Assembly: GCF_056746865.1 (NCBI RefSeq)
Contig: NZ_CM163382.1
Reading direction: 5' to 3' (one strand)
DNA length: 64,000 nucleotides
Shown: positions 1 to 64,000 of the stretch, piece after piece
How the letters are laid out: each line of letters begins with the position of its first letter
How positions within the stretch are numbered: the stretch's first letter is position 1
Program-made: the position numbers and the translations under genes
The notes under the pieces: model-generated
The model's database searches: none
Seen by the model: the letters and a program-made list of their open reading frames with translations, nothing else
Told to the model about the DNA's origin: nothing

Positions 1-317
1 GCGCAGACACCAAGCTCCAGCGTGGCCTGAAAGCGCGGCACGAACTCTTCCCAAACCGGGATGCGGCTTTTCATCGAAATGCCTAAATCGCCGTGCATTA
101 CGCTCCAAATGTAATTGAGATACTGCTGCCACATCGGTTTATCTAAGCCGAGTTCAGCCAGCAGCTGCGCGTGACGCTCTGGGGAGATCCCACGTTCGCC
201 CGCCATGATCATCACCGGATCGCCCGGGATCATGTGGACAAAGGCAAATGTGAGAAGGGTAATACCGATAAACGTGGGGATGACGAGTCCCAAACGTCGG
301 AGAATAAACTGCAACAT
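1..317 (-). CDS. dppB: Dipeptide ABC transporter permease DppB, N-terminal portion; gene continues beyond window start
   Basis: Reverse complement of 1..317 reads MLQFILRRLGLVIPTFIGITLLTFAFVHMIPGDPVMIMAGERG...; ATG at complement 315..317; truncated by window edge. Confidence 0.9.
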   Translation of the reverse strand, partial: MLQFILRRLGLVIPTFIGITLLTFAFVHMIPGDPVMIMAGERGISPERHAQLLAELGLDKPMWQQYLNYIWSVMHGDLGISMKSRIPVWEEFVPRFQATLELGVC

Positions 318-420
318 AACCCGGATTCTCTGTAGTGACCCGCAGCCTGGAACTGCGTGTCTGTATTGCTCACAAATCAATTCCCGCCCAGGTCGGGCAG
401 GGAATGAAGTATTGCTGCCG

Positions 421-450
421 GATGGCGCTGCACGCAGAGGCACAGCGCCA
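421..450 (-). terminator. GC-rich hairpin (ggcgctg...cagcgcc) in dppA-dppB intergenic space; candidate intra-operon attenuator or mRNA-stabilising stem
   Basis: Inverted repeat read directly between dppA stop (468) and dppB start (317). Confidence 0.35.
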
Positions 451-467
451 CCGGGTATGGCTTTTAA

Positions 468-2075
468 TTATTCGATAGAGACGTTTTCGAAGTGATGTTT
501 GCCTAATGGATCAACCACATAGCCTTTAACTTCTTTGCGTACCGGTTCAAACACGGTGGAGTGAGCGATGATCAGTGCCGGAGCCTGATCGTGCATCACC
601 ACCTGCGCTTGCTTGTACAGTTCAACGCGTTTGTTATGGTCGTCGGTAGCACGCGCCGGTTGAATCAGATCTTCAAACGGTTTGTAGCACCATTTTGAGT
701 AGTTGGAGCCTTGTTCAGAGGCGGCGCAGCTGAACAGGGTGGCGAAGAAGTTATCCGGATCCCCATTATCGCCAGTCCAGCCCATCATTACCGTCTGGTG
801 CTCGCCATCTTTCGCACGCTTGAGGTACTCACCCCATTCGTAGGTGACAATTTTGGCCTGCACGCCGACTTTCGCCCAGTCTGCCTGAATCATCTCCGCC
901 ATGCGGCGAGCGTTCGGGTTATACGGACGTTGTACCGGCATCGCCCACAGGTCGATGGAGAAACCTTTTTCCAGACCCGCTTCTTTCAGCAAGGCTTTCG
1001 CTTTTTCAGGATCGTAGGTGTAGTCCTGAACGTCGTCGTTATAGCCCCACATGGTTGGCGGGATCAGGTTTTTCGCTGCCACGCCCGCGCCCTGATAAAC
1101 CGCTTTGATGATAGCGTCTTTGTTCACCGCGTAGGTCAGAGCCTGGCGAACTTTCACGTCATCAAGTGGTTTTTTCTGCACGTTATATGAAAGATAGCCG
1201 ACGTTAAGCCCCGGCATTTCCATCAGATTGATGGATTTATCCTGCTTCATGCGAGCGATATCTGCCGGGTTCGGGTACGGCATCACCTGGCATTCATTCT
1301 TCTGCAATTTCGCGTAACGCACGGAAGCATCAGGGGTAATAGAGAAAACCAGCGTATCGATCTGCGGTTTGGTGCCCCAGTAGCCATCAAACGCTTTGTA
1401 GCGGATACGGGAATCTTTTTGGTACTGCTGTAACTGGAACGGACCGGTGCCGATTGGGTTGAGGTCCAGTTTTTCCGGTGTACCGGCTTTCATCATCGCG
1501 TCAGCATATTCTTTTGACAGAATAGAGGCGAAGTCCATTGCCAGGTCAGCGAGGAACGGCGCTTCCGGGCGAGTCAGCACAAACTGAACGGTGTTGTCGT
1601 CCACCTTTTTCACTTCGCTGATCAGCTCCGGCAAGCCCATGCCTTCAAAGTATTCGTAGCTGCCGCCAGAAACTTTATGGTACGGGTTTTGCGCGTTTTT
1701 CTGACGATCGAACGAGAACACCACGTCATCGGCGTTCAGTTCGCGCGTCGGTTTGAATTCTTTGTTGTCGTGCCACTTCACACCTTTACGCAGATGGAAG
1801 GTATAGGTTTTACCGTCTTCGCTGACTTCCCACTTTTCAGCGAGGCCCGGGATTACTTCGGTGGTGCCGATTTTAAATTCAACCAGGCGGTTATAAAGCG
1901 GCACGGAAGAGGCGTCATAGGTGGTACCGGAGGTAAACAGCTGCGGGTTAAACCCTTCCGGAGATCCTTCTGAGCAATAAACCAGAGTTTTAGCCTGAAC
2001 ACTTGCTGCGACGGTCATAGCCACCAGGCTGAGACCAAGCTTCAGCATCCCTGACTTTTTCAAGGAAATACGCAT
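468..2075 (-). CDS. dppA: Periplasmic dipeptide-binding protein DppA (535 aa)
   Basis: ORF translation MRISLKKSGMLKLGLSLVAMTVAASVQAKTLVYCSEGSPEGFNPQLF... with signal peptide; family 5 SBP; sits upstream of dppB. Confidence 0.97.
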   Translation of the reverse strand: MRISLKKSGMLKLGLSLVAMTVAASVQAKTLVYCSEGSPEGFNPQLFTSGTTYDASSVPLYNRLVEFKIGTTEVIPGLAEKWEVSEDGKTYTFHLRKGVKWHDNKEFKPTRELNADDVVFSFDRQKNAQNPYHKVSGGSYEYFEGMGLPELISEVKKVDDNTVQFVLTRPEAPFLADLAMDFASILSKEYADAMMKAGTPEKLDLNPIGTGPFQLQQYQKDSRIRYKAFDGYWGTKPQIDTLVFSITPDASVRYAKLQKNECQVMPYPNPADIARMKQDKSINLMEMPGLNVGYLSYNVQKKPLDDVKVRQALTYAVNKDAIIKAVYQGAGVAAKNLIPPTMWGYNDDVQDYTYDPEKAKALLKEAGLEKGFSIDLWAMPVQRPYNPNARRMAEMIQADWAKVGVQAKIVTYEWGEYLKRAKDGEHQTVMMGWTGDNGDPDNFFATLFSCAASEQGSNYSKWCYKPFEDLIQPARATDDHNKRVELYKQAQVVMHDQAPALIIAHSTVFEPVRKEVKGYVVDPLGKHHFENVSIE

Positions 2076-2080
2076 TATTC

Positions 2081-2108
2081 TGCTCCAATTGTGATGTTTG
2101 TTGTTTTA
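2081..2108 (-). promoter_or_regulatory. dppA ribosome-binding site (GGAGCA) plus CA-rich leader element (UAAAACAACAAACAUCACAAUU), matching the GcvB sRNA target region described for dppA
   Basis: Reverse complement of 2081..2108 read directly; GcvB targeting of CA-rich dppA leader is established knowledge. Confidence 0.45.
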
Positions 2109-2642
2109 ACCCTTTGCAGTGGGTTGTCGCTGCCTGACCTTTTTTGTTTTTTGCCCGGTCGGGTCAACGTTATGAGGTGGGGATGCCGTACTAATTAACA
2201 TCAGTGTAACAGTGCGGATCCTCCATAAAATGCCCCTCGTGACCTACAATCTGTCAACAGAATGTGAAAACGTCAATACAGCCAACCGGGATTTACACCA
2301 ACGGTGAGAATCCACAAACAAAGATTAAAAAAACTTCAAACAGCTATTTGCAGCAGAGAAATTTGTGCTACTCCAACATGACCAGAACAATCAGCTTAAT
2401 ATTTAGCAACAATTGGTGATTAAGTTTTATGCATTTAGTGAAAAAAATCTGAGGAAAAGGTGGATATCTGAGCGATTAATACCATGAACGCTAAAACGCA
2501 CAGCGGAAAATGCCAGCGCCAGTCATAAGTAACGCAAAAAAAGATTTAAGCAAATATAAAAAAAGACAATGGTTTCTGTCACAAATCCGTTAATGGATAG
2601 TGAGATATGGGGCGCAATTTTGGCAGGGAAATGTGTGGTGTG

Positions 2643-2676
2643 TAGGTCGAATAAGGTGTTCACGCCGCATCCGACA
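2643..2676. repeat. REP palindromic unit (gtaggtcgaataaggtgttcacgccgcatccgac)
   Basis: Matches canonical E. coli REP consensus in sequence. Confidence 0.6.
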
Positions 2677-2693
2677 ATAAGTGCGGTGCCGTT

Positions 2694-2711
2694 GCCTGAT
2701 GCGACGCTGGC
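2694..2711. repeat. Left half of a second REP unit (gcctgatgcgacgctggc), interrupted by IS150
   Basis: Joins with 4144..4165 (tggcgcgtcttatcaggcctac) to reconstitute canonical REP gcctgatgcgacgctggcgcgtcttatcaggcctac. Confidence 0.6.
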
Positions 2712-3466
<755 letters not shown>

Positions 3467-3570
3467 ATCAGCATACTTGTCCTTAGCCTTCTGCAGTGAC
3501 AGCTGGTAGTACAGCGTGCTTCTGGCCAGCCCTGCAGCCTTTAACAGGTCAGACTGGCAGTGTCCGCACC

Positions 3571-4092
3571 TCAGGCTCCGGATGACTTTCGTTTTTTCTC
3601 CAGCTCCTGGCGCTTTTTTTCCAGGAGATGCTCCTGCATGGCTTTCAGATATGCATTTTCTGCGCGAAGATAACGCAGCTCATTCTTCATCTCTTCCGGC
3701 GTCATGTTTGCCTCGTTTTCATGGGTATCATCAGAACGGGTCATACTTTTCTCCTTCCTGCGCCTGATAAAGGCCTCATTACCAGATTTGCGGTAGCCTT
3801 TTATCCAGTTTTTAACCGTGTTGTGGCTGGGAATGTTAAACCGGGCAGCTACCCGGGGTAGAGACTCAGAATGCCCGAGAGCATAAAGAACCACGCAAAG
3901 TTTATCTTCAGGAGAATAGCTACGCTTGTGTCTGCAATCCAGTGCCCGAGGACCGTGAAGAAGAAAAAGATTAATCCAGTGTGAGAGGCTGGTGTGAGAA
4001 AGTTGAAAGAGTTTTGCCGTAGAAATGATGCCTGCATGACCAGCCAGGTAATGATTTACAGCGGCAAGTTTTACTTCAAATGAATGTTTCAT
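3571..4092 (-). CDS. insJ: IS150 transposase OrfA (InsJ), HTH DNA-binding protein, 173 aa
   Basis: Translation MKHSFEVKLAAVNHYLAGHAGIISTAKLFQLSHTSLSHWINLF...; ATG at complement 4090..4092 (ORF track starts 3 codons earlier at GTG). Confidence 0.9.
   Translation of the reverse strand: MKHSFEVKLAAVNHYLAGHAGIISTAKLFQLSHTSLSHWINLFLLHGPRALDCRHKRSYSPEDKLCVVLYALGHSESLPRVAARFNIPSHNTVKNWIKGYRKSGNEAFIRRRKEKSMTRSDDTHENEANMTPEEMKNELRYLRAENAYLKAMQEHLLEKKRQELEKKRKSSGA
3613..3620 (-). other. Programmed -1 ribosomal frameshift slippery heptamer A-AAA-AAG of IS150
   Basis: cttttttt on + strand = AAAAAAAG on coding strand near 3' end of insJ; IS150 frameshifting is established knowledge. Confidence 0.6.
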
Positions 4093-4143
4093 AAACTGCA
4101 CCTTCAGATGTCAGATTATGTCCAACATTTGGGGTGCAGTTCA

Positions 4144-4165
4144 TGGCGCGTCTTATCAGGCCTAC
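4144..4165. repeat. Right half of REP unit split by IS150
   Basis: tggcgcgtcttatcaggcctac; see 2694..2711. Confidence 0.6.
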
Positions 4166-4221
4166 GTCGAGTCGAACCTCCCTGCCCCCGGAGGTTCTCA
4201 TCCTCATGAGCTACAAATGCA

Positions 4222-4252
4222 AAAAAGCCTGCTCGCTGAGCAGGCATTTCGA
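4222..4252 (-). terminator. Rho-independent terminator of proK
   Basis: aaaaaagcctgctcgctgagcaggcatttcg: GC stem-loop followed by U-run on minus strand immediately 3' of tRNA. Confidence 0.75.
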
Positions 4253-4255
4253 ATT

Positions 4256-4332
<77 letters not shown>

Positions 4333-4423
4333 AATGCGGGGCGCATCTTACTGCGCAGATACGCCCTCGTCAATCCCTTAATAGCAAAATGCCTTTTGAT
4401 CGGCGAGAAAGTCAGCAGGCCTC

Positions 4424-6115
4424 TTAGTTAGCCGCCGCCTCTCTTGCCTGCGGGATGTGGCACCAGTTGTTGTTTTCGTTAATTCCACCATCAGGTGAAG
4501 TATAGCCAAGACACCCCATGATGGTGTCGTACAGCTCTACATGACGGCGTGGCACTTTCATGTCGGCTTCTTTTTTCAGCTGCGCAAATGCCTGCGCATT
4601 GACCGGATTTTCCAGATATTTATCTGACATCCAGACCATCATCGGCACGCGGAACTGCTCCGGCGGTGCCAGTTCACGCGGCGTGCCGTGCAGGTGCTCG
4701 CGTTCATTAATTGACTCACCGTGGTCAGCTGCGTAGAACACAATCGCTTTCTTATCGCGAACCTGATCAATCACGCTGGAGATAAAGTGATCCACATAGG
4801 TCACCGAGTTGTCATAGGAGTTGATCATCTGCGCTTTGGTACAGCCGCTATCAACACCAATACATTCCGGCTTCCACTGCGCAAAGCTGCGCGGGTAACG
4901 CTGGGTGTAGTTAAAGTGCGAACCTTTGGTATGCAAAATGATCAGATGCTTGCCATCCGGGTTGCGCCCCAGCGATTGCTGCATTTCGTCTACCAGCAAC
5001 ATATCATCTACCGGCTTGCCACGGTTACGTGGCTCCGCACCAATCTGCTCACGATAAGCAATGTTGTCTGCCATCGTGTTGCTGTAGAACCACATTTCGC
5101 TTTGCATAGCGTAGAGATCAGAACTGAATCCTAACTGCTTCAGCACCGCGAAAATGTTCTGTTCTTTTAATGTGCGCTGCGGATTATCTTCCGCGCCCCC
5201 CTGACGTACAAACATGCAACGCAGTGAGAGTTTAGTTGCGGTATCACAGGAGTAACCACGGAACGCCGCCAGATTTTTCTCCTGGGCCAGCTTCGGCGTG
5301 GTATTACGCTCATAGCCGAAAATGCCCATATGGTCCCAACGCGTGGTTTCACCAATGATAAACACGACATAAGTGTCATCAACGTTTTGCGGTGCCTGGT
5401 AAGTGAATTTCTTCGCCGGGTTAAGCAATGAATTATTATCGGAAGATTCATCGACCCGCGCCCAGGCATACAGCCCCAATGCCGAAAGCCAGTTTGATGG
5501 CAGATAAGAGTTCGCTACGACGCCGCCATAGCTGGGCAAATCAACACCGGTCGCCCTCTCCACTTTCTTCTGCTGGATATCCAGCAAACGAATCGGTGCC
5601 CAAACCATAATACCCGCCAGTACGACGACCGCCAGGCTGCGAATACGCTGCCCTGGGGTTCGCAGTTGTCGGAGCAAGGAGTAGCGACAGCGGTTATTCC
5701 AGATAAGGATAAGAGGCAATGCGCTAACGGCGATTAACCAGAGAATAAAGTTCAGACCAACAACTTCTTTTGACAGGTCGATATCGGTGGTCATGACGGA
5801 AGCGATGATGCCATAACCAATGACCACATTAAGGAAGGTCATGTAATAGCTGGCACCTGCGGAAAAGAGCACCACCAGCGACGCCAGAATACGCCAGCTA
5901 CGGCGGCCAAACAGCGAAAGAAGACGCAGTAAAAAGAAGGTTACCAGTACGGTGGCAGCCAGTTCAACAACAGCAGAAATGCCTTTCCAGACGGTAAAAT
6001 CGTGCGCATAGCTGCCGAAGCGGCGGTAAAAAACCGCGCCATTCATAAAAAGGCCAATATAGATTGCAAGCAAAAAGCTCAGCTTCTGCTGTGTAATCGA
6101 TTTGATGTATCTCAT
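4424..6115 (-). CDS. eptB: Kdo2-lipid A phosphoethanolamine transferase EptB
   Basis: Translation [34 protein letters not shown]... with sulfatase-type C-terminal domain; start placed at internal ATG 6113..6115. Confidence 0.93.
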
Positions 6116-6438
6116 GCAAACAAACCCTGGACAAACAGGTGATAACACCCTGCTTAACGGCTTTTCAGGCCCGGCAGGGGAAAAGTGCGGAGGTAGTCAG
6201 ATAAGTAAAATCTACACGCGCGAATAAGTAGACCACAGCAAAGGGAAAAAGTGTGGGGAAAGAGTGTGCACGAAGCACAAATTTACAAAAATGCAAGTTT
6301 GAAAAGAGACTTTAGCGTTACAAAAAGCAGTAAAAAGGGCCAGTTAACTGGCCCAAATTTTACGCGTCATTGTTTATACATTGCGTTGAAGCGTTTGATT
6401 CACACTAAGGCTAAAGCCCAGTAGCTCGCGGCAGATGA

Positions 6439-7647
6439 TTAAAGGGAGCCATGCGCCTCACGCAACATTTTCTGCTCTGGCTGACGAATCGTCGTAGAGA
6501 GCGCCAGTGACAGAATCAGCAGGGCGAAAATCACGTAGAAGGTCACATAGAAGCCGCCAAACAGTGAGGCGATAATCGACCCACAAATGCTGCCGATACC
6601 GAAACCGAGATAAATCACACCGTAGTTTTTCGCCAGGTTATTGAGGCCGAAGAACTCACTGACCAGTGACGGGAACACCGTGATAGTGCCGCCAAAGTTA
6701 AACGCCACGCAGGCAATCGCTGCAAAGAACGTCACTGCATTCAATGGTGCAAACAGCAGGGCCGCCATACCCACCAGCGAAATCACCTGACCAATGGTGA
6801 TAACACGGATTCGGGCGATTTTGTCAGACAGTATCCCCAGAACCAGACGACCTGAAAGGTTGGCGATGGAAATAACAGTGACTGCATTGGCTGCGGAAAC
6901 CACATCAAGGTGTGCCAGACTTTGGGCGATATCTTTCGCTACCCCAATCACGTACAGGCCGCTCATGCAGGCAGTCAGGAACATTACCGCTAACATCCAG
7001 TACTGCGGTTTACGCATCGACTCTGCCAGCGTGTAATCTTTCTCCACGATACCATTGCTGGTTTTCACTTCCTGTTTTGGTGCGTCTTTCATTAACGTTG
7101 CGCCGAAAACAATCATCACCAGCGCAATCGCTCCCCAAATCACAAATGTTTTTTCCAGACCCACCGTTTCGAGCAGCTGCGTGTCGATAAATTTGAACCC
7201 CAGGCTACCCAGACCATAAGAACCGATAGCGAACGCGGAGATCAGACCTTTACGCTCCGGGAACCACTTCACGCAGTTAGAGAGCGTCAGCAGGTAACCC
7301 GCGCCATCCGCCAGACCGACCAGCACACCGGCGCTTAACCACAGCATCATCAGGTTGTCAGAATGCGCTGTCAGGAAGAAGCCTAATCCCAGCAAAATGC
7401 CGGAAGCCATAGTGACGCGTTTAACGCCAAAACGTTCCTGTAATTTCCCCGCAACAGAAGATGAAATTGCCAGCCCCAGACTTAACAAGCCGAAAGAGAA
7501 AGCGACCTGGCTTACCGGCGCATCCAGCTTGGCAGAAAGCGCGCCGTTAAACAGGCTCCAGGTATAAACCGACCCCAGCGCAAACTGGGTAATGATAGTA
7601 CCGATGAGTGTCAACCAGCGGGTACGCTGATAATTTGAAGGTGTCAT
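6439..7647 (-). CDS. yhjX: MFS transporter YhjX (oxalate/formate antiporter-like; YpdA/YpdB-regulated)
   Basis: Translation MTPSNYQRTRWLTLIGTIITQFALGSVYTWSLF...; 12-TM MFS pattern; start at ATG 7645..7647. Confidence 0.92.
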   Translation of the reverse strand: MTPSNYQRTRWLTLIGTIITQFALGSVYTWSLFNGALSAKLDAPVSQVAFSFGLLSLGLAISSSVAGKLQERFGVKRVTMASGILLGLGFFLTAHSDNLMMLWLSAGVLVGLADGAGYLLTLSNCVKWFPERKGLISAFAIGSYGLGSLGFKFIDTQLLETVGLEKTFVIWGAIALVMIVFGATLMKDAPKQEVKTSNGIVEKDYTLAESMRKPQYWMLAVMFLTACMSGLYVIGVAKDIAQSLAHLDVVSAANAVTVISIANLSGRLVLGILSDKIARIRVITIGQVISLVGMAALLFAPLNAVTFFAAIACVAFNFGGTITVFPSLVSEFFGLNNLAKNYGVIYLGFGIGSICGSIIASLFGGFYVTFYVIFALLILSLALSTTIRQPEQKMLREAHGSL

Positions 7648-7730
7648 GGCAGTATTCCTGCAGTAATAAAAAGGAAAAATCTCTGCTGACAACCATAACG
7701 AAGTGCACTTTATGCCTGGGGAAAAACGGC

Positions 7731-7761
7731 ATGAAATGCCATCAGAACGGAATGAAATGCA
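7731..7761 (-). promoter_or_regulatory. Direct repeats ATGAAATGC(C/A) spaced 21 bp apart (reverse complement GGCATTTCAT), consistent with the YpdB (LytTR) binding site in the yhjX promoter
   Basis: Repeats at 7731..7740 and 7752..7761 read directly; YpdB control of yhjX is established knowledge. Confidence 0.55.
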
Positions 7762-7875
7762 TTAGTTCAGGAATGAATGACTCGACAATTATTCACCAAA
7801 TTTATTATTTAGTAAGTTAGCACCCACTATCGCCACAACTGTTGTTATCCAATGGTTTCAATTGTATCTATAACG

Positions 7876-8580
7876 TTAAAATCTGGCACTAACCCCCATC
7901 GTATACAGATAGTCGCTATTGTTAGTGGTATTTTCTGTCTGAGATAGCGCCGCATAGGCAGCAATATTTTGATTGAGCAACATATCAGCGCCTACGGTGA
8001 CATCCAGCCAGTTGCCGTTCTGGTTTGTCGCCGTCATCCGGCTCAGGCCTGATTGCGCCTTCCAGATATTCTCGCCAAATTGCTGGTTATAGCTGATTTG
8101 CGCCCAGGGTCGGAGATCGCCAAGCCGGGAGTCAACACGCCAGCCTAAGGTACTCACGCTGGCATGCCATAACGGATCGGCCAGCGTGGTAGTACTGTCG
8201 CCAAACTCGTTATACATCGAGGTGGTTGTGCCATCGTAATGTAATGCCGCGACCGGGCCGGTTGTAACCTGCTCATATAAAGGAAAATTCCAGCCCATAC
8301 TCATACTGCTGGTCACATCCACAGGAGTTTCTTCCGCCAGATTGACTTCCAGTCCCAGCGCCCTTTGGCTACTTTGAATACGTTGCGACAAAATATCGTT
8401 GTAATCAGGTTGATGATCACTATCCCAGGTGTAACGCTCTGTGGAATGTCCGGGTTGCGTATCAACGATATATTCTTGTTGCCAGGCGTAAGCTGTGTTG
8501 AGAAAAAAGGCACTGATTACCACACTCGCCAGCAGGCTTAGCTGCCAGCGACCACCGCTTTTTTTTATGATCATTAACAC
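7876..8580 (-). CDS. yhjY: YhjY, conserved protein with autotransporter-like beta-barrel domain
   Basis: Translation MLMIIKKSGGRWQLSLLASVVISAFFLNTAYAWQQEY... signal peptide plus beta-rich domain ending in F; start may be 2 codons downstream. Confidence 0.85.
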   Translation of the reverse strand: MLMIIKKSGGRWQLSLLASVVISAFFLNTAYAWQQEYIVDTQPGHSTERYTWDSDHQPDYNDILSQRIQSSQRALGLEVNLAEETPVDVTSSMSMGWNFPLYEQVTTGPVAALHYDGTTTSMYNEFGDSTTTLADPLWHASVSTLGWRVDSRLGDLRPWAQISYNQQFGENIWKAQSGLSRMTATNQNGNWLDVTVGADMLLNQNIAAYAALSQTENTTNNSDYLYTMGVSARF

Positions 8581-8731
8581 GACTCCAGGGAAGAGCCGAA
8601 TTCGGCAATATTATTGTCATTGTATGAAGGATATCGGGCATAGTAGCCCTGTATTAAATATTGACTTTTTCACCGATGCGTCAAGAAAAGCGGCTGAAAT
8701 TTTTACGATCGGGTACATAGCGAGGGAAAGT

Positions 8732-9295
8732 ATGGAACGTTGCGGCTGGGTGAGTCAGGACCCGCTTTATATTGCCTACCATGATAATGAATGGGGCGTG
8801 CCTGAAACTGACAGTAAAAAACTGTTCGAAATGATCTGCCTTGAAGGGCAGCAGGCTGGGTTATCGTGGATCACCGTCCTCAAAAAACGCGAAAACTATC
8901 GCGCCAGCTTTCATCAGTTCGATCCGGTGAAGGTGGCTGCAATGCAGGAAGAGGATGTCGAAAGACTGGTACAGGACGCCGGGATTATCCGCCATCGCGG
9001 GAAAATTCAGGCAATTATTGGTAATGCGCGGGCGTACCTGCAAATGGAACAGAACGGCGAACCGTTTGCCGACTTTGTCTGGTCGTTTGTCAATCATCAA
9101 CCACAGGTGACACAAGCCACAACGTTGAGCGAAATCCCTACATCTACGCCCGCCTCCGACGCTCTATCTAAAGCCCTGAAAAAGCGTGGTTTTAAGTTTG
9201 TTGGTACCACAATCTGTTACTCCTTTATGCAGGCATGTGGGCTGGTGAATGATCATGTGGTTGGCTGCTGTTGCTATCCGGGAAATAAACCATGA
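8732..9295 (+). CDS. tag: DNA-3-methyladenine glycosylase I (Tag), 187 aa
   Basis: Translation MERCGWVSQDPLYIAYHDNEWGVPETDSKKLFEMICLEGQQAGLSW...; start at ATG 8732. Confidence 0.95.
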   Translation: MERCGWVSQDPLYIAYHDNEWGVPETDSKKLFEMICLEGQQAGLSWITVLKKRENYRASFHQFDPVKVAAMQEEDVERLVQDAGIIRHRGKIQAIIGNARAYLQMEQNGEPFADFVWSFVNHQPQVTQATTLSEIPTSTPASDALSKALKKRGFKFVGTTICYSFMQACGLVNDHVVGCCCYPGNKP

Positions 9296-9732
9296 TTCGG
9301 GAAGCGCAACGTTCAGAACTCCCCGCGATCCTCGAACTGTGGCTGGAAAGTACAACCTGGGGGCATCCCTTTATAAAAGCGAATTACTGGCGTGATTGCA
9401 TTCCGCTGGTGCGGGATGCCTATCTTGCCAACGCGCAAAACTGGGTCTGGGAAGAAGACGGTAAGTTTCTCGGTTTTGTCAGCATTATGGAAGGCCGATT
9501 TCTGGCTGCAATGTTTGTCGCACCGAAGGCCGTCAGACGCGGTATTGGTAAGGCGCTGATGCAGTATGTGCAGCAGCGCCATCCCCATCTGATGCTGGAG
9601 GTTTATCAAAAAAATCAACCGGCGATAGATTTCTACCATGCGCAGGGTTTTCACATTGTCGACTGCGCATGGCAGGATGAAACCCAACTACCCACCTGGA
9701 TTATGAGCTGGCCGGTGGTTCAAACGCTGTAA
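9292..9732 (+). CDS. yiaC: GNAT family N-acetyltransferase YiaC
   Basis: Translation [33 protein letters not shown]...; overlaps tag stop by 4 bp. Confidence 0.92.
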
Positions 9733-12034
9733 GTGTCAGTTCCGGACCGTTGTATTTTTCCAGCCATGCCAGCGCCGTATTACCCGCACAGCCATTCCCC
9801 AGCCGCGAGCTGGGGAGATCTTTGGTCAGAACGTTCACCGCGCCGTTTTTACAAATACCGTCAGCGGTTAAATCCAGATCCGGCCAAGCCCCTTCATGAA
9901 TACAAATCACGCCAGGTTTAATTCCCTCGCTAATGACCGCTCCGGCAAGAATTTGCCCGCGTGCGTTCCACAACCGAACAATATCGCCATCTTGTATGCC
10001 GCGCGCCTGGGCATCGTCAGGATGAATGGTGACAGGCTCACGATTTGCCACCGCGTACAATTCGCGCAGAGAACTGTAATTCAGCTGGCTGTGCAGACGA
10101 TGTGCCGGATGAGCAGAAAGTACCTGCAACTGTTCCGGTTCGGCATTGCCCTGCCATTCGTCCGGCTCCAGCCACATTGGATGCCCAGGGCAATCCGGAT
10201 AAGCGTAATCGGCAATACGCTGCGAGAAGATTTCAATCTTGCCGCTGGCGGTTTTTAATGGATGCGCCTGCGGATCGCGGCGAAAATCGGCGAAGCGAAT
10301 AAACCGCTCACTGTCCGGGTTTTCCGGCATCTCAATTAACTGGTTGGCTTTCCAGAACTCAGCAAATGGCGGCAATTCAACCTGCTGGCTTGCCCCGCGC
10401 TGCCGGGCAACGTTATAAAACGTTTCCAGCCATTGCAGCTCACTTTGTCCTTCCGTAAACCGCGCATAGCCGCCCTTCTCCCAACGTTCACTCAACTCGG
10501 CAAAGACATCAAAATCATTACGCGCTTCATAACGTGGCGGCACCACTTGTTTCATCGGCACCAGATGCTGATTACTGTAATCACCGGTCATGGTGAGATC
10601 ATTACGCTCAAAAGAGGTAGTCGCAGGCAGAACGATATCCGCGTGTTTCGCCGCAGCCGTCCAGAAGCATTCAGAGATCACCACCAGCTCCGGTTTTTGC
10701 CAGGCACGGATCAGGCGATTGGTATCCTGATGATGAGTAAAGTTGGCACCGCCCGCCCACCAGATAAAACGAATATCCGGGAAATGTCGGTTCATACCGT
10801 TGTGTTGATATGCGCCACCAGGGTTTTCCAGTGCTTCAACAATGCGGGCAACAGGGATTTTATCTACCGCATCGGTGCCGCCAGGCAAGCTGCCCTGCAT
10901 GGAAGAGAGCACCGCAGAACGCCGCGTGGGGTTACCACCATTGGCAAAATGATAAGAAAGACCAAAACCGCCGCCGGGTGTGCCGATTTGCCCCAACATT
11001 GCCGCCAGCGTGACGATCATCCAATGTTTTTGCTCACCAAACTGTTGACGCTGCATTCCCCAGCCAGCCATCAGCATGGTCGTGTTTTGGTGGAAAAGAG
11101 CCGCCAGCTCGCGGATTTTCTCTGCGTTAACCCCACAAATCCCTGCCGCCCATTCGGCGGTTTTGGCTATTCCGTCACTCTCGCCCAGCAAATAAGAGGC
11201 GAAGACGGCATAACCGGTGGTGCAACGCGCCAGAAACGCTTCGTCGTGCCAACCATTTTCCACCAGCGTATAGGCGATCCCCAGCATCAGCGCAACATCG
11301 GTGCCCATGTGCGGTGCCACCCACTCCATTTTATCGCCAAAGAACTCAACGGTTTCCGATCGCATTGGATCAATGCAGATCAGCTTTTTCCCGCTGTCAC
11401 GCAGTGCAGAAAAGTAAGAAAGCCCCTGCTCATCGGATGCATTCCACGCAATTTTCAGCGTATTGAGTGGGTTAGCACTCCACAGCACCACGACATCGCT
11501 ATGTTCCAGCACCAACGGCCAACTGGTTTGCTGTTGATAAACTTCGCTGCCCCCCACGACATACGGCATGATCGCCTGTGCTGCACCGGTCGAATAATCC
11601 CCCAGATGCCCGGTATAACCGCCTGCCAGCGCCATATAGCGTTGTAATAATGTCGAGGCCTTATGCAGCACGCCGTTTGAACGCCAGCCGTAGGAACCAG
11701 CAAAAATCGATGCCGGACCATAAGCCTCACGAATGCGTTTATGTTGTTGGTGAATAAGATCCAGCGCCTCATCCCAACTCACACGAACAAATTCATCCTG
11801 CCCGCGAATGCCTTGCGGTTTTTCCGGTGACGCAAGAAAGCCTTTGCGCACCATTGGAAATCGTACCCGCGTATTGCTGTGAACCTGGTCGCGAACCGCG
11901 CTCTGCAAGGAGTTTTCCATTCCTGTGGTTAACGCGCCACGCGAGCTAAGCACGGTTTCGCCGTCGGTTTCAACCAGCATGGGCCCCCAGTGGGCGGCAG
12001 TCAGAACGGAATATCGTGAGGATGAGTTGGCCAA
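9701..12034 (-). CDS. bisC: Biotin sulfoxide reductase BisC (molybdopterin oxidoreductase)
   Basis: Translation [43 protein letters not shown]...; 777 aa; 3' end overlaps yiaC 3' end convergently by 32 bp. Confidence 0.95.
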
Positions 12035-12186
12035 ACCGAAGGCTCCTGAAAGGTTAGATGTATTGAGCAGTTAAATATTACTTACAAATTTCCGAGTATT
12101 CCCAGGAATAATCTTCATGTTCACGCGGCATAATCTCCCGCCACGGAACCCGTGGCAAAGAATAAAAAGGTTATTAAGGATTAACA

Positions 12187-12846
12187 ATGAAGAAACGTGT
12201 TTATCTTATTGCCGCCGTAGTGAGTGGCGCTCTGGCGGTATCTGGCTGCACAACTAACCCTTACACTGGCGAACGCGAAGCAGGTAAATCTGCTATCGGC
12301 GCAGGTCTGGGCTCTCTCGTTGGCGCGGGTATTGGTGCGCTCTCTTCTTCGAAGAAAGATCGCGGTAAAGGCGCGCTGATTGGCGCAGCAGCAGGCGCAG
12401 CTTTGGGCGGCGGCGTGGGTTATTACATGGATGTGCAGGAAGCGAAGCTGCGTGACAAAATGCGCGGCACTGGTGTTAGCGTAACCCGCAGCGGGGATAA
12501 CATTATCCTCAATATGCCGAACAATGTGACCTTCGACAGCAGCAGCGCGACCCTGAAACCGGCAGGCGCTAACACCCTGACCGGCGTGGCAATGGTGCTG
12601 AAAGAGTATCCGAAAACGGCGGTTAACGTGATTGGTTATACCGACAGCACGGGTGGTCACGACCTGAACATGCGTCTCTCCCAGCAGCGTGCGGATTCCG
12701 TTGCCAGCGCGTTGATCACCCAGGGCGTGGACGCCAGCCGCATCCGTACTCAGGGCCTTGGCCCGGCTAACCCAATCGCCAGCAACAGCACCGCAGAAGG
12801 TAAGGCGCAAAACCGCCGTGTAGAAATTACCTTAAGCCCGCTGTAA
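12187..12846 (+). CDS. yiaD: OmpA-family outer membrane lipoprotein YiaD
   Basis: Translation MKKRVYLIAAVVSGALAVSGC... lipobox then OmpA C-terminal domain (NVIGYTDSTGG...NRRVEI). Confidence 0.93.
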   Translation: MKKRVYLIAAVVSGALAVSGCTTNPYTGEREAGKSAIGAGLGSLVGAGIGALSSSKKDRGKGALIGAAAGAALGGGVGYYMDVQEAKLRDKMRGTGVSVTRSGDNIILNMPNNVTFDSSSATLKPAGANTLTGVAMVLKEYPKTAVNVIGYTDSTGGHDLNMRLSQQRADSVASALITQGVDASRIRTQGLGPANPIASNSTAEGKAQNRRVEITLSPL

Positions 12847-12949
12847 TCCCTTTCATGCCAGGTGATGCAGAAATCACCTGGCATTCTTCAGTTTTCCTTC
12901 ATCATATTTCAGGCTAAGGTGATCGCCTTATCAGTGAATGGAGAGAAGC

Positions 12950-13924
12950 ATGAAGCCGTCCGTTATCCTCTACAAAGCCTTACCTGATGATTTACTGCAA
13001 CGCCTGCAAGAGCATTTCACCGTTCACCAGGTGGCAAACCTCAGCCCACAAACCATCGAACAAAATGCAGCAATTTTTGCCGAAGCTGAAGGTTTACTGG
13101 GTTCAAACGAGAATGTTGATGCCGCATTGCTGGGAAAAATGCCGAAACTGCGTGCCACATCAACGATCTCCGTCGGCTATGACAATTTTGATGTCGATGC
13201 GCTTACCGCCCGAAAAATTCTGCTGATGCACACGCCAACCGTATTAACAGAAACCGTCGCCGATACGCTGATGGCGCTGGTGTTGTCTACCGCTCGTCGG
13301 GTTGTGGAGGTAGCAGAACGGGTAAAAGCAGGCGAATGGACCGCGAGCATAGGCCCGGACTGGTACGGCACTGACGTTCACCATAAAACACTGGGCATTG
13401 TCGGGATGGGACGGATCGGCATGGCGCTGGCACAACGTGCGCACTTTGGCTTCAATATGCCCATCCTCTATAACGCGCGCCGCCACCATAAAGAAGCAGA
13501 AGAACGCTTCAACGCCCGCTACTGCGATTTGGATTCACTGTTACAAGAGTCAGATTTCGTTTGCCTGATCCTGCCGTTAACTGATGAGACGTATCATCTA
13601 TTTGGCGCAGAACAATTCGGCAAAATGAAATCCTCCGCCATTTTCATTAATGCCGGACGTGGCCCGGTGGTTGATGAAAATGCACTGATTGCTGCATTGC
13701 AGAAAGGCGAAATTCACGCCGCCGGGCTGGATGTCTTCGAACAAGAGCCACTGTCTGTAGATTCGCCGTTGCTCTCAATGGCCAACGTCGTCGCGGTACC
13801 GCATATTGGTTCAGCCACTCATGAGACGCGTTATGGCATGGCTGCCTGTGCCGTGGATAACTTGATTGATGCGTTACAAGGAAAGGTTGAGAAGAACTGT
13901 GTAAATCCGCACGTCGCGGACTAA
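12950..13924 (+). CDS. ghrB: Glyoxylate/hydroxypyruvate reductase B (2-ketoaldonate reductase), 324 aa
   Basis: Translation [28 protein letters not shown]...; D-isomer 2-hydroxyacid dehydrogenase motifs; start at ATG 12950. Confidence 0.93.
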
Positions 13925-13942
13925 GCCGCGACTGCGTGGAGT

Positions 13943-13968
13943 AAAGCCCGATAATCGCTCGGGCTTTT
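13943..13968. terminator. Bidirectional rho-independent terminator between convergent ghrB and yiaF
   Basis: aaagcccgataatcgctcgggctttt hairpin flanked by A/T runs. Confidence 0.7.
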
Positions 13969-13973
13969 ACTCT

Positions 13974-14684
13974 TTATTGGGTTGCAGTAACTGCTGTAGT
14001 CCAGGCCTGATTAAACGCCTGATGCTGTGCCGGTAATGGCGCAATCAGTTTGTTATATTCACTTGCCTGCTGCGAAGTCGGGAACTGGATGCCATTTGCG
14101 ACAAAGCTCACCTGAGTACCTTGCTGAGCAATGTAGTCTCCAACCATCACCAGTTGTTGCGTGAAAGTTTGTGCCGCCGGAATCAACGGTTGCAACGCAT
14201 CAGCTGGCGTCGTTACCACTTTGGTGAATGCCTGATCGAAGACCGGTTTCAGGTCATCGCTCTGTTTTAGCGCAGAGTGCGCAGCATCGGCCTGCAACTT
14301 CGCATTTTGCAGCTGTTGCGCCAGTACACCCAGAGAACCGTTCATTTCACGCAGTGGGCCGCTTTGCGTAACGTAATCCTGCGGTACGCGAATTGCGTTA
14401 ACGCTGTCTACAACCGGGCGCAGACCGGAATCCATCGCCTGATTCACCTGCTGTGAATAACCATACAGAATCGCGTAATCAGAGACAAAAGGACCAAATT
14501 GTTTTTTCTGATCGGCAGTCAGGGTAGGTAGACGTTCACCGCTACGCATCACTGTATTCTGCAGGAAGTCGATAAACGCTTTACGCTGATCGCCTTCTTT
14601 ATCAAAACACCCACTCAGGCTAACTACCATTAATAACGCCGCAAGAGGCGCAAACCAGCGAGAGCAGGACTTTCCTGTCGCCAT
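13974..14684 (-). CDS. yiaF: Lipoprotein YiaF (DUF3053), 236 aa
   Basis: Translation MATGKSCSRWFAPLAALLMVVSLSGCFDKEGDQRKAF...; ATG at complement 14682..14684 preceded by AGGAG. Confidence 0.9.
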   Translation of the reverse strand: MATGKSCSRWFAPLAALLMVVSLSGCFDKEGDQRKAFIDFLQNTVMRSGERLPTLTADQKKQFGPFVSDYAILYGYSQQVNQAMDSGLRPVVDSVNAIRVPQDYVTQSGPLREMNGSLGVLAQQLQNAKLQADAAHSALKQSDDLKPVFDQAFTKVVTTPADALQPLIPAAQTFTQQLVMVGDYIAQQGTQVSFVANGIQFPTSQQASEYNKLIAPLPAQHQAFNQAWTTAVTATQ

Positions 14685-15117
14685 TTTCTTACTCCTTTCA
14701 CCCAAAAAAAGCGCACAACGACACACGCGTGTCTGACGTGACAAGGATAGTCCAGGACAAGCTTGCAGGATACCCTTTCTACGTAATCTTCCTGGTAAAA
14801 TCATGGAGAAAATGAAACAAGGTTAATTTGTTGTTTCATTGTTAAAAAATGATAGTGCCGTTGCTTTTTTTGTTGCCAGAGATTAACGCCTTCTCAGAAC
14901 GTTAGATTTTCGAAATCTTTACAAACCGGGAGTGGTAAGAGATATATCGGCATTTATCAGATCGTTAGGTGGCTATAAGTCACGCTAAATGACTGGCTGA
15001 ATCGAATCATAGCCAGAGCATGCCCTGACTACACCCCGCTGTGTCTGTTTTTCCCGACTATTCTTAATGAGCTTCGATGCAATTCACGATCCCGCAGTGT
15101 GATTTGAGGAGTTTTCA

Positions 15118-15408
15118 ATGGAATATAAAGATCCAATGCATGAGCTGTTGAGCAGCCTGGAACAGATTGTTTTTAAAGATGAAACGCAGAAAATTACCCT
15201 GACGCACAGAACAACGTCCTGTACCGAAATTGAGCAGTTACGAAAAGGGACAGGGTTAAAAATCGATGATTTCGCCCGGGTTTTGGGCGTATCAGTCGCC
15301 ATGGTAAAGGAATGGGAATCCAGACGCGTGAAGCCTTCAAGTGCCGAACTAAAATTGATGCGTTTGATTCAAGCCAACCCGGCATTAAGTAAGCAGTTGA
15401 TGGAATAG
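15118..15408 (+). CDS. yiaG: XRE-family HTH transcriptional regulator YiaG
   Basis: Translation MEYKDPMHELLSSLEQIVFKDETQKITLTHRTTSCTEIEQLRKGTGLKIDDFARVLGVSVAMVKEWESRR... Confidence 0.9.
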   Translation: MEYKDPMHELLSSLEQIVFKDETQKITLTHRTTSCTEIEQLRKGTGLKIDDFARVLGVSVAMVKEWESRRVKPSSAELKLMRLIQANPALSKQLME

Positions 15409-15529
15409 ACTTTTATCCACTTTATTGCTGTTTACGGTCCTGATGACAGGACCGTTTTCCAACCGATTAATCATAAATATGAAAAATAATTGTTGCATCA
15501 CCCGCCAATGCGTGGCTTAATGCACATCA

Positions 15530-15688
15530 ACGGTTTGACGTACAGACCATTAAAGCAGTGTAGTAAGGCAAGTCCCTTCAAGAGTTATCGTTGATACCCC
15601 TCGTAGTGCACATTCCTTTAACGCTTCAAAATCTGTAAAGCACGCCATATCGCCGAAAGGCACACTTAATTATTAAAGGTAATACACT
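15530..15688 (+). promoter_or_regulatory. cspA long 5' untranslated leader (cold-box / RNA thermosensor region); 5' boundary approximate
   Basis: About 160 nt AT-rich leader upstream of cspA ATG; cspA leader function is established knowledge, TSS not determined here. Confidence 0.55.
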
Positions 15689-15901
15689 ATGTCCGGTAAA
15701 ATGACTGGTATCGTAAAATGGTTCAACGCTGACAAAGGCTTCGGCTTCATCACTCCTGACGATGGCTCTAAAGACGTGTTCGTACACTTCTCTGCTATCC
15801 AGAACGATGGTTACAAATCTCTGGACGAAGGTCAGAAAGTGTCCTTCACCATCGAAAGCGGCGCTAAAGGCCCGGCAGCTGGCAACGTAACCAGCCTGTA
15901 A
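15689..15901 (+). CDS. cspA: Major cold shock protein CspA, 70 aa
   Basis: Translation [70 protein letters not shown]. Confidence 0.98.
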
Positions 15902-15928
15902 TCTCTGCTTAAAAGCACAGAATCTAAG

Positions 15929-15958
15929 ATCCCTGCCATTTGGCGGGGATTTTTTTAT
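15929..15958 (+). terminator. cspA rho-independent terminator
   Basis: atccctgccatttggcggggattttttt. Confidence 0.8.
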
Positions 15959-16088
15959 TTGTTTTTCAGGAAATAAATAATCGATCGCGTAATAGAATCT
16001 AGTGTTATTTTTGTGAAGAATAAATTTGGGTGCAATGAGAATGCGCAACACCGTAAGAAAGGCGGGAATAATTTCCCGCCGAAGACGC

Positions 16089-16241
16089 TTACTCTTTCAA
16101 TTTGCAGGCTAAAAACGCCGCCAGCTCATAACTCTCCTGTTTAATATGCAATTCACACAGTGAATCTCTTATCATCCAGGTGAAAAATAAAAGCGTGAAA
16201 CAAATCACTATTAAAGAAAGTAATCTATATTTCTGCGGCAT
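16089..16241 (-). CDS. hokA: Type I toxin HokA (Hok/Gef family membrane peptide), 50 aa
   Basis: Translation MPQKYRLLSLIVICFTLLFFTWMIRDSLCELHIKQESYELAAFLACKLKE; intact frame. Confidence 0.9.
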   Translation of the reverse strand: MPQKYRLLSLIVICFTLLFFTWMIRDSLCELHIKQESYELAAFLACKLKE

Positions 16242-16301
16242 TCCCAGCCCCCTGTGTTGATTTCCAACGAGTAAGAGGCTAACCTTATGGTGTCTATGCA
16301 T
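16089..16301 (-). CDS. mokA: MokA, in-frame upstream reading frame coupled to hokA translation, 70 aa
   Basis: ATG at complement 16299..16301; frame continuous into hokA; hok/mok/sok architecture is established knowledge. Confidence 0.6.
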   Translation of the reverse strand: MHRHHKVSLLLVGNQHRGLGMPQKYRLLSLIVICFTLLFFTWMIRDSLCELHIKQESYELAAFLACKLKE

Positions 16302-16521
16302 AGAGGGGCCTCACTTTGATTTATAGTCAGGTGGGGCTTTTCTCTGTCTGCCTTTCGGTGAATACCTGAGACAAACAGTCTCAAGCACCCGCAGCTATTC
16401 TAGCTTAATAAGTTCGTTTCTTCTCCTTGATATAATCCTAAAAAAATCTCATAAAATTAATATATGAGACAATCTTTATTCAGCAGAAGATTATTAAAGG
16501 TTGCTCTATTATTTAGCGATA

Positions 16522-16550
16522 AAAAAGCCTGCCAGATGGCAGGCTTTTTA
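16522..16550 (-). terminator. Rho-independent terminator downstream of glyS (palindromic, potentially bidirectional)
   Basis: aaaaaagcctgccagatggcaggctttttt. Confidence 0.8.
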
Positions 16551-16562
16551 ATAATGGCGTTA

Positions 16563-18632
16563 TTACTGTAACAGCGAAATATCCGCAACGCGCAGGAACA
16601 GTTCGCGCAGTTTCTCCAGCATGGTCAAACGGTTGATACGCAATTCTTTGTCATCAACCATGACCATCACTTTATCGAAGAAGGCATCAACCGGTTCACG
16701 CAGCTCTGCCAGTTCGACCAGCGCATCCTGGTAACGACCTTCCGCAAAGTACGGCTCCAGCTTGTCACGTAGCACCACAACCTGCATCGCCAGTTTAATT
16801 TCTTCCGGCTCTTTCAGAGTAGAGGCATTCACGCGGTCGCTCAGCACTTCGTCAGATTTCGCCAGAATGTTAGATACACGCTTGTTCGCCGCCGCCAGTG
16901 CTGCAGCTGCATCCAGGGTACGGAAGTGCGATACCGCTTTCATTCGGGCATCGAAATCAGCCGGACGAGTCGGACGACGCGCCAGTACCGCCTGGATGGT
17001 GTCAACAGTGTAACCTTCGTCCTGATACCAGGCGCGGAAGCGACCGAGCATAAAGTCGATAACATCATCAACCACGTTGGCATTTGTCAGCTTATCGCCA
17101 TACAAACGCACCGCTTCTTCGGTCAGGGTTTGCAGGTCAAGATTGAGGTTCTTCTCAACGATAATACGCAGCACGCCAAGTGCGGCACGACGCAGCGCAA
17201 ACGGGTCTTTGTCGCCTTTCGGATGCTGACCGATACCGAAGATACCCGCCAGAGTATCCATCTTGTCAGCAATCGCCAGCGCACAGGCTACCGGGTTAGA
17301 CGGCAGGTCATCACCGGCAAAGCGCGGCTGATACTGCTCGTTCAGCGCCACTGCAACATCTTCCGCTTCGCCATCGTGACGCGCGTAGTGCATCCCCATA
17401 ACGCCCTGGGTGTCGGTGAACTCGAAGACCATGTTGGTCATCAGGTCGCACTTGGACAGCAGGCCCGCACGGGTTGCGTGGTTAACGTCAGCGCCAATCT
17501 GTTCAGCAATCCAGCCAGCCAGCGCCTGGATGCGGTCAGTTTTGTCACGCAGTGTGCCAAGCTGTTGCTGGAACAGCACGGTTTGCAGACGCGGCAGATT
17601 ATCTTCCAGACGTTTTTTACGGTCGGTGTTGAAGAAGAACTCGGCATCCGCCAGACGTGGACGAACGACTTTCTCGTTACCAGAGATAATTTGCTGCGGA
17701 TCTTTCGATTCGATGTTGGCAACGAAGATAAAGTTCGGCAGCAGTTTGCCGTCGTTCGCATACACCGGGAAGTACTTCTGGTCACCTTTCATGGTGTAAA
17801 CCAGCGCTTCAGACGGCACCGCGAGGAATTTCTCTTCGAATTTTGCGGTCAGCACAACCGGCCATTCCACCAGCGAAGCGACTTCTTCCAACAGGCTTTC
17901 GCTTAAGTCAGCGTTACCGCCAATCTTACGCGCCGCTTCTTCGGCATCGGCTTTAATCTTCGCCTTACGTTCTTCGTAATCGGCGATGACTTTCCCGCGC
18001 TCACGCAGAATTTCCGGGTATTGATCGGCATTGTCGATAGTGAATTCCGGCTCGCCCATAAAGCGGTGGCCGCGAATCACGCGATCGGACTGAATGCCCA
18101 GAATGGTAGCCGGAATAACTTTGTCGCCCAGCAGCAGGGTCACGGTGTGCACCGGACGCACGAAGTGCACGTCGCTTGCACCCCAGCGCATCAGTTTCGG
18201 GATCGGCAGTTTCGCCAGCGAAGTCGCAACCATATTCGGCAGCAGTGCTTCGGTGCTTTCGCCCTTCACGTGGGCGCGATACAGCAGCCATTCACCTTTA
18301 TCGGTAGTCAGACGCTCAGCCTGGTCAACGGTAATACCGCAACCACGCGCCCAGCCTTCTGCCGCTTTGCTCGGTTTGCCTTCAGCGTCGAACGCCTGGG
18401 CAATCGCCGGGCCGCGTTTTTCGATTTCACGATCCGGTTGCGCTTCCGCCAGGTTAGCTACTTTCAGCGCCAGACGACGCGGAGCAGCAAACCATTGAAC
18501 GGTGCCGTGTGCGAGGCCAGCGTTATCCAGCTCCGCAGTAAAGTTCGCAGCAAAGGACTCAGCCAGGCTGCGCAGTGCTTTTGGTGGCAGCTCTTCAGTG
18601 CCGATTTCCACCAGAAAAGTTTTCTCAGACAT
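16563..18632 (-). CDS. glyS: Glycine--tRNA ligase beta subunit
   Basis: Translation [43 protein letters not shown]...; 689 aa. Confidence 0.98.
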
Positions 18633-18641
18633 AGCCGCCTC

Positions 18642-19553
18642 TTACTTATCTTTGTTGCACATCGGGAAGCCGAGGGCTTCACGGGAAGCGTAGTATGCTT
18701 CTGCCACTGCTTTGGTCAGGGTGCGAATGCGCAGAATATAGCGCTGACGCTCGGTGACGGAGATGGCTTTACGCGCATCCAGCAGGTTGAAGCTGTGGGC
18801 GGCTTTCAGAATACGTTCGTAGGCTGGCAACGGCAGCGGATTTTCCAGCGCCAGCAGCTGCTGCGCTTCTTTCTCGTACTGCTCAAAGCAGGTGAACAGG
18901 AAGTCCACATCCGCGTATTCGAAGTTGTAAGTGGACTGCTCCACTTCGTTCTGATGGAACACGTCGCCGTAGGTGGTTTTACCCAGCGGGCCGTCGCTCC
19001 AGACCAGGTCGTAAACGCTGTCTACGCCCTGAATGTACATTGCCAGACGTTCCAGACCGTAGGTGATCTCGCCGGTAACCGGTTTACACTCCAGACCACC
19101 AACCTGCTGGAAGTAAGTGAACTGCGTCACTTCCATGCCGTTCAGCCACACTTCCCAGCCCAGCCCCCAGGCACCCAGCGTCGGGTTTTCCCAGTTATCT
19201 TCCACGAAACGGATGTCGTGGATGGTCGGGTCCATGCCCAGCTCTTTCAGAGAACCAAGGTACAGCTCCTGAATATTGTCCGGCGATGGCTTAATGACCA
19301 CCTGGAACTGATAGTAGTGCTGTAAACGGTTGGGGTTTTCGCCGTAGCGACCATCGGTCGGGCGACGAGAAGGCTGGACATAAGCAGCCGCCATCGGTTC
19401 TGGCCCCAGCGCGCGCAGACAGGTCATTGGGTGAGAGGTTCCCGCGCCGACTTCCATGTCCAATGGTTGAACAATGGTGCAGCCCTGGCGAGCCCAGTAA
19501 TCCTGTAAGGTCAGGATCAAGCCCTGGAAGGTCCTGGTATCAAACTTTTGCAT
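18642..19553 (-). CDS. glyQ: Glycine--tRNA ligase alpha subunit
   Basis: Translation [44 protein letters not shown]...; 303 aa. Confidence 0.98.
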
Positions 19554-19647
19554 ATTATTTCGTGCTGGATACGTGTGGATTTAAAGGAAGGGATCAGTAT
19601 ACCCGCTGGATGGAAGATATACAGTACGAAACGGGAAAAAGCAGGGC

Positions 19648-19956
19648 TTAACGCATGGAAAGATGCAAAAAATGGCCATCTGCGTCAAAAGAACAGACAA
19701 ACTGCTCTTTACGGAAGGTATAACCGCGCATTTCGTAGCTCCCCTGGAACTGTTCAAATGCGGTGACGTCGATTTTTTGCGCACCTGTATTATAGCGTTT
19801 TGCCGCCTGATCTTTGCATAGCCCTTCCATATTCAACGAACGCAGAGGATCAACCTTTACCCGTTGTGCTTTCTGCACGGGTGGCGGTGTAGAACAACCC
19901 ACTAGCGCCATAAGCACCATAAGCGCCATTGCCGGAAAGAAAGAGTTCATCATCAT
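19648..19956 (-). CDS. ysaB: Small lipoprotein YsaB
   Basis: Translation MMMNSFFPAMALMVLMALVGCSTPPPVQKAQRVKVDPL... lipobox LVGC. Confidence 0.85.
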   Translation of the reverse strand: MMMNSFFPAMALMVLMALVGCSTPPPVQKAQRVKVDPLRSLNMEGLCKDQAAKRYNTGAQKIDVTAFEQFQGSYEMRGYTFRKEQFVCSFDADGHFLHLSMR

Positions 19957-20130
19957 TAAATTACCGTCTGGTTTGCAGGTGAGTCTTATTATTTATATCG
20001 GTATAGTGGCTGATATCTTACGAATTTCCTTAAGCCTCTATAAGCTGTAGTGATAAAACTCAGATTATTCCAGTGCGCCAACCGAATGATTTATCGGTCA
20101 GACTTTTTTTAACCAGATACAGAGACACAG

Positions 20131-21126
20131 ATGCAGCCCAAAATTTACTGGATTGATAACCTGCGAGGGATAGCGTGTTTAATGGTGGTGATGATTCACA
20201 CCACTACCTGGTATGTGACCAATGCTCATAGTGTTAGCCCCGTCACATGGGATATCGCCAATGTTCTGAATTCTGCCTCTCGTGTCAGCGTGCCGCTATT
20301 TTTCATGATTTCCGGCTATCTCTTTTTTGGCGAACGCAGCGCCCAGCCGCGCCATTTCTTGCGTATCGGCTTATGTCTGCTTTTTTATAGCGCAATCGCA
20401 CTGCTCTACATTGCGCTGTTTACCTCCATCAATATGGAGTTAGCGCTGAAAAACCTGCTGCAAAAGCCAGTGTTTTACCACTTGTGGTTTTTCTTCGCGA
20501 TTGCGGTGATTTATCTGGTTTCACCGCTGATTCAGGTGAAGAACGTCGGCGGAAAAATGTTGCTGGTGCTAATGGTGGTGATTGGCATTATCGCTAACCC
20601 AAACACAGTGCCGCAGAAAATTGACGGTTTTGAATGGCTGCCAATTAACTTATATATCAATGGCGATACTTTTTACTACATCCTGTATGGCATGTTGGGC
20701 CGCGCTATAGGGATGATGGACACACAGCATAAAGCACTGTCGTGGGTGTGCGCCGCACTGTTTGCGACGGGGGTTTTTATTATCTCTCGCGGGACATTAT
20801 ATGAATTGCAGTGGCGCGGAAATTTTGCCGATACCTGGTATCTTTACTGTGGGCCGATGGTTTTTATCTGCGCAACCACGCTATTGACTCTGGTTAAAAA
20901 CACGCTTGATACGCGTACTGTTCGCGGACTTGGCTTAATCTCCCGCCATTCGTTGGGTATATACGGATTCCACGCCTTGATTATCCATGCACTGCGCACC
21001 CGGGGGATTGAGCTTAAAAACTGGCCAATACTCGATATTATTTGGATCTTTTGCGCGACGTTGGCAGCGAGTTTGTTACTTTCTATGCTGGTACAACGAA
21101 TCGACAGAAACAGACTAGTGAGTTAA
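20131..21126 (+). CDS. wecH: O-acetyltransferase WecH (acyltransferase-3 family membrane protein)
   Basis: Translation [29 protein letters not shown]...; multi-TM. Confidence 0.93.
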
Positions 21127-21130
21127 ATAA

Positions 21131-21160
21131 AAGCCCGGTCACATTGGACTGACCGGGCTT
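21131..21160. terminator. Bidirectional terminator between convergent wecH and yiaA
   Basis: agcccggtcacattggactgaccgggct hairpin. Confidence 0.7.
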
Positions 21161-21167
21161 ATGTGAA

Positions 21168-21608
21168 TTATTCGCTGTATTCTTCCTGGGTAATCTGTGT
21201 TTCTTTTGGTGGGTTTATTCCGGCATCACGAATATTCTTCTGCACCGCTACTGCACCAAACAAGCTTAAGAAGAAAGCCAGTCCATAAAAACCTTTCTCG
21301 CTGAGTAATAATGTCGCATTCCACAGACCTACCATCAGTAATGCAACAGAGATAATAAAGACAGTCAGGCAGGTCATATAATAAATGGAAGTGGTCGGTA
21401 TGCCTTCATACTTGTCCCGAACGGTCTTTTGATAAGACGCAGCAGAAAACAGTCCTAATACCAGTACGGCAAAATAATATCCTTTTTCATTTAACTGCAT
21501 CTCTGCATTCCATAGCCCTAACAGATAGGTAACGATACCACCAACGAGAGCTATCCATGACACAATACTAAAGGCCGGTGAATAGGTTGATATTTTGTTG
21601 TCCATCAC
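21168..21608 (-). CDS. yiaA: Inner membrane protein YiaA (YiaAB two-repeat family)
   Basis: Translation [46 protein letters not shown]... Confidence 0.9.
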
Positions 21609-21649
21609 AGTATTCCTTCATTCCTGAATGTGTAAGAGCTTTATGTTGC

Positions 21650-21991
21650 TCATGCCGAGCGAAACAAACGCATTTGACCAAACAAGCAGACAAAAAAGGC
21701 GATGGGGTAGATCACCATTTCATAAGCATTGATAGGTGCATTTAAAACACCGATAAACAAGAGACCGATAGTGATTAACGCGACTAACTGGCAGATGTGG
21801 GTAAAAAAATTATCCAGTTGCCCGAGTTTTTCTGCGCGAAGATATGCATAGTTACCAAAAGTTGCTGTCATTAACACGCCAAGAAAATAGCCTTTTCCAC
21901 TTAACAATGGGCATGAGATCCATAGCCCAAGCAGATAAACCAGCGCCCCGACAACAAATAATAGTTTTGCCACAGTTTTTGAGGTTTTCAT
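21650..21991 (-). CDS. yiaB: Inner membrane protein YiaB (paralogue of YiaA), 113 aa
   Basis: Translation MKTSKTVAKLLFVVGALVYLLGLWISCPLLSGKGYFLGVL...; ORF track extends to 22033 with 14 extra codons. Confidence 0.85.
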   Translation of the reverse strand: MKTSKTVAKLLFVVGALVYLLGLWISCPLLSGKGYFLGVLMTATFGNYAYLRAEKLGQLDNFFTHICQLVALITIGLLFIGVLNAPINAYEMVIYPIAFFVCLFGQMRLFRSA

Positions 21992-22159
21992 AACGATCTC
22001 CATATCTACCATCGATACATTACGAGTAACCAACGAAAGACAAAACTGAAAAATGCCATTAACAAATGATTTTCAGAATAAATTCATACTAAATATTAAT
22101 TAATTACTGAGATATATAGATGTGAATTATCCCCCACCCGGTCAGGCAGGGGATAACGT

Positions 22160-23614
22160 TTACGCCATTAATGGCAGAAGTTGCTGATAGAGGCGACGGA
22201 ACGTTTCTCGTCGTGGCTGATAAGCGGCATAACGCTGCGCATCTGGTAGATGCGACTGTTCTAACGGCAGTTGCGGCAACAACTCAATGAGCGATTTCTC
22301 TGGATTCGCCGCAATCTGCGCCAGCCTTGCTGCGCCCAGAGCTGGCCCCACATCCCCCCCCGTGCGGTAATCGAGTTGCTGACCGCTGATATCCGCCAGC
22401 ATCTGACGCCAGTACTCACTACGCGCCCCGCCACCAATCAACGTAACACTTTGCGGTTTAATGCCGCAGGCATGCACGACATCCATGCCATCTGCCAGCG
22501 CATAACCCACGCCTTCCAGCACTGCTCGCGCCAGTTCATTGGGGCCATGTTGATGAGTCAAACCAAAGAAAACCCCCTTCGCCTGGGGATTATTGTGTGG
22601 TGTACGCTCGCCGGAAAGATAAGGCAGAAACCAAACTGGCTCGGCACTTTCATCAGCCTGTTGAGCAGCCGCGATTAAAGCTGGGACATTGTTCAGGCCC
22701 GTTAATTTCGCAGCCCAATCCAGACACGACGCTGCACTCAGCATCACAGACATTAAATGCCAACGCTGCGGTAGCGCATGGCAAAAGCTGTGTACGGCGC
22801 TTTCTGGCTTGCTTAAGAACCCTTCGCTGACAGCAAAATAGACCCCCGACGTCCCCAGCGATAACATTGCCTGATTAGCATCAACCATTCCTACACCAAC
22901 CGCACCAGCTGCATTATCACCACCGCCTGCGACAACTGGCACCGCCGCCATACCCCACGCTTTCGCAACTTCAGGTAACAAAGCACCAGTAATTTCGCTG
23001 CCTTCGTATAATGCGGGCATCTGGTCACGAGATAAGTGGCAAGCCTGCAGCATGACGTCACTCCAGTCACGCTTTGCGACATCCAGCCACATGGTGCCAG
23101 CTGCGTCAGACATATCGCTGGCAAACTCCCCCGTCATACGCAGACGCAAGTAATCTTTCGGTAACAATACTTTGTCGATTTGACGGAATATCTCCGGCTC
23201 ATGCCGCTGAACCCATAGCAATTTAGGCGCAGTAAATCCGGGCATCATCAGGTTACCGGAAATCACCCGCGATTGCGGAACTCGCGCTTCCAGCAAAGCG
23301 CACTCTTGCGCACAGCGCCCGTCGTTCCACAAAATGGCAGGGCGTAATAACCGTTGCTGGGCATCCAGTAAGGTTGCACCGTGCATCTGGCCGGCAATAC
23401 CCAATGCTTTAACGTCCTGCAGAGAATGCTGATCGCCCAGGGCTTTCATTGCGCGATCAGTTGCCTGCCACCACTGTTCCGGGTCTTGTTCCGACCAGAG
23501 TGGATGCGGGCGCGAAACGGTCAGCTTTTCCGTTTGCGAAGCAACCACCTCGCCCTGCTCGTTGAGCAAAATAACTTTTACGCCCGAGGTGCCAAGATCT
23601 ATCCCGATATACAT
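22160..23614 (-). CDS. xylB: Xylulokinase
   Basis: Translation MYIGIDLGTSGVKVILLNEQGEVVASQTEKLTVSRPHPLWSEQDPEQWW...; FGGY kinase; 484 aa. Confidence 0.97.
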   Translation of the reverse strand: MYIGIDLGTSGVKVILLNEQGEVVASQTEKLTVSRPHPLWSEQDPEQWWQATDRAMKALGDQHSLQDVKALGIAGQMHGATLLDAQQRLLRPAILWNDGRCAQECALLEARVPQSRVISGNLMMPGFTAPKLLWVQRHEPEIFRQIDKVLLPKDYLRLRMTGEFASDMSDAAGTMWLDVAKRDWSDVMLQACHLSRDQMPALYEGSEITGALLPEVAKAWGMAAVPVVAGGGDNAAGAVGVGMVDANQAMLSLGTSGVYFAVSEGFLSKPESAVHSFCHALPQRWHLMSVMLSAASCLDWAAKLTGLNNVPALIAAAQQADESAEPVWFLPYLSGERTPHNNPQAKGVFFGLTHQHGPNELARAVLEGVGYALADGMDVVHACGIKPQSVTLIGGGARSEYWRQMLADISGQQLDYRTGGDVGPALGAARLAQIAANPEKSLIELLPQLPLEQSHLPDAQRYAAYQPRRETFRRLYQQLLPLMA

Positions 23615-23685
23615 ATCGATCGTTCCTTAAAAAAATGCCCGGTATCGCTACCGATAACCGGGCCAACGGACTGCACAGTTAGCCG

Positions 23686-25008
23686 TTATTTGTCGAACAG
23701 ATAATGGTTTACCAGATTTTCCAGTTGCTCCTGGCGACCACTCTGATGCACCGGAGACAAATTGTGTTCCTGAGCATATTTGGCTAAATCTGCCAGTGAC
23801 ATTTGGCCTTTCAGGATTTGCTGGCCTAATTCGCTATTCCAGCCGGAATAACGCTGCGCGATGCGTTTATCCAGCTCACCATCTTCAATCATGCGTGCTG
23901 CAATTTTCAGCGCCAACGCCATCGTATCCATCGCGCCGATATGACCGTAAAACAGATCATATTTATCAGTACTTTGACGACGTACTTTGGCATCGAAGTT
24001 CAGACCGCCGGTGGTGAAACCGCCTGCTTTGAGAATTTCATACATCACCAACGCATTCTCTTCCACACTGTTCGGGAACTGGTCGGTGTCCCAGCCCAGT
24101 TGTGCATCGCCACGGTTAGCGTCGACAGAACCGAACAGGCCAAGCGCAATGGCGGTGGCTATTTCATGATGGAAAGAGTGACCTGCCAGCGTCGCGTGGT
24201 TAGCTTCAATGTTCAGTTTAATCTCTTTTTCCAGACCAAACTGTTTCAGGAAGCCATACACCGTCGCAGCATCGTAATCATATTGATGTTTAGTCGGTTC
24301 TTGCGGTTTCGGTTCGATAAGCAACGTGCCCTGGAAGCCGATTTTATGTTTATGCTCAACCACCATCTGCATAAAGCGGCCCAGTTGTTCACGCTCCTGA
24401 CGCAGGTCGGTATTTAACAGCGTTTCGTAACCTTCACGACCGCCCCACAGGACATAGTTTTCACCACCCAATTTATGGGTTGCTTCCATCGCTGTAACAA
24501 CTTGAGTTGCCGCCCAACTAAAGACTTCTGGATCTGGGTTCGTCGCAGCACCCGCACCGTAGCGAGGGTTTGTAAAGCAGTTAGCGGTTCCCCACAGCAG
24601 CTTCACGCCGCTCTCTTCTTGCTTGCCTGCCAGGACATCAACCATTTGCGCAAAATTATTGATGTACTCTTTTAACGACGCGCCCTCAGGGGAAACATCC
24701 ACATCGTGGAAGCAATAAAATGGCACATGTAACTTGTGGAAAAACTCAAATGCGACATCTGCTTTACGCTTCGCCAACGCCAGTGCCTCACCAGGCTGCT
24801 GCCACGGACGATTAAACGCCCCCACACCAAACATGTCCGCCCCGTTCCAGCAGAAGGTGTGCCAGTAGCAGGCGGCAAATCGCAAGTGCTCTTCCATACG
24901 CTTGCCCAACACCAGTTCGTCGGGATTATAGTGATGGAATGCTAACGGGTTAGAGGATTTTGAGCCTTCATAACGAACGCGATCGAGCTGGTCAAAATAG
25001 GCTTGCAT
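23686..25008 (-). CDS. xylA: Xylose isomerase, 440 aa
   Basis: Translation [52 protein letters not shown]...; start at internal ATG 25006..25008. Confidence 0.97.
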
Positions 25009-25373
25009 ATTGAACTCCATAATCAGGTAATGCCGCGGGTGATGGATGATGTCGTAATATTGGGCACTCCCTTTCAGTTGCTCAATTATGTTATTTCACA
25101 CTGCTATTGAGATAATTCACAAGTGTGCGCTCGCTCGCAAAATAAAATGGAATGAGGAAACTGGGTAATTCCTCGAAGAGAAAAATGCAATAAGTACAAT
25201 TGCGCAACAAAAGTAAGATCTCTGTCATAAATCAAGAAATAAACCAAAAATCGTAATCGAAAGATAAAAATCTGTAATTGTTTTCCCCTGTTTAGTTGCT
25301 AAAAATTGGTTACGTTTATCGCGGTGATTGTTACTTATTAAAGCTGTCCTCTACCTACAGAAGGCCCTACACC
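25009..25373. promoter_or_regulatory. Divergent xylAB / xylFGH control region (XylR- and CRP-dependent promoters)
   Basis: AT-rich 365-bp intergenic region between divergently transcribed xylA and xylF; individual sites not resolved by eye. Confidence 0.7.
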
Positions 25374-26366
25374 ATGAAAATAAAGAACATTCTACTCACC
25401 CTTTGCACCTCACTTCTGCTTACCAACGTTGCGGCACACGCCAAAGAAGTCAAAATAGGTATGGCGATTGATGATCTCCGTCTTGAACGCTGGCAAAAAG
25501 ATCGAGATATTTTTGTGAAAAAGGCAGAATCTCTCGGCGCGAAAGTATTTGTACAGTCTGCAAATGGCAATGAAGAAACACAAATGTCGCAGATTGAAAA
25601 CATGATTAACCGGGGCGTCGATGTTCTTGTCATTATTCCGTATAACGGTCAGGTATTAAGTAACGTTGTAAAAGAAGCCAAACAAGAAGGTATTAAAGTA
25701 TTAGCTTACGACCGTATGATTAACGATGCGGATATCGATTTTTATATTTCTTTCGATAACGAAAAAGTCGGTGAACTACAGGCAAAAGCCCTGGTCGATA
25801 TTGTTCCGCAAGGTAATTACTTCCTGATGGGCGGCTCGCCGGTAGATAACAACGCCAAGCTGTTCCGCGCCGGGCAAATGAAAGTGTTAAAACCTTACGT
25901 TGATTCCGGAAAAATTAAAGTCGTTGGTGACCAATGGGTTGATGGCTGGTTACCGGAAAACGCATTGAAAATTATGGAAAACGCGCTAACCGCCAATAAT
26001 AACAAAATTGATGCTGTAGTTGCCTCAAACGATGCCACCGCAGGTGGGGCAATTCAGGCATTAAGCGCGCAAGGTTTATCAGGGAAAGTAGCAATTTCCG
26101 GCCAGGATGCGGATCTCGCAGGTATTAAACGTATTGCTGCCGGTACGCAAACTATGACGGTGTATAAACCTATTACATTGTTGGCAAATACTGCCGCAGA
26201 AATTGCCGTTGAGTTGGGCAATGGTCAGGAACCAAAAGCAGATACCACTCTGAATAATGGTCTGAAAGATGTTCCCTCCCGCCTGCTGACACCGATCGAT
26301 GTGAATAAAAACAACATCAAAGAAACGGTAGTTAAAGACGGATTCCACAAAGAGAGCGAGCTGTAA
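25374..26366 (+). CDS. xylF: D-xylose ABC transporter periplasmic binding protein, 330 aa
   Basis: Translation MKIKNILLTLCTSLLLTNVAAHAKEVKIGMAIDDLRLERWQKDRDIF...; start at ATG 25374. Confidence 0.96.
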   Translation: MKIKNILLTLCTSLLLTNVAAHAKEVKIGMAIDDLRLERWQKDRDIFVKKAESLGAKVFVQSANGNEETQMSQIENMINRGVDVLVIIPYNGQVLSNVVKEAKQEGIKVLAYDRMINDADIDFYISFDNEKVGELQAKALVDIVPQGNYFLMGGSPVDNNAKLFRAGQMKVLKPYVDSGKIKVVGDQWVDGWLPENALKIMENALTANNNKIDAVVASNDATAGGAIQALSAQGLSGKVAISGQDADLAGIKRIAAGTQTMTVYKPITLLANTAAEIAVELGNGQEPKADTTLNNGLKDVPSRLLTPIDVNKNNIKETVVKDGFHKESEL

Positions 26367-26443
26367 GCGTTACGCCCCGGCGAGGAGCGGGGGCGTGATT
26401 TCTCTCCATGCCGCGTGAATGAATTGGCTTAGGTGGAGTCGTT

Positions 26444-27985
26444 ATGCCTTATCTACTTGAAATGAAGAACATTACCAAAACCTTCGGCAGTGTGAAGGCG
26501 ATTGATAACGTCAGCTTGCGGTTGAATGCTGGCGAAATCGTCTCACTCTGTGGGGAAAATGGGTCTGGTAAATCAACGCTGATGAAAGTGCTGTGTGGTA
26601 TTTACCCCCATGGCTCCTACGAAGGCGAAATTATTTTTGCGGGAGAAGAGATTCAGGCGAGTCACATCCGCGATACCGAACGCAAAGGTATCGCCATCAT
26701 TCACCAGGAATTGGCCCTGGTGAAAGAATTGACCGTGCTGGAAAATATCTTCCTGGGTAACGAAATAACCCACAATGGCATTATGGATTATGACCTGATG
26801 ACGCTACGCTGTCAGAAGCTGCTCGCACAGGTCAGTTTATCCATTTCACCTGATACCCGCGTTGGCGATTTAGGGCTTGGGCAACAACAACTGGTTGAAA
26901 TTGCCAAGGCACTTAATAAACAGGTGCGTTTGTTAATTCTCGATGAACCGACAGCCTCATTAACTGAGCAGGAAACGTCGATTTTACTGGATATTATTCG
27001 CGATCTGCAACAGCACGGTATCGCCTGTATTTATATTTCGCACAAACTCAACGAAGTCAAAGCGATTTCCGATACGATTTGCGTTATTCGCGACGGTCAG
27101 CACATTGGTACGCGTGATGCTGCCGGAATGAGTGAAGACGATATTATCACCATGATGGTCGGGCGAGAGTTAACCGCGCTTTACCCTAATGAACCACATA
27201 CCACCGGAGATGAAATATTACGTATTGAACATCTGACGGCATGGCATCCGGTTAATCGTCATATTAAACGAGTTAATGATGTCTCGTTTTCCCTGAAACG
27301 TGGCGAAATATTAGGTATTGCCGGACTCGTTGGTGCCGGACGTACAGAGACCATTCAGTGCCTGTTTGGCGTGTGGCCCGGACAATGGGAAGGAAAAATT
27401 TATATTGATGGCAAACAGGTAGATATTCGTAATTGTCAGCAAGCCATCGCCCAGGGGATTGCGATGGTCCCCGAAGACAGAAAGCGCGACGGTATCGTTC
27501 CGGTAATGGCGGTTGGTAAAAATATTACCCTCGCCGCACTCAATAAATTTACCGGCGGTATTAGCCAGCTTGATGACGCGGCAGAGCAAAAATGTATTCT
27601 GGAATCAATCCAGCAACTCAAAGTTAAAACGTCGTCCCCCGACCTTGCTATTGGACGTTTGAGCGGCGGTAATCAGCAAAAAGCGATCCTCGCTCGCTGC
27701 CTGTTACTCAACCCGCGCATTCTCATTCTTGATGAGCCTACCAGGGGTATCGATATTGGCGCGAAATACGAGATCTACAAATTAATTAACCAACTCGTCC
27801 AGCAGGGTATTGCCGTTATTGTCATCTCTTCCGAATTACCTGAAGTGCTCGGCCTTAGCGATCGTGTACTGGTGATGCATGAAGGGAAACTAAAAGCCAA
27901 CCTGATAAATCATAACCTGACTCAGGAGCAGGTGATGGAAGCCGCATTGAGGAGCGAACATCATGTCGAAAAGCAATCCGTCTGA
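26444..27985 (+). CDS. xylG: D-xylose ABC transporter ATP-binding protein (tandem ABC domains)
   Basis: Translation [48 protein letters not shown]...; two Walker A motifs. Confidence 0.97.
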
Positions 27986-29144
27986 AGTGAAATTGGCCGT
28001 ACCGACATCCGGTGGCTTTTCCGGGTTGAAGTCACTGAATTTGCAGGTCTTCGTGATGATTGCAGCTATCATCGCAATCATGCTGTTCTTTACCTGGACC
28101 ACCGATGGTGCCTACTTAAGCGCTCGTAACGTCTCCAACCTGTTACGCCAGACCGCGATTACCGGCATCCTCGCGGTAGGAATGGTGTTCGTCATAATTT
28201 CTGCTGAAATCGACCTTTCCGTCGGCTCAATGATGGGGCTATTAGGTGGCGTCGCGGCGATTTGTGACGTCTGGCTAGGCTGGCCTTTGCCACTTACCAT
28301 CATTGTGACGTTGGTTCTGGGACTGCTTCTCGGTGCCTGGAACGGATGGTGGGTCGCGTACCGCAAAGTCCCTTCATTTATTGTCACCCTCGCGGGCATG
28401 TTGGCATTTCGCGGCATACTCATTGGCATCACCAACGGCACGACTGTTTCCCCCACCAGCGCCGCGATGTCACAAATCGGGCAAAGCTATCTACCCGCCA
28501 GCACCGGCTTCATCATTGGCGCGCTTGGCTTAATGGCTTTTGTTGGCTGGCAATGGCGCGGAAGAATGCGCCGTCAGGCTTTGGGTTTGCAGTCTCCGAC
28601 CTCTACCGCAGTTGTCGGTCGCCAGGCATTAACGGCGATTATCGTCTTAGGCGCAATCTGGCTGTTGAACGATTACCGTGGCGTTCCCACTCCTGTTCTG
28701 CTGCTGACGTTGCTGTTACTCGGCGGAATGTTTATGGCAACGCGGACGGCATTTGGACGACGCATTTATGCCATCGGCGGCAATCTGGAAGCAGCACGTC
28801 TCTCCGGGATTAACGTTGAACGCACCAAACTTGCCGTATTCGCTATTAACGGATTAATGGTCGCTATCGCCGGATTAATCCTCAGTTCTCGACTTGGCGC
28901 TGGTTCACCTTCTGCGGGAAATATCGCCGAACTGGACGCAATTGCCGCATGTGTGATTGGCGGCACCAGTCTGGCAGGCGGCGTCGGGAGCGTGGCCGGA
29001 GCGGTAATGGGGGCATTCATCATGGCTTCACTGGATAACGGCATGAGCATGATGGATGTACCGACCTTCTGGCAGTATATCGTTAAAGGTGCGATTCTGT
29101 TGCTGGCAGTATGGATGGACTCCGCAACCAAACGCCGTTCTTGA
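27963..29144 (+). CDS. xylH: D-xylose ABC transporter permease
   Basis: Translation [45 protein letters not shown]...; overlaps xylG 3' end by 23 bp. Confidence 0.96.
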
Positions 29145-29221
29145 TTTTGATAAAAATTTTCTCAAAGCCGGTAACGTATTACCGGTTTTGAGTTTTTGCA
29201 TGATTCAGCAGGAAAAGAACC

Positions 29222-30400
29222 ATGTTTACTAAACGTCACCGCATCACATTACTGTTCAATGCCAATAAAGCCTATGACCGGCAGGTAGTAGAAGGCGTAG
29301 GGGAATATTTACAGGCGTCACAATCGGAATGGGATATTTTCATTGAAGAAGATTTCCGCGCCCGCATTGATAAAATCAAGGACTGGTTAGGAGATGGCGT
29401 CATTGCCGACTTCGACGACAAACAGATCGAGCAAGCGCTGGCTGATGTCGACGTCCCCATTGTTGGGGTTGGCGGCTCGTATCACCTTGCCGAAAGTTAC
29501 CCACCCGTTCATTACATTGCCACCGATAACTATGCGCTGGTTGAAAGCGCATTTTTGCATTTAAAAGAGAAAGGCGTTAACCGCTTTGCTTTTTATGGTC
29601 TTCCGGAATCAAGCGGTAAACGTTGGGCCACTGAACGCGAATATGCATTTCGTCAGCTTGTCGCCGAAGAAAAGTATCGCGGAGTGGTTTATCAGGGATT
29701 AGAAACCGCGCCAGAGAACTGGCAACACGCGCAAAATCGGCTGGCAGACTGGCTACAAACGCTCCCACCGCAAACCGGAATTATTGCCGTTACTGACGCC
29801 CGGGCGCGGCATATTCTGCAAGTATGTGAACATCTACATATTCCCGTACCGGAAAAATTATGCGTGATTGGCATCGATAACGAAGAACTGACCCGCTATC
29901 TGTCGCGTGTCGCCCTTTCTTCGGTCGCTCAGGGCGCACGGCAAATGGGCTATCAGGCGGCAAAACTATTGCATCGATTATTAGATAAAGAAGAAATGCC
30001 GCTACAGCGGATTTTGGTCCCGCCAGTTCGCGTCATTGAACGGCGCTCAACAGATTACCGCTCGCTGACCGATCCCGCCGTTATTCAGGCCATGCATTAC
30101 ATTCGTAATCACGCCTGTAAAGGGATTAAAGTGGATCAGGTACTGGATGCGGTCGGGATCTCGCGCTCCAATCTTGAGAAGCGTTTTAAAGAAGAGGTGG
30201 GTGAAACCATCCATGCCATGATTCATGCCGAGAAGCTGGAGAAAGCGCGCAGTCTGCTGATTTCAACCACCTTGTCGATCAATGAGATATCGCAAATGTG
30301 CGGTTATCCATCGCTGCAATATTTCTACTCTGTTTTTAAAAAAGCATATGACACGACGCCAAAAGAGTATCGCGATGTAAATAGCGAGGTCATGTTGTAG
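29222..30400 (+). CDS. xylR: Xylose operon transcriptional activator XylR (periplasmic-binding-like domain plus AraC HTH)
   Basis: Translation MFTKRHRITLLFNANKAYDRQVVEGVGEYLQASQSEWDIFIEEDF...; 392 aa. Confidence 0.96.
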   Translation: MFTKRHRITLLFNANKAYDRQVVEGVGEYLQASQSEWDIFIEEDFRARIDKIKDWLGDGVIADFDDKQIEQALADVDVPIVGVGGSYHLAESYPPVHYIATDNYALVESAFLHLKEKGVNRFAFYGLPESSGKRWATEREYAFRQLVAEEKYRGVVYQGLETAPENWQHAQNRLADWLQTLPPQTGIIAVTDARARHILQVCEHLHIPVPEKLCVIGIDNEELTRYLSRVALSSVAQGARQMGYQAAKLLHRLLDKEEMPLQRILVPPVRVIERRSTDYRSLTDPAVIQAMHYIRNHACKGIKVDQVLDAVGISRSNLEKRFKEEVGETIHAMIHAEKLEKARSLLISTTLSINEISQMCGYPSLQYFYSVFKKAYDTTPKEYRDVNSEVML

Positions 30401-30507
30401 CGATGATGAGAATTGTCGACGTAGCATCAGGGAACTCAGCACAGCCACCTGATGCGAGCAAAAGCCTTATCCGACAGACAAATCGGATAAGGCTCGAGGA
30501 AATGCAA

Positions 30508-31332
30508 TTACATATGTGCCGCGATTAACCGTTGGTTATCCTGGTACATTGCGAACAGGTAGTTGTTATAACTCTTCCCTTTGGTCGAGTAGCCCTTCAG
30601 CTTGTGAATCATCGCTGTGGCAGTCACTTCCTGATCTGCTTTACGCAGCTGTGCACGCGATTTACGGAACGAAGAGTAAGCCGGATGCGTATTCAGGTTA
30701 GTAACATAGGCGCTCACCGATTCTTTGACAGAACTAAACTGTGAGTACCCCTTCACTTTACCCGGCGCATTAGTACAACGTCCTTTCATGCATTTCATGC
30801 CGAACAGATTGTTGTTGTTGCGCGCCAGCTTCGACGTTCCCCAACCGCTTTCTGCTGCAGCCATCGTCGCTACCATACTGGTGGGGATAATGTCTACGCG
30901 TTCAAGCAAGGTATTCCACGGGATTTTTCGCGTATTACCAGACCACTTCACCTTGTAGCGTTTGGCGATGTCTTTCAGACGCGCACGCTCAGCAGGTGAC
31001 CATTGGCCCTGATACTGTTTTGAAATGAGCCAGTTACGTTCCGCAGTAATGGCCGCATTTTGGCTGGTAATGTAAGGCATTACAGTCCGGAGAAACGCCT
31101 TTTTCCTTGGTGTTCCGGAAGGGTATTTTCGCAAATCAGGAAGTGAACTACTCTTTGCACTATTGCGAGAATACTCTTGTTTACTGCTTACCTGTTTATT
31201 ACTAGCTTTAGTTAAGTGGGACTTTTGACTCGCTGTTGTTGTGTGCGTCTTCGCTAACACCTCACTCGAAAACACCAGAGTGAGTAACATAAGAATCATC
31301 GCCCCATATCGTCGTATGGGAGTCAAAATCAT
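30508..31332 (-). CDS. bax: Bax protein (putative glucosaminidase, FlgJ-like domain)
   Basis: Translation MILTPIRRYGAMILMLLTLVFSSEVLAKTHTTTASQKSHL...MVATMAAAESGWGTS...NLFGMKC. Confidence 0.9.
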   Translation of the reverse strand: MILTPIRRYGAMILMLLTLVFSSEVLAKTHTTTASQKSHLTKASNKQVSSKQEYSRNSAKSSSLPDLRKYPSGTPRKKAFLRTVMPYITSQNAAITAERNWLISKQYQGQWSPAERARLKDIAKRYKVKWSGNTRKIPWNTLLERVDIIPTSMVATMAAAESGWGTSKLARNNNNLFGMKCMKGRCTNAPGKVKGYSQFSSVKESVSAYVTNLNTHPAYSSFRKSRAQLRKADQEVTATAMIHKLKGYSTKGKSYNNYLFAMYQDNQRLIAAHM

Positions 31333-31560
31333 CAGGTCTCCTGGTCGGATTTAATCATTCCAACACCTTATATTTTTTACAAATTTGAGAGTTGAATCTC
31401 AAATCATATCAAAAATAGCTGTCAAGAGCACCCCAAGGAATAGTCCAAATCTGAAACTATGTCACGAGTTAACGATTCAGATTGGCGCTAAATCGCAGAA
31501 AATGTGGGGTTTATCGCAAAATTCAGCCGTTTTTTGCGCGCGATCGCTCACCCTTGCTTC

Positions 31561-31590
31561 TCATCCTGTGGACTTACCGCTCAGGGATGA
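31561..31590 (+). promoter_or_regulatory. Candidate MalT boxes (GGATGA in inverted orientation at 31561..31566 and 31585..31590) upstream of malS
   Basis: Hexamers matching MalT box consensus GGA(T/G)GA read 60-90 bp upstream of malS ATG; MalT dependence of malS is established knowledge. Confidence 0.45.
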
Positions 31591-31651
31591 GTTTTGTCTG
31601 GCTTATCGCTGGCAAACTGTCTGAAATCGCAGCAATAAGGACTCATCCGCC

Positions 31652-33682
31652 ATGAAACTCGCCGCCTGTTTTCTGACACTCCTTCCTGGCTTCGCCGTTG
31701 CCGCCAGCTGGACTTCTCCGGGGTTTCCCGCCTTTAGCGAACAGGGGACGGGAACATTTGTCAGCCACGCGCAGTTGCCCAAAGGTACGCGTCCACTAAC
31801 GCTAAATTTTGACCAACAGTGCTGGCAGCCTGCGGATGCGATAAAACTCAATCAGATGCTTTCCCTGCAACCTTGTAGCAACACGCCGCCTCAATGGCGA
31901 TTGTTCAGGGACGGCGAATATACGCTGCAACTAGACACCCGCTCCGGTACACCAACATTGATGATTTCCATCCAGAACGCCGTCGAACCGGTAGCAAGCC
32001 TGGTCCGTGAATGCCCGATATGGGATGGATTACCGCTCACACTGGATGTCAGCGCCACTTTTCCGGAGGGAGCCGCAGTCCGGGATTATTACAGCCAGCA
32101 AATTGCGATCGTGAAGAACGGTCAAATAACGTTACAACCCGCTGCCACCAGCAACGGTTTACTCCTGCTGGAACGGGCGGAAACTGACGCCCCTGCCCCT
32201 TTCGACTGGCATAACGCCACGGTTTACTTTGTGCTGACAGATCGTTTCGAAAACGGCGATCCCAGTAATGACCAGAGTTACGGACGTCATAAAGACGGTA
32301 TGGCAGAAATTGGCACTTTTCACGGCGGCGATTTACGCGGCCTGACCAACAAACTGGATTACCTCCAGCAGCTGGGCGTCAATGCTTTATGGATAAGTGC
32401 CCCATTTGAGCAAATTCACGGCTGGGTCGGCGGCGGTACAAAAGGCGATTTCCCGCATTATGCCTACCACGGTTATTACACACAGGACTGGACGAATCTT
32501 GATGCCAATATGGGCAGTGAAGCCGATCTACGGACACTGGTTGATAGCGCGCATCAGCGCGGTATTCGTATTCTCTTTGATGTCGTGATGAACCACACCG
32601 GCTATGCCACACTGGCGGATATGCAGGAGTATCAGTTTGGCGCGTTATATCTTTCTGGTGACGAAGTGAAAAAAACGTTGGGTGAACGCTGGAGCGACTG
32701 GAAACCTGCCGCCGGGCAAACCTGGCATAGCTTTAACGATTACATTAATTTCAGCGACAAAACAGGCTGGGATAAATGGTGGGGAAAAAACTGGATCAGA
32801 ACCGATATCGGCGATTACGACAATCCTGGATTCGACGATCTCACTATGTCGCTGGCCTTTTTGCCGGATATCAAAACCGAATCAACGACCGCTTCTGGTC
32901 TGCCAGTGTTCTATAAAAACAAAACGGATACCCACGCTAAAGTCATCGACGGCTTTACCCCTCGCGATTACTTAACCCACTGGTTAAGTCAGTGGGTCCG
33001 CGACTATGGGATTGATGGTTTTCGGGTCGACACCGCCAAACATGTTGAGTTGCCCGCCTGGCAGCAACTGAAAACCGAAGCCAGCGCCGCGCTTCGCGAA
33101 TGGAAAAAAGCTAACCCCGACAAAGCATTAGATGACAAACCTTTCTGGATGACCGGTGAAGCCTGGGGCCACGGCGTGATGCAAAGTGACTACTATCGCC
33201 ACGGCTTCGATGCGATGATCAATTTCGATTATCAGGAGCAGGCGGCTAAAGCAGTCGATTGTCTGGCGCAGATGGATACGACCTGGCAGCAAATGGCGGA
33301 GAAATTGCAGGATTTCAACGTGTTGAGCTACCTCTCGTCGCATGATACCCGCCTGTTCCGTGAAGGGGGCGACAAAGCAGCAGAGTTATTATTATTAGCG
33401 CCAGGCGCGGTACAAATCTTTTATGGTGATGAATCCTCGCGTCCGTTCGGCCCCACCGGTTCGGATCCGCTGCAAGGTACGCGTTCGGATATGAACTGGC
33501 AGGATGTTAGCGGTAAATCTGCCGCCAGCGTCGCGCACTGGCAGAAAATCAGCCAGTTCCGCGCCCGCCATCCCGCAATTGGCGCGGGCAAACAAACGAC
33601 ACTTTCGCTGAAGCAGGGCTACGGCTTTGTTCGTGAGCATGGCGACGATAAAGTGCTGGTCATCTGGGCTGGGCAACAGTGA
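31652..33682 (+). CDS. malS: Periplasmic alpha-amylase MalS (GH13)
   Basis: Translation MKLAACFLTLLPGFAVAASWTSPGFPAFSEQGTGTFVSHAQL...FDVVMNHTGY...GFRVDTAKH; 676 aa. Confidence 0.97.
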   Translation: MKLAACFLTLLPGFAVAASWTSPGFPAFSEQGTGTFVSHAQLPKGTRPLTLNFDQQCWQPADAIKLNQMLSLQPCSNTPPQWRLFRDGEYTLQLDTRSGTPTLMISIQNAVEPVASLVRECPIWDGLPLTLDVSATFPEGAAVRDYYSQQIAIVKNGQITLQPAATSNGLLLLERAETDAPAPFDWHNATVYFVLTDRFENGDPSNDQSYGRHKDGMAEIGTFHGGDLRGLTNKLDYLQQLGVNALWISAPFEQIHGWVGGGTKGDFPHYAYHGYYTQDWTNLDANMGSEADLRTLVDSAHQRGIRILFDVVMNHTGYATLADMQEYQFGALYLSGDEVKKTLGERWSDWKPAAGQTWHSFNDYINFSDKTGWDKWWGKNWIRTDIGDYDNPGFDDLTMSLAFLPDIKTESTTASGLPVFYKNKTDTHAKVIDGFTPRDYLTHWLSQWVRDYGIDGFRVDTAKHVELPAWQQLKTEASAALREWKKANPDKALDDKPFWMTGEAWGHGVMQSDYYRHGFDAMINFDYQEQAAKAVDCLAQMDTTWQQMAEKLQDFNVLSYLSSHDTRLFREGGDKAAELLLLAPGAVQIFYGDESSRPFGPTGSDPLQGTRSDMNWQDVSGKSAASVAHWQKISQFRARHPAIGAGKQTTLSLKQGYGFVREHGDDKVLVIWAGQQ

Positions 33683-33859
33683 CTTTTCCGGCTTCCCGTT
33701 CGTCAGTACCTCGGGAAGCCGCCAACCAGGATAAAATGTCAGCTCTAATCAGCGTTGCAGGATAAAGCACCGCTCCCTCTTCAACAGAGCGATTTGCACC
33801 CCAGCAAATGTAGCGTTATTGTTACCTTCCTTGCTACAGAGTTCGACAGATATCCCGCT

Positions 33860-35113
33860 ATGACATTCTCCCTTTTTGGTGACAAATTTACCCGCCACTC
33901 CGGCATTACGCTGCTGATGGAAGATCTGAACGACGGTTTACGCACGCCCGGCGCGATTATGCTCGGCGGCGGTAATCCGGCGCAGATCCCGGAAATGCAG
34001 GACTACTTCCAGACGCTACTGACCGACATGCTGGAAAGTGGCAAAGCGACTGATGCACTGTGCAATTACGACGGTCCACAGGGGAAAACGGAGCTACTCA
34101 CACTGCTTGCCGGAATGCTGCGCGAGAAGTTGGGTTGGGATATCGAACCACAGAATATTGCACTAACAAACGGCAGCCAGAGCGCGTTTTTCTACTTATT
34201 TAATCTGTTCGCCGGACGCCGTGCCGATGGTCGGGTCAAAAAAGTGCTGTTTCCGCTGGCACCGGAATACATTGGCTACGCTGACGCCGGACTGGAAGAA
34301 GATCTGTTTGTCTCTGCGCGTCCGAATATTGAACTGCTGCCGGAAGGCCAGTTTAAATACCACGTCGATTTTGAGCATCTGCATATTGGCGAAGAAACCG
34401 GGATGATTTGCGTCTCCCGGCCGACGAATCCAACAGGCAATGTGATTACTGACGAAGAGTTGCTGAAGCTTGACGCGCTGGCGAATCAACATGGCATTCC
34501 GCTGGTGATTGATAACGCTTATGGCGTCCCGTTCCCGGGTATCATCTTCAGCGAAGCGCGCCCGCTGTGGAATCCGAATATCGTACTGTGCATGAGTCTT
34601 TCCAAGCTGGGTCTACCTGGCTCCCGCTGCGGCATTATCATCGCCAATGAAAAAATCATCACCGCCATCACCAATATGAACGGCATTATCAGCCTGGCAC
34701 CTGGCGGTATTGGTCCGGCGATGATGTGTGAAATGATTAAGCGTAACGATCTGCTGCGCCTGTCTGAAACAGTCATCAAACCGTTTTACTACCAGCGTGT
34801 TCAGGAAACTATCGCCATCATTCGCCGCTATTTACCGGAAGATCGCTGCCTGATTCATAAACCGGAAGGAGCCATTTTCCTCTGGCTATGGTTTAAGGAT
34901 TTGCCCATTACGACCGAGCAGCTCTATCAGCGCCTGAAAGCACGCGGCGTGCTGATGGTGCCGGGGCACAACTTCTTCCCAGGGCTGGATAAACCGTGGC
35001 CGCATACGCATCAATGTATGCGCATGAACTACGTACCAGAGCCGGAGAAAATTGAGGCGGGTGTGAAGATTTTGGCAGAAGAGATTGAACGCGCCTGGGC
35101 TGAAAGCCATTAA
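33860..35113 (+). CDS. avtA: Valine--pyruvate aminotransferase, 417 aa
   Basis: Translation MTFSLFGDKFTRHSGITLLMEDLNDGLRTPGAIMLGGGNPAQIPEMQDY...; start at ATG 33860 (ORF track begins 35 codons upstream). Confidence 0.95.
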   Translation: MTFSLFGDKFTRHSGITLLMEDLNDGLRTPGAIMLGGGNPAQIPEMQDYFQTLLTDMLESGKATDALCNYDGPQGKTELLTLLAGMLREKLGWDIEPQNIALTNGSQSAFFYLFNLFAGRRADGRVKKVLFPLAPEYIGYADAGLEEDLFVSARPNIELLPEGQFKYHVDFEHLHIGEETGMICVSRPTNPTGNVITDEELLKLDALANQHGIPLVIDNAYGVPFPGIIFSEARPLWNPNIVLCMSLSKLGLPGSRCGIIIANEKIITAITNMNGIISLAPGGIGPAMMCEMIKRNDLLRLSETVIKPFYYQRVQETIAIIRRYLPEDRCLIHKPEGAIFLWLWFKDLPITTEQLYQRLKARGVLMVPGHNFFPGLDKPWPHTHQCMRMNYVPEPEKIEAGVKILAEEIERAWAESH

Positions 35114-35151
35114 TACGCTATTCCGGCGTTGAGAAACGCCGGAAAAACGTT

Positions 35152-35625
35152 TCAAACAGGCTGCTGCCGTAGCCGATGCCGCTGCACTTTCTCAACATCC
35201 ATGCACTGCAACGCCTTTGTCGGGCAGGCTTCAACACAGGCCGGTCCCGTCGCCCGATGCCAGCACAGATCGCACTTAATCGCCCTCGCCTTTTTGCGCG
35301 AAGAAACGACCTCCATCGTACCAAACGGGCAAGCCAGCATACAGCTTTTACACCCAATGCAACGTGATTGTTCAACGAAAATATGCCCATGTTCGCGGCT
35401 TATCGCGTCAACAGGGCAGACATTCGCGCACGGTGCATCTTCACACTGATGGCAGGCTACAGCCGTGGTCCATGTGTGGTCTTTAATGACACGAATACGG
35501 GAAATAAACTCGTCTGGTGACAACGCAGCGCAATCCTGATTTTCCTGATGCGACACTGCGCAAGCCACTTCACAGGTACGGCAACCGATACATTTCGTCG
35601 CATCTGCAATAATAAACCGGTTCAT
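35152..35625 (-). CDS. ysaA: 4Fe-4S ferredoxin-type protein YsaA (two CxxCxxCxxxCP clusters)
   Basis: Translation MNRFIIADATKCIGCRTCEVACAVSHQENQDC...CIGCKSCMLACPFG. Confidence 0.9.
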   Translation of the reverse strand: MNRFIIADATKCIGCRTCEVACAVSHQENQDCAALSPDEFISRIRVIKDHTWTTAVACHQCEDAPCANVCPVDAISREHGHIFVEQSRCIGCKSCMLACPFGTMEVVSSRKKARAIKCDLCWHRATGPACVEACPTKALQCMDVEKVQRHRLRQQPV

Positions 35626-35726
35626 GATCACTCCTTTGCACTAAAACAGCAGAGTGCCAGAGAGCGCGTCTCTACTGCTTTGATCCAACGAAGGAAATGT
35701 TAAAGTTTTGGCACTTGTCCAAAGCG

Positions 35727-36575
35727 TTATGTGATCGCGCCCTGGTCGTCCCTGACAGTAAATCCCAGTTCATTAGAAATAGCCTGCGCGGTTTCACGCA
35801 GTGGTTTCAGGAGATTTTTCTCCCCCACCTGTTTCAGACGCGATGTCGAAAGAGAAATCGACACGGCGTACGGCACCCGCCCATGAATATCAAACACCGG
35901 AACAGCAATACAAGAGACGCCGAGTTCGTTTTCTTCTCTGTCCATCGCCGCTCCGCTTTCACGAATGTGCGCCAGTTCGTCGAACATCGCGGGCAGCTCG
36001 GTAATGGTATTGCGGGTTAACGGCTGGATCTCATGCTGATGGCTTTCCCAGTATGACTTCACGTAGTCCGGGTGACCAAACGCCATGTAGATCTTGCCCA
36101 TTGCGGAACAGTAGAGCGGCATATGCTGGCCTATATAGGCACGGGTTCGCAGCATCCCGGTTGTGGGTTCCAGCTTATAAATCAAAATAGCGTGATCGTC
36201 TTCGCGGCTCGAGAAGTTAATGGTTTCACCAGTGGCGATGTTCAGTGCCTCAAGATGCGGAGCGGCGATATGAATGATATTCAGCGAAGACAGCGCCTTC
36301 TGCCCGACGGCAATAAATTTGGTAGTCAGGCGGTAACTCCCTGCGGCGGGCGCGGTGGTCACATAGCCGCAGGATTGTAATCCCTGCAATAAGCGATGGA
36401 CGGTACTCTTATTTAAACCAGCCAGCTCCGAAAGATGCGCCAACGGACAACCGTTTGGATAGTTGCTCAAAATCTCAATCAGCATCAACCCGCGAAACAG
36501 ACTCTGGCTTCCGGCTGGACGCTCTTTTTCCTGCGCCATCTCGTTCTCTTTTTTTCCCATCACTTCTTTCCCCAT
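35727..36575 (-). CDS. yiaJ: IclR-family transcriptional repressor YiaJ (PlaR) of the yiaK-sgbE operon
   Basis: Translation MGKEVMGKKENEMAQEKERPAGSQSLFRGLMLIEILSNYPNGCPLAHLSELAGLNKSTVHRLLQGL...; divergent from yiaK. Confidence 0.93.
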   Translation of the reverse strand: MGKEVMGKKENEMAQEKERPAGSQSLFRGLMLIEILSNYPNGCPLAHLSELAGLNKSTVHRLLQGLQSCGYVTTAPAAGSYRLTTKFIAVGQKALSSLNIIHIAAPHLEALNIATGETINFSSREDDHAILIYKLEPTTGMLRTRAYIGQHMPLYCSAMGKIYMAFGHPDYVKSYWESHQHEIQPLTRNTITELPAMFDELAHIRESGAAMDREENELGVSCIAVPVFDIHGRVPYAVSISLSTSRLKQVGEKNLLKPLRETAQAISNELGFTVRDDQGAIT

Positions 36576-36776
36576 TTTGTCGCGTCCTGATGGTAGCGCA
36601 AAGTGTGTCGTAGTTCACGATCTCGACAGATAATTTATAACCACTTGATTTTTAAGTTTTTTGAAATTCATCAATCAGATTGCTTTGTTAAAAAGCGATC
36701 GATATATTTGAAATCAGATTTCGCATATTGAAATTTTATGCCAAAAAAGCGATCAAAAAAAACAAGGAAGCCAAGG

Positions 36777-38253
<1,477 letters not shown>

Positions 38254-38370
38254 ACGGATAAGCGTCCATGACAGAACGCCTGGGTAATGTCATTACTCTA
38301 ACCATATTAATAATTCAGGTTGCTGCACATGCAACTTGAATTATGACAAACATAGCCTCAAGGAATAGCT

Positions 38371-38844
38371 ATGAAAAAAATACTTGAAGCAATACTGGCG
38401 ATTAATCTCGCCGTACTTTCCTGTATTGTGTTTATAAACATTATTTTAAGATATGGTTTTCAAACAAGTATTTTATCTGTAGATGAATTGTCGCGTTATT
38501 TATTTGTCTGGTTAACATTTATTGGCGCGATTGTGGCTTTTATGGATAACGCCCACGTTCAGGTCACCTTTCTGGTGGAGAAACTCTCCCCCGCATGGCA
38601 GCGACGAGTCGCTCTGGTTACCCATTCCTTAATCTTATTTATTTGTGGCGCACTGGCCTGGGGCGCAACGCTAAAAACAATTCAGGACTGGAGCGATTAT
38701 TCACCGATCCTCGGTTTGCCTATCGGCCTGATGTATGCCGCTTGTCTGCCCACCAGCCTCGTTATCGCATTCTTTGAACTGCGTCATTTATATCAACTCA
38801 TCACGCGTAGCAATTCTCTAACGTCGCCACCGCAAGGAGCTTAA
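38371..38844 (+). CDS. yiaM: TRAP transporter small permease (DctQ-like)
   Basis: Translation [47 protein letters not shown]... Confidence 0.93.
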
Positions 38845-38846
38845 TC

Positions 38847-40124
38847 ATGGCTGTGCTGATTTTTCTGGGCTGTCTGTTGGGTGGTATTGCTATCGGTTTG
38901 CCTATTGCCTGGGCACTGTTGTTGTGCGGGGCGGCGTTAATGTTCTGGCTGGAGATGTTTGATGTCCAGATCATGGCACAAACGCTGGTGAACGGAGCCG
39001 ACAGCTTCTCCCTGCTGGCGATTCCGTTCTTTGTGCTGGCGGGTGAAATCATGAATGCGGGCGGCTTGTCAAAACGCATTGTTGACCTGCCGATGAAACT
39101 GGTGGGGCATAAACCAGGCGGGCTGGGCTACGTCGGCGTGCTGGCGGCTATGATTATGGCAAGCCTTTCTGGTTCTGCCGTTGCGGATACCGCCGCCGTT
39201 GCCGCTCTACTGGTGCCGATGATGCGCAGCGCCAACTACCCGGTCAACCGGGCGGCGGGGCTGATTGCCTCTGGCGGCATTATCGCGCCAATTATTCCCC
39301 CTTCCATTCCGTTTATTATTTTCGGCGTTTCCAGCGGATTATCCATCAGTAAGCTGTTTATGGCGGGCATTGCCCCTGGCATGATGATGGGCGCAACGCT
39401 GATGCTTACCTGGTGGTGGCAGGCCAGTCGTCTTAACTTACCCCGCCAGCAAAAAGCGACGATGCAGGAAATCTGGCACTCTTTTGTCTCCGGTATCTGG
39501 GCGCTGTTTCTTCCAGTCATCATTATTGGCGGGTTTCGCTCCGGTCTGTTTACCCCTACCGAAGCCGGGGCCGTTGCTGCTTTCTATGCGCTGTTTGTCG
39601 CCACAGTTATTTACCGTGAAATGACCTTCGCCACACTTTGGCATGTGCTCATTGGCGCAGCGAAAACGACCTCAGTGGTGATGTTTCTGGTGGCCTCGGC
39701 ACAAGTTTCCGCCTGGCTGATCACCATTGCTGAACTGCCGATGATGGTTTCTGATTTACTGCAACCGCTGGTCGATTCACCGCGTCTGCTGTTTATCGTC
39801 ATTATGGTGGCTATCCTGATTGTCGGCATGGTCATGGATTTAACGCCGACGGTATTAATTCTTACCCCGGTATTAATGCCTTTAGTTAAAGAGGCAGGAA
39901 TCGATCCGATTTATTTCGGTGTCATGTTTATCATTAACTGCTCAATCGGCTTAATTACACCGCCTATCGGTAATGTGCTTAACGTTATTTCAGGGGTGGC
40001 AAAACTCAAATTCGATGATGCAGTCAGAGGCGTTTTCCCTTACGTCCTGGTTTTATATTCATTATTAGTCGTATTTGTTTTTATTCCCGATCTCATCATC
40101 CTCCCTTTGAAATGGATTAATTAA
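38847..40124 (+). CDS. yiaN: TRAP transporter large permease (DctM-like)
   Basis: Translation MAVLIFLGCLLGGIAIGLPIAWALLLCGAALMFWLEMFDVQIMAQ...; 425 aa. Confidence 0.95.
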   Translation: MAVLIFLGCLLGGIAIGLPIAWALLLCGAALMFWLEMFDVQIMAQTLVNGADSFSLLAIPFFVLAGEIMNAGGLSKRIVDLPMKLVGHKPGGLGYVGVLAAMIMASLSGSAVADTAAVAALLVPMMRSANYPVNRAAGLIASGGIIAPIIPPSIPFIIFGVSSGLSISKLFMAGIAPGMMMGATLMLTWWWQASRLNLPRQQKATMQEIWHSFVSGIWALFLPVIIIGGFRSGLFTPTEAGAVAAFYALFVATVIYREMTFATLWHVLIGAAKTTSVVMFLVASAQVSAWLITIAELPMMVSDLLQPLVDSPRLLFIVIMVAILIVGMVMDLTPTVLILTPVLMPLVKEAGIDPIYFGVMFIINCSIGLITPPIGNVLNVISGVAKLKFDDAVRGVFPYVLVLYSLLVVFVFIPDLIILPLKWIN

Positions 40125-40136
40125 AAGGAAAATATT

Positions 40137-41123
40137 ATGAAATTACGCTCTGTAACCTACGCATTATTAATTGCCGGAGTGGCGGCGTTCAGCACATCTT
40201 CTCTGGCGGCACAATCTTTACGTTTCGGTTATGAAACATCACAAACCGACTCGCAACATATTGCGGCGAAAAAATTCAATGAATTATTACAGGAAAAAAC
40301 CAAAGGCGAACTGAAATTAAAATTGTTTCCGGATAGCACCCTCGGTAATGCGCAGGCGATGATCAGCGGCGTGCGTGGCGGCACCATCGATATGGAAATG
40401 TCCGGCTCGAATAACTTTGCCGGGTTATCACCAGTGATGAACTTGCTTGATGTCCCTTTCCTGTTCCGCGATACCGCCCACGCGCATAAAACGCTCGACG
40501 GCAAAGTCGGTGATGACCTGAAAGTCTCCCTTGAAGGTAAAGGTCTGAAAGTGCTCGCTTACTGGGAAAACGGCTGGCGCGATGTCACCAACTCGCGCGC
40601 ACCGGTTAAAACCCCCGCCGACCTGAAAGGGCTGAAAATTCGCACCAACAATAGCCCGATGAATATCGCCGCATTCAAAGTCTTTGGCGCTAACCCGATT
40701 CCGATGCCGTTTGCCGAAGTCTATACCGGGCTGGAAACCCGCACTATCGACGCTCAGGAACACCCTATCAACGTCGTCTGGTCAGCAAAATTTTTCGAAG
40801 TACAGAAGTACCTTTCTCTGACGCACCACGCCTATTCGCCACTTCTGGTGGTGATCAACAAAGCGAAGTTTGATGGCTTAAGCCCGGAGTTCCAGCAGGC
40901 GCTAGTTTCATCTGCACAAGAAGCGGGTAACTATCAGCGCAAACTGGTTGCCGAAGATCAGCAAAAAATCATCGACGGTATGAAAGATGCGGGCGTGGAA
41001 GTCATCACCGATCTCGACCGCAAAGCCTTTAGCGACGCGCTGGGTACTCAGGTCCGCGACATGTTTGTAAAAGATGTTCCGCAGGGCGCTGACCTGCTGA
41101 AAGCCGTGGATGAGGTGCAATAA
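40137..41123 (+). CDS. yiaO: TRAP transporter periplasmic solute-binding protein (2,3-diketo-L-gulonate binding)
   Basis: Translation MKLRSVTYALLIAGVAAFSTSSLAAQSLRFGYETSQTDSQHIAAKKF...; DctP family. Confidence 0.95.
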   Translation: MKLRSVTYALLIAGVAAFSTSSLAAQSLRFGYETSQTDSQHIAAKKFNELLQEKTKGELKLKLFPDSTLGNAQAMISGVRGGTIDMEMSGSNNFAGLSPVMNLLDVPFLFRDTAHAHKTLDGKVGDDLKVSLEGKGLKVLAYWENGWRDVTNSRAPVKTPADLKGLKIRTNNSPMNIAAFKVFGANPIPMPFAEVYTGLETRTIDAQEHPINVVWSAKFFEVQKYLSLTHHAYSPLLVVINKAKFDGLSPEFQQALVSSAQEAGNYQRKLVAEDQQKIIDGMKDAGVEVITDLDRKAFSDALGTQVRDMFVKDVPQGADLLKAVDEVQ

Positions 41124-41126
41124 ACC

Positions 41127-42623
41127 ATGACGCAATACTGGCTGGGGTTAGATTGTGGCGGTAGCTGGCTGAAAGCCGGGCTGTATGACCGCGAAGGCCG
41201 GGAGGCAGGCGTGCAGCGCCTGCCGCTGTGCGCATTAAGCCCGCAGCCAGGTTGGGCAGAGCGCGATATGGCAGAACTGTGGCAATGCTGCATGGCTGTC
41301 ATTCGCGCCCTGCTTACTCATACTGGCGTTAGCGGGGAACAAATAGTGGGTATCGGTATCTCCGCACAGGGAAAGGGGTTGTTTTTACTGGATAAAAACG
41401 ACAAGCCGCTCGGGAATGCTATTTTGTCCTCGGATCGCCGGGCGATGGAAATCGTTCGTCGCTGGCAGGAAGATGGCATCCCGGAAAAACTCTACCCGCT
41501 GACGCGACAAACCTTGTGGACCGGGCATCCGGTGTCGCTGTTACGCTGGCTGAAAGAGCACGAACCGGAACGCTACGCGCAAATTGGCTGCGTGATGATG
41601 ACGCACGACTACCTGCGCTGGTGTTTAACCGGCGTCAAAGGCTGTGAAGAGAGCAATATTTCCGAGTCCAATCTCTACAACATGAGTCTTGGGGAATATG
41701 ACCCGTGCCTCACCGACTGGCTTGGGATCGCTGAAATCAACCACGCCCTGCCGCCTGTTGTCGGATCTGCCGAAATCTGCGGGGAGATCACCGCTCAGAC
41801 AGCCGCACTGACCGGTCTGAAAGCGGGTACGCCCGTTGTCGGCGGCCTGTTTGATGTGGTTTCCACCGCACTCTGTGCCGGGATCGAAGACGAATTTACC
41901 CTTAATGCGGTGATGGGCACCTGGGCGGTGACCAGCGGCATAACCCGTGGTTTACGTGACGGTGAAGCGCATCCGTATGTCTATGGTCGCTACGTTAACG
42001 ATGGTCAATTTATCGTTCACGAAGCCAGCCCTACCTCTTCCGGCAACCTCGAATGGTTTACCGCACAGTGGGGAGAAATCTCGTTTGATGAGATTAACCA
42101 GGCCGTTGCCAGCTTGCCGAAGGCCGGGGGCGATCTCTTTTTCCTGCCGTTCCTGTACGGCAGCAACGCCGGACTCGAGATGACTAGCGGTTTCTACGGG
42201 ATGCAGGCCATTCACACCCGCGCACACCTGTTGCAGGCCATTTATGAAGGCGTAGTGTTCAGCCATATGACCCATCTCAACCGGATGCGCGAACGTTTTA
42301 CTGATGTGCACACCCTGCGCGTCACTGGCGGCCCGGCGCACTCCGATGTCTGGATGCAAATGCTGGCGGACGTCAGCGGGCTGCGTATCGAACTGCCGCA
42401 GGTGGAAGAAACCGGCTGTTTTGGCGCGGCGCTTGCCGCCCGCGTCGGCACCGGGGTTTATCACAACTTCAGCGAAGCCCAGCGCGATCAACAGCACCCG
42501 GTGCGCACACTGCTGCCGGATATGACCGCCCATCAGCTTTACCAACAAAAATACCAACGCTATCAGCATCTCATTGCCGCACTTCAGGGCTTTCACGCCC
42601 GCATCAAGGAGCACACATTATGA
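41127..42623 (+). CDS. lyxK: L-xylulose / 3-keto-L-gulonate kinase
   Basis: Translation MTQYWLGLDCGGSWLKAGLYDREGREAGVQRLPL...; FGGY kinase; 498 aa. Confidence 0.95.
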   Translation: MTQYWLGLDCGGSWLKAGLYDREGREAGVQRLPLCALSPQPGWAERDMAELWQCCMAVIRALLTHTGVSGEQIVGIGISAQGKGLFLLDKNDKPLGNAILSSDRRAMEIVRRWQEDGIPEKLYPLTRQTLWTGHPVSLLRWLKEHEPERYAQIGCVMMTHDYLRWCLTGVKGCEESNISESNLYNMSLGEYDPCLTDWLGIAEINHALPPVVGSAEICGEITAQTAALTGLKAGTPVVGGLFDVVSTALCAGIEDEFTLNAVMGTWAVTSGITRGLRDGEAHPYVYGRYVNDGQFIVHEASPTSSGNLEWFTAQWGEISFDEINQAVASLPKAGGDLFFLPFLYGSNAGLEMTSGFYGMQAIHTRAHLLQAIYEGVVFSHMTHLNRMRERFTDVHTLRVTGGPAHSDVWMQMLADVSGLRIELPQVEETGCFGAALAARVGTGVYHNFSEAQRDQQHPVRTLLPDMTAHQLYQQKYQRYQHLIAALQGFHARIKEHTL

Positions 42624-43282
42624 GCCGACCACTTCTGCAACTGGCCCTCGACCACTCATCACTTGAAGACGCACAGCGCGACGTGACGCTGTTAAAAGAC
42701 AGCGTCGATATCGTCGAAGCGGGCACCATTCTCTGTTTAAACGAAGGGCTTGGCGCGGTGAAAGCCTTGCGCGAACAGTGCCCGGACAAAATCATCGTCG
42801 CTGACTGGAAGGTCGCCGATGCCGGTGAAACGCTCGCGCAACAGGCATTTGGCGCAGGCGCTAACTGGATGACCATCATCTGCGCCGCGCCGCTCGCGAC
42901 GGTGGAAAAAGGCCACGCCATGGCGCAACGCTGCGGTGGTGAAATTCAGATAGAACTGTTCGGCAACTGGACGCTGGACGACGCCCGCGACTGGCATCGT
43001 ATTGGCGTGCGGCAGGCCATTTATCATCGCGGTCGTGACGCGCAAGCCAGCGGGCAACAGTGGTGCGAAGCCGATCTGGCACGTATGAAGGCGCTTTCCG
43101 ATATCGGCCTTGAGCTTTCCATTACCGGCGGGATTACCCCTGCTGACCTGCCGCTGTTTAAAGATATCCGCGTGAAAGCGTTTATTGCCGGGCGGGCGCT
43201 GGCAGGCGCAGCAAATCCGGCGCAGGTGGCTGGCGATTTCCATGCGCAAATCGACGCTATCTGGGGAGGCGCGCGTGCGTAA
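42620..43282 (+). CDS. sgbH: 3-keto-L-gulonate-6-phosphate decarboxylase
   Basis: Translation [51 protein letters not shown]...; overlaps lyxK stop by 4 bp. Confidence 0.95.
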
Positions 43283-44135
43283 TCATCCGTTAGGTATTTA
43301 TGAAAAAGCGCTGGCGAAAGATCTCTCCTGGCCTGAGCGGCTGGTGCTGGCGAAAAGCTGCAGTTTTGATTTTGTCGAAATGTCGGTGGATGAAACCGAC
43401 GAACGTTTGTCACGCCTTGACTGGAACGCCGCACAACGTGCTTCGCTGGTCACTGCGATGATCGAAACGGGTGTTGCCATTCCGTCGATGTGCCTGTCCG
43501 CACATCGTCGCTTTCCCTTTGGCAGCCGGGACAAGGCGGTGCGCGAACGGGCGCGGGAAATCATGAGTAAAGCGATTCGCCTGGCGCGCGATCTCGGCAT
43601 TCGCACCATTCAACTGGCGGGTTATGACGTCTATTACGAAGACCACGACGAAGGCACCCAGCAACGTTTTGCTGAAGGGCTGGCGTGGGCGGTCGAACAG
43701 GCGGCGGCATCACAAGTAATGCTGGCGGTGGAGATTATGGATACCGCGTTTATGAACTCCATCAGCAAATGGAAAAAGTGGGACGAGATGCTCGCCTCGC
43801 CGTGGTTCACCGTCTACCCGGACGTCGGCAACCTCAGCGCCTGGGGCAATGATGTTCCCGCCGAACTGAAACTGGGCATTGACCGTATTGCCGCAATCCA
43901 TCTGAAAGACACCCTGCCAGTCACCGGGCAAAATCCCGGACAGTTCCGTGATGTGCCGTTTGGCGAAGGCTGCGTCGATTTCGTTGGCATCTTCAAAACG
44001 CTGCATGAACTGAACTATCGCGGTTCTTTCCTGATTGAGATGTGGACCGAAAAAGCCAAAGAGCCGGTGCTGGAGATTATTCAGGCGCGGCGCTGGATTG
44101 AAGCGCGTATGCAGGAGGCTGGATTTATATGTTAG
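43275..44135 (+). CDS. sgbU: L-xylulose-5-phosphate 3-epimerase, 286 aa
   Basis: Translation (V/M)[44 protein letters not shown]...; inferred GTG start at 43275 inside sgbH 3' end (ORF track starts 30 codons earlier). Confidence 0.9.
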
Positions 44136-44824
44136 AGCAACTGAAAGCCGACGTGCTGGCGGCGAATCTGGCGCTTCCCGCTCACCATCTGGTGACGTTC
44201 ACCTGGGGCAATGTCAGCGCGGTAGACGAAACGCGGCAATGGATGGTAATCAAACCTTCCGGCGTCGAGTACGACGTGATGACCGCCGACGATATGGTGG
44301 TGGTTGAGATAGCCAGCGGTAAGGGGGTGGAAGGCAGCAAAAAGCCCTCGTCCGACACGCCAACGCATCTGGCGCTCTACCGTCGCTATGCCGAAATCGG
44401 TGGCATTGTGCATACCCACTCGCGCCACGCGACCATCTGGTCACAGGCCGGGCTGGATCTCCCCGCCTGGGGCACCACGCACGCCGATTACTTCTATGGA
44501 GCCATCCCCTGCACGCGCCTGATGACCGCAGAAGAGATCAACGGCGAGTATGAATACCAGACTGGCGAAGTGATCATTGAAACCCTCGAAGAACGCGGCA
44601 GGAGTCCAGCGCAAATCCCGGCGGTTCTGGTACATTCTCACGGCCCGTTCGCCTGGGGAAAAAATGCCGCCGATGCAGTGCATAACGCCGTGGTGCTGGA
44701 AGAGTGTGCCTATATGGGCCTGTTCTCGCGTCAGCTTGCGCCGCAGCTCCCTGCGATGCAAAACGAACTGTTAGATAAGCACTACCTGCGTAAGCATGGG
44801 GCCAATGCCTATTACGGGCAGTAA
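44129..44824 (+). CDS. sgbE: L-ribulose-5-phosphate 4-epimerase
   Basis: Translation [49 protein letters not shown]...; class II aldolase fold; 231 aa. Confidence 0.95.
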
Positions 44825-44832
44825 TCCCTCAC

Positions 44833-44854
44833 GCCGGGGCTTCATTGCCCCGGC
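44833..44854. terminator. Bidirectional hairpin terminator between convergent sgbE and the AraC-family regulator
   Basis: gccggggcttcattgccccggc perfect 8-bp stem. Confidence 0.65.
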
Positions 44855-44855
44855 A

Positions 44856-45671
44856 CTACGAATTGATATGTTCCTTGCTGTAACGTCGCTTCCACGCAGC
44901 TGGCGTTAAACCGGTGTGTTTGCGAAAAATCTGTCGGAAATAGCCAACGTCATTAAACCCGCACAACGCAGCCACTTCAGTGAGCGATCGCGCTTCGCTA
45001 ATTAACAGCTTTTCGGCTTCGCGCACTCGCTGGCGATGAATTGCTTCTGTTAACGTCAGATGAAACACCCGCCGGTAGACGCGCCCAAGATAATCGGCAT
45101 TGCAGTACAGCTCGCGGGCTAAAAGCGCCGTGGAAAGCGGGCGATGATATTGCGTGCGGATCAGTTTCTGCGCTTTCCAGGCAAGCGTGGTACCTGCGGC
45201 ATCGGCCTGTTCATCAAGACGCGCGTCACGGGTGAGTTGCTGCAAAATCAGCAGCACAATAAACTCCAGCGCCGGAGTGCGTTGATGCTTTTCCTGTTCG
45301 CTTAAGAACTGGCGAAACAGGGCCACCAGCGCCTGCCGATCGGCAACCTTTGTTTGTTGCGGCACGCTAAGATGAGTGAGCCAGCGCGGGTCGCTATCCG
45401 GCGCTTTAACCTCAAAATGCAGCCAGTAAAATTTGAGATCGGCGGGAAAATCCTCTACCCCAACATGCTGTCGGTTCGGCCAGAGTAATAAACTCTCTCC
45501 CGCATCGACCAGAAATATCCGCTCTTCTTCCTGAATCGCTAATCGACCTTTTTCGACAAAGATAATTTCCCATGACTCCAGCCGCCTTGCCGGATGCCTC
45601 CCTACGCCACGGGAAATAAATAATCCACCATTTTGCACTTTAATCGGTAACGTCATGGATAATTCGAGCAT
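44856..45671 (-). CDS. AraC-family transcriptional regulator (N-terminal cupin-type sugar-binding domain, C-terminal HTH); accessory cassette
   Basis: Translation ...FLVDAGESLLLWPNRQHVGVEDFPADLKFYWLHF...LTEVAALCGFNDVGYFRQIFRKHTGLTPAAWKRR; alternative start at 45656. Confidence 0.85.
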   Translation of the reverse strand: MLELSMTLPIKVQNGGLFISRGVGRHPARRLESWEIIFVEKGRLAIQEEERIFLVDAGESLLLWPNRQHVGVEDFPADLKFYWLHFEVKAPDSDPRWLTHLSVPQQTKVADRQALVALFRQFLSEQEKHQRTPALEFIVLLILQQLTRDARLDEQADAAGTTLAWKAQKLIRTQYHRPLSTALLARELYCNADYLGRVYRRVFHLTLTEAIHRQRVREAEKLLISEARSLTEVAALCGFNDVGYFRQIFRKHTGLTPAAWKRRYSKEHINS

Positions 45672-45896
45672 TGATATGTAATTTCCCGCTTATTCATTAA
45701 TGATTAAACACATTACCTTTTGATTATTAATCAAAAACATTAATTTCACCTGATCCAATTCACACTTTTAAATTCAGGTCGGAATCGTCACCTTTTTTTA
45801 CTCTTTTCTCGCCTTGTTGATATTCCCGTTCACGGCAGAATTAATCAGGTCATTGCAATAAAACTAAAAATTGCTCCCTATTCACGAGGAATATCT
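45672..45896. promoter_or_regulatory. AT-rich divergent promoter region of AraC-family regulator and GPH transporter operon, with near-palindromic ttgattattaatcaa elements
   Basis: Read directly; markedly lower GC than flanking core genes. Confidence 0.5.
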
Positions 45897-47297
45897 ATGA
45901 CCTCTACACCGATTACTACCGCTGATATCGCTAAAGGTAAAATTGACGATGCGTTATCTGTACGGGAAAAAATAGGCTACGGCCTGGGTGACGCAGGCGG
46001 CACCGTAATAACTTGCCTGATCATGAACTTTCTCACCTTTTTCTACACCGACGTTTTTGGCTTAACTCCGGCGCTGGTCGGCACGCTGTTTATTGCACTG
46101 CGCGTGTTTGATGCCATCTCCGACCCGGTGATGGGCGTCATTGCCGACCGGACGCAAAGTCACTGGGGGCGCTTTCGTCCGTGGCAGTTATGGATTGCCA
46201 TTCCCATCGGCATTATCGGCATCCTGACGTTCACCGTGCCAGATGCCAGCATGGGAGTAAAAATCGCCTGGGCGTTCGGCACTTACCTGCTCCTTTCAGT
46301 CGGTTATACCGCCATCAACGTGCCGTACTGCGCGCTGATCAACACCATGACCACCCGCCACAATGAAGTGATCTCCTGCCAGTCCTGGCGATTCGTTCTC
46401 TGCGGTGTAGCGGGATTTCTGGTTTCGGTAGGCTTACCGTGGATGGTGGATCTCTTCGGTCAGGGTAATGCCGCGCGCGGCTATCAACTGGGCGTCGGCG
46501 TGCTGTGCGCCATCGCTGTGGTGATGTTCCTGTGCTGTTTCTTCTGGGTTCGTGAACGGGTACCACTCTCCACAATGGGGAAATTTACCCTGCGCGAACA
46601 TCTTGCCGGGCTGCGAAACAACGACCAACTGCTGCTGATGCTGGTCATGTCTTTCCTGCTGATTAACGTCTTTAATATTCGCGGCGGTGGGTATATGTAC
46701 TTCATTACCTACGTCTTACAAGGCAGTACGGGCTACACGTCGCTGTTCTTCACTATGGTCACCTTCGCCTCCATTATCGGCTCGGTGATTGTCAGCCCGT
46801 TAACGCGACGTTTCGATACCGTCAAAATTTACTACTACACCAACCTGCTCCTCGCTGCGCTGGCGGTGTTGATGTGGTTCCTGCCCTCTGGCCCGGCTTA
46901 TCAAACGCTGTGGCTGGCGGTGATCCTCGGTAATGGCGTGATTCTTGGCTTCACATTGCCACTGCACTTCTCATTGATGGCCTTTGCCGATGACTACGGC
47001 GAGTGGAAAACCCGCGTACGTTCTTCCGGCATGAACTTCGCCTTCAATCTGTTTTTCATCAAGCTGGCCTGGGCCTCCAGCGCCGGGATCATCAGCCTGC
47101 TGTTTATTTTTGTCGCCTACCAGCCAGGCGTGGAAAACCAGACCGCCAGTTCGCTTGGCGGGATCACAGCAATGGAAACATTGCTGCCTGCGCTATTCCA
47201 CCTGCTGCTGGCGATGGCGATCCGCTTTTGCAAACTCAATAACCCTATGATGTCACGCATTGCTAGCGACCTGCGTCAGCGTCATGTACAGCCTTAA
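45897..47297 (+). CDS. Glycoside-pentoside-hexuronide (GPH) family sugar:cation symporter (MelB/YicJ-like)
   Basis: Translation [56 protein letters not shown]... 12-TM; ATG 45897 preceded by GAGGA. Confidence 0.88.
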
Positions 47298-47307
47298 GGA
47301 GCACAAG

Positions 47308-49272
47308 ATGAACATTTCGGAAGTCGATCTGCATAAACTGACGGTCAGCGATCCGTTCCTCGGTCAGTACCAACAACTGGTCCGCGATGTGGTGATTCCT
47401 TATCAGTGGGACGCCTTGAACGATCGTATCCCAGAAGCGGAACCCAGCCATGCGATTGAAAACTTTCGCATTGCCGCAGGACTGCAAGACGGTGAATTTT
47501 ACGGGATGGTGTTTCAGGACAGCGACGTCGCCAAATGGCTGGAAGCGGTAGCCTGGTCGCTGTGCCAGAAGCCGGATGCCGAACTGGAAAAAACTGCTGA
47601 CGAGGTGATTGAACTGATCGCCTCCGCCCAGTGCGAAGATGGCTATCTCAATACTTACTTTACGGTAAAAGCGCCCGAAGAACGCTGGAGCAATCTGGCG
47701 GAGTGTCATGAACTTTACTGCGCCGGTCATCTGATTGAAGCCGGAGTCGCCTTCTTCCAGGCCACGGGCAAGCGGCGCTTGCTGGAAGTGGTTTGCCGTC
47801 TGGCCGATCATATCGACAGCGTATTTGGTCCAGGTGAAAGTAAGTTACACGGTTATCCTGGTCACCCGGAAATTGAACTGGCACTAATGCGCCTGTATGA
47901 AGTGACCGAAGAGCCGCGCTACCTGGCGCTGACGAACTATTTTGTCGAACAGCGTGGTGCGCAACCGCACTATTACGACCAGGAATATGAAAAGCGCGGG
48001 CAGACCTCGCACTGGCACACCTACGGCCCGGCGTGGATGGTGAAAGATAAAGCCTACAGCCAGGCGCATTTGCCCATCGCACAGCAACAAACCGCCATCG
48101 GACATGCAGTACGCTTTGTCTACCTGATGACTGGCGTCGCACATCTGGCGCGTTTAAGTCACGATGAAAGCAAGCGTCAGGATTGCCTGCGGCTGTGGAA
48201 CAATATGGCCCAGCGTCAGTTATATATTACCGGCGGCATTGGCTCACAAAGCAGCGGTGAAGCGTTCAGCAGCGATTACGATCTGCCGAATGACACGGTA
48301 TACGCTGAAAGTTGCGCCTCCATCGGCCTGATGATGTTTGCCCGGCGAATGCTGGAAATGGAAGGCGACAGTCAATATGCCGATGTGATGGAGCGCGCGC
48401 TGTACAACACTGTGCTCGGCGGCATGGCACTGGATGGCAAACATTTCTTCTATGTGAATCCGCTGGAAGTACATCCAAAATCGCTGAAATTCAACCATAT
48501 CTACGATCACGTTAAACCGCTCCGCCAGCGTTGGTTTGGCTGCGCTTGTTGTCCTCCAAATATCGCCCGCGTACTGACCTCGATTGGTCATTATCTCTAC
48601 ACGCCGCGTGAAGATGCGTTGTATATCAACATCTACGCAGGAAACAGCATGGAAGTGCCGGTAGAAAATGGCACGTTGTGCCTGCGGGTTAGCGGGAACT
48701 ATCCGTGGCAGGAACAGGTGACAATTGCGGTTGAATCGCCCCAGCCGGTGCGTCATACGCTGGCTTTACGTCTGCCGGACTGGTGCACACAGCCGCAGAT
48801 CATATTGAATGGGGAAGAGGTCGAGCAGGATATTCGTAAAGGGTATTTGCACATTACCCGCGAATGGCAGGAGGGCGATACGCTGAATCTGACTTTGCCG
48901 ATGCCGGTACGCCGCGTTTACGGTAACCCTCTGGTGCGTCACGTCGCCGGAAAAGTGGCGATTCAGCGCGGCCCGCTGGTGTATTGCCTGGAACAGGCCG
49001 ACAACGGCGAGTCACTGCATAACCTGTGGCTGCCCGCCGATGCGCCATTTACGACCTTTGAAGGCAAGGGATTGTTCAGCCATAAGATCTTAATCCAGGC
49101 ACCGGGTTACCGGTATGAACAGAGCAATCCAGAGCAGCAACCGCTGTGGCATTACGACAGTGCGCCAGCCAAACGCCAGCCGCAAACTCTGACGTTTATC
49201 CCGTGGTTTAGCTGGGCTAACCGGGGTGAAGGCGAAATGCGGATCTGGGTGAATGAGGAAACCAGCGCATGA
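47308..49272 (+). CDS. GH127 family (DUF1680) glycoside hydrolase, putative beta-L-arabinofuranosidase
   Basis: Translation MNISEVDLHKLTVSDPFLGQYQQLV...; motifs SGEAF, YAESCAS and WFGCACCPPN in spacing matching the HypBA1 Glu/Glu-x-Cys/Cys-Cys catalytic and Zn site as recalled; ATG 47308 preceded by AAGGAG, 10 bp after transporter stop. Confidence 0.85.
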   Translation: MNISEVDLHKLTVSDPFLGQYQQLVRDVVIPYQWDALNDRIPEAEPSHAIENFRIAAGLQDGEFYGMVFQDSDVAKWLEAVAWSLCQKPDAELEKTADEVIELIASAQCEDGYLNTYFTVKAPEERWSNLAECHELYCAGHLIEAGVAFFQATGKRRLLEVVCRLADHIDSVFGPGESKLHGYPGHPEIELALMRLYEVTEEPRYLALTNYFVEQRGAQPHYYDQEYEKRGQTSHWHTYGPAWMVKDKAYSQAHLPIAQQQTAIGHAVRFVYLMTGVAHLARLSHDESKRQDCLRLWNNMAQRQLYITGGIGSQSSGEAFSSDYDLPNDTVYAESCASIGLMMFARRMLEMEGDSQYADVMERALYNTVLGGMALDGKHFFYVNPLEVHPKSLKFNHIYDHVKPLRQRWFGCACCPPNIARVLTSIGHYLYTPREDALYINIYAGNSMEVPVENGTLCLRVSGNYPWQEQVTIAVESPQPVRHTLALRLPDWCTQPQIILNGEEVEQDIRKGYLHITREWQEGDTLNLTLPMPVRRVYGNPLVRHVAGKVAIQRGPLVYCLEQADNGESLHNLWLPADAPFTTFEGKGLFSHKILIQAPGYRYEQSNPEQQPLWHYDSAPAKRQPQTLTFIPWFSWANRGEGEMRIWVNEETSA

Positions 49273-49343
49273 TGCGACGCTTAACGCGTCTTATCAGTAT
49301 CAACATATCGGTGCGGTTGCCCGCTAACCATCGAAACGCGAGA

Positions 49344-49754
49344 TTAAACGCCCGGCAATACACGCCGGGCAGCTTCTGCCAGAAACGCACTTCTGTTGGC
49401 GTAGTCTGGGTTATTGCGCACGTAGGTATCAATCTTGTTCAGTAACCTTTTCGGCATCGTAATATTGATACGTTCAGCCCGACCTTCGAACTGATTCATA
49501 TTGATATCCACCAGCAACCATTGCCCGCCAATAAAGTCCTGCGCACGCTGGACCAGATGTGTTTCCACAGAGCCTGGAAGCGGCAACTCTTCATTCATCT
49601 CGCATAAGGTTTCGAAGTGCGCGACCAGTGCACTTCGCGCATCCTGGAAAGCGTTGTCCAGCGTATCACCAGCAAAATAACAGCCTGGAACATCAGGGAA
49701 AAAACCGCTGGCGCTGCCGTCAGGATCACTGTGGATATAGGCGGGATAAAACAT
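49344..49754 (-). CDS. hicB: HicB-family antitoxin (RNase H-like N-domain plus C-terminal ribbon-helix-helix)
   Basis: Translation MFYPAYIHSDPDGSASGFFPDVPGCYFAGDTLDNAFQDARSALVAHFE...NITMPKRLLNKIDTYVRNNPDYANRSAFLAEAARRVL. Confidence 0.8.
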   Translation of the reverse strand: MFYPAYIHSDPDGSASGFFPDVPGCYFAGDTLDNAFQDARSALVAHFETLCEMNEELPLPGSVETHLVQRAQDFIGGQWLLVDINMNQFEGRAERINITMPKRLLNKIDTYVRNNPDYANRSAFLAEAARRVLPGV

Positions 49755-49770
49755 ATTGCCTCCTGAAATT

Positions 49771-49956
49771 TTAAAATGTTAAACCAGCCTGACGCCCAAT
49801 TTGCGCCAGCGTACCGGGCTTAATATCTTTTTTAGGGTGCGGAACCGTCACCAGACCCGGATGAACAGGGTGGCGGAACTGATGATGACTGCCACGGGTT
49901 CGAATATGTTCCCAGCCATGCTGCTTCAGGATGGCGATCACGTCTGCACTTTTCAC
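49771..49956 (-). CDS. hicA: HicA-family toxin (YcfA-like mRNA interferase), 61 aa
   Basis: Translation MKSADVIAILKQHGWEHIRTRGSHHQFRHPVHPGLVTVPHPKKDIKPGTLAQIGRQAGLTF; 16 bp upstream of hicB on same strand. Confidence 0.8.
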   Translation of the reverse strand: MKSADVIAILKQHGWEHIRTRGSHHQFRHPVHPGLVTVPHPKKDIKPGTLAQIGRQAGLTF

Positions 49957-50182
49957 ATCCCTGCCCTTCCATGATTATACACACGATACACACACAATTA
50001 GCGATAACAATCACGATAGCGCGATTTATATGGGCCGTCAGGGGGATAAAGTTGACTCAGGAATGCCACTCGGAAGAAGAATAACGGTGTGCAGTAATTG
50101 GTAGAAAATATGCGAGGAGACTCGTAATTAAGTTCAATCAATATTCAGTCATTCAAGACGTAGACATTTGAATTGATAAAAC

Positions 50183-50202
50183 GCGCAAACGTCGCATCAG
50201 GC
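50183..50202. repeat. REP-like element (gcgcaaacgtcgcatcaggc) immediately downstream of aldB
   Basis: Matches REP consensus core. Confidence 0.5.
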
Positions 50203-50233
50203 AATGAATACCCAATGCGACCAGCTTCTTATA

Positions 50234-51772
50234 TCAGAACAGCCCCAACGGTTTATCCGAGTAGCTCACCAGCAGGCACTTGGTTTGCTGGTAATGCTCA
50301 AGCATCATCTTATGGGTTTCGCGTCCGATGCCCGACTGTTTGTAGCCGCCAAACGCCGCATGTGCCGGGTAAGCGTGATAACAGTTGGTCCACACGCGTC
50401 CAGCCTGAATGCCGCGCCCCATCTTATAGGCCAGATTACCGTTGCGGCTCCAGACACCCGCGCCCAGGCCATATTGTGTGTCGTTCGCCAGCTCCAGCGC
50501 TTCTTCCATCGTTTTGAAGGTGGTCACCGCCAGCACCGGACCAAAAATTTCTTCCTGGAACACGCGCATATTATTCTGACCAAACAGAATCGTCGGTTCG
50601 AGGTAGTAGCCGTCTTTCAGTTCTCCTTCCAGCAGCTTGCGCCGCCCGCCGGTGAGCACGTCTGCGCCCTCTTTTTTACCAATATCAATGTAGTTGAGGA
50701 TGGTTTCCAGTTGCCCGTGAGAAACCTGCGCGCCCATTTGCGTCACGCTGTCGAGCGGGTTACCGCTACGAATACTTTCAACACGGCGGATGGCGCGTTC
50801 CATGAAGCGTTCGTAGATAGACTCCTGCACTAAAGCACGGCTTGGACAGGTGCAAACTTCGCCCTGGTTAAAGGCAAACAGTGCAAAGCCTTCCAGCGCT
50901 TTATCAAAAAAGGCATCTTCTTCATCCATCACGTCAGCAAAGAAGATATTTGGCGATTTGCCGCCCAGCTCCAGCGTCACCGGAATAATGTTTTGCGTGG
51001 CGTATTGCATAATTTGTTGACCCACTTCCGTTGAGCCGGTAAACGCCACTTTGGCGATGCGTTTCGAGGTCGCCAGATATTCGCCAATTTCCCCACCTGC
51101 ACCGTTGACCACGTTCACCACGCCCGGCGGCAGTAAATCACCGACGATTTCCATTAGCAGCAGTACAGAAAGCGGGGTAAGACGTGCGGGTTTCAGCACC
51201 ACACAGTTGCCCGCCGCCAGCGCGGGAGCCATTTTCCAGCTCGCCATCAGCAGCGGGAAGTTCCACGGAATAATCTGCCCCACCACGCCTAACGGTTCGT
51301 GGAAGTGATAAGCCACAGTTTCGCTATCCACTTCACTAATACCGCCTTCCTGCGCCCGAATACACGAGGCAAAATAGCGGAAATGGTCAATCGCCAGCGG
51401 TACATCAGCAGCACTGGTTTCGCGAATGGGTTTGCCGTTATCCCAGGTTTCAGCCGTCGCTAACAGTTCAAGGTTTTGTTCCATTCGATCGGCAATCTTA
51501 AACAGAATCGCCGCGCGATCCTGCACCGAGGTATGCGCCCATTTATCTTTCACTTTGTGCGCAGCATCCAGCGCCAGATCGATGTCTCGTTTGCCCGAAG
51601 ACGCCACTTCGCACAGCCGCTGCCCGGTCACCGGCGTCAGGTTCTGGTAATACTCGCCGTCGGCAGGGGCTACCCATTCGCCGCCAATAAAGTTGTCGTA
51701 GCGGGCTTTTAACTTGAGGGGGAAACCATACTCGCCGGGCTTAATCTGTGCTGAAGGGGGATTATTGGTCAT
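50234..51772 (-). CDS. aldB: Aldehyde dehydrogenase B, 512 aa
   Basis: Translation [48 protein letters not shown]...; start at ATG 51770..51772. Confidence 0.96.
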
Positions 51773-51972
51773 GATCGTCTCCTTGCGGTGTGAGGTATAA
51801 CAAGGGTAGACGTGACTGGCGAAATCTTCACCAGTCGGTAACAGCTTTACGACGGCTATCACGAATTTACGGGCAAGGGTTACAGAGATAACTAAAACTC
51901 TCTCAAAAATCGCAAATTTTGAGATAGTTTAAAAAATGGCTGACAATTAGCCAGCCATTGGGGGAATGATGA

Positions 51973-53124
51973 TTACATCGCAGCGCGATAAATTGCCACA
52001 ATCTCTTCGTGAGTTGCCTGAATCGGGTTAGTAAACCCACACGCATCTTTCAGGGCATTGGTGGCCAGTACCGCGAAATCCTCTTCTTTCACGTTCAGGT
52101 CACGCAGGCCTGCCGGGATATTCACTTTCTTCGCCAGTTCACGGATGGCATTGATGCACGCTTCTGCGCCTTCCGCGTCATTTTTGCCTGTCACGTTAAC
52201 GCCCATGGCAGCAGCACAGTCACGCAGACGCGCAGCAGCGACTTTGCTGTTGAACACCTGAACGTGTGGCAGCAGAACGGCATTACATACACCATGTGGC
52301 AGGTTGTAGAAACCGCCCAGCTGGTGCGCCATCGCATGAACATAACCAAGAGATGCGTTGTTGAATGCCATGCCAGCGAGGAACTGGGCATAAGCCATTG
52401 CTTCACGCGCTTTAGCATTGCTGCCATCTTCAACGGCTAACGGCAGATTTTCGGCAATCATGGTCACCGCTTTCAGTGCGCAAGCGTCAGTGATCGGCGT
52501 TGCAGCAATTGAAACATACGCTTCAATAGCGTGTGTTAAGGCATCCATACCGGTTGCGGCGGTCAGTGACTTCGGCATACCGATCATCAGAGAGGAGTCA
52601 TTGACAGAAAGCAACGGAGTGACATGTTTATCAACAATCGCCATTTTGATATGACGCGCTTCGTCAGTGATGATGCAGAAACGGGTCATTTCAGAGGCCG
52701 TACCCGCCGTGGTATTGATGGCGATCATCGGCAGCTGCGGTTTTGCAGAGCGGTCAACGCCTTCGTAATCGCGAATATCGCCGCCATTGGCTGCCACTAG
52801 CGCAATACCTTTTGCGCAGTCGTGCGGAGAACCACCGCCTAAGGAGATCACGCTATCGCAATTATTTTCTTTAAGTAATTTCAAACCTGCGGCGACGTTT
52901 TCCGTGGTTGGGTTAGGTTGGGTGCCATCATAAATAACGCTAAAAATATTGCGTTCTTCCAGTGCTTTTTGCACATCACCCGCCATACCTAATTTCGTTA
53001 ACATATTGTCAGTGACAATTAAGGTACGGGTAAATCCATAATCTGCCATCATATTCATTGCATCATTCAATGAATCAGCACCAATAACATTCACGGAAGG
53101 AATAAAAAAGGTTGAAGCTGCCAT
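51973..53124 (-). CDS. yiaY: Iron-containing alcohol dehydrogenase YiaY
   Basis: Translation [50 protein letters not shown]...; 383 aa. Confidence 0.95.
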
Positions 53125-53221
53125 AACACACTCCTGAAAGTGTAAAAAAGGGCGGGCAGCTTACTGAGGATTTTCATTCGAAAATATGATCAGTATTATT
53201 GTTTATCAAAATTAATCTAAT

Positions 53222-53260
53222 AAAAAGCACATTGTATTCATTAAACAATGTGCTTTTTTT
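53222..53260 (-). terminator. Rho-independent terminator downstream of selB (palindromic, potentially bidirectional)
   Basis: aaaaagcacattgtattcattaaacaatgtgcttttttt. Confidence 0.75.
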
Positions 53261-53313
53261 AAATTCATAAGAATTTTGTATTAATTTATTTTAAAACTTA
53301 ATTAATCATTTCC

Positions 53314-55158
53314 TTATTTTTCCGGAAATAATAATGCGTCGCGCAATAAATGATCATTTCCCCGACGACGCGTAAAACCAATGCGGTCAAAATATTCCAG
53401 AATTTGAATTGCCAGTTTTCGACCAACACCTAAACGATCGCGGAAATCCGCCGCGCAGGTTGAACCACATTCCTGATCGAGATCGCGGATCATATTGGCA
53501 AACTCGACAATCCGATCGTTACGGTAATAACGATCTTTAACGATCGCGGTAATTATCCCCTGCTGCGCCGCCTGGCGTAGCGTCAGGCGCATTGCCTGCT
53601 CGTCGGTTCCCGTCTCTTTTGCCAGGTCACGCACCCACCACGGTTCGTCACCAAACAGCGGCTCTGCTTTTTGCCAGATGACCTGCTGCTCTTCGCTGAA
53701 GCCCGCTTTATGATCCGGCAGATGCAGCCAACCGTGATGACTGAGGATGTCGCCGCTTTCGCGCATCTTTTCAATCAGCAACAGTACCAGCGCTTCATCT
53801 TCCATTGGCAACGCCATACGTCGCAGACGTTCGCGCCCAGGACCAGGTTCATCGCGATGTTGCTCATGATAAGTCGCTAATGTGTCGAGAATTTTCCGCT
53901 GCCAGCGGGCGGCAACCGGCGCATTCAACAAGCTATAACCAGCCTGAATATAGCCAGGCTGTTGCAGCAGTTCGCGCATCCCTTCGCCGTTGAGCTGCCG
54001 TGCCCAGGCGAAATCCGCAAGGTTAACCGCTCCGCGTTCCAGATGAACAGATAACGCATCGGCATCGCTCTGCGCCCGTGCAAGAGACGCCAGCCATTGC
54101 AGATATTCCGGCTTACGCTTACCGCGACGCGGCGGGTTAAGCATCACCACACGCGCCCCCGCCAGCGTGTTGCGGGCCGAGATATCGCGCAGCACCAGGC
54201 GATCGTTATCCGCCAGCCATAGCGGCGTGTCGAACACCAGCTCGGCAAGGTTATCTTCCAGCAGCGAAACGCGTCCCGTGACGTGGCTGGCGGCGTGGTG
54301 AATATGCAGCGGCTGCCACTGGGTCAGCGGTGTATGGGTTTGAAGCTCGACAATCACCCGTGTGAAAGGCTCCGGCGGCGCATCGGCAAGCAGCCAGTCA
54401 CCACGGTGAATCTGCTCTTTTTCCGCATCACCCGCGATGTTAAGCGCGATACGCTGACCGGCATGGGCAGTTTCTGTTGGCTGATTTTGCGCATGCAGCG
54501 CACGCACGCGCATCGGTTTATTTACACCAGTCAGCCATAGTGAATCGCCTACCTTCACTTCCCCGCTTAACGCCGTACCGGTGACGACCAGCCCGGCACC
54601 TTTTACGGTAAATGCACGGTCGATCGCGAGGCGGAAACTATGTTGGCTGGCGTGTTCACGTTCTGGTAACTGAAGCAAATGCTCGCGCAGGGCATCAATT
54701 CCCCGACCTTCGGTTGCTGCGGTGATAAACAGTTTTGCCTCAGCAAAACCGTATTCCCGCAGCACCTCCTTTACCTGGCGTTCAACCTCATCAACACGCG
54801 CTTCGTCCACGCGATCGGCTTTGGTCAGCGCCACTGTCAGCATCGGGTTACCGGTCAGCTGCAAAATCGCCAGATGCTCACGGGTCTGTGCCATCACGCC
54901 GTCATCGCACGCCACCACCAATAGCGCGTGATCGATACCACCAACGCCAGCCAGCATGTTGGAAAGAAACTTTTCATGACCGGGTACGTCGATAAAACCA
55001 GGCACACGGCCATCCGGCTGCGGCCAGTAGGCATAGCCGAGATCGATGGTCATGCCGCGCTTTTTTTCTTCCGGCAGACGGTCGGCATTTACGCCAGTAA
55101 TCGCCTGCAATAAGGTTGTTTTGCCGTGGTCAACGTGTCCGGCAGTCGCAATAATCAT
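53314..55158 (-). CDS. selB: Selenocysteine-specific translation elongation factor SelB
   Basis: Translation [45 protein letters not shown]...; 614 aa. Confidence 0.97.
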
Positions 55159-56546
55159 TTCAACAACATCTCCAAAAACCGTTGCTCATCTTCAAGGCAG
55201 CGTAAATCCAGCCACAATCGTCCGTCATAAATACGACCAATCACCGGCACTGGCAATTCACGCCAGCGGGCGGCTAATGACTCAAGGTGGCTACCGCGTC
55301 CATCATGGGGTGTAAACGTTAATGCGGCGCTCGGCAGGCGATCAACCGGCAGCGAACCACTGCCAATCTGCGAAAGACATGGCATAACCTGTACCGCAAA
55401 CTCCGCGCCGTAATGTGCGGCAAGGGGAGCCTGTAAACGTTGTGCCTGGATTTGAATGACCTCTGCGCTGCGGGTAAGCAGGCGCAGGGTCGGTAATTTT
55501 TCACTCAGAGCTTCAGGGTGTAAATAAAGACGCACCGTGGCTTCCAGCGCCGCGAGGGTCATTTTATCCGCGCGTAATGCACGCTTCAGCGGGTGGCTTT
55601 GCAGGCGGGCGATCATCTCTTTTTTACCAACGATAATCCCTGCCTGCGGCCCGCCTAACAACTTGTCGCCGGAGAAACTCACCAGACTGACGCCCGCCGC
55701 AATCAACTCCTGCGGCATTGGCTCTTTCGGCAAACCGTACTGGCTAAGATCGACCAGCGAGCCACTGCCTAAATCAGTCACCACGGGAATATCCAGTTCT
55801 TTGCCGAGCGCCACCAGTTCCGCTTCATCTATCGCTTTGGTGAATCCCTGAATGCTGTAGTTACTGGTATGTACTTTCATCAACAGTGCGGTATTTTCAT
55901 TCACCGCCTGACGATAATCATTCGCGTGCGTGCGGTTGGTGGTCCCTACTTCGTGTAGGGTGCAGCCTGCCTGACGCATGACATCAGGAATACGAAACGC
56001 GCCGCCAATCTCCACCAGTTCGCCGCGAGAAACCACCACCTCTTTCCCGCTAGCAGTGGCCGCCAACATCAATAACACCGCCGCCGCATTGTTATTAACG
56101 ATACAGGCATCTTCCGCTCCCGTAATGCGGCACAGCAGCTGCGCCAGCGCCCGATCGCGATGTCCGCGTCCGGCGTCGTCCAGATCGTACTCGAGGGTCA
56201 CTGGCGAACGCATAGCCTGCGCAACGGCTTCCACTGCGGCTTCCGCCTGTAAAGCTCGCCCAAGATTGGTATGCAGCACGGTTCCCGTCAGGTTGATCAC
56301 CGGACGCAGCGCGCTCTGCGCCTCCTTTGTCAGTCGGGCATCGACTTCTTGCGCCCAGTTTTCACACCATGCGGGCAGCGTCTGGCTGTCACGAATCACT
56401 TCTCGCGCTTCGTCAAGCATCTGACGCAGCAATTCCACCACGCGGGTGTGACCATAAGTATCACGCAAAGAAAGGAAGGAGCTATCGCGCAATAAGCGAT
56501 CAATAGCCGGAAGTTGACTATAGAGGGAACGCGTTTCGGTTGTCAT
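55155..56546 (-). CDS. selA: L-seryl-tRNA(Sec) selenium transferase SelA
   Basis: Translation [49 protein letters not shown]...; 463 aa; 4-bp overlap with selB start. Confidence 0.97.
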
Positions 56547-56643
56547 AGGAAACCTGGCTGATCAAGGCCCTCTCACACGGAGAAGGGCGTTTAACATAAC
56601 CACGGATTGTAACGTGAGATGGGTCAGGAGGACATATCGCGCA

Positions 56644-57252
56644 TCAAGCCTTTGGCGGTTCGGTGCGAGCAAAACTTTCGCGGCTAAACAGGTTTTCGAC
56701 CAGTTTGACTAAGTGTGGGCGGTCGACACACCAGCCTGGCGCAACGCGGCGGAAATTGAGATATCCGACGGCACAGGCAATGGCGATAGTCGCCAGATTG
56801 ACCGTATCGGTTTTGAGCGTGCCATCGACCAGATATCCTTCCAGCACATCCAGACTGCGGTTGATTTTCTCCCGCTGGCGTAACAATTCATCTTCAGACT
56901 GCTGCGCCGCCGGACGCGCCTGTTCACGCACCGATACCAGCCCGGCATCCATAATGCCATCCGCCAGCGCCTCAATTTTGCGCACCCGCAACGACTCCAG
57001 CGGATCGCGCGGCAACATCGCCGGAGCGACATTCATTAATTCAATATATTCAGCGATGATCGGCGAATCAAACCAACATTCGCCCTCTTCGGTCACCAGC
57101 ACCGGCACTTTCCCTAACGGGTTAAATTGCGCCACGCCGTTGTCCGCGTTATAGGGCAGTTCATTAATAAATTCGAAAGTTATGCCCTTTTCTAACAACA
57201 GAATAGAAAGTTTGCGTACAAACGGGCTGGTGTAGCTACCGACGAGTTTCAT
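56644..57252 (-). CDS. yibF: Glutathione S-transferase-like protein YibF
   Basis: Translation [53 protein letters not shown]... Confidence 0.93.
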
Positions 57253-57322
57253 GCCGAGTCCTTTGTGCGAGGAAAAATATCAGTATGGCTCAGGCTCACG
57301 CAAAACACAGGTGATATAAGTC

Positions 57323-58459
57323 TCAATGATCCAAATAAAGATAATGCATCCAGCTGGTCATTCTTAGCAGCACTTTCCGCATCACCGAAACATGGCTGAA
57401 ATGGTCGGAGTAAACCGCCACCTGGGCGTAGATGCCGTCGGGTAAGGCATCGATATCATCGTTAGGGTCCAGTTCAATGGTTCCCAGCACACCGTCCGTG
57501 CCGGGCACGACCGTTAATGATTGCAATACCCCCTGCGCCTGATAAGAACCGCCTGGCACGACAGGTAAAATACTGGTCAGTTTGCCGTGGAACACCTGCC
57601 CAGGTAGCGCGTTAAACACCACTTCCGCATCATCGCCGGGTTTCAGACGTAACAGCGAGTTTTGCCGAAATTGGGCGACAATTTGCCGTTTTTGCTCGGG
57701 GATGAAAACCATCACCGGACGCAACGGCAAGGCAGCTGCGTATGTACCTGGGCGGATCAGTACCTGAGTAACGTAGCCATTGCTCGGCGCGCGAATGACA
57801 GTCTGCTCAAGGTTATATTTTGCTTCAGTAAGTTGCGCTCTTAAGCTCACAATCTGCGATTGCTCGCCGTTAACCATACTATCGAGCTGGCTCTGGATCT
57901 GCGCCTGCTCCGCCACCGAGCCTTTCACCAGCGCATCCTGCGCGAGGAAATTTTGCCGCGCATCGTCGATGTCACGTTCCGAGAACGGATTCACCGCCGC
58001 CTGGCTGCCTTTCAGATAACGTTGATAATTTTTAAACAGACGGTCGCGCTCCGCTGAAACCTGGGTGGTGTTGGCCTGCGCTTCAGTGAGCTGCGCGCGC
58101 AGCGTCTTTATATTATGCGTCGCCGTCATCAGGTCAGCCTGAAGTCTGTCAACTCGCGCCTGGTAACGAACCGGGTCGAGTTTAAAAAGCACCTCGCCCT
58201 TTTGAATAAGCTGATTATTTTTGTCGGTGACTTCAGTAACAATTCCCGTCACCTGTGGCGTGATGGGGATCGCTATCACTGCCTTTTGCGCGGTAAAAGT
58301 GTAAGGGTGGTTGTAGTTCATCAACAAAATCAAACCACTCACCAGAAACACGCCTCCCAGCGCCGCCGTCGCCAGCGTCCACTGATTCACCGGAATGCGG
58401 AAGATTTTAAAGACCGCCCACGCCAGCGCCACGTAAGTTAAAACAATCAATAGATCCAT
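57323..58459 (-). CDS. yibH: HlyD-family membrane fusion-type inner membrane protein YibH
   Basis: Translation [52 protein letters not shown]...; 378 aa. Confidence 0.9.
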
Positions 58460-58461
58460 AT

Positions 58462-58824
58462 TTAGATCTCCGGGAACGTGGAATAGTCAGTCTTTTTCTC
58501 GGCGGCGAGTTGGTGCTCCAGCCGGGAAATTCGGTCAGAAAGTGCGGCGATTTCCGGGTCAGTCGCTTTCTCTTGCGACGCAACATGTGACTGCATGCCC
58601 CAGCCGCGCTCCGGTTGATAGAGCGTCGCCCAGATCCACAGGAACGGCCAGATAACATGTAGAGTAAACAGGCTCACCCAGCCCGCCGTATGAATAGCGT
58701 CGGCATGGGGATGGTTGCGCTTTTTGGCAATCAGATAAGGGATGTCATGTATCGCGATGATTCCATAAAAAATCACCAGAAAGACGAAGATCAGCACTCC
58801 CAACGCGAAATAGTTTAGAAACAT
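58462..58824 (-). CDS. yibI: Small inner membrane protein YibI (DUF3302), 120 aa
   Basis: Translation [53 protein letters not shown]... Confidence 0.9.
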
Positions 58825-59040
58825 ATCTGCCTCGGATTCACGTTTATCGGTGTTGTTTTTTGGCTGGCAGCCAGAAGGGAGTCAGGCTGATATTTTGACA
58901 ATAATTCGGGTTCGCGATTCTCGCCATAACACCAAAGAATAATTTTTAGAGGTGATGAGTTGCTTAGTTACATAACGATTTTATGACGAAGGCATAACAT
59001 GCTGCAGATCACATCAGGTGAACGCCGTAAGAAAATATCT

Positions 59041-59217
59041 TGTGATTCAGATCACAAAGATTCAACAAACTAACAAAACAAAAATGTGACATTACTCACA
59101 TTTAAATGCCATTTTTAGCGAAAATCGCCGCCTTGTTGCTTTTTTACACAGTCGTTTTGTGATGAGCATCACGTCAATTACCTCTCTACCCCCTATATTT
59201 ATGTGACTGATATCACA
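59041..59217 (+). promoter_or_regulatory. mtlA promoter region with at least four CRP-type palindromes TGTGA-N6-TCAC(A/G): 59041..59056, 59085..59100, 59158..59173, 59202..59217
   Basis: Palindromes read directly (tgtgattcagatcaca; tgtgacattactcaca; tgtgatgagcatcacg; tgtgactgatatcaca); multiple CRP sites in mtl promoter are established knowledge. Confidence 0.7.
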
Positions 59218-59360
59218 CAAAAGGCCGTCGACTGGACAGTTAACCGATTCAGTGCCAGATTTCGCAGTATCTACAAGGTCCGGCTACCTCTGCCGCCACA
59301 TTAACAAAAAACCTCGGGCTTCCAGCCTGCGCGACAGCAAACATAAGAAGGGGTGTTTTT

Positions 59361-61274
59361 ATGTCATCCGATATTAAGATCAAAGTGCAAAGCTTTGGTC
59401 GTTTCCTCAGCAACATGGTGATGCCAAATATCGGCGCGTTTATCGCGTGGGGTATCATCACCGCGTTATTTATTCCAACAGGGTGGTTACCGAACGAAAC
59501 GCTGGCGAAGCTGGTCGGGCCGATGATCACTTATCTCCTGCCGCTGCTGATCGGTTATACCGGTGGTAAGCTGGTAGGCGGCGAACGTGGCGGTGTAGTC
59601 GGTGCCATCACCACCATGGGCGTTATCGTCGGCGCAGATATGCCGATGTTCCTCGGTTCTATGATTGCAGGTCCGCTGGGCGGCTGGTGCATTAAGCACT
59701 TCGACCGCTGGGTAGACGGTAAGATCAAATCCGGTTTTGAGATGCTGGTGAATAACTTCTCCGCAGGCATCATCGGGATGATCCTCGCTATTCTGGCATT
59801 CCTCGGCATTGGCCCGATTGTTGAAGCTCTGTCTAAAATGCTGGCTGCGGGCGTTAACTTCATGGTTGTCCATGACATGCTGCCGCTGGCGTCTATCTTT
59901 GTTGAACCGGCGAAAATCCTGTTCCTCAACAACGCCATTAACCACGGTATCTTCTCGCCGCTGGGTATTCAGCAGTCCCATGAACTGGGTAAATCCATCT
60001 TCTTCCTGATTGAAGCTAACCCAGGTCCGGGTATGGGCGTGCTGCTGGCGTACATGTTCTTTGGGCGTGGTAGCGCTAAACAGTCTGCGGGCGGTGCGGC
60101 AATCATCCACTTCCTGGGCGGTATCCACGAAATCTACTTCCCGTATGTGCTGATGAATCCGCGTCTGATTCTGGCCGTTATCCTCGGTGGTATGACTGGC
60201 GTGTTCACGCTGACTATCCTGGGCGGTGGTCTGGTTTCTCCGGCATCTCCGGGTTCTATCCTTGCTGTACTGGCGATGACACCAAAAGGTGCATACTTCG
60301 CTAACATCGCGGGTGTGTGTGCGGCGATGGCTGTCTCCTTCGTTGTCTCTGCCATTCTGCTGAAAACCAGCAAAGTGAAAGAAGAAGATGATATTGAAGC
60401 AGCAACTCGTCGTATGCAGGACATGAAAGCTGAGTCTAAAGGCGCGTCTCCGCTGTCTGCGGGCGATGTGACTAACGACCTGAGCCACGTACGTAAAATC
60501 ATCGTTGCCTGTGATGCCGGTATGGGTTCCAGTGCGATGGGCGCAGGTGTGCTGCGTAAGAAAATTCAGGATGCAGGTCTGTCGCAGATTTCGGTCACTA
60601 ACAGCGCGATCAACAACCTGCCGCCAGATGTGGACCTGGTCATCACTCACCGTGACCTGACCGAACGCGCTATGCGCCAGGTTCCGCAGGCACAGCATAT
60701 TTCGCTGACCAACTTCCTCGACAGCGGCCTGTACACCAGCCTGACCGAACGTCTGGTTGCTGCCCAGCGCCATACTGAAAACGAAGTGAAAGTGAAAGAC
60801 AGTCTGAAAGACAGCTTTGACGATTCCAGTGCTAACCTGTTCAAACTGGGCGCGGAGAACATCTTCCTCGGTCGCAAAGCGGCAACCAAAGAAGAAGCGA
60901 TTCGTTTTGCTGGCGAGCAGCTGGTGAAAGGCGGTTACGTTGAGCCGGAATACGTTCAGGCGATGCTGGATCGTGAAAAACTGACCCCGACTTATCTGGG
61001 TGAGTCTATCGCGGTGCCACACGGTACGGTTGAAGCAAAAGATCGCGTACTGAAAACGGGCGTGGTGTTCTGCCAGTACCCGGAAGGCGTGCGCTTCGGT
61101 GAAGAAGAAGATGACATTGCCCGTCTGGTGATTGGTATTGCTGCCCGTAACAACGAGCACATTCAGGTTATCACCAGCCTGACCAATGCACTGGATGATG
61201 AGTCTGTCATCGAGCGTCTGGCACACACCACCAGCGTGGATGAAGTGCTGGAACTGCTGGCAGGTCGTAAGTAA
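59361..61274 (+). CDS. mtlA: PTS mannitol-specific EIICBA component
   Basis: Translation MSSDIKIKVQSFGRFLSNMVMPNIGAFIAWGIITALFIPTGWLPNETLAKL...; 637 aa. Confidence 0.98.
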   Translation: MSSDIKIKVQSFGRFLSNMVMPNIGAFIAWGIITALFIPTGWLPNETLAKLVGPMITYLLPLLIGYTGGKLVGGERGGVVGAITTMGVIVGADMPMFLGSMIAGPLGGWCIKHFDRWVDGKIKSGFEMLVNNFSAGIIGMILAILAFLGIGPIVEALSKMLAAGVNFMVVHDMLPLASIFVEPAKILFLNNAINHGIFSPLGIQQSHELGKSIFFLIEANPGPGMGVLLAYMFFGRGSAKQSAGGAAIIHFLGGIHEIYFPYVLMNPRLILAVILGGMTGVFTLTILGGGLVSPASPGSILAVLAMTPKGAYFANIAGVCAAMAVSFVVSAILLKTSKVKEEDDIEAATRRMQDMKAESKGASPLSAGDVTNDLSHVRKIIVACDAGMGSSAMGAGVLRKKIQDAGLSQISVTNSAINNLPPDVDLVITHRDLTERAMRQVPQAQHISLTNFLDSGLYTSLTERLVAAQRHTENEVKVKDSLKDSFDDSSANLFKLGAENIFLGRKAATKEEAIRFAGEQLVKGGYVEPEYVQAMLDREKLTPTYLGESIAVPHGTVEAKDRVLKTGVVFCQYPEGVRFGEEEDDIARLVIGIAARNNEHIQVITSLTNALDDESVIERLAHTTSVDEVLELLAGRK

Positions 61275-61502
<228 letters not shown>

Positions 61503-62651
61503 ATGAAAGCATTACATTTTGGCGCAGGTAATATCGGTCGTGGCTTTATCGGTAAACTGCTGGCAGACGCGGGTATCCAACTGACGTTTGCCGATGTCAA
61601 TCAGGTGGTACTTGATGCCCTGAATGCCCGTCATAGCTATCAGGTTCATGTGGTCGGTGAAACCGAGCAGGTAGATACCGTTTCCGGCGTCAATGCCGTC
61701 AGCAGCATTGGTGATGATGTCGTTGATCTGATTGCTCAGGTTGATTTAGTCACTACCGCCGTTGGTCCGGTTGTGCTGGAACGTATTGCCCCGGCAATCG
61801 CCAAAGGGCTGGTGAAACGTAAAGAACAAGGTAATGAATCCCCGCTGAACATCATCGCCTGTGAAAACATGGTACGCGGCACCACGCAGCTGAAAGGCCA
61901 TGTAATGAACGCCCTGCCGGAAGATGCCAAAGCGTGGGTAGAAGAACACGTTGGCTTTGTCGATTCCGCCGTTGACCGCATCGTGCCGCCTTCGGCTTCT
62001 GCAACCAACGATCCGCTGGAAGTGACGGTAGAAACATTCAGCGAATGGATTGTTGATAAAACCCAGTTCAAAGGCGCGCTGCCGAACATCCCAGGCATGG
62101 AGTTAACTGACAACCTGATGGCATTTGTCGAACGTAAACTCTTCACCCTGAACACGGGTCATGCTATAACCGCGTACCTCGGAAAACTGGCCGGTCATCA
62201 GACCATTCGTGACGCTATTCTCGACGAGAAAATCCGCGCGGTGGTAAAAGGTGCGATGGAAGAAAGTGGTGCAGTATTGATCAAGCGCTACGGCTTTGAC
62301 GCAGACAAACATGCGGCGTACATCCGGAAAATCCTCGGTCGTTTCGAGAACCCGTATCTGAAAGATGATGTAGAGCGCGTAGGCCGTCAGCCGCTGCGTA
62401 AACTGAGTGCTGGCGACCGTCTGATCAAGCCACTGCTCGGAACGCTGGAATATGGTCTGCCACATAAAAACCTGATTGAAGGTATTGCCGCTGCAATGCA
62501 CTTCCGCAGTGAAGATGATCCGCAGGCTCAGGAACTGGCAGCACTGATCGCTGACAAAGGTCCGCAGGCGGCGCTGGCACAGATTTCCGGTCTTGATGCC
62601 AACAGCGAGGTTGTATCCGAGGCGGTAACCGCTTATAAAGCAATGCAATAA
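61503..62651 (+). CDS. mtlD: Mannitol-1-phosphate 5-dehydrogenase, 382 aa
   Basis: Translation [53 protein letters not shown]...; start at ATG 61503. Confidence 0.97.
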
Positions 62652-63238
62652 TGGTGGACCAGGCGCAGGATACCCTGCGCCCGAATAACAGATTGTCAGA
62701 TATGCAGGCAACAATGGAACAAACCCAGGCCTTTGAAAACCGTGTGCTTGAGCGTCTGAATGCTGGCAAAACCGTGCGAAGCTTTCTGATCACCGCCGTC
62801 GAGCTTTTGACCGAGGCGGTAAATCTTCTGGTGCTTCAGGTATTCCGCAAAGACGATTACGCGGTGAAGTATGCTGTAGAACCGTTACTCGACGGCGACG
62901 GTCCGCTGGGCGATCTTTCTGTGCGTTTAAAACTCATTTACGGGTTGGGCGTCATTAACCGCCAGGAATACGAAGATGCGGAGCTACTGATGGCATTGCG
63001 TGAAGAGCTAAATCACGACGGCAACGAGTACGCGTTTACCGACGACGAAATCCTTGGACCCTTTGGTGAACTGCATTGCGTGGCGGCGTTACCACCGCCG
63101 CCACAGTTTGAACCTGCAGACTCCAGTTTGTATGCAATGCAAATTCAGCGTTACCAACAGGCTGTGCGATCAACAATGGTCCTTTCACTGACAGAGCTGA
63201 TTTCCAAAATCAGCTTAAAAAAAGCCTTCCAAAAGTAA
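62651..63238 (+). CDS. mtlR: Mannitol operon repressor MtlR
   Basis: Translation [53 protein letters not shown]...; 195 aa. Confidence 0.95.
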   Translation: MVDQAQDTLRPNNRLSDMQATMEQTQAFENRVLERLNAGKTVRSFLITAVELLTEAVNLLVLQVFRKDDYAVKYAVEPLLDGDGPLGDLSVRLKLIYGLGVINRQEYEDAELLMALREELNHDGNEYAFTDDEILGPFGELHCVAALPPPPQFEPADSSLYAMQIQRYQQAVRSTMVLSLTELISKISLKKAFQK

Positions 63239-63249
63239 GCAACGTCTGC

Positions 63250-63459
63250 TTACTGCCCCTCTACCTGCTTCGGCCGATAAAGCCGACGATAATACTCCAG
63301 ACGTTGTAGATATAACGGCACGCTTTCATCAGGTATTCCGGACGGAATCGCGTTACGGGGAGGTAGTTTTTTCAGATACTCCCGGAACGCCTGGCTCGAT
63401 GCCATGAAATCTACGGCTTTATCGATAAGAAGCGGAACGTTTTCACCTAATTTGCCCAT
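63250..63459 (-). CDS. yibT: Small protein YibT, 69 aa
   Basis: Translation [69 protein letters not shown]. Confidence 0.88.
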
Positions 63460-63742
63460 GATGATATCTCCGTATTACCCCGCGCCGGGAATGCGCGGCC
63501 GCCAATTTTAGTTTAGATCCCGGTATAAATGACATTAAGGAAAACGTGCTCAATCCTCAATAATCATCCGTTTCTATTAACTATCTTTTTTCTTTAAATT
63601 TCTTAATTAATCAATAAATTGCTTAGTTTTTAAGCATGTTAATGTTTACGTTATAGAACTATTGCAATGTCATCAGTTGTGAACAAAGCACCTGGTCGCG
63701 CATACTAGGGGCTATAAATTTATCTTTATCAGAAGTCATCAC

Positions 63743-64000
63743 ATGAAAGAAGTCGAAAAAAACGAAATCAAACGTCTTAGCGATCGCCTGGACGCTATCC
63801 GCCATCAGCAAGCCGATCTGTCACTGGTTGAAGCCGCAGACAAATATGCCGAGCTGGAAAAAGAAAAAGCCACTCTGGAAGCAGAAATTGCTCGCCTGCG
63901 CGAAGTTCACAGCCAGAAACTCAGTAAGGAAGCACAGAAGCTGATGAAGATGCCGTTCCAGCGCGCGATTACTAAAAAAGAGCAAGCTGATATGGGCAAA
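63743..64000 (+). CDS. yibL: YibL (DUF2810), 5' portion; gene continues beyond window end
   Basis: Translation [60 protein letters not shown]...; ATG at 63743. Confidence 0.85.

Follow-up and report, generated by a model that had tools for sequence, protein, structure and literature searches.

A C/A-rich tract at the dppA ribosome-binding site is identical to the GcvB R1 target of Escherichia coli K-12 and lies downstream of an IS1397-type insertion sequence

Sharma et al. 2007 and Pulvermacher et al. 2008 are said to be the primary mapping papers for the GcvB site in dppA. In E. coli K-12, a dppA::gfp fusion extending from -165 to codon 14 is specifically repressed 3.2-fold by GcvB, with values of 4.9-fold in an rne701 background and 1.6-fold in an hfq deletion, and Urban & Vogel (2007) concluded that the 5' UTR of dppA is where GcvB acts (PMC1807950). 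In E. coli as in Salmonella, dppA counts among the verified R1 targets; it is recovered by RIL-seq, CLASH and MAPS, and its control by GcvB contributes to dipeptide homeostasis (Miyakoshi et al., PMC9299463). In the Salmonella target, a 15-nt stretch beside the Shine-Dalgarno (SD) sequence holds four ACA motifs, and this block serves both as the GcvB target and as a translation enhancer in its own right: its deletion cut dppA-lacZ by 96%, and randomisation of the four ACAs led to a loss of up to or more than 100-fold that was uncorrelated with predicted structure (Yang et al., PMC3879156). Other R1 targets (oppA, gltI, livJ, livK, argT, sstT and yifK) resemble dppA in that the same G/U-rich seed reads a single-stranded, C/A-rich element located at the ribosome-binding site or upstream of it (PMC9299463, PMC2639303).

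Here we describe the corresponding site in a 64,000-nucleotide stretch of DNA (contig NZ_CM163382.1 of assembly GCF_056746865.1), the whole of which is referred to as the window; its relevant features are collected in Table 1. The gene neighbourhood follows the standard E. coli dppB-dppA / proK / eptB order, and RefSeq likewise annotates dppA in strain 118UI, where the locus is identical. The original prediction had placed a C/A-rich tract directly 5' of the dppA SD, and direct reading of the minus strand from 2108 to 2087 returned exactly the quoted RNA, TAAAACAACAAACATCACAATT, with A or C at 18 of its 22 bases, providing the C/A-rich element at a ribosome-binding site that is typical of GcvB R1 targets. 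The SD itself is the same in Escherichia species and Salmonella, and GCAGAATA lies between GGAG (2086-2083) and the dppA ATG (2075-2073, minus strand); the interval 2081-2108 as a whole is made up of the C/A tract, GGAG and two further bases.

Table 1. Coordinates of dppA, the elements of its leader and the upstream insertion sequence in the window.
Feature	Position	Strand	Remarks
dppA CDS, 535 aa, regulated gene	468..2075	-	NCBIfam NF043070 (DppA_dipep equivalog), 1178 bits over 1-535
dppA 5' UTR as in the published K-12 fusion, -165..-1	2076..2240	-	Fusion boundaries from PMC1807950 Table 1
dppA Shine-Dalgarno GGAG, -11..-8	2083..2086	-	Sequence reading
Paired bases of the predicted GcvB duplex, -30..-10	2085..2105	-	Reaches into the SD; -31 is the unpaired 5' base of the interval
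C/A-rich tract UAAAACAACAAACAUCACAAUU of the dppA 5' UTR	2087..2108	-	-33..-12 relative to the A of AUG; read directly
15-nt block ACAACAAACAUCACA with four ACA motifs, -29..-15	2090..2104	-	Core of both the GcvB target and the ACA enhancer of translation
IS1397-type insertion sequence, 1432 bp	2712..4143	-	Context only; IS3-family transposase (NCBIfam transpos_IS3, 300 bits); same strand as dppA

The composition of the tract is rare within the window. At least 17 A or C residues are found in just 23 of the 127,966 18-mers on both strands, two of which fall inside the dppA tract, while 15-nt windows holding four ACAs occur at only four places (six overlapping starts), the dppA block among them. 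When up to two mismatches are allowed, the 15-mer ACAACAAACATCACA (2104-2090) is present once, as against 0.14 occurrences expected. In folds of the dppA leader from -165 to +30, the 5' end of which is taken from the published fusion boundary, the tract is unpaired in both the MFE and the centroid structures, with a P(unpaired) of 0.47 for the block of four ACAs. As in the ACA enhancers silenced by GcvB at yifK and dppA (Yang, Figueroa-Bossi & Bossi 2014, PMC3879156), four ACAs within 15 nt (2104-2090, minus strand) lie in an unstructured region directly 5' of the SD, with the difference that enhancer activity was measured in Salmonella and not in E. coli. At the Rfam gathering threshold, no cis-regulatory family was detected in the dppA leader, and a consensus promoter scan returned no match near -165; the sole sigma-70 consensus match upstream of dppA is GTGACA-18-TATATT at 2553-2582 on the minus strand (10/12), approximately 480-500 nt before the ATG.

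In comparison with the K-12 site, the element is found in the same gene, at the same position relative to the SD and the AUG, and the sequence from -170 to +46 around the dppA start is 100% identical. This agreement extends across the species: of 5422 complete E. coli genomes, 5413 carry exactly the same 60 nt from -45 to +15, which are likewise unchanged in E. albertii, E. whittamii and one further Escherichia species. A degenerate-pattern scan of genome contigs for dppA leaders recovered five Escherichia-type loci only, with the tract identical in all of them; the site is invariant within Escherichia and so offers no covariation. A separate case is USHA01000015.1 (401-630 of the extracted locus), a contig of a MAG named 'uncultured Collinsella sp.', which carries an E. 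coli dppA whose leader matches perfectly only from about -76 downstream and is unrelated upstream; the MAG would seem to be contaminated or chimerically assembled at this point.

Relative to Salmonella Typhimurium, the core block is identical at 14 of 15 positions to NNNNNNTNNNTCNNN (taken from primer ppN85), and all four ACAs are kept; the single mismatch falls on the spacer base that separates the second ACA from the third, with A in the window and T in Salmonella. The Salmonella sequence obtained from the primers of Yang et al. reads GGGCAAA-[ACAACATACATCACA]-ATTGGAGCAGAAGAATG, and its farther-upstream flank has diverged from that of E. coli.

The gcvB gene itself is absent from the window, and for GcvB we used the annotated 206-nt ncRNA of K-12 (NC_000913.3, 2942696-2942901). 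Among the 5425 complete E. coli genomes with a match, 5389 have this sequence at 99% identity or more. Strain 118UI and many others match the dppA-IS-proK junction of the window (2361 nt) at 100%; coverage of the junction reaches 80% or more in 217 of the 5426 complete E. coli genomes, one of them labelled ST69. Between gcvA and ygdI of 118UI, Rfam RF00022 matches 206 nt at 199 bits, with a sequence no different from that of K-12 gcvB. A gcvB with intact R1 is hence found in the same genome as the locus by way of 118UI, given its 100% identity over the junction.

Pairing between the two RNAs was predicted by scanning all pairs of 32-nt windows with ViennaRNA duplexfold, adding opening energies derived from unpaired probabilities. 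A run of duplexfold on the full-length RNAs had been dropped, as it produced a meaningless end-to-end 'duplex' of -93.5 kcal/mol. In the windowed, accessibility-corrected scan of the dppA leader (-165 to +30) against full-length GcvB, the best interaction joined leader positions -31 to -10 with GcvB nt 62-83 in a duplex of 20 bp (6 GC, 12 AU and 2 GU), with a hybrid energy of -24.6 and a net energy of -16.2 kcal/mol. A near-equivalent duplex runs over the SD to -6, involving GcvB 57-83 with a hybrid energy of -29.5 and the same net energy of -16.2 kcal/mol. The GcvB segment engaged in the duplex is the G/U-rich GGUUGUGAUGUUGUGUUGUUG, within the region named R1 in the literature, so that the tract, in a leader identical to that of the verified K-12 target, is indeed of the kind predicted to be bound by R1, as had been proposed; stable predicted pairing is what was obtained where its absence had been named as the result that would speak against the proposal.

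Published data bound the duplex indirectly. Provided that GcvB is numbered alike in Salmonella and E. coli, the 3' limit of the predicted duplex at GcvB nt 83 is consistent with the report that positions 84-88 take no part in the pairing with dppA (PMC3879156). A sensitivity of 0.941 in PMC2639303 would imply 17 bp for the published GcvB-dppA reference duplex. The Salmonella dppA fragment is likewise predicted to pair with R1, at a net energy of -18.2. [quoted passage not shown]

Both partners of the interaction proved necessary for the prediction. Removing GcvB nt 63-90 (R1) in silico weakened the best interaction with the dppA leader to -6.4, conversion of the four dppA ACAs to UGU left a best interaction of -4.1, and deletion of the 15-nt block left one of -7.6; the stable, accessible duplex with R1 is thus gone without R1 or with mutated ACAs.

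The folding model has R1 largely paired inside GcvB, with an opening cost of 8-10 kcal/mol and a P(unpaired) of about 1e-4 for nt 65-83. R1 of GcvB is single-stranded by structure probing, and the net energy, which rests on an imperfect model of the sRNA structure, is therefore probably conservative, since the model charges this opening cost.

Complementarity between an A/C-rich leader and a G/U-rich sRNA could also arise as a by-product of base composition, carrying no regulatory meaning in this strain. In line with this possibility, 3 of 120 dinucleotide shuffles of the dppA leader reached the native energy (mean -9.7 ± 2.7), so the shuffle control is significant, but modestly and not overwhelmingly so, as the shuffles retain the A/C-rich composition. 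Moreover, when an R1 probe was run over the entire window (42,648 30-nt windows) on hybrid energies only, dppA did not stand out, with G+C-rich coding windows reaching -31; that scan is nonspecific, and hybrid energy alone is accordingly not evidence. Once accessibility is included, however, dppA ranks first among the 56 annotated translation-start regions in the window, the other 55 having a mean of -6.8 ± 2.4 and the next best lying at -13.5. The near-invariance of the site among E. coli genomes and the four-ACA layout kept in Salmonella, even though the upstream flank diverges, also speak against a compositional origin, which is contradicted by published reporter and interactome data, the identical K-12 sequence having been experimentally tested (PMC1807950, PMC9299463). 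We regard the probability of this explanation as negligible. Taken together, the modelled thermodynamics supports the reading of the tract as a GcvB R1 site, short of proof.

The second-ranked start region in this comparison is itself a predicted R1 interaction, at approximately 47227-47257 on the plus strand (net -13.5 kcal/mol, GcvB 67-93). It corresponds to -81 to -51 of a GH127 glycoside hydrolase gene (start 47308) and lies inside the upstream MFS transporter gene.

A different view of the tract is that it acts mainly as a GcvB-independent translation enhancer, through its ACAs and perhaps as an unstructured A-rich platform for S1 or 30S standby, with GcvB as a secondary overlay. The Salmonella deletion and randomisation results described above (PMC3879156) lend this weight, as do the close match of the block to its Salmonella counterpart and its unpaired state in the leader fold. 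Yet GcvB represses through the very same sequence (PMC3879156, PMC1807950, PMC9299463), and the predicted pairing needs R1, such that enhancer and sRNA target are one element. As the principal role of the tract, GcvB-independent enhancement is in our view quite unlikely, although the two roles are complementary and not exclusive.

It may also be considered whether the tract is mainly a site for the distal face of Hfq, recruiting the protein for any of several sRNAs. The distal face of Hfq binds A-R-N repeats, and the stretch AAC AAC AAA (2105-2097, minus strand) would fit three consecutive A-R-N triplets. The repression of dppA by GcvB is also weaker in an hfq deletion, but this effect is confounded, as the level of GcvB itself is down to 19% of wild type in that background (PMC1807950). 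Furthermore, uninterrupted 20-bp complementarity to R1 is unneeded for Hfq binding, and a predominant role in Hfq recruitment appears highly improbable.

With these alternatives weighed, the tract is very probably the known element through which dppA mRNA responds to GcvB, an ACA enhancer that is covered by R1 with the help of Hfq. From the present analysis, this reading draws on the sequence, its identity to K-12, the accessibility of the tract, the predicted duplex that depends on R1 and the ACAs, and a K-12-identical gcvB in a genome with the exact locus; in vivo repression, Hfq dependence and enhancer activity are taken from the literature. We infer that the same GcvB-dppA regulation operates in the source strain.

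While the element is unchanged with respect to K-12, its context differs: an IS1397-type element is inserted 636 bp 5' of the dppA ATG, and the duplicated proK 3' segment of K-12 is absent. In K-12, the proK-dppA spacer includes a duplication of approximately 190 nt comprising the proK 3' end and terminator (K-12 locus extract 2380-2620), which is present as a single copy in the window (4144-4256). The tract had originally been described as conserved in spite of an upstream IS150. Conservation is borne out by the genome survey, though near-invariance in E. coli means that its being conserved here says nothing about the insertion; the name IS150 did not hold. The IS150 label was rejected because the element shares only 49.9% nucleotide identity with K-12 IS150 (insJK, 1443 bp) and its OrfB 51% amino acid identity with InsK. 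Alignment with IS150 and the junctions shows IS150-like terminal repeats, a resemblance that may account for the misnaming; an automated repeat search of the element did not report these imperfect terminal repeats.

RefSeq names the element in the identical locus an 'IS3-like element IS1397 family transposase, programmed frameshift', and the transposase is of the frameshifted type made from two ORFs. An O157 genome with an empty site shows the target to be the loop of a REP palindrome, GCCTGATGCGACGC-TG(A/G)C-GCGTCTTATCAGGC, and the element is flanked by a 4-bp target-site duplication, TGGC, at 2708-2711 and 4144-4147. Insertion of IS1397 into REPs, or palindromic units, has been documented (PMC1525189). 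The element described here shares with IS1397 the insertion into a REP loop, the short duplication and the frameshifted IS3-family transposase, the name resting on the RefSeq family call and the REP site.

The near end of the insertion sequence is approximately 470 bp upstream of -165, and the dppA leader is therefore untouched; lying outside the leader, the element plays no part in GcvB regulation. Judging from geometry alone, transcripts reading through or directed outward from the co-oriented insertion sequence might enter the dppA promoter region, or the insertion might displace upstream regulatory DNA, either of which we consider very unlikely. If one of these were true, the proportion of dppA mRNA to GcvB would shift, and with it the tightness of dipeptide-uptake control, in the approximately 4% of E. 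coli genomes that bear the insertion.

Two further loci in the window differ from existing records. The hokA/sok toxin-antitoxin locus (16089-16390; Rfam sok, 120 bits) is uninterrupted, in contrast to K-12, where the site holds a copy of IS150 and mokA and sokA are left as pseudogenes. At 15529-15956, an Rfam cspA thermoregulator was detected (498 bits), and the RefSeq annotation of 118UI calls the CDS at 15689-15901 'cspE', which is likely a slip in the annotated gene name.

The mechanism suggested for this site follows that of the known system. The four ACAs of a single-stranded C/A tract 5' of the SD would boost initiation of dppA translation. GcvB, which would be made under nutrient-rich, glycine-replete conditions, would then pair through its G/U-rich R1, helped by Hfq, with approximately 20 nt from -30 to -10, a pairing predicted to cover the ACA enhancer together with the 5' edge of the SD. 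With both covered, 30S subunits would be unable to initiate and synthesis of DppA would fall.

The GcvB site at dppA is already known and ordinary, and nothing in the element differs from K-12. Its intact state only confirms that the standard circuit is kept in this strain and opens no new question; the practical gain is a corrected annotation, namely an IS1397-type insertion sequence in a REP in place of IS150. The dppA element itself is a model case of a single sRNA governing numerous transporters of amino acids and peptides, its G/U-rich seed masking translation enhancers rich in C and A.

Follow-up and report, generated by a model that had tools for sequence, protein, structure and literature searches.

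An intact −1 frameshift window in a copy of IS1397 inserted between dppA and proK of Escherichia coli

Insertion sequences of the IS150 subgroup contain two open reading frames, orfB being shifted by −1 relative to orfA, have an AnG slippery motif in the overlap, and code for a transposase with a D(57-60)D(35)E motif followed by a downstream K (PMC5771124). The heptamer A_AAA_AAG ranks among the most efficient −1 frameshift heptamers of E. coli, owing to the shiftiness of lysyl-tRNA, and stimulatory hairpins are described as having their start 4-10 nt beyond the motif, a G-C closing pair plus at least three pairs and an unfolding energy of at least 7.6 kcal/mol (PMC4066793). In IS911 and dnaX, A_AAA_AAG is combined with an upstream SD-like GGAG and a downstream stem-loop (PMC4066793), and both stimulators are experimentally proven; IS911 belongs to a different IS3 subgroup from IS1397. 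For IS1397 itself, the reported specificity is insertion into REP/palindromic units (PU) (PMC1525189).

We conclude with high confidence that positions 2712..4143 of the window (the whole 64,000-nt stretch of DNA analysed), read on the minus strand, constitute a complete IS1397, which belongs to the IS150 subgroup of the IS3 family, has the loops of REP/palindromic units as its targets and would produce OrfAB by a −1 slip on A_AAA_AAG, probably with the help of a hairpin. The element and its main parts are as follows.

2712..4143, minus strand: IS1397, complete, 1,432 bp, TG...CA termini; 99.9% identity and 100% coverage to RefSeq IS1397-family copies.
4119..4143, minus strand: IRL, TGAACTGCACCCCAAATGTTGGACA, an inverted repeat; five other copies have the same terminal 30 nt.
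2712..2736, minus strand: IRR, whose reverse complement (read inward) is TGAACTGAACCCCAAAACCTGGACA, forming an inverted repeat with IRL.
3571..4092, minus strand: orfA, 173 aa with helix-turn-helix domains (Pfam HTH_28, HTH_Tnp_1 and HTH_29); ATG at 4092, stop TGA at 3573..3571.
2744..3619, minus strand: contribution of orfB to the fusion, read in the −1 frame and extending from the heptamer as far as the stop; Pfam rve, rve_2, rve_3 and HTH_21.
3211..3209, 3031..3029 and 2923..2921, minus strand: catalytic codons D295, D355 and E391 of the integrase core, numbered in the fusion, which also has K398.

A megablast search of 5,426 complete E. coli genomes returned full-length matches to 2712..4143 at 99.9% identity and 100% coverage. 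Every match among those listed is annotated as "IS3-like element IS1397 family transposase", and the RefSeq copies that were fetched, against which the identity of the element was judged, carry joined CDSs with the note "programmed frameshift". The window element has the same length as these annotated copies and codes for a fusion transposase identical to an NCBI protein that bears the same product name; against the NCBIfam IS3-family equivalog transpos_IS3 (cutoff 160) the fusion reaches 388 bits. Its sole difference from the annotated copies compared is a synonymous substitution at position 3745, where an A on the plus strand gives AGT rather than AGC, both coding for Ser. RefSeq annotates the same locus of strain 118UI as dppA, an IS1397 transposase with 'programmed frameshift', tRNA-Pro and eptB; the window shows one mismatch to it in 5,461 nt, at position 3745, and the window element likewise differs from a further 118UI copy, at pepN-ssuB, by one mismatch at that same position. 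The window contains exactly one copy of IS1397.

The preliminary description had assigned the element to IS150 and its reading frames to insJ and insK. The resemblance is genuine at the level of architecture: IS150 of K-12 belongs to the same subgroup, places orfA in frame 0 and orfB in frame −1, shares the DDE-K motif and the TG..CA ends, and follows its A_AAA_AAG with a hairpin that holds the orfA stop, all as in IS1397. Moreover, K-12 does have an IS150 about 13 kb from dppA. The two are nonetheless distinct elements. Their DNA similarity is limited to blastn patches of 25-70 nt, their lengths are 1,432 and 1,443 bp, and OrfA and OrfB are only 27% and 51% identical to those of K-12 IS150; the name that RefSeq gives to the element is IS1397. 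A search of the whole 64,000-nt window found no IS150 DNA. That the element is IS150 and the site the insJ/insK frameshift signal is thus exceedingly improbable. On sequence similarity, the reading frames are to be called orfA and orfB of IS1397, and the names insJ and insK do not apply, because there is no meaningful DNA similarity to K-12 IS150 and the protein identities are so low. Alignment to the IS150 reference, which had been proposed as a check, fails since the element is a different one and not on account of point mutations or indels. IS150 is not known to be PU-specific.

The confusion with IS150 is probably explained by the K-12 copy at hokA/sokA, about 13 kb from dppA. The corresponding site, beside cspA and glyS, maps to about 16273..16313 and is unoccupied in the window, where about 39 bp that are missing from K-12 at the IS150 junction are present.

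16239-16390, minus strand: sok antitoxin RNA, full-length (Rfam).
15529-15956, plus strand: cspA thermoregulator.

The empty IS150 site, the additional 39 bp or so and the full-length sok together make the hok/sok locus look intact in this strain, as far as its sequence indicates.

The features that define the IS3 family and the IS150 subgroup were found in the window element: the layout of the reading frames, the slippery motif, helix-turn-helix domains in OrfA, the DDE-K residues and the TG...CA ends. The catalytic pattern is D(60)D(35)E with a K seven residues downstream of the E (D295, D355, E391 and K398), and the terminal inverted repeats are imperfect and about 25 bp long. The exact OrfA protein occurs on at least 1,000 contigs. 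No stop interrupts the −1 frame between 3679 and the TAA at 2746..2744; the heptamer lies within this open stretch, which overlaps orfA by 109 nt. In the orfA frame, on the minus strand, the region reads ...CAG GAG CAT CTC CTG GAA AAA AAG CGC CAG GAG CTG GAG AAA AAA CGA AAG TCA TCC GGA GCC TGA. The elements of the frameshift region are listed below.

3613..3619, minus strand: slippery heptamer A_AAA_AAG in the orfA frame (GAA AAA AAG), part of an A7 run at 3620..3614; a fusion at this site equals an NCBI protein.
3631..3634, minus strand: upstream GGAG, a candidate stimulator 12 nt upstream of the heptamer, in agreement with the 6-17 nt rule (PMC4066793).
3622..3636, minus strand: CAGGAG-CAU-CUCCUG, a perfect 6-bp hairpin in the MFE fold that holds the SD-like GGAG, immediately upstream of the heptamer.
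3572..3609, minus strand: predicted 38-nt hairpin, −12.4 kcal/mol by RNA folding, whose 3′ arm contains the orfA stop.
3592..3597, minus strand: second run, of six A's (G_AAA_AAA_C), located in the loop of the hairpin; it is not the annotated shift site, and a fusion there is absent from NCBI proteins.

The heptamer has the form X_XXY_YYZ in the zero frame that characterizes −1 frameshift signals, and 13 codons (39 nt) separate it from the orfA stop TGA at 3573..3571. The initial report of a heptamer at 3613..3620, just upstream of the stop and with the second frame open across it, is accordingly borne out, apart from the gene labels and from the interval, which spans the full A7G octamer whereas the canonical heptamer occupies 3619..3613. 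AAAAAAG occurs 34 times in the window on both strands; chance would not be expected to place one in frame within the 109-nt overlap. A −1 slip on A_AAA_AAG would give a 449-aa OrfAB with the junction ...LLEKK/APGAGEK... (...LLEKK/APGAGEKTKVIR...), the predicted junction peptide being LLEKKAPGAGEK, and this fusion is an exact match to an NCBI protein found on 81 contigs. The claim of an intact frameshift site giving a fusion transposase therefore stands for a −1 window of the IS3 family and an OrfA-OrfB fusion, which is not InsJK. With its open frames, DDE triad, terminal repeats and target duplication, the copy in the window is structurally intact.

The heptamer is invariant in five other E. 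coli alleles that are up to 3% diverged. Deeper conservation was assessed with 25 full-length relatives recovered by a scan of viral contigs, at 35-55% OrfB identity, a set suited to motif conservation and too distant for nucleotide-by-nucleotide alignment of the IS1397 hairpin. All 25 have orfB in the −1 frame, and the overlap contains an in-frame A_AAA_AAG in 22 of them and A_AAA_AAA in the other three. In plasmids, tblastn found three IS1397 copies, all other relatives being at most 44% identical.

Could OrfAB arise instead at the level of transcription, from an mRNA to which RNA polymerase has added an extra A by slipping on the A7 run? Insertion sequences are the largest group known to use such slippage (PMC1088944), and seven A's are available here (3620..3614). 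However, productive bacterial runs have nine A's, or eight in some organisms (PMC1088944), and relatives keep the X_XXY_YYZ register with just six A's after a T (TTTAAAAAAG) together with a downstream hairpin. A fixed register over six A's and a downstream hairpin are hallmarks of ribosomal frameshifting, which is also the mechanism attributed to IS150 by Vögele et al. 1991 as cited in PMC5771124. We therefore regard transcriptional slippage as very unlikely.

The overlap also contains the second A run, G_AAA_AAA_C (3598..3592), where slipping back by one base would likewise yield a 449-aa fusion, with the junction ...QELEKKTKVIR.... Yet this run makes a poor heptamer, as the P-site tRNA would have to re-pair on GAA with a mismatch, and it sits in the loop of the predicted hairpin without a comparable structure downstream. 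The corresponding fusion is found in no database protein record. In addition, the run is interrupted by an A to G change at 3592 in the diverged allele of E. coli WP5-S18-ESBL-08 (L006), which keeps the first heptamer and is still annotated as a programmed frameshift. A shift occurring mainly at this second run is hardly credible, and we retain A_AAA_AAG at 3619..3613 as the probable slip site.

Folding of the RNA downstream of the heptamer, another check suggested in the preliminary description, did yield a candidate structure. The 38-nt hairpin (3609..3572, −12.4 kcal/mol) begins four positions beyond the motif, with a C-G pair that is followed by three more pairs, so that the prediction agrees with the published hairpin rule (PMC4066793). 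The mean for other 38-nt windows in the following 197 nt is −7.4 kcal/mol, the fold z-score of a 161-nt region is only −2.1, and an extended form of the hairpin (3613..3566) folds at −17.6 kcal/mol. An unconstrained best-hairpin search proposed a long alternative fold for IS1397; it was rejected as being selected for maximal total energy, and the 38-nt hairpin was retained. Variation among alleles lends the hairpin weak support: one G.U pair becomes A-U, one pair of the outer 4-bp helix is broken in the WP5-S18-ESBL-08 allele, and no compensatory double changes were found in the hairpin among the IS1397 alleles compared. In the protein homologue search, the best 120 matches were all IS1397 variants at 99% identity or more and so of no use for covariation. 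Judging from these models, the 38-nt hairpin and the GGAG are plausible stimulators of frameshifting.

A hairpin is also found at the homologous position of IS150 and most relatives, but its conserved long-range stem, GCCUUAG(U/C)UC...GA(A/G)(C/U)UAAGGC, starting 5-7 nt after A_AAA_AAG, is unrelated. While IS150 and many relatives thus form the stem GCCUUAGC.../...GCUAAGGC, IS1397 lacks it and uses the unrelated CAGG..CUGGAGA/UC.UCCGG..CCUG; conversely, GGAG is present in IS1397 and absent upstream in IS150. Most of the viral-contig relatives (L012-L045) have this conserved stem, at about 1950-2030 in each, where its 3′ arm encodes a conserved ELR of OrfB. The GGAG and hairpin of the window element are compatible with the arrangement of IS911 and dnaX, although those of IS1397 are predicted from sequence. 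Tentatively, and with low confidence, we suggest that the stimulator set of IS1397 may differ from that of IS150 and most relatives, with a short hairpin almost at the heptamer that has a second A run in its loop, plus an IS911/dnaX-like GGAG sequestered in a small hairpin of its own. If true, the IS150 subgroup would include a minor variant of −1 frameshift control.

In the mechanism that we propose, most ribosomes translating orfA would stop at the UGA (3573..3571) and release the 173-aa DNA-binding OrfA. A fraction would slip back by one base on A_AAA_AAG (3619..3613), the two lysyl-tRNAs re-pairing from AAA-AAG to AAA-AAA, and would then continue in the −1 frame to give the 449-aa OrfAB transposase with its DDE catalytic core. 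The slip would probably be helped by the hairpin 4 nt downstream (3609..3572), and the GGAG 12 nt upstream may contribute. We infer that the slippage is ribosomal, that hairpin and GGAG stimulate it and that the copy is able to transpose.

The insertion lies in a REP palindrome between dppA and the proline tRNA gene (proK), with the following features at its boundaries.

2708..2711, unstranded: target-site duplication TGGC, copy 1, from comparison with the empty site.
4144..4147, unstranded: target-site duplication TGGC, copy 2, from the same comparison.
2694..2711, unstranded: one half of the split REP/palindromic unit, GCCTGATGCGACGC plus the loop TGGC; the inverted repeat extends into the flanks.
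4144..4161, unstranded: the other half of the unit, an inverted repeat in the reconstructed site.

Removal of the IS and of one TGGC from the window restores the palindrome GCCTGATGCGACGC-TGGC-GCGTCTTATCAGGC, which is the exact empty site found in strain SCU-105. The window copy, located in a palindromic-unit loop with a 4-bp duplication, thus matches the specificity reported for IS1397 (PMC1525189), and five copies at other loci are all in PU loops with 3- or 4-bp duplications. The locus is occupied in 217 of the 5,426 E. coli genomes, and 4,593 have a contiguous empty site. On its flank, the gene for tRNA-Pro(CGG) (4256-4332, minus strand) is directly followed by a terminator-like hairpin (4227-4245, minus strand); the IS lies between this terminator and the upstream region of dppA, in the same orientation as both genes.

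Two further copies deserve description. E. coli WP5-S18-ESBL-08 carries at 538-1969 of L006 a variant 96.9% identical to the window copy (44 mismatches), in exactly the same PU loop and with the same GCCA/TGGC duplication, and its flanks are also diverged; it could be either an old shared insertion or an independent hit on a hot spot. In E. coli UM146 (L005, 539-1969), a 1,431-bp copy with one gap relative to the window copy occupies a PU that closely follows a 5S rRNA gene; it retains an intact heptamer and hairpin, although RefSeq classifies it as a 'frameshifted' pseudogene.

Transposition of IS1397 is the subject of Clément et al. 1999, as indicated by the title cited in PMC1525189. From its sequence, the window copy is likely competent for transposition, and recent activity of this allele is likely, because insertions fall in PU loops, occupancy is polymorphic and some strains are multicopy. 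A structurally intact copy could nevertheless be functionally dead or silent, for instance through lack of a promoter or host repression, leaving the site without consequence for the strain. No sigma-70 promoter turned up when the element was scanned with a strict consensus, and an insertion common to 217 genomes did not happen very recently in this strain. Resident promoters of IS3-family elements are, however, typically weak, and such a scan would miss them. The protein is identical to that of copies at several loci within single genomes, close strains have IS1397 at 5-11 places, at least 40 places are occupied in BH100, and only the synonymous change at 3745 separates the window copy from its sister copies. 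We thus consider a silent copy rather unlikely and favor a transposition-competent one. E. coli BH100 (NZ_CP025251.1, e.g. L008), with its 40 or more places against a median of 1-2, has apparently undergone a burst of IS1397 amplification.

The frameshift window is real and intact; it belongs to an element that is already described and routinely annotated, and it brings no new biology. The correct annotation is IS1397, orfA/orfB, with a programmed −1 frameshift. The window copy may be relevant to genome instability: the E. coli chromosome offers an intact IS1397 several hundred REP/BIME palindromes as targets, and copies of the element can be a substrate for recombination with one another. The element is also a modest marker of strain-level polymorphism, its insertion between dppA and proK being common to about 4% of complete E. 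coli genomes.

What the first reader, a model, noticed from the sequence alone, without database searches (positions are those of the whole stretch)
7731..7780. Direct-repeat YpdB-type operator upstream of yhjX
ATGAAATGCC (7731..7740) and ATGAAATGCA (7752..7761) are direct repeats spaced 21 bp apart, with a third degenerate copy (GAATGAATGA) one helical turn further on. On the yhjX coding strand these read GGCATTTCAT, the motif reported for the LytTR regulator YpdB, which drives strong pyruvate-responsive yhjX induction.
Basis: partly seen in the sequence, partly recalled or inferred. Interest (0 to 1): 0.3.

Follow-up and report, generated by a model that had tools for sequence, protein, structure and literature searches.

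The report
Known YpdB operator upstream of yhjX
The repeats are real and are the already characterised binding site through which the pyruvate-sensing regulator YpdB (PyrR) switches on the E. coli transporter gene yhjX, so the finding is correct but ordinary; comparing species adds a conserved third repeat in the same register.

Summary
The window is E. coli chromosome. yhjX lies at 7647..6439 on the minus strand.

**Observation.** It is confirmed. ATGAAATGCC (7731-7740) and ATGAAATGCA (7752-7761) are direct repeats 21 bp apart, start to start. On the yhjX strand they read GGCATTTCAT (proximal) and TGCATTTCAT (distal).

**What it is.** This is the published YpdB/PyrR (LytTR response regulator) operator of PyhjX. 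The DNase I-protected K-12 fragment used by Behr et al. 2016 maps to 7784..7727 and differs at two bases.
- One difference is G->T at the first base of the high-affinity distal site A.
- About 30% of complete E. coli genomes carry that allele, and the position varies between species.

**What species comparison adds** (80 Enterobacteriaceae species):
- Three equally conserved blocks sit at an exact 21-bp period: GTCATTCATTCC, GCATTTCATTCC and GCATTTCATGCC.
- The conserved core is GCATTTCAT(T/G)CC rather than GGCATTTCAT.
- A conserved TAnnnT -10 lies a fixed 37-38 bp from site B.

**Verdict.** The third repeat as a YpdB site is an inference. I could not read the primary 2013 paper, and no TSS data were found.

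The parts
7728..7740 (-). Site B, the promoter-proximal YpdB repeat. It reads GGCATTTCATGCC on the yhjX strand. It is the low-affinity site, with fast on and off rates, in Behr 2016.
   Evidence: The mutated oligos in Table 1 of PMC4847170 define B as the proximal repeat. GCATTTCATGCC is nearly invariant in 79 distinct promoters, with G at position 11 in 79/79.
7749..7761 (-). Site A, the distal YpdB repeat. It reads TGCATTTCATTCC on the yhjX strand. It is the high-affinity site whose occupation is required before B is bound. Base 7761 is the natural variant: T here on the yhjX strand, G in K-12.
   Evidence: Allele counts are 1654 genomes with the window allele against 3617 with the K-12 allele, out of 5426. 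Across species position 1 is G in 50 and T in 29 of 79.
7770..7782 (-). Third in-register repeat, called R3 here. It is probably a third YpdB contact site, which is an inference.
   Evidence: G2, T6, T7, C8, A9, T10 and C12 are invariant in 79/79 promoters. Information content is about 2 bits per position. It lies inside the fragment that Behr 2016 say covers all DNase I-protected nucleotides.
7727..7784 (-). The stretch equivalent to the K-12 DNase I-protected fragment used for SPR. This is the whole operator.
   Evidence: The oligo sequence in PMC4847170 Table 1 mapped through the K-12 alignment. 56 of 58 bases are identical; the differences are at 7761 and 7782.
7723..7726 (-). Conserved T-run (TTTT) immediately downstream of site B.
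   Evidence: About 2 bits per position in the 80-species comparison. Its role is not established.
7692..7697 (-). Inferred -10 hexamer TATGGT of the YpdB-dependent yhjX promoter. The inferred TSS is near 7685.
   Evidence: TAnnnT is present in all 81 promoters, and the distance from site B is fixed at 37-38 bp, while the distance to the ATG varies from 30 to 45 bp. This is not an experimental TSS. The alternatives CATAAA (7714..7709) and TAAAGT (7712..7707) are not conserved across genera.
6439..7647 (-). yhjX coding sequence, an MFS transporter. It is the regulated gene.

Best explanation
Window 7727-7784 is the operator of the pyruvate-responsive yhjX promoter. [quoted passage not shown]

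Shown in the literature for K-12:
- Extracellular pyruvate activates the kinase YpdA.
- Activated YpdB (mimicked by the D53E variant) binds as monomers. It binds first to the distal high-affinity site A. It then binds cooperatively and transiently to the proximal site B, which is proposed to recruit RNA polymerase. This is the 'AB-BA' model.

Shown here:
- The window carries that operator with two base changes.
- The sites lie at a strict 21-bp period, which is two helical turns and so one face of the DNA.
- They are conserved across about 80 enterobacterial species as GCATTTCAT(T/G)CC.
- They sit a fixed 37-38 bp upstream of a conserved TAnnnT -10 with no recognisable -35. That layout is typical of an activator-dependent promoter.

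Inferred:
- With a TSS near 7685, site B spans about -55..-43, site A about -76..-64, and the third repeat about -97..-85.
- The third repeat is a further YpdB contact that helps nucleate or stabilise the complex or bend the DNA.
- The G->T change at the first base of site A is functionally tolerated.
For: - **Identity of the locus.**
- **Published motif, A/B assignment and footprint fragment.** PMC4847170.
- **Pyruvate induction, yhjX as sole target.** PMC5552118, PMC6545925.
- **Repeats beyond chance.**
- **Conservation.** Three blocks at about 2 bits per position and an exact 21-bp period, with unconserved spacers and flanks, in 80 species.
- **Promoter geometry.** Conserved -10 at a fixed distance from site B.
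- **Regulator.** It has Response_reg plus LytTR domains and is present in 5422 of 5426 complete E. coli genomes.
- **Variable first base.** The site A allele of this window is in 1654 genomes, and that position alternates G/T across species.
- **Natural variants.** Natural yhjX promoter variants tested in reporters all behaved consistently and responded to pyruvate (bioRxiv 10.1101/2021.07.18.452581).
- **Precedent for three repeats.** Three-repeat LytTR operators with 12-13 bp spacers are known for RcoM1 and CoxC (PMC11347149). The paralogous BtsR footprint fragment of yjiY also contains three copies at 20 and 21 bp.
Against: - No binding or expression experiment exists for this exact allele.
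- No experimental TSS could be found, so positions relative to +1 are inferred from conservation.
- E. coli also has a weaker, non-conserved -10-like hexamer (TAAAGT/CATAAA, 7714..7707). That hexamer would place site B over the -35 instead.
- For the third repeat specifically, Behr 2016 detected only two kinetic binding modes, and binding was lost when site A alone was mutated. R3 plus B therefore do not suffice in vitro. However, R3 lay only 8 bp from the biotin-streptavidin anchor in that fragment.
- The primary paper (Fried et al. 2013, J Bacteriol 195:807) was not available. I cannot say whether it already tested the R3 region.
Confidence: 0.9

Rival explanations
1. Only sites A and B bind YpdB. 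The third block (7770-7782) is conserved for another reason, such as a site for a different protein, a sequence-dependent bend, or an alpha-CTD (UP-like) contact. Its resemblance to the motif would then be partial and coincidental.
For: The published model has two sites and two kinetic modes, and mutating site A alone abolished binding (PMC4847170). R3 differs from A and B at three positions (TCA instead of CAT), and those differences are themselves conserved.
Against: R3 shares 9 of 12 positions with site A, including every position that is invariant in both A and B. It sits at exactly the same 21-bp period in all species. It lies inside the stated DNase I-protected fragment. The paralogous BtsR operator shows the same three-copy layout, and three-repeat LytTR operators are documented.
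Confidence: 0.35
2. The repeats are a chance feature of an AT-rich intergenic region and have no function.
For: The 10-mer alone is only mildly enriched in the window: 3 observed against 0.72 expected, and 4 of 100 shuffles reach 3.
Against: The tandem pattern is unique in 64 kb. Local shuffles reach the pair in 1% of cases and the triple in 0.1%. Conservation is near-perfect with fixed spacing across 80 species while the spacers drift. Published binding data exist for the K-12 sequence.
Confidence: 0.01
3. The element is an operator for the paralogous pyruvate regulator BtsR (YehT) rather than for YpdB.
For: The two systems are paralogous and functionally interconnected (PMC5552118).
Against: The BtsR motif ACC[G/A]CT[C/T]A in tandem is absent from the yhjX upstream region. 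The four 2-3-mismatch hits in the window are at chance level (expected 3.75) and lie elsewhere. The BtsR fragment PyjiY served as the control DNA in the YpdB SPR work.
Confidence: 0.03
4. The repeats are transcribed and act as an RNA element in a long yhjX leader.
For: No mapped TSS was available to exclude this directly.
Against: There is no Rfam match at E<=1 in 7500-8000. A conserved -10 lies downstream of the repeats at a fixed distance. The conservation pattern is of periodic direct repeats, not paired arms. The one inverted repeat that involves the region (7654-7667 with 7761-7774) falls in a spacer that is not conserved. The K-12 sequence is footprinted as DNA by YpdB.
Confidence: 0.02

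Closest known systems
YpdB (PyrR) operator of the E. coli K-12 yhjX promoter (Fried et al. 2013; Behr et al. 2016, PMC4847170)
   Same: It is the same locus and the same element. 56 of 58 bases of the footprint fragment are identical, the GGCATTTCAT-type repeats have the same 11-bp spacer, and orientation and distance to yhjX are the same.
   Different: Site A begins with T instead of G (7761), and there is one change at 7782 next to the third repeat. The comparison here suggests a conserved core of GCATTTCAT(T/G)CC, and a third conserved repeat that the two-site model does not name.
BtsR (YehT) operator of yjiY/btsT, E. coli
   Same: The regulator is a paralogous LytS/LytTR pyruvate system. 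The operator has direct repeats with a 13-bp spacer (about a 21-bp period). The footprint fragment holds three copies at 20 and 21 bp.
   Different: The motif is unrelated (ACC[G/A]CT[C/T]A) and is not present upstream of yhjX.
AgrA, ComE, PlnC and VirR-type LytTR operators
   Same: They have paired 9-11 bp repeats separated by 11-13 bp, usually upstream of the -35 of an activated promoter. This is the family description given in PMC4847170 and PMC11347149.
   Different: The motif sequence differs and there is no family-wide consensus. The details recalled for those systems were not tested here.
RcoM1 and CoxC three-repeat LytTR operators (PMC11347149)
   Same: They have three evenly spaced direct repeats with 12-13 bp spacers. 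All three are needed for efficient CoxC binding.
   Different: These are single-component CO-sensing regulators, and CoxC is a repressor whose repeats overlap the -35. The motif is TTCNNGCA / TTNNNGCN.

Membership tests
YpdB/PyrR operator of PyhjX | Direct repeat of GGCATTTCAT with an 11-bp spacer | tested here: met
   The proximal copy is exact and the distal copy matches 9 of 10 (TGCATTTCAT). The spacer is 11 bp. The motif is as quoted in PMC4847170.
YpdB/PyrR operator of PyhjX | Located in the promoter of yhjX, on the yhjX coding strand, and collinear with the footprinted K-12 fragment | tested here: met
   The ungapped alignment to K-12 MG1655 has 56 of 58 bases of the fragment identical. 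yhjX identity is.
YpdB/PyrR operator of PyhjX | The cognate LytTR response regulator is encoded in the genome | tested here: met
   ypdB is present in 5422 of 5426 complete E. coli genomes, and the K-12 protein has Response_reg plus LytTR domains. It is not in the 64-kb window itself, so it was not checked for the individual source genome.
YpdB/PyrR operator of PyhjX | Physical binding of (phospho)YpdB and pyruvate-dependent activation | not testable with these tools
   This is published for the K-12 allele only. Natural promoter variants are reported as pyruvate-responsive as a group, but not allele by allele.
YpdB/PyrR operator of PyhjX | Repeats lie upstream of the core promoter and TSS | tested here: inconclusive
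   A conserved TAnnnT lies 37-38 bp from site B in all 81 promoters, which places the repeats upstream of -43. No experimental TSS was found.
LytTR-type operator (general) | Two or more 9-11 bp direct or inverted repeats separated by 11-13 bp | tested here: met
   There are three repeats at a 21-bp period, which means 8-11 bp spacers depending on whether the repeat is counted as 10 or 13 nt. The family description is from PMC4847170.
BtsR/YehT operator | Tandem ACC[G/A]CT[C/T]A with a 13-bp spacer | tested here: not met
   There is no match in 7648-7880, even with 3 mismatches allowed.

The most novel reading that the evidence does not exclude
The YpdB operator may be larger than the published two-site 'AB-BA' model. 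A third, equally conserved, in-phase repeat (7770-7782) would be a genuine YpdB contact. In many genera a fourth copy in inverted orientation (GGCATGAAATGC) lies 10-11 bp after site B, between site B and the -10; it is degenerate in E. coli at 7716..7705. The pyruvate-sensing LytTR regulators YpdB and, by the same layout, BtsR would then assemble as three or more protomers on one face of the DNA. A core-promoter site of that kind might also contribute to the pulsed shut-off of yhjX.
Probability: 0.4. Interest if true: 0.35.

Novelty: already known. Interest (0 to 1): 0.15.

Why it matters

The comparison across species adds a modest refinement:
- It defines the constrained bases. The first G of the published 10-mer is free, and three further 3' bases are fixed.
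- One fixed base differs between sites: T in site A and G in site B. That could underlie their different affinities.
- The upstream 'flanking' sequence inside the footprint is a conserved third repeat.

These points would help anyone who builds pyruvate biosensors from PyhjX or models how LytTR regulators assemble on DNA.

Tried and rejected
- **Primary papers.** I tried to read Fried et al. 2013 (by PMC id, DOI and PMID), Behr et al. 2014 and Kraxenberger et al. 2012. None is held. The published positions relative to the TSS, and any earlier test of the R3 region, could not be checked.
- **TSS in the literature.** Searches for a yhjX TSS gave nothing usable.
- **Consensus promoter scan.** It found only GTGCCA-17-TACAAT at 7889..7861, which spans the yhjY stop (7876) and lies upstream of the operator. 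That is at chance level (1 found, 0.8 expected). It found no terminator.
- **CATAAA (7714..7709) as the -10.** This would give a -35 overlapping site B. I rejected it as the conserved promoter because that stretch is not conserved in the Enterobacter and Lelliottia clade, whereas TAnnnT at 7697..7692 is universal. It is not excluded for E. coli itself.
- **RNA element.** There is no Rfam match.
- **BtsR motif.** Absent.
- **Inverted repeat 7654-7667 / 7761-7774.** One arm lies in an unconserved spacer upstream of the promoter, so I treat it as chance.
- **Single motif hit at 30789-30798.** It lies inside bax with no partner copy, so I treat it as chance.
- **Direct fourth copy TGCACTTCGT (7707..7698).** It lies 33 bp from site B, out of the 21-bp register, and is found in only 23 of 79 species. 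I do not count it as a site.

Full report
**Locus.** The window is E. coli chromosome. Bases 6300-8700 match 5422 of 5426 complete E. coli genomes and are 100% identical to strain 118UI and several others. The ORF at 7647..6439 on the minus strand is YhjX, an MFS transporter. yhjY ends at 7876 on the same strand. The finding therefore lies in the 228-bp yhjY-yhjX spacer, 84-133 bp upstream of the yhjX start codon.

**The observation.** The stated strings are at the stated coordinates.
- The repeat finder extends the pair to 15 nt (7725-7739 and 7746-7760, 14 of 15 identical, spacing 21).
- The 10-mer alone is weakly enriched in the window: 3 hits against 0.72 expected. The third hit, inside bax, is isolated.
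- The tandem arrangement is specific. TTCATKCC-N13-TTCATKCC occurs only here, twice and overlapping, with no mismatch. Only 0.23 hits are expected even with two mismatches allowed.
- Shuffling the spacer itself reproduces the pair in 10 of 1000 trials and the in-register triple in 1 of 1000.

Read on the yhjX strand and placed in register, the three copies are:

| Copy | Sequence | Coordinates |
|---|---|---|
| R3 | AGTCATTCATTCC | 7782..7770 |
| A | TGCATTTCATTCC | 7761..7749 |
| B | GGCATTTCATGCC | 7740..7728 |

It is not one turn away.

**Comparison with the literature.**
[quoted passage not shown] They call the copies sites A and B.
- Their Table 1 gives the K-12 fragment, which they say comprises all nucleotides protected in DNase I footprints. 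It also gives the mutated versions, which show that A is the distal copy and B the proximal one.
- I fetched K-12 MG1655 and aligned it. The fragment maps without gaps to window 7784..7727, and 56 of 58 bases are identical.
- In their SPR work the phosphomimetic YpdB-D53E bound site A with high affinity (about 1.2 nM, slow off-rate) and site B with about 21 nM and fast kinetics. Mutating A abolished all binding, while mutating B left A bound. From this they derived the sequential 'AB-BA' model, in which B occupancy recruits RNA polymerase.
- yhjX is reported as the sole YpdB target. It is induced by extracellular pyruvate above about 600 uM (PMC5552118, PMC6545925).
- YpdB has receiver and LytTR domains. 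Its gene is present in 5422 of 5426 E. coli genomes.

**The strain-specific base.** One of the two differences from K-12 is the first base of site A: T here and G in K-12, at window 7761. I used 41-nt queries centred on that base, so that a 28-nt megablast word must span it.
- The window allele is in 1654 genomes and the K-12 allele in 3617, out of 5426.
- Across species the same position is G in 50 and T in 29 of 79 promoters. The equivalent base of site B is T, G, C or A.
- A reporter study of natural E. coli promoter variants found that all yhjX variants behaved consistently and responded to pyruvate (bioRxiv 10.1101/2021.07.18.452581). It does not report alleles individually.

I infer that this base is not a specificity determinant.

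**Comparison across species.** A scan of one genome per species returned 80 loci with YhjX orthologues at 84-99% identity. They come from Escherichia, Citrobacter, Enterobacter, Buttiauxella, Kluyvera, Kosakonia, Lelliottia and other genera.
- Anchoring the upstream regions on site B without gaps gives three blocks of about 2 bits per position, separated by unconserved spacers. Conservation begins abruptly at the third repeat.
- The base counts give R3 = G(T/C)CATTCATTCC, A = GCATTTCATTCC and B = GCA(T/C/G/A)(T/C)TCATGCC.
- In the 13-nt register, positions G2, T7, C8, A9 and T10 are invariant or nearly so (at least 78 of 79) in all three. C12 is too. C13 is invariant in A and B but 73 of 79 in R3.
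- Position 11 is T in R3 and A, and G in B in 79 of 79 promoters.

So the constrained site runs three bases further 3' than the published 10-mer and does not include its first G. The A/B difference at position 11 is fixed, which is a candidate cause of their different affinities. The authors attributed that difference to flanking nucleotides.

**The promoter.** No experimental TSS could be found, and the consensus scan found nothing in the right place. Conservation points to TATGGT at 7697..7692.
- A TAnnnT hexamer is aligned there in all 81 promoters. Two appear as 5-mers only because of alignment gaps.
- Its distance from site B is 37 or 38 bp in every species, while the distance from the hexamer to the ATG ranges from 30 to 45 bp.
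- No recognisable -35 hexamer precedes it, as expected for an activator-dependent promoter.

With an inferred TSS near 7685, site B spans about -55..-43, A about -76..-64 and R3 about -97..-85. E. coli also has TAAAGT/CATAAA at 7714..7707, which would put site B over the -35. That stretch is not conserved in the Enterobacter and Lelliottia clade, so I rank it second.

**The third repeat.**
- Points in favour of it being a YpdB contact:
  - It is in exact register.
  - It shares every position that is invariant in both A and B.
  - It is as conserved as they are.
  - It lies inside the protected fragment.
  - The paralogous BtsR fragment from the yjiY promoter, printed in the same table, has three copies (GCCGCTCA, ACCGCTTA, ACCACTCA) at 20 and 21 bp.
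  - Three-repeat LytTR operators are established for RcoM1 and CoxC (PMC11347149).
- Points against:
  - Only two kinetic modes were seen.
  - R3 plus B did not bind when A was mutated.
- A caveat applies to both points against: in that fragment R3 was 8 bp from the biotin anchor.

I put about 0.55-0.6 on R3 being a real YpdB site. I could not check whether Fried et al. 2013 had already examined it.

**Rivals.**
- Chance is excluded by conservation.
- A BtsR operator is excluded because its motif is absent.
- An RNA element is unlikely. There is no Rfam hit, the conserved -10 lies downstream, and the conservation is of direct repeats rather than paired arms.

**Verdict.** The feature is an already characterised operator, so interest is low. 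The comparative refinement is a small addition that would need a binding experiment: the core motif, the site-specific base, the conserved third repeat and, in some genera, an inverted fourth copy.

Noticed in passing
window 7705-7716 (minus strand); loci L022, L036, L057, L061, L064, L066, L070, L073, L076: Between site B and the conserved -10, many species carry an inverted copy of the YpdB motif (GGCATGAAATGC, the reverse complement of GCATTTCATGCC) at a fixed 10-11 nt after site B. It matches at 9 or more of 12 positions in 38 of 81 promoters, against 0.5% in shuffles, and is perfect in 9 species. E. coli has GGCATAAAGTGC (10 of 12), with the motif's invariant C lost. The copy is absent in Enterobacter and Lelliottia. 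It could be a core-promoter YpdB site or a relic, or it could overlap an alternative -10.
   Followed up: partly
window 7816-7833 (minus strand): A conserved module lies upstream of the operator: GCGATAGTG-N3-(C/T)(A/G)CTAAC, partly palindromic (TAGTG..CACTA). It is found 27-38 bp upstream of the third repeat in many genera that have a long spacer, and is missing where the upstream OMP gene ends close to the operator. There is no Rfam match, and its function is unknown.
   Followed up: partly
Table 1 of PMC4847170 (yjiY/btsT promoter fragment; not in the window): The BtsR footprint fragment contains three motif copies at 20 and 21 bp (GCCGCTCA, ACCGCTTA, ACCACTCA), although the published BtsR site is described as a two-copy repeat. 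This parallels the three-copy layout at yhjX.
   Followed up: partly
window 7761: There is a common natural polymorphism in the first base of the high-affinity site A. The window allele is in 1654 and the K-12 allele in 3617 of 5426 complete E. coli genomes. About 155 genomes matched neither 41-mer and were not examined.
   Followed up: partly
window 2744-4092: An IS3-family IS1397 transposase with a programmed frameshift is inserted between dppA and tRNA-Pro in this strain background.
   Followed up: no
window 6439-7647: RefSeq/PGAP names YhjX 'L-lactate MFS transporter'. [quoted passage not shown]
   Followed up: no
window 49344-49956 (locus L084 17344-17956): A HicA/HicB type II toxin-antitoxin pair sits next to an AraC regulator, an MFS transporter and a GH127 gene cluster, between the yiaK-S (sgb) operon and aldB.
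   Followed up: no

Follow-up and report, generated by a model that had tools for sequence, protein, structure and literature searches.

The DNA under study (64,000 nucleotides, hereafter the window) is part of an Escherichia coli chromosome: its positions 9200-10200 are 100% identical to strain 118UI, and the RefSeq gene coordinates of that strain match the open reading frames (ORFs) of the window exactly across the first 50 kb. Two genes on opposite strands, yiaC and bisC, meet here tail to tail, with tag lying immediately upstream of yiaC, and the ORF listing of the window together with the other sources named places them as follows.

8732-9295, + strand: tag, 3-methyladenine DNA glycosylase I (RefSeq annotation of 118UI, sequence)
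9292-9732, + strand: yiaC, GNAT lysine acetyltransferase, 146 aa (ORF, RefSeq, AlphaFold2, family alignment)
9701-12034, - strand: bisC, biotin sulfoxide reductase of the DMSO reductase family, 777 aa (ORF, RefSeq, structure alignment)
9701-9732, both strands: dual-coding overlap of 32 bp, encoding YiaC from I137 (part) on the + strand and BisC from L768 (part) on the - strand

The 32-bp overlap and its genomic setting

According to both the ORF listing and the sequence, the two coding regions share exactly 32 bp. The bisC stop codon (TAA) reads as TTA on the + strand at 9701-9703, that of yiaC (TAA) occupies 9730-9732, and each of them is contained in the coding sequence of the partner on the opposite strand, which is what defines a convergent overlapping pair. 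The codon registers are such that position 1 of the yiaC codons is opposite position 1 of the bisC codons, position 2 is opposite position 3 and position 3 is opposite position 2. The coordinates of both genes in the RefSeq annotation of strain 118UI are identical to those of the window's ORFs, and in K-12 the RefSeq overlap also measures 32 bp (MG1655 yiaC 3713652-3714092, bisC 3714061-3716394). ORFs, stop codons and both RefSeq annotations thus agree with the convergent overlap at 9701-9732 that a first-pass annotation of this DNA had described. Of 5426 complete E. coli genomes, 5420 contain a 56-bp segment spanning it; 3548 have the identical sequence, and the identity is at least 95% in the remaining carriers. 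The overlap is already present in public annotation, the overlapping transcripts have already been published, and three published data sets together with the annotation cover all that is essential, so that we are dealing with an ordinary locus, to which the present analysis makes the minor additions of cross-genus conservation, asymmetric constraint and a probable origin of the junction.

A particular case is that of E. coli BE104 (NZ_CP040643.1, 3846980-3847378), in which nearly all of bisC is absent and yiaC is intact: the match to the window ends 8 nt past the yiaC stop, and a 153-nt remnant of the bisC 5' end is annotated as a pseudogene. This probably represents an engineered deletion that spared the overlap.

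On the other side of yiaC, tag is the first gene of the + strand unit; its stop and the yiaC start share the 4 bp ATGA, and tag-yiaC therefore looks like one translationally coupled unit. This arrangement, with a tag of 187 aa ending in the ATGA that starts yiaC, is the one present in Escherichia. In Salmonella, Citrobacter, Enterobacter, Lelliottia, Phytobacter and Pseudescherichia the tag product has 193 aa and its gene reaches 23 bp into yiaC, because there is one base fewer upstream of the yiaC ATG; in these six genera yiaC is overlapped at both ends, by tag at the 5' end and by bisC at the 3' end.

From the RefSeq coordinates, the first 50 kb of the window contain eight convergent gene pairs, two of which overlap (yiaC/bisC by 32 bp and a small ORF/hokA by 24 bp), the remaining six having spacers of 31-107 bp, with room for a bidirectional terminator. 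The second overlap involves a 23-aa hypothetical ORF (+ strand, 16041-16112) and hokA (- strand, 16089-16241), beside which Rfam places sok (16239-16390); the pair 'ysaE-hokA' appears in the ExcludonFinder table (PMC12288877). Elsewhere in the window, the cspA thermoregulator 5' UTR and its gene are recognised by Rfam at 15529-15956 (498 bits), and the name 'cspE' that RefSeq gives to the CDS at 15689-15901 in strain 118UI looks like a slip of the naming pipeline. An IS3-family IS1397 transposase with programmed frameshift lies at 2744-4332, between dppA and tRNA-Pro (4256-4332).

Protein ends, conservation and coding constraint

Stop codons carry no start-site ambiguity, and the only issue is therefore whether both frames are translated to their end. 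The C-terminal 149 aa of BisC align to the extreme C-terminus of the solved DMSO/TMAO reductases 1eu1, 7l5i and 1dmr: the end of BisC pairs with '...VEKYAGAPVTVTVFDTPK' of 1eu1 as far as residue 778 of 780, and the alignment to 7l5i runs as far as residue 809 of 813, BisC residues up to P774/A775 being covered by these alignments. On this side the overlap encodes the family-conserved T-A-F-D/E-P-P motif and three variable terminal residues. For YiaC (146 aa), the nearest solved relative is YjaB (2kcw), with 147 aa. An exhaustive HMMER search returned distant GNAT relatives (35-44% identity), mostly 140-150 aa long, which match YiaC only up to residue 140-141 and whose tails read ...[IL]M[ST]W[QKN] and diverge beyond. 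The AlphaFold2 model of YiaC, obtained with 33 orthologues, has a mean pLDDT of 95.1 and places the last β-strand at residues 133-140, with the tail 141-146 predicted to be disordered and the pLDDT falling below 50 for residues 144-146; M138 and W140 are invariant among the 33 orthologues of the family alignment. Following this model, the yiaC side of the overlap comprises the last three to four residues of the strand (I-M-x-W, conserved) and a six-residue disordered tail. Both frames are open to the same positions in the 14 loci compared below and, judged from these alignments, both ORFs are genuine and have ends typical of their families.

The comparison comprises the window and 13 further loci obtained from a genome scan and from genomic-context look-ups. 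Six of these are from Escherichia (K-12, E. albertii, E. whittamii and three atypical lineages), four are from Salmonella enterica, Citrobacter amalonaticus, Enterobacter ludwigii and Lelliottia amnigena, and the last three are contigs with a YiaC that bears the name Raoultella/Enterobacteriaceae, Phytobacter or Pseudescherichia. The overlap is retained in all 14 loci, and therewith in at least eight genera, and the position of the bisC stop relative to the yiaC start is constant throughout. Twelve of the 14 (Escherichia, Salmonella, Citrobacter, Enterobacter, Pseudescherichia and the Raoultella-like locus) have an overlap of 32 bp; it measures 38 bp in the other two, Lelliottia and Phytobacter, where a synonymous CTT-to-CTG change in bisC L768 removes the yiaC TAA and YiaC gains two residues. 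Among ten representative loci, invariant columns amount to 72% in the overlap, compared with 40% in yiaC-only and 50% in bisC-only sequence. Stretches of 32 nt as conserved as the overlap make up only 3% of those in the 3' 900 nt of bisC and do not occur in yiaC, and the 3' regions flanking the overlap have no extra conservation.

Third codon positions were compared inside and outside the overlap. For yiaC, 8 of 10 are invariant inside the overlap, as opposed to 13 of 135 outside (Fisher p = 2e-6), and for bisC the corresponding figures are 4 of 10 and 22 of 299 (p = 0.006), the four invariant ones being those opposite YiaC M138, W140, Q144 and T145. The overlap sites that vary are bisC third positions, and the changes are either synonymous (P773, P774, T769, L768) or exchange D and E at BisC 772; in YiaC they alter residues 141, 142, 143 and 146. 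Purifying selection on the BisC tail L-T-A-F-D/E-P-P-A is thus shown, and, as far as the aligned sequences tell, the constraint is dual but asymmetric, with BisC dictating most of the sequence and the disordered tail of YiaC being a passenger. The locus provides a clean small example of asymmetric constraint, in which synonymous changes accumulating in one gene alter the disordered tail of its partner and can even make it longer. In practical terms, positions 9701-9732 have to be left intact when either gene is deleted or recoded. Beyond such bookkeeping the significance is small, and no long-standing question is opened.

Transcript 3' ends and RNA pairing

The following features, identified in this work or mapped onto the window from published tables, bear on where the two transcripts end and on whether they pair.

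9733-10012, + strand: C-rich, G-poor untranslated RNA past the yiaC stop (composition, PMC7815308)
9795-9817, + strand: hairpin inside the bisC CDS, candidate 3'-end determinant of the tag-yiaC RNA (consensus scan, folding)
9380-9580, - strand: C-rich stretch, candidate Rho loading site for the bisC RNA (composition only)
9698-9720, both strands: p19-captured 21-nt duplex AUUAUGAGCUGGCCGGUGGUU / CCACCGGCCAGCUCAUAAUCC, labelled 'bisC yiaC' (PMC7373196 Table S3)
9876-9896, both strands: another duplex captured by p19, 144-164 nt beyond the end of yiaC (PMC7373196 Table S3, mapping)

A consensus scan for terminator-like sites gave no hit on the - strand throughout 8400-12400 or on the + strand throughout 9072-9794, and a bidirectional intrinsic terminator (G+C-rich hairpin, A tract and U tract) is absent from 9600-9790 on either strand. 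Folding around the overlap is no better than that of shuffled sequence on both strands (z = -0.39 and -0.60), and Rfam gives no match near it. The earlier statement that there is no room for separate terminators holds, since the two coding regions leave no gap between them and nothing resembling a terminator lies within or next to the overlap; with neither spacer nor intrinsic terminator, each mRNA therefore ends inside the partner gene. A - strand stem at 9640-9676 with a run of seven T, terminator-like in this strain, was considered as a bisC terminator and rejected: some 20 nt separate the T run from the stem, and neither K-12 (-26.4 vs -13.8 kcal/mol) nor other genera preserve the stem intact.

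The only terminator-like + strand site that the scan places near the overlap is the hairpin at 9795-9817, located 63-85 nt past the yiaC stop, with a dG of -15.7 kcal/mol and a weak U tract (tail AUCUUUGG). Across the 14 loci pairing is retained in 89% of the cells, compensatory changes number 0, and the substitutions break pairs; the conservation of the hairpin is thus accounted for by the BisC codons (P-S-S-R-L-G). The hairpin may act as a weak terminator or as a block to exonucleases after Rho termination, or it may have no role.

On the + strand, Adams et al. (eLife 2021, PMC7815308, Supplementary file 2) report a Rho termination region at MG1655 3714344, which they assign to the antisense class with respect to bisC; bicyclomycin raises the coverage downstream of it from 23 reads to 112 (Rho score 7.3, p = 5.5e-14). 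The peak of this region is 252 nt past the yiaC stop, at about position 9984 of the window. The + strand RNA past this stop has C/G values of 1.15-1.93 over 280 nt, which exceed the 95th percentile of the window (1.71) at about +100 to +260; C-rich untranslated RNA and bicyclomycin-sensitive read-through, the marks of a Rho-dependent terminator, are thus found together on the + strand. The curated Term-seq tables of the same study contain no 3' end between 3713200 and 3714499. The first-pass annotation had named transcriptional interference or shared 3' ends as the consequence of the overlap, and Term-seq as the check. Interference would be plausible, although read counts at the locus are low. 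Shared 3' ends find no support, as the tables list no discrete end in or near the overlap and + strand RNA is still seen 144-164 nt beyond yiaC, with the Rho region peaking at 252 nt.

A + strand operon of Conway et al. is quoted in PMC7373196 (Table S1) as running from P 3710766 to T 3712183. The coordinates of Huang et al. are 1977 below those of NC_000913.3 (the duplex at 3712082 was mapped to 3714060) and were taken to refer to an older MG1655 version, on which basis the operon end, as quoted in that table, falls at about position 9800, inside the hairpin at 9795-9817 and 180 nt from the Rho-region peak (about 9984). From the published bicyclomycin data, the tag-yiaC RNA runs some 70-250 nt into bisC antisense before being stopped by Rho, and transcription of tag-yiaC yields antisense RNA over the 3' part of bisC. 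On the - strand, a C-rich stretch in which C/G reaches 2.0 lies 120-320 nt beyond the end of bisC, a composition which makes Rho termination of the bisC RNA inside yiaC plausible, and this RNA probably ends likewise inside yiaC/tag.

The pairing of the two transcripts has also been captured. Huang et al. (mBio 2020, PMC7373196, Table S3) list sense/antisense RNAs of 21-22 nt that pair perfectly, leave 2-nt overhangs and were recovered with p19; these are ascribed to RNase III, a dependence which they demonstrated globally and not per locus. The duplex labelled 'bisC yiaC' maps to 9700-9720 (+) and 9698-9718 (-), on the overlap, with 184 and 90 reads (2.2 and 1.1 RPM), and from the one at 9876-9896 it follows that the + strand RNA extends past the hairpin at 9795-9817. 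The yiaC-bisC pair is moreover among the 165 convergent 'excludons' of MG1655 (ExcludonFinder, NAR 2025, PMC12288877, Table 1), for which the transcripts have to overlap in at least 50% of 58 MG1655 transcriptomes. Where both RNAs coexist they would thus pair, with cleavage of the duplex by RNase III, as the p19 capture suggests, and any mutual repression of yiaC and bisC is probably small at the low read counts seen.

Two further dsRNA signals were noted in the vicinity. A p19-captured pair of 21-mers lies inside bisC at 10807-10829 (MG1655 3715169-3715189), about 1.08 kb past the yiaC stop and far past the Rho region, and is therefore to be assigned either to yiaC read-through or to an internal antisense promoter in bisC. 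An abundant dsRNA cluster is located at the 5' end of yhjY (window about 8380-8650; 3710779-3711010 in the older MG1655 version, PMC7373196 Table S1), where the yhjY and tag-yiaC transcripts overlap divergently by 267 nt, taking the Conway promoter (3710766) as quoted there. The tag-yiaC RNA is thus paired with the transcript of an adjacent gene at its 5' as well as its 3' end.

Since some of the long overlaps in databases are mispredictions, the overlap could be an annotation artefact, with one ORF not being translated to its annotated stop or one of the genes not being real. No support for this was found: the stop codons leave no ambiguity, YiaC and BisC are both enzymes with experimental work behind them (there is an acetyltransferase/lactylase literature on YiaC), both C-termini are typical of their families and both frames remain open to the same positions in the 14 loci, all of which leaves an artefact with a negligible probability. 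A shared bidirectional terminator, or a common 3' end within the overlap, would suit a pair that has no spacer for separate terminators, and Ju et al. (2019) reportedly found by SEnd-seq that convergent genes of E. coli often have such a terminator between them. However, neither strand has a hairpin with a U tract in or beside 9701-9732, the - strand stem at about 9640-9676 loses stability already in K-12, the + strand RNA is still found 144-164 nt beyond the stop and meets Rho termination some 250 nt beyond it, and curated Term-seq 3' ends are lacking in the region. A common terminator is therefore largely refuted, and we take it to be very improbable.

A selected, functional excludon, in which convergent transcription and RNase III would make the expression of YiaC and BisC mutually antagonistic and would hence have kept the arrangement across Enterobacteriaceae, has several observations in its favour and is in our view still unlikely. 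The pair is in the MG1655 excludome and its transcripts overlap according to the literature (PMC12288877; duplexes 9698-9720 and 9876-9896); an RNase III-type duplex lies exactly on the overlap and points to processing by this enzyme, whose involvement was established globally in that study (PMC7373196); and at least eight genera share the overlap, such strict conservation being also expected of a selected regulatory overlap. Against this, dual coding explains the conservation fully, the variable sites being exactly those that are free in BisC; the flanking 3' regions are not conserved beyond the ordinary; the duplex is scarce (2.2 and 1.1 RPM) and convergent 3' overlaps give about 38-fold fewer p19 reads than divergent ones (PMC7373196); and no functional link between YiaC and BisC emerged. 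Reciprocal expression data for yiaC/bisC were not found in the literature. That 3' pairing and RNase III reciprocally tune YiaC, a lysine acyltransferase, and BisC, a biotin/methionine sulfoxide reductase, is decidedly doubtful; if true, yiaC-bisC would be a conserved functional excludon across Enterobacteriaceae and not a frozen accident of dual coding. The reading which we favour, and consider quite likely, is that yiaC/bisC is a genuine and ancient convergent overlap of two ordinary genes, which arose as a by-product of the joining of their 3' ends and constitutes no dedicated device.

Probable origin of the junction and comparison with known systems

The nearest YiaC homologues outside the group (44% and 41% identity) are encoded directly after tag and beside glyQS, and glyQS is also inside the window in E. 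coli. In these outgroup tag-yiaC loci there is no bisC, and yiaC is followed by a spacer of about 450-550 bp and then by + strand genes, which are either a ghrB-like 2-hydroxyacid dehydrogenase or GDT1 plus a yiaD-like OmpA lipoprotein. A tblastn search with BisC against the outgroup loci returned nothing (E > 2), Salmonella BisC being 87% identical. This comparison, of four outgroup loci with two distinct arrangements, suggests that a 3'-end junction fused yiaC and bisC. The latter would have come beside yiaC in an ancestor of the Enterobacteriaceae, either by insertion (between yiaC and yiaD) or by deletion of the spacer; a loss of bisC in the outgroup lineages fits equally well as insertion. 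Family motifs are kept up to about YiaC Q141 and BisC P774/A775, for which reason the junction would be placed near yiaC codon 141 and bisC codon 774-775, that is near 9712-9714, and its exact position cannot be proven because both tails are short. After joining, each gene may have extended by a few codons into the antisense of its partner until a stop was met, and such 3' extension after stop loss or displacement is the stated origin of convergent overlaps (PMC2716372).

As a convergent overlapping pair, yiaC/bisC thus belongs to a known kind, with two bona fide genes on opposite strands having their stops inside each other, of the type ascribed to 3' extension. One E. coli genome is reported to have 75 convergent overlaps, as opposed to 586 co-oriented and 2 divergent ones (Huvet & Stumpf, PMC4161906), and 'phase 1' accounts for nearly half of the convergent overlaps longer than 4 nt (bioRxiv 10.1101/2025.11.07.687268); the register of yiaC/bisC, with a length of 2 mod 3, corresponds to 'phase 1' by elimination from the definitions given in that work. 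The present pair differs in that its 32 bp are longer than the common 4-nt case, and in that its conservation across genera, with BisC dictating the sequence, is unusually well documented.

In respect to termination, the locus resembles known cases of Rho-terminated antisense read-through, with the same C-rich untranslated RNA after the yiaC stop and a bicyclomycin-sensitive region, but here the rut-like region and the termination zone are wholly inside the CDS of the partner, and the equivalent for the bisC RNA is inferred only. With bidirectional intrinsic terminators it shares the converging geometry (-> <-) and the need for a 3' end for both genes, but not the hairpin, which yiaC/bisC does not have. 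Finally, the pair has in common with excludons the overlap of transcripts in at least half of 58 transcriptomes and a captured duplex of the RNase III type; unlike in excludons, at yiaC/bisC the coding sequences themselves overlap and not just the UTRs, and the mutually exclusive expression that defines these systems is, for yiaC/bisC, putative.

Follow-up and report, generated by a model that had tools for sequence, protein, structure and literature searches.

The hokA locus lies between cspA (15689-15901, + strand) and glyS (16563-18632, - strand) in the window, i.e., the whole analysed stretch of 64,000 nucleotides from contig NZ_CM163382.1 (RefSeq assembly GCF_056746865.1). The RefSeq annotation of this place contains hokA and includes neither mokA nor sokA. 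The whole region is 100% identical to the annotated uninterrupted hokA locus of the uropathogenic strain E. coli 118UI. According to the list of open reading frames with their translations, both the HokA frame and its in-frame mokA extension are uninterrupted. The architecture of mok coupling is present: GAGG is located 7-10 nt upstream of the mokA ATG, and the frame remains open through hokA. An upstream mok ATG in frame with hok is likewise found in the R1-type copy used for comparison. Judging from this layout of frames, translation of hokA is probably coupled to that of the upstream mokA frame.

HokA of the window reaches 76.2 bits against the Pfam profile HOK_GEF (PF01848; cut-off 22, E = 1.4e-21) and 129.7 bits against the NCBIfam HokA equivalog NF007290 (cut-off 89), which covers residues 1-50. 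Being a protein of about 50 aa above the curated profile cut-offs of Pfam and NCBIfam, it belongs to the Hok/Gef family. In this family, the conserved cysteines 29 and 46 form a disulfide linked to toxicity, and both Cys29 and Cys46 are encoded in the HokA ORF of the window. HokA has also been described as hard-encoding both cysteines (bioRxiv 10.1101/2025.08.07.668861).

The Rfam model RF01794 ("sok") matches the - strand from 16390 to 16239 over its full length (model positions 1-157; 120.2 bits, gathering score 59, E = 1.6e-28). Position 1 of the model falls on GGGUGCUUGAG and its final AUG on the hokA start codon, so that in the window the model matches the hokA-sense leader. The initial annotation had described an intact 50-aa HokA with an in-frame mokA ATG at 16299-16301, and the uninterrupted frames together with the Pfam, NCBIfam and Rfam matches agree with it. 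The locus is also found where that annotation had placed it (16040-16450), but the left edge at 16040 clips the fbi element (16028-16040).

The surroundings contain several other features. The Rfam cspA thermoregulator match spans 15529-15956. On the + strand, a small ORF of 23 aa (16041-16112; MRNTVRKAGIISRRRRLLFQFAG) runs antisense to hokA, opposite its stop codon and the 3' stem-loop. It corresponds to ysaE of the K-12 annotation and to a hypothetical protein in RefSeq genomes, and has no NCBIfam match. Its annotated length is 60 or 72 nt depending on the strain, and some strains carry no such annotation. A sub-threshold match to Rfam STnc370 at 16489-16555 on the + strand (48 bits, gathering score 54) covers the hairpin GCCTGCCAGATGGCAGGC (16520-16545), which has A/T runs on either side and lies just past the glyS stop codon. 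Most simply, this hairpin is the glyQS terminator, located about 120 nt upstream of the hokA promoter.

Control elements of the hokA mRNA and its predicted antisense RNA

The positions of the elements (Table 1) were set by alignment to an R1-type hok locus and by RNA folding.

Table 1. Coordinates of genes, transcripts and control elements at the hokA locus of the window
Feature	Position	Strand	Remarks
hokA toxin gene	16089-16241	-	50 aa, ORF uninterrupted; start ATG 16241-16239, stop 16091-16089
mokA reading frame	16089-16301	-	70 aa; ATG at complement 16299-16301, in frame with hokA, same stop codon
hokA promoter -10 TAGAAT	16397-16402	-	6 nt upstream of the putative +1; read from the sequence
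hokA mRNA	16028-16390	-	from the putative 5' end (GGGUGCUUGAG) at 16390, where the RF01794 match starts, through fbi
tac, translational activator element (GGGTGCTTGAGA)	16379-16390	-	pairing in MFE folds
tac partner in predicted metastable 5' hairpin	16360-16372	-	RNAfold of 16390 to 16050, nt 1-13 with nt 19-31
ucb, upstream complementary box / anti-SD (AAGCCCCA)	16332-16339	-	folds
mokA Shine-Dalgarno (SD) region GTGAGGC	16308-16314	-	alignment to R1-type hok locus and folds
dcb, downstream complementary box GCCTC	16275-16279	-	pairs with mok SD GAGGC in the truncated-mRNA fold
3' stem-loop GGCGGGAAATTATTCCCGCC	16061-16080	-	terminator-like scan; hairpin expected to protect the 3' end of processed mRNA
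fbi, fold-back inhibitory element (TCTCATTGCACCC)	16028-16040	-	duplex with tac; equivalents in relatives
sokA promoter (predicted)	16257-16285	+	-35 TTGATT 16257-16262, 17-bp spacer, -10 TAACCT 16280-16285
sokA antisense RNA (predicted, ~55 nt)	16292-16347	+	fold; ends putative
cspA terminator hairpin	15926-15953		sole hairpin downstream of fbi; possible convergent terminator for hokA

No good -35 was found upstream of the hokA TAGAAT, either by eye or by the consensus scan. The consensus promoter scan of the window (threshold of 9 matches in 12) reported neither the hokA nor the sokA promoter; the hokA -10 was missed because of its poor -35. As both promoters fall below the scan threshold, positional homology and conservation in the family were used instead. 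The sokA promoter of the window is positionally homologous to what we take to be the site of the R1 Sok promoter, and it has 7 of 12 consensus matches, presumably the same number as that promoter.

The predicted SokA has a 5' tail that covers the mokA start; behind it come a predicted terminator hairpin and UUUUCUCU. Its predicted end agrees with the K-12 sokA remnant, whose 35 nt after IS150 correspond to 16313-16347 of the window, and with the 52-bp target of sokA in E. coli C (PMC3562002). The antisense gene had earlier been guessed at about 16280-16350 on the + strand, over the mokA start. The prediction lies roughly there, with the -10 at 16280-16285, the start at about 16292 and the end at about 16347.

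In Escherichia, no dedicated terminator was found after fbi (15926-16027 in the window), which makes the 3' end of full-length hokA mRNA uncertain. In Klebsiella, Kluyvera, Citrobacter and others, a strong hairpin with a U-run follows 20-35 nt downstream of fbi. The next E. coli hairpin past fbi belongs to the convergent cspA terminator, whose U-tract on the hokA strand is only weak. The hokA mRNA may end near 15925 at this terminator, whose hairpin would then be used by hokA as well. The 3' stem-loop, which is followed by TTTCTT, might itself be a real terminator, and fbi would then never be transcribed. However, a conserved fbi is located downstream of the 3' stem-loop in nearly all relatives, which argues for read-through.

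The window locus and the hok/mok/sok system of plasmid R1 (parB) have the same gene order and the same set of elements (tac, ucb, mok SD, dcb, 3' stem-loop and fbi), and the predicted SokA of the window would lie across the mok start as the Sok antisense RNA of R1 does. Unlike the R1 system, which is carried on a plasmid, the window locus is chromosomal and situated beside glyS. Its leader is about 20 nt shorter than that of the R1 type, and a dedicated terminator after fbi is missing.

Predicted folds and relatives in Enterobacteriaceae

The full-length RNA (16390 to 16026) has a minimum free energy of -137 kcal/mol, with z = -8.03 relative to 100 shuffles. In its predicted fold, fbi is the partner of tac, and the mok SD that of ucb; the tac/fbi pairing occurs in both the MFE and the centroid structure. 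The tac/fbi duplex has an energy of -18.4 kcal/mol; when the 3' region was dinucleotide-shuffled 2000 times, this value was attained once. When the RNA is 3'-trimmed to 16057, RNAfold predicts pairing of tac with ucb and of the mok SD with dcb. The RNA ending at 16050 is predicted to form a local tac hairpin with 16360-16372, i.e., a hairpin of the metastable type. These three predicted folds match the closed, open and metastable mRNA states described for the hok/sok mechanism of R1 (PMC9841398). Fold-back regulation, as supposed in the initial annotation, is supported in so far as the tac-fbi pairing can form in the predicted fold.

A genome scan with a tac...ucb pattern gave 41 matches, about 25 of which are hokA-like loci of Enterobacteriaceae. 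About 16 matches were discarded as unrelated MAGs having no Hok ORF; by calculation, about 11 chance matches are expected in 298 Gb. Most of the hokA-like relatives possess the in-frame 70-aa mok-hok ORF, and nearly all of them have an fbi equivalent at a distance of about 45-60 nt from the stop codon, on its 3' side. The gene lies directly beside glyS in E. albertii, Escherichia sp. E1V33, Pseudocitrobacter, Phytobacter, Citrobacter sedlakii and Kluyvera, as well as in Klebsiella oxytoca/michiganensis/grimontii.

In an alignment of 21 sequences, the full-length fold of the window is 88% canonical, compared with 40-45% in slid controls. Double-sided changes were found at 36 pairs in these 21 loci and at 11-24 pairs in the controls. 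Compensatory changes affect three of the eight pairs in the 3' stem-loop, five pairs in the leader hairpin and three in the ucb/SD hairpin. Five pairs between the mok SD and dcb are nearly invariant in the family. The invariance or covariation of tac and ucb carries no weight, as both were fixed by the search pattern.

The sokA promoter has a 17-bp spacer and a -10 of the form TAnnnT in all 21 related loci and TTGATT in 17 of them. Of the 19 hokA-like loci shown from other Enterobacteriaceae, 15 (14 of them glyS-linked) have an unchanged hokA -10 TAGAAT, and the remaining four, distant copies in different surroundings, read TAGTAT or TAGAGT. The window follows the family consensus at every element except for one fbi base (CUCAUUGCACCC versus the consensus CUCAAUGCACCC). 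Compared with this consensus, one base of the E. coli fbi is left unpaired, with duplex energies of -18.4 versus -19.3 kcal/mol. The change is common to the other hokA alleles sampled from named E. coli strains, and the GTDB representative of E. coli keeps the consensus base. The glyS-linked position and the RNA switch conserved across genera argue, at the level of sequence, that the locus is maintained by selection.

No plasmid-borne hokA proper was found by searching plasmids with the locus; the matches were mainly chromosomes or chromosomal fragments filed as plasmids. The E. coli IncFIA plasmid pE17EC0383-3 (CP088471.1) contains a piece of chromosome with cspA and hokA, in which the hokA ORF has suffered an internal deletion. 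Another entry, CP052389.1 ('K. pneumoniae plasmid', linear, 243 kb), carries glyS-hokA with 78% identity to E. coli and therefore looks like a misfiled chromosomal contig.

IS150 insertions and allele variation in E. coli

The spacer between cspA and glyS is 661 bp long in the window versus about 2.07 kb in MG1655. No IS150 was found between these genes in the window, in accordance with the absence of this element reported earlier. In MG1655, IS150 is annotated at 3720633-3722075, i.e., 32 bp upstream of the hokA ATG and inside mokA. The K-12 annotation treats mokA and sokA as pseudogenes, mokA being cut by IS150. For comparison, IS150 was removed from the K-12 sequence in silico and the remainder was aligned to the window. 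K-12 has a deletion of 39 bp beside IS150, corresponding to 16274-16312 of the window, in which neither the insertion nor the deletion is present. The deleted segment comprises dcb, the -10 and 5' end of sokA, the mokA start codon and the greater part of the mok SD.

Otherwise, the amino-acid sequence of HokA is identical in the window and in MG1655 (b4455), and the sequences of the promoter, tac, ucb, 3' stem-loop and fbi are kept; the 3' UTRs differ by three single bases. Thus, through IS150 and the 39-bp deletion, K-12 loses the 5' control region and the connection of the promoter, tac and ucb to the ORF, and keeps the 3' end and fbi. The idea that the window locus might stand out by retaining a native 3' end was misplaced, since the 3' UTR, 3' stem-loop and fbi of K-12 are intact and the 5' region has been lost instead. 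With this region destroyed, K-12 is an atypical reference, and work on native hokA regulation needs an IS-free strain, of which that of the window is an example.

The locus was found in 5425 of 5426 complete E. coli genomes using a 421-nt query (16020-16440). It is uninterrupted in 2812 of these 5425 genomes (52%) according to the same query and in 2831 according to a 701-nt query. The IS-free genomes include those of O157:H7 Sakai and E. coli C, and the AIEC strain NRG857c has been reported to have hok loci without IS elements, hokA being one of them (PMC7232551). The IS-free state pointed out in the initial annotation is therefore that of the majority and had been reported before.

In 48% of complete E. 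coli genomes the locus is disrupted by IS150, and it is therefore dispensable. Junction-specific queries detected the K-12-type IS150 junction in 1663 of 5426 genomes and a second IS150 insertion in 924 of 5426, including ST131. In the K-12 type, the left junction follows 16273 and the right one is at 16313, with no target duplication. The second insertion has the opposite orientation and a 3-bp target duplication, CTT, at 16314-16316. Two independent IS150 events with one junction each within about 1-3 bp (16313-16316) suggest a hot spot.

The most variable stretch of the locus is 16294-16307, which includes the mokA start on the - strand and the sokA 5' end. Here the E. coli alleles fall into two classes that are set apart by six substitutions in 14 nt; both classes also occur in other Escherichia or related genera. 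The same stretch is one main site of difference among three tandem hokA copies of Pseudocitrobacter faecalis, in which other differences are scattered. Judging from these sequences, the variability may reflect diversification of antisense specificity.

Single-strain changes occur elsewhere in the IS-free locus. Strain ST70 has the tac substitution G5A; in R1, mutagenesis showed substitutions at tac positions 4-6 to be loss-of-function (PMC9841398). Strains 120899 and U12A each have one single-base fbi change that breaks a pair with tac. The hokA SD region contains a GG insertion in JX21CE8 and a 1-nt deletion in U12A.

Proposed regulation and alternative explanations

The sequence elements, the alternative predicted folds and their conservation point to an uninterrupted ancestral-type allele of a chromosomal hokA/mokA/sokA type I toxin-antitoxin system with an R1-like mechanism (probability of about 0.8). 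Transcription, RNA processing, SokA action and killing would, by homology, proceed as in R1. A weak promoter (-10 TAGAAT) would produce hokA mRNA from about 16390. The full-length mRNA would be locked, with the 5' tac paired to the 3' fbi and ucb covering the mokA SD, and would be neither translated nor bound by the antisense RNA. Slow 3' trimming to the stem-loop at 16061-16080 would remove fbi. Then, tac would pair with ucb and the mok SD would enter the dcb hairpin, making the mRNA both translatable and targetable. SokA (about 16292-16347, + strand) would pair across the mokA start and lead to decay. If SokA were lacking, mokA would be translated, and the coupled synthesis of the 50-aa HokA would damage the inner membrane. 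Since the locus is chromosomal and SokA would be made continuously, silence is expected.

It is rather doubtful that the intact-looking locus is functionally inert, i.e., a tolerated remnant that is not switchable in vivo and is drifting to loss, for example because of too-weak transcription, inefficient 3' processing or a too-stable SokA. Several genera have kept the ORFs, the alternative RNA pairings and the sokA promoter at the glyS-linked site, with compensatory changes, which is unexpected for a neutral remnant. The protein itself is toxic when expressed: HokA cloned from MG1655 or LR27 genomic DNA was a previously characterised toxic control in an overexpression assay (bioRxiv 10.1101/2025.08.07.668861). 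Inertness would nevertheless fit with the poor hokA -35, the lack of an own terminator, the two independent IS150 disruptions and the tac or fbi changes in single strains (ST70; 120899 and U12A). It would also fit with the results for E. coli C. According to the same preprint, hokA of E. coli C showed no post-segregational killing and no activation of killing by rifampicin, and inactivity of chromosomal hok loci was suggested by the original authors (bioRxiv 10.1101/2025.08.07.668861). The allele tested was, however, that of E. coli C and not that of the window.

A role of the conserved feature other than that of a toxin system, either through ysaE or through convergent transcripts in the 3'-end formation of cspA/glyQS, is highly improbable. 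The conservation pattern tracks the Hok ORF and the hok mRNA helices, and genera with cspA about 2 kb away still have hokA, with its own terminator; in E. coli, hokA and cspA do converge on one terminator hairpin. Although ysaE is annotated in K-12 and overlaps the hokA 3' end, its product has no family match and its annotation varies between strains. It is also quite unlikely that the control region is a recurrent IS150 target whose inactivated forms are favoured by selection and that the variation of the mokA start and SokA tail results from diversifying selection for antisense specificity. If both of these readings were true, the IS-free allele of the window would be an active toxin locus under selective tension and not a silent relic.

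As for the preferred reading of a chromosomal R1-like system, the feature is already known: the IS-free hokA/mokA/sokA is the ordinary form in E. coli. By its sequence, the window module is competent and of the canonical hok/sok type. Its significance extends little beyond correct annotation. The initial annotation considered the locus potentially functional and worth testing. The first part is in line with the intact elements; the killing experiment, however, had already been done for the E. coli C allele, with a negative result.

According to two later sources, the allele that Pedersen and Gerdes (1999) characterised is the IS-free hokA/sokA of E. coli C (PMC3562002; bioRxiv 10.1101/2025.08.07.668861). 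It is situated between cspA and glyS without IS150 and has the same order of elements as the window. There is no difference between the two in tac, ucb, the mok SD, dcb, fbi or the sokA promoter hexamers. The alleles differ by six substitutions in a 14-nt stretch at the mokA start and sokA 5' end (about 16294-16307), by 2 nt next to +1 and by a few 3'-UTR bases. In HokA, residues 36 and 47 are E and K in the window versus G and N in E. coli C. Owing to these differences, the negative killing result is not automatically transferable to the window allele. As the E. coli C allele was negative, no plasmid-stabilisation activity is expected of the window locus. In the E. coli C genome (NZ_CP020543.1), the region of 190-360 kb is collinear with 3.59-3.75 Mb of K-12, and that of 3.66-3.71 Mb is inverted relative to 0.20-0.25 Mb of K-12. 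The opposite directions of gene order in the two regions indicate a large inversion relative to K-12.

Follow-up and report, generated by a model that had tools for sequence, protein, structure and literature searches.

We consider it very probable that YiaA and YiaB of Escherichia coli are paralogous four-helix proteins, each composed of two membrane hairpins in the same orientation, with a history of two successive duplications; a mechanism for these proteins can be offered only at low confidence. Module alignments and trees indicate that the hairpin doubling came first and is ancient, and that copying of the complete four-helix gene followed. A preliminary description of this DNA had proposed that a small membrane hairpin was duplicated in two rounds, a proposal supported by the collinear alignment of the two proteins and the module tree, both described below.

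According to the alignments, the tree and the synteny, an ancestral two-helix hairpin doubled in-frame before the family radiated, giving the four-helix YiaA type, whose two hairpins share one motif across the short turn, GLWNA-x3-L-x-EKG(Y/F)Y, and another where the second helix ends, QKxxRD. Long afterwards, a copy of the entire gene arose beside the original in the Escherichia/Salmonella/Citrobacter/Klebsiella lineage, yielding the arrangement xylB-yiaB-yiaA-wecH. Divergence was then asymmetric, YiaA keeping both motifs and YiaB evolving about three times faster, fixing a hairpin-1 motif of its own (SCPLLSGKGYF) and losing the hairpin-2 motif in Escherichia. Both genes have stayed under purifying selection, with either still losable.

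The yiaB-yiaA locus and its families

The analysed window is a stretch of 64,000 nucleotides (contig NZ_CM163382.1, assembly GCF_056746865.1), in which positions 21168-21991 run exactly from the yiaA stop to the yiaB start, both genes lying on the minus strand. yiaB is upstream of yiaA, head-to-tail on the same strand with a spacer of 44 nt, and on the E. coli chromosome the pair is flanked by wecH (plus strand, convergent with yiaA) and xylB (minus strand, upstream of yiaB). The gene coordinates and head-to-tail layout given in the preliminary description agree with the open reading frames and the RefSeq annotation between wecH and xylB, and both peptides that it quoted were located in YiaA, at residues 20-57 and 90-121. 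The annotated yiaA ATG at 21605 is preceded by AAGGAA; in open reading frame calling, the frame is extendable by one codon to a GTG at 21608. The features of the locus are as follows.

21131-21160, no strand assigned: putative shared terminator, a GC-rich hairpin of 11 pairs followed by a T-run on the minus strand (consensus match)
21168-21605, minus strand: yiaA, 145 aa, ATG at 21605, stop at 21168-21170 (open reading frame and RefSeq annotation, inner membrane protein YiaA)
21225-21392, minus strand: YiaA hairpin module 2 (A2), residues 72-127; module HMM 5.3e-30; GLWNA...SEKGFY...QKNIRD
21411-21581, minus strand: YiaA hairpin module 1 (A1), residues 9-65; module HMM 7.5e-33; GLWNA-x3-L-x-EKGYY and QKxxRD, family conservation profile
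21650-21991, minus strand: yiaB, 113 aa, ATG at 21991 (open reading frame and RefSeq annotation, inner membrane protein YiaB)
21668-21808, minus strand: YiaB hairpin module 2 (B2), residues 62-108; module HMM 1.3e-15; loop motif degenerate in Escherichia, GVLNAPINAYEMVIY
21698-21716, minus strand: weak terminator-like hairpin and T-run inside the 3' end of yiaB, ~50 nt before the stop
21839-21973, minus strand: YiaB hairpin module 1 (B1), residues 7-51; module HMM 1.1e-15; motif GLW-x-SCPLLSGKGYFLGVL

The hairpin at 21131-21160 sits between the convergent stops of wecH and yiaA and, judged from its consensus match, is probably a terminator shared by the two genes. The terminator-like site within yiaB is probably a chance consensus match. 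The yiaA-yiaB segment was found in 5425 of 5426 complete E. coli genomes, under the same gene names in RefSeq, and the genome search returned no plasmid matches to it; the locus is therefore chromosomal core of E. coli.

These are known E. coli inner-membrane genes and the type locus of Pfam PF05360 and TCDB 9.B.44. PF05360, 'yiaA/B two helix domain', matches YiaA in 2 stretches (135.5 bits, E 7e-40) and YiaB in 2 stretches (42.6 bits, E 7.1e-11), both above the gathering cut-off of 26.6 bits. Each protein thus carries two copies of the domain, and each copy comprises two transmembrane helices and a short conserved linker, as judged from the AlphaFold2 models, hydropathy peaks and motif. The NCBIfam models separate the paralogues: YiaA scores 197.8 bits on NF008482 (curated cut-off 150) and YiaB 168.9 bits on NF008492 (curated cut-off 130), whereas on each other's model they score far lower (75.9 and 45.8 bits). 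YiaA and YiaB belong to these catalogued families and differ from them in no matter of kind. Both the two-hairpin architecture and the hairpin duplication are already known from Pfam PF05360, TCDB 9.B.44 and the transporter literature, in which the 2-TMS to 4-TMS duplication of the YiaAB family is cited as a textbook case (PMC3061005).

Predicted structure and topology

AlphaFold2 models built from family alignments predict a four-helix bundle for each protein. The YiaA model (pLDDT 91, pTM 0.81) has helices at residues 10-33, 38-66, 73-96 and 101-130, and the YiaB model (pLDDT 83) at residues 5-26, 33-55, 61-84 and 89-112. Turns within each hairpin are 4-6 residues long in these models, and hydropathy peaks agree with four helices. 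Conservation across the family concentrates in two spots per hairpin, GLWNA-x3-L-x-EKG(Y/F)Y spanning the turn and QKxxRD ending the second helix.

The distribution of charge suggests an N-in/C-in topology, in which the conserved turns would face the periplasm: among 68 homologues, Lys plus Arg counts are 3.15 in loop 2 and 3.57 in the C-terminal tail, versus 1.26 and 0.99 in loops 1 and 3. The global topology study of Daley et al. from 2005 reportedly also placed the C terminus inside. With this topology, the two four-residue turns and their Asn/Glu/Lys/Tyr motif would lie at the periplasmic membrane surface and the QKxxRD caps at the cytoplasmic surface, and the two parallel repeats would be related by a pseudo-twofold axis normal to the membrane. 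Such an axis is typical of oligomerising bundle, ring and pore proteins, whereas alternating-access carriers use inverted repeats.

Distribution and loss of the two genes

The order xylB-yiaB-yiaA-wecH is common to E. coli, a Citrobacter sp., Salmonella and K. pneumoniae, whereas Yersinia has a single yiaA at another locus, between metJ and rpmE; on the basis of this shared synteny, we date the gene duplication to the Escherichia/Salmonella/Citrobacter/Klebsiella group. Outside the enteric group no conserved gene neighbour was found, the distant homologues standing alone in unrelated contexts. Searches with YiaA returned at least 7900 relatives; those with YiaB returned 139, all at least 42% identical and every one with an enteric genus as its source name.

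Even close relatives do not all have the tandem pair. yiaA is missing from the locus in E. albertii, E. fergusonii, C. freundii and K. oxytoca (loci L001-L004, around 4001-4400; the statement concerns this locus only), and in these four species yiaB lies directly against wecH, with gaps of at most about 65 bp and an overlap of yiaB and wecH in C. freundii, too tight to accommodate yiaA. The paralogue lost from the locus is the conservative one and the paralogue kept is the fast-evolving yiaB, an unexpected direction. In E. albertii (L001:1-3744), the genes upstream of yiaB encode an aminotransferase and a glucosaminidase-domain protein and are not xylAB.

A different loss was found in one Klebsiella assembly (L018:3001-3255, compared with L007:5001-5447), where yiaA keeps its native xylB-yiaB-yiaA-wecH context but has shrunk to 84 aa. 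A clean in-frame deletion of 189 nt between the CTGTGGAATGCC (LWNA) repeats has joined the first helix of hairpin 1 to the second helix of hairpin 2, in a gene otherwise identical to K. pneumoniae yiaA. It is a natural reversal of the hairpin duplication. Natural one-hairpin members of the family were also sought among 1.84 billion proteins; nearly all one-module matches proved to be frameshifted or contig-end fragments, and the sole clean case is this secondary deletion.

Insertion sequences recur at the locus in E. coli (L008:615-1312; L009:569-2205; L017:2501-3327). IS1 occupies the wecH-yiaA spacer, IS5 splits yiaA in one strain, and in another IS1 replaces yiaB together with the 5' part of yiaA. 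Strains in which insertion sequences have disrupted or deleted the genes show that yiaA and yiaB are dispensable. Many 'partial' YiaA and YiaB entries in the databases end at contig breaks of ~35 kb, which fits assembly breaks induced by insertion sequences.

These patterns bear on whether YiaA and YiaB are obligate partners in one hetero-oligomeric complex, a relationship that would explain their kept adjacency. Adjacent same-strand paralogues conserved in four genera are what such a complex would lead one to expect, and the degenerate second hairpin of YiaB could fit an asymmetric subunit. Each gene, however, occurs without the other, which makes an obligate heteromer unlikely: yiaB lacks an adjacent yiaA in the four species named above, most of the family, Yersinia included, has YiaA alone, and IS5 disrupts yiaA alone in one strain. 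The two genes have also been treated as separate transcription units (PMC10127797).

Asymmetric divergence of YiaB

Since dS is saturated between genera, dN alone was compared at that distance. When E. coli is compared with Citrobacter or Salmonella, yiaB has a dN of 0.33-0.35, against 0.10-0.12 for yiaA, 0.094 for xylB and 0.10-0.12 for wecH; YiaB thus changes its amino acids about three times faster than YiaA. Among E. coli strains, dN/dS lies at 0.03-0.12 for yiaB and does not exceed 0.10 for yiaA, and both genes are under purifying selection.

An alignment of 18 YiaB orthologues contains 29 invariant columns, among them the YiaB-specific hairpin-1 block GLW-x-SCPLLSGKGYFLGVL. In hairpin 2, the Trp and the E-K/E-R pair are mostly kept in Citrobacter, Salmonella and Klebsiella (GVWNAP....EK/ER..Y); E. 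coli, E. albertii and E. fergusonii have GV(L/R)NAPINAYEMVIY, with loss of the Trp and the Lys-Gly.

The faster amino-acid change, narrow taxonomic range, many truncated database entries, Escherichia hairpin-2 motif loss and removal by IS1 in one E. coli strain are all features that yiaB would show if it were a functionless copy decaying into a pseudogene. We nevertheless regard decay as very unlikely, given the low dN/dS within E. coli and a dN far below dS between species, the invariant columns that include the SCPLLSGKGYF block, a reading frame preserved intact in almost every one of more than 5300 E. coli genomes, and the retention of yiaB in four species that lack yiaA at the locus. In our account, YiaB would instead be a sub- or neo-functionalised copy able to act without YiaA.

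A separate observation concerns yiaA in UTI89 (L014:1701-2138). Its synonymous divergence from the gene in this strain is 0.336, about three times that of wecH (0.127) and xylB (0.116) and twice that of yiaB (0.153) in the same comparison, a hint that the UTI89 lineage may carry an allele that is old or was imported.

Internal repeats and the order of the duplications

To compare the hairpins directly, the proteins were split into N- and C-terminal halves (A1, A2, B1 and B2), Smith-Waterman scores were set against 2000 composition-preserving shuffles, and profiles built from 68 YiaA-type and 18 YiaB-type sequences were compared with hhalign. The six pairs gave the following values.

A1-A2: Smith-Waterman 102, z 17.0; hhalign probability 99.8%, E 1e-30
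A2-B2: Smith-Waterman 79, z 11.6; hhalign probability 98.1%
A1-B1: Smith-Waterman 77, z 10.2; hhalign probability 98.5%
A2-B1: Smith-Waterman 61, z 6.7; hhalign probability 93.8%
A1-B2: Smith-Waterman 24, z 0.4; hhalign probability 95.1%
B1-B2: Smith-Waterman 22, z -0.2; hhalign probability 3.3%

The internal repeat of YiaA is beyond doubt: shuffled A1-A2 pairs score 24.2 +/- 4.6, and 0 of 2000 reach 102. As a stricter control, the modules were compared with 289 windows from 8 other multi-helix membrane open reading frames of the 64-kb window, where the top score was 51. Direct similarity between B1 and B2 is at background level both pairwise and profile to profile. The halves of YiaB are counted as repeats because B1 matches A1, B2 matches A2, and both match PF05360 and the module HMM; by these alignments their homology is transitive only, through YiaA or the Pfam model. 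The claim that both proteins contain two module copies therefore stands on direct evidence for YiaA (z = 17, E 1e-30), while the YiaB pair goes unseen directly (z = -0.2, 3.3%); likewise, the formal self-alignment that had been suggested as a check reveals a significant internal repeat in YiaA and none in YiaB alone. The module length of roughly 45 aa given earlier was an underestimate, as the unit recurs after 63 codons (189 nt) in YiaA and after about 56 codons in YiaB, and the Pfam model spans 53 aa. At the DNA level, similarity between the yiaA repeats survives only over ~19 nt around the LWNA codons, as a residual repeat at 21316-21334 and 21505-21523, 189 nt apart.

A caution attaches to searches with a single module. 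One 1095-aa protein (P0332) with 11 near-identical plant PPR-type repeats matched the 60-aa YiaA module in 11 'stretches' at E 1e-13; we rejected it as a family member because the match rests solely on 'IVSW..LIGG', multiplied by repetition. False positives of this type are a hazard in such searches.

The alignment of YiaA with YiaB runs collinearly through both hairpins (32% identity, E 6e-13). For the module phylogeny that the preliminary description had suggested as a check, we gathered 152 modules. They belong to 76 non-redundant two-module proteins, which two word-indexed searches and an exhaustive search across 1.84 billion representatives had yielded. From a module-HMM alignment of 57 columns we built bootstrapped neighbour-joining trees, in which the long YiaB branches could be misplaced. 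N- and C-terminal modules split almost cleanly (75/76, with 1 stray). All 300 bootstraps recover B1 as monophyletic, and 298 of 300 do so for B2; B1 falls among the A1 modules in 187 of 200 and B2 among the A2 modules in 181 of 200, and a B1+B2 clade never appears in 300 bootstraps of these neighbour-joining trees. The phylogeny thus bears out the earlier proposal, with N- and C-terminal modules separate, B1 with A1 and B2 with A2. Because B1 nests with A1 and B2 with A2, and B1 and B2 never come together, the hairpin doubled a single time, early in the family, before the gene was copied.

The opposite order, in which the gene was copied first and each copy then doubled its hairpin independently to give parallel internal repeats, draws on the raw scores: A1 is closer to A2 (102) than to B1 (77), and A2 is closer to A1 than to B2 (79), as independent and more recent doublings would predict. 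We consider this order extremely improbable. The higher A1-A2 score is explained by the threefold faster protein evolution of YiaB, B1-B2 similarity at background is the opposite of the trace that a recent doubling would leave, and the nesting of B1 and B2 with their YiaA counterparts, the absent B1+B2 clade and the almost complete separation of N- and C-terminal modules across 76 proteins all conflict with it. The proposal that the apparent repeats reflect shared composition or periodicity of transmembrane helices rather than common descent has next to no probability left, and for YiaA and the YiaA-YiaB pairs it is already refuted. The four modules are all hydrophobic hairpins, and B1-B2 and A1-B2 do score at background, but A1-A2, A1-B1, A2-B2 and A2-B1 each beat every one of 2000 shuffles and the best of the 289 real transmembrane windows, their matches are centred on the polar motifs GLWNA, EKGY and QKxxRD and not on hydrophobic stretches, and a natural 189-nt in-frame deletion occurs between the two LWNA-coding repeats.

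Possible function and significance

Neither structural, RNA, phage and defence family matches nor a conserved neighbour gave a pointer to function. Rfam returned no match on the locus, PADLOC returned none, and the single PHROGs match (E 0.013) is to a family of unknown function; a phage holin or anti-phage defence effector, considered for the small size and four transmembrane helices, was rejected on the PHROGs and PADLOC results and the location in the chromosomal core. The literature assigns no function to YiaA or YiaB and mentions them incidentally. Separate yiaB and yiaA transcription units are activated by mutant Lrp, with a binding peak (PMC10127797), and a SoxS ChIP site lies at Salmonella yiaB (PMC10268841). 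yiaB was among 65 first-round clones of an alanine-export screen and dropped out in round two (PMC10299036), and a silver-sensitivity screen also gave a hit (PMC6071238).

Our best guess, held at low confidence and by analogy, is that these may be small oligomeric membrane proteins whose conserved polar belt on the periplasmic side would bind a lipid headgroup or an ion. We favour an oligomerising bundle since the repeats are parallel and would give a pseudo-twofold axis as in ring and pore formers, unlike the inverted repeats of carriers. The c-subunits of F/V-type ATPases and the VIC channel family, listed beside YiaAB in the transporter literature (PMC3061005), followed the same route, an even-helix hairpin duplicated in-frame to give parallel repeats and a pseudo-twofold axis, and the c-subunits also oligomerise into rings. 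No sequence relationship of YiaAB to either was detected. YiaAB lacks a conserved carboxylate in mid-membrane; the polar residues that it does conserve lie at the turn and the helix ends. The resemblance is an analogy for guessing at mechanism and not a sign of family membership.

To the catalogued picture the present analysis adds which duplication came first and roughly how old each is, the threefold difference in rate, the loss of the motif from the second hairpin of Escherichia YiaB and the lineage-specific loss of yiaA. It is of modest value as a clean, well-dated case of two successive duplications and asymmetric divergence in a tiny membrane protein, and matters little beyond book-keeping: existing catalogues already cover the genes, the domain and the doubling of the hairpin. 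It also recalls that a family found in essentially all E. coli is still without an assigned function.

A further reading, which we think improbable, is that the pair is a natural experiment in breaking pseudo-symmetry. It is prompted by Escherichia YiaB, which has one intact, re-specialised hairpin and one without the loop motif, is under purifying selection and can outlive YiaA, and by the Klebsiella isolate whose yiaA is reduced to one hairpin. Should a working bundle be able to form from two single hairpins, and should YiaB have acquired a new ligand or partner, the family would offer a compact model of how membrane proteins are built and rebuilt from hairpins, and work of this kind might also uncover a biochemical role, perhaps ion or lipid binding at the periplasmic face.

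Follow-up and report, generated by a model that had tools for sequence, protein, structure and literature searches.

The genes lyxK, sgbH, sgbU and sgbE follow one another on one strand of a 64,000-nucleotide stretch of DNA (hereafter, the window) that closely matches Escherichia coli 118UI (NZ_CP032515.1), with which it is 100% identical over 42500-44300 and from which it differs by 2 mismatches in the first 50 kb. Neighbouring genes overlap by a few nucleotides at each of the three junctions (Table 1), and an intragenic Shine-Dalgarno (SD) sequence located in the upstream gene precedes the start of each of sgbH, sgbU and sgbE. At its 3′ end sgbH reads ATC TGG GGA GGC GCG CGT GCG TAA, with the TAA stop at 43280-43282, and this segment includes the GTG at 43275, after which the sgbU frame continues as CGT AAT CAT CCG TTA GGT ATT TAT GAA AAA. 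The initial annotation had proposed that sgbU begins at this GTG embedded in the end of sgbH, had remarked that the mechanically derived open reading frame (ORF) opens 30 codons earlier, and had described overlaps of 4 bp between lyxK and sgbH and of 7 bp between sgbU and sgbE. This layout was borne out: the GTG at 43275-43277 is in frame and 8 nt are shared with sgbH, the listed ORF does open at TTG 43185, and both flanking overlaps follow from the ORF coordinates. A second in-frame candidate, the ATG at 43242, was absent from that annotation. The K-12 gene (sgbU or yiaR, b3582, in the yiaK-S operon) has the same GTG start and the same 8-nt and 7-nt overlaps with sgbH and sgbE, and its product is about 96-98% identical to that of the window, with Gln5 in K-12 and Pro5 in the window.

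Table 1. Genes, junctions and candidate start signals of the lyxK-sgbH-sgbU-sgbE region (window coordinates)
Feature	Position	Strand	Basis or remark
lyxK CDS	41127-42623	+	ORF list
lyxK/sgbH 4-nt overlap ATGA, with AAGGAG 5′ of it	42620-42623	+	ORF list
sgbH CDS, 3-keto-L-gulonate-6-phosphate decarboxylase (PGAP label ulaD)	42620-43282	+	ORF list, PF00215
TTG opening the mechanical 316-aa ORF (43185-44135); rejected start	43185-43187	+	six-frame ORF list
In-frame ATG 11 codons 5′ of the GTG; rejected start (297 aa)	43242-43244	+	within sgbH codons His-Ala (CAT GCG)
SD site GGGGAGG of sgbU, in sgbH codons Trp-Gly-Gly	43263-43269	+	pairing with the 16S 3′ tail
sgbU initiation codon GTG	43275-43277	+	in frame with the SgbU N-terminus; annotated start in RefSeq strain 118UI
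sgbH/sgbU 8-nt overlap (GTGCGTAA; -8 spacing class)	43275-43282	+	sequence and ORF list
sgbU CDS, 286 aa, L-ribulose/L-xylulose-5-phosphate 3-epimerase	43275-44135	+	WP_001309844.1, TIGR00542, PF01261, UlaE 3cqh
sgbU/sgbE 7-nt overlap (ATGTTAG), with CAGGAGG 5′ of it	44129-44135	+	ORF list
sgbE CDS	44129-44824	+	ORF list

Translation of sgbU from GTG 43275, yielding an epimerase of 286 aa, is the reading that we hold with high confidence, and it agrees with current annotation. In the near-identical RefSeq record NZ_CP032515.1 the gene is annotated with exactly the limits given in Table 1, and the homologous GTG is the annotated start in four E. coli strains (93-96% identical) as well as in K-12 MG1655 (NP_418039.2, 286 aa). 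The 286-aa protein has the UniRef name of K-12 SgbU, with at least 1,000 contigs encoding it; moreover, almost all of the best 120 SgbU homologues, which come from more than 20 genera, are of this length. An older K-12 GenBank record instead has sgbU starting at ATG 43242 and encoding 297 aa, an alternative that we consider very improbable. This codon is an ATG, lies in frame and is followed by no stop up to the GTG; all E. coli strains that were compared have it, as do 11 of the 62 loci from other species, and the corresponding 297-aa sequence is present in databases (AAB18559.1, WP_001232378.1 and WP_001232359.1). The entry AAB18559 goes back to the GenBank record with which this part of the chromosome was first deposited in 1994. 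However, the 297-aa form represented by AAB18559.1 and WP_001232378.1 was found on 8 contigs, and both K-12 and RefSeq now place the start at the GTG and not at this ATG, the ".2" suffix of the K-12 protein accession being consistent with a later revision of the start. As for the TTG located 90 nt 5′ of the GTG, it opens the longest ORF in the sgbU frame, but no 316-aa protein was present among the best 120 homologues, and the chance that sgbU starts there is in our estimation negligible.

The signals for ribosome binding point in the same direction. The duplex predicted between the sgbU SD and the 3′ tail of 16S rRNA amounts to -11.3 kcal/mol and ends 5 nt 5′ of GTG 43275, and it ranks first among the 2,939 ATG, GTG and TTG sites of the + strand of the window; the start signal at this codon is beyond chance. 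The SD pairings of sgbH and sgbE reach -7.7 and -10.3 kcal/mol, respectively. By comparison, ATG 43242 is preceded by a weak and badly spaced SD (-5.9 kcal/mol at 12 nt), and the codon itself is a by-product of the His-Ala codons of sgbH, whereas TTG 43185 has no SD at all (-0.1 kcal/mol). The block ATCTGGGGAG (43259-43268) is nearly invariant in 57 Enterobacterales sequences, third and synonymous positions of sgbH included. Masking of this ribosome-binding site by RNA structure was considered and rejected. The predicted folding energy of a 91-nt RNA covering the junction is -25.5 kcal/mol, whereas shuffled versions average -27.7 (z = +0.69), so that there is no extra stability, and the minimum free energy helix CAUGCGC/GCGCGUG that covers the GTG is not conserved, as other E. 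coli strains carry GCAAGCGTG, which breaks it.

A comparative scan with one genome per species gave 62 loci, ranging from Escherichia to Pasteurellaceae, Cardiobacterium, Alphaproteobacteria and Firmicutes, in which the position of the sgbU GTG is occupied by an ATG almost everywhere outside Escherichia. Of the 69 aligned sequences, 57 have ATG and 12 have GTG at this codon. In the scan, GTG was limited to E. coli, E. albertii, E. whittamii, an Escherichia-like metagenome-assembled genome (MAG) and one Firmicute. In 34 of the 62 loci this aligned ATG is the first possible start, with no ATG, GTG or TTG between it and the nearest upstream in-frame stop, and in 8 loci such a stop lies just 2-10 codons 5′ of it. 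These comparisons bear directly on both upstream candidates. ATG 43242 is missing in most genera, and in-frame stops separate its position from the conserved start in Kluyvera, Kosakonia and Buttiauxella (at -7/-8 codons) and in more distant taxa. The TTG-initiated extension is cut off even in close relatives, because an in-frame stop occurs 16 codons 5′ of the GTG in E. coli SCPM-O-B-8794 (L008) and in E. whittamii (L014). One MAG contig deposited under the name 'Citrobacter sp.' (DXKH01000018.1, L007) encodes an SgbU that is 97% identical to that of the window, and both its GTG start and its junction are of the Escherichia type; this contig looks like a piece of Escherichia that was binned or labelled as Citrobacter. 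In some lineages the operon bears signs of decay: sgbU of Citrobacter koseri (L066) is open for 97 codons only, E. whittamii has no alignable sgbE start, the N-terminus of sgbH cannot be aligned in E. albertii (L009), and one E. coli strain (NZ_CP074815.1) retains just the first 403 nt of the query, which has no match at all in 570 of 5,426 complete E. coli genomes.

A test of the reading frame was performed on the alignment of 57 Enterobacterales sequences by measuring site variability per 30-nt bin. Variability peaks at the third positions of sgbH in every bin up to 43274 and at the third positions of sgbU in every bin from 43275 onwards. Among E. coli strains, most substitutions that fall in the 30 codons before the GTG leave the SgbH sequence unchanged, while nearly all of them would replace a residue if read in the sgbU frame. 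The whole interval between TTG 43185 and the GTG thus obeys the frame of sgbH, and the 11 codons that would be added by ATG 43242 have the same periodicity and admit free changes within E. coli (L/P, A/V and R/S) if read as SgbU. These 30 codons are non-coding in the sgbU frame, which is simply the +1 frame of sgbH happening to be free of stops. Both upstream starts were rejected on the strength of their SD sequences, the in-frame stops of relatives, the phase of substitutions and the boundaries of the family profiles.

Such boundaries were obtained by placing protein models on the 316-aa ORF. The TIGR00542 equivalog matches with 516.5 bits (cutoff 272.15), its positions 1-279 of 279 falling on ORF residues 32-316, and NF009689 matches with 504.3 bits (cutoff 200), its positions 2-285 of 286 falling on residues 32-315; since position 2 of the latter lies on residue 32, position 1 corresponds to residue 31, which is the GTG codon. 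A further match to PF01261 (190.6 bits) indicates a xylose-isomerase-like TIM barrel. Sequence homology puts SgbU in the L-ribulose-5-phosphate 3-epimerase equivalog family as a predicted C3 epimerase that would convert L-xylulose-5-P to L-ribulose-5-P, the K-12 product being labelled 'putative L-xylulose 5-phosphate 3-epimerase'. Its paralogue of known structure, UlaE (PDB 3cqh-3cqk), resembles it over the whole TIM barrel, the match to 3cqh having E = 1.7e-105 and starting at ORF residue 33, and the native N-terminus of UlaE (MLSKQIPLGIYEK) is 2 residues longer than that of SgbU in the alignment. Neither the family profiles nor UlaE reach into the 11 codons downstream of ATG 43242. The metal ligands of UlaE, which we take to be Glu155, Asp185, His211 and Glu251, correspond to E166, D196, H222 and E262 of the 3cqh chain, numbered as native plus 11; in the HMMER alignment these residues face identical ones of SgbU, in the motifs VEIMD, YPDVGN, IHLKD and LIEMW.

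The two loci are also alike in gene order, both being arranged as decarboxylase, 3-epimerase and 4-epimerase, although their junctions differ. K-12 ulaE starts with an ATG located 9 nt after the stop of ulaD (TGGGGCTAAGGAGCGGATATG), whereas sgbU starts with a GTG that overlaps sgbH by 8 nt, and the following pair overlaps by 1 nt in ulaE/ulaF and by 7 nt in sgbU/sgbE. In both cases the decarboxylase ends in Trp-Gly (SgbH ...IWGG and UlaD ...LWG), which places G-rich sequence beside the SD of the next epimerase gene, and in K-12 the ulaD stop is itself part of the SD (TGGGGCTAAGGAG; L070 3825-3849).

Altogether, seven independent lines of evidence support GTG 43275 as the start of sgbU, namely the existing annotation, the conservation of an ATG at the aligned position, the phase of substitutions, the SD, the family profiles, the comparison with UlaE and the dominance of the 286-aa form. 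The proposal of the initial annotation is sustained by each of them, and the alignment of orthologous SgbU and UlaE N-termini, which it had suggested as a check, agrees with the GTG start. The mechanical ORF track therefore over-extends sgbU by 30 codons, and it is the current 286-aa annotation, and not the older 297-aa entry, that is right. Since this start already stands in the standard annotation of E. coli, neither the gene nor the class of overlap nor the proposed mechanism is new, and the choice of start has little significance beyond bookkeeping and opens no new question. What the sgbH/sgbU junction does offer is a clean textbook case of an SD and a start codon lying inside the preceding gene.

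Experimental start-site data for the K-12 gene were sought in published resources. INRI-seq, in which synthetic initiation regions of every K-12 gene are translated in a reconstituted system (PMC9825163), reports in its Table S3 two peaks for sgbU, one at an out-of-frame CTG at -14 (3 replicates) and another, detected in 2 of 5 replicates at about 36 CPM, at the in-frame GTG located at -6. These peaks, assigned to codons beside the annotated GTG and lying within 14 nt of it, show that ribosomes assemble at the K-12 junction in vitro, with a codon assignment good to ±3 nt. The value given for sgbU by Ribo-RET in the comparison table of the same work is 0, and SgbU was not found in the supplements of the TRAINSPOTTER N-terminomics study (2026 data set); both results are what one would predict of an operon that is not expressed in standard cultures. 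Full-text literature searches for sgbU and yiaR returned papers on regulation at the level of the operon and none on the start codon.

The peak at -6 raises the possibility that several starts are used and that N-terminal isoforms exist, for instance one from the K-12-specific GTG two codons upstream along with one from the annotated GTG, a scheme that we regard as hardly probable. In K-12 (L006 5223-5235) and in strain H32 the sequence GGAGGTGCGCGTG does contain this second in-frame GTG, but the equivalent segment of the window (43265-43277) is GGAGGCGCGCGTG, which lacks it, so that the -6 isoform is excluded for the window strain because the codon there is GCG (43269-43271). The codon is polymorphic among lineages, at a site whose variability is high (0.6-0.65). 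Even in K-12 this GTG abuts the SD with zero spacing. Moreover, INRI-seq accepts any start-like codon that lies within 15±3 nt of a peak, and hundreds of its calls fall at -5 to -15 nt (PMC9825163), and the null Ribo-RET value in its comparison table means that multiple sgbU starts have no signal in vivo in that source.

The initial annotation had further read the succession of short overlaps as implying tight translational coupling along lyxK-sgbH-sgbU-sgbE. Such coupling is plausible because the three junctions are conserved and belong to types known to be prone to it. Among the short-overlap classes, lyxK/sgbH has the canonical ATGA (-4) and sgbH/sgbU has NTGNNTAA (-8) with an intragenic SD, both recognised here from the sequence, while the -7 of sgbU/sgbE falls outside the enriched classes. 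A spacing of -4, followed by -1 and -8, is enriched in E. coli and across prokaryotes (PMC12548453, PMC10666635), and spacings from -8 to +10 nt have been treated as predictive of termination-reinitiation (PMC10666635), a range that includes the -4, -8 and -7 distances of this operon, which are kept across genera. In the alignments, lyxK/sgbH is joined by ATGA in 51 sequences and by a 1-nt overlap in 4, and the 69 sequences of sgbH/sgbU include 27 with the 8-nt overlap, 22 with a 2-nt gap, 8 with a 1-nt and 2 with a 4-nt overlap, the start of sgbU remaining fixed across relatives and the position of the sgbH stop varying. Among the three junctions, conservation is highest at sgbU/sgbE, whose 7-nt overlap appears in 58 of the 62 sequences with alignable sgbE, including those of Pasteurellaceae and Cardiobacterium. 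Overlaps are most enriched among subunits of heteromeric complexes, whereas the enzymes encoded here are not known to be subunits of one complex.

The most likely arrangement, in our view, is a partial coupling in which reinitiation and de novo initiation both contribute to the synthesis of SgbU. A ribosome terminating sgbH at its TAA would halt 5 nt beyond the GTG with the SD still reachable, and since it would stop so close to the start with the SD at hand, part of SgbU is probably made by termination-reinitiation. The same process may operate at the ATGA of lyxK/sgbH and at the 7-nt junction of sgbU/sgbE. The remainder of SgbU would come from independent initiation at a strong and unstructured SD. 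With regard to precedents, 4 of 5 native E. coli pairs with a -4 overlap were found to be coupled, coupling falling steeply with distance (PMC6728339), and the role of the SD in coupling is variable, usually positive (PMC12548453, PMC10666635, PMC6728339). Experiments with premature stops and reporters on coupling in this operon were not present in the literature searched.

A different balance would result if sgbU, while starting at GTG 43275, were translated essentially independently of sgbH, by de novo loading of ribosomes on its SD, and the overlaps reflected genome compaction. We consider this somewhat unlikely, although several observations speak for it. The strong SD and the lack of excess structure mean that de novo initiation alone could explain the synthesis of SgbU, the site being the strongest in the window, the junction unsequestered and the helix over the GTG variable among strains. 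Furthermore, 22 of 69 sequences have a 2-nt gap at this junction, so that conservation does not extend to the overlap as such, the paralogous genes ulaD and ulaE are separated by 9 nt, and bioBF, one of the five overlapping E. coli pairs mentioned above, was uncoupled (PMC6728339). However, every geometry recorded at sgbH/sgbU (+8, +4, +1 and -2, as nucleotides of overlap) lies inside the reinitiation range of -8 to +10 nt (PMC10666635), and the prevalence of coupling among the -4 pairs, with its steep drop with distance, argues for an effect at such short spacings. In addition, GTG is a weaker start codon than ATG and would benefit more from a ribosome supplied on the spot. The sgbH/sgbU pair could serve as a native -8 case of termination-reinitiation, the published E. 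coli experiments having used -4 pairs.

The distribution of GTG and ATG among relatives also admits an evolutionary reading, which we put forward as a distinctly long shot. Escherichia alone would have swapped the ancestral ATG of sgbU for GTG, a swap that also turns sgbH His219 into Arg, with its SD extended to GGAGG simultaneously, in what may be a lineage-specific retuning that left SgbU more dependent on ribosomes terminating sgbH; strains with a GTG at -6, such as K-12, would then perhaps make a minor N-terminally extended isoform.

The databases also contain fused ORF calls, in the form of SgbH+SgbU proteins (P0008 and P0011, 457/473 aa) and SgbU+SgbE proteins (P0009 and P0105, 377/379 aa), all of them single-member entries from metagenomes. 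A programmed frameshift leading to an SgbH-SgbU fusion, suggested by these calls and by the open sgbU frame 5′ of the GTG, was rejected, because the fused calls are isolated in this way and the open stretch is of unconserved length, from 2 to 70 codons. With the downstream frames open through the overlaps, a single indel suffices to fuse neighbouring genes here, and these calls are probably errors of assembly or sequencing and not real fusions.

Outside the operon, the window differs from K-12 on the 3′ side of sgbE. An AraC-family regulator, an MFS transporter and a GH127 gene occupy 44856-49272, followed by hicBA at 49344-49956. K-12 lacks the segment at about 44960-48980, with the MFS transporter wholly missing there, and its pseudogenes ysaC and ysaD are stubs of the AraC-family regulator and of the GH127 glycoside hydrolase that are intact in the window. 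The window is without counterparts of K-12 yiaT-yiaV and has the HicA/HicB toxin-antitoxin pair before aldB. Near the opposite end, according to the annotation of the near-identical record, a transposase of IS1397 (IS3-family), made by programmed frameshift, is encoded on the - strand at 2744-4092, beside a tRNA-Pro gene (4256-4332, - strand) and between dppA and eptB.
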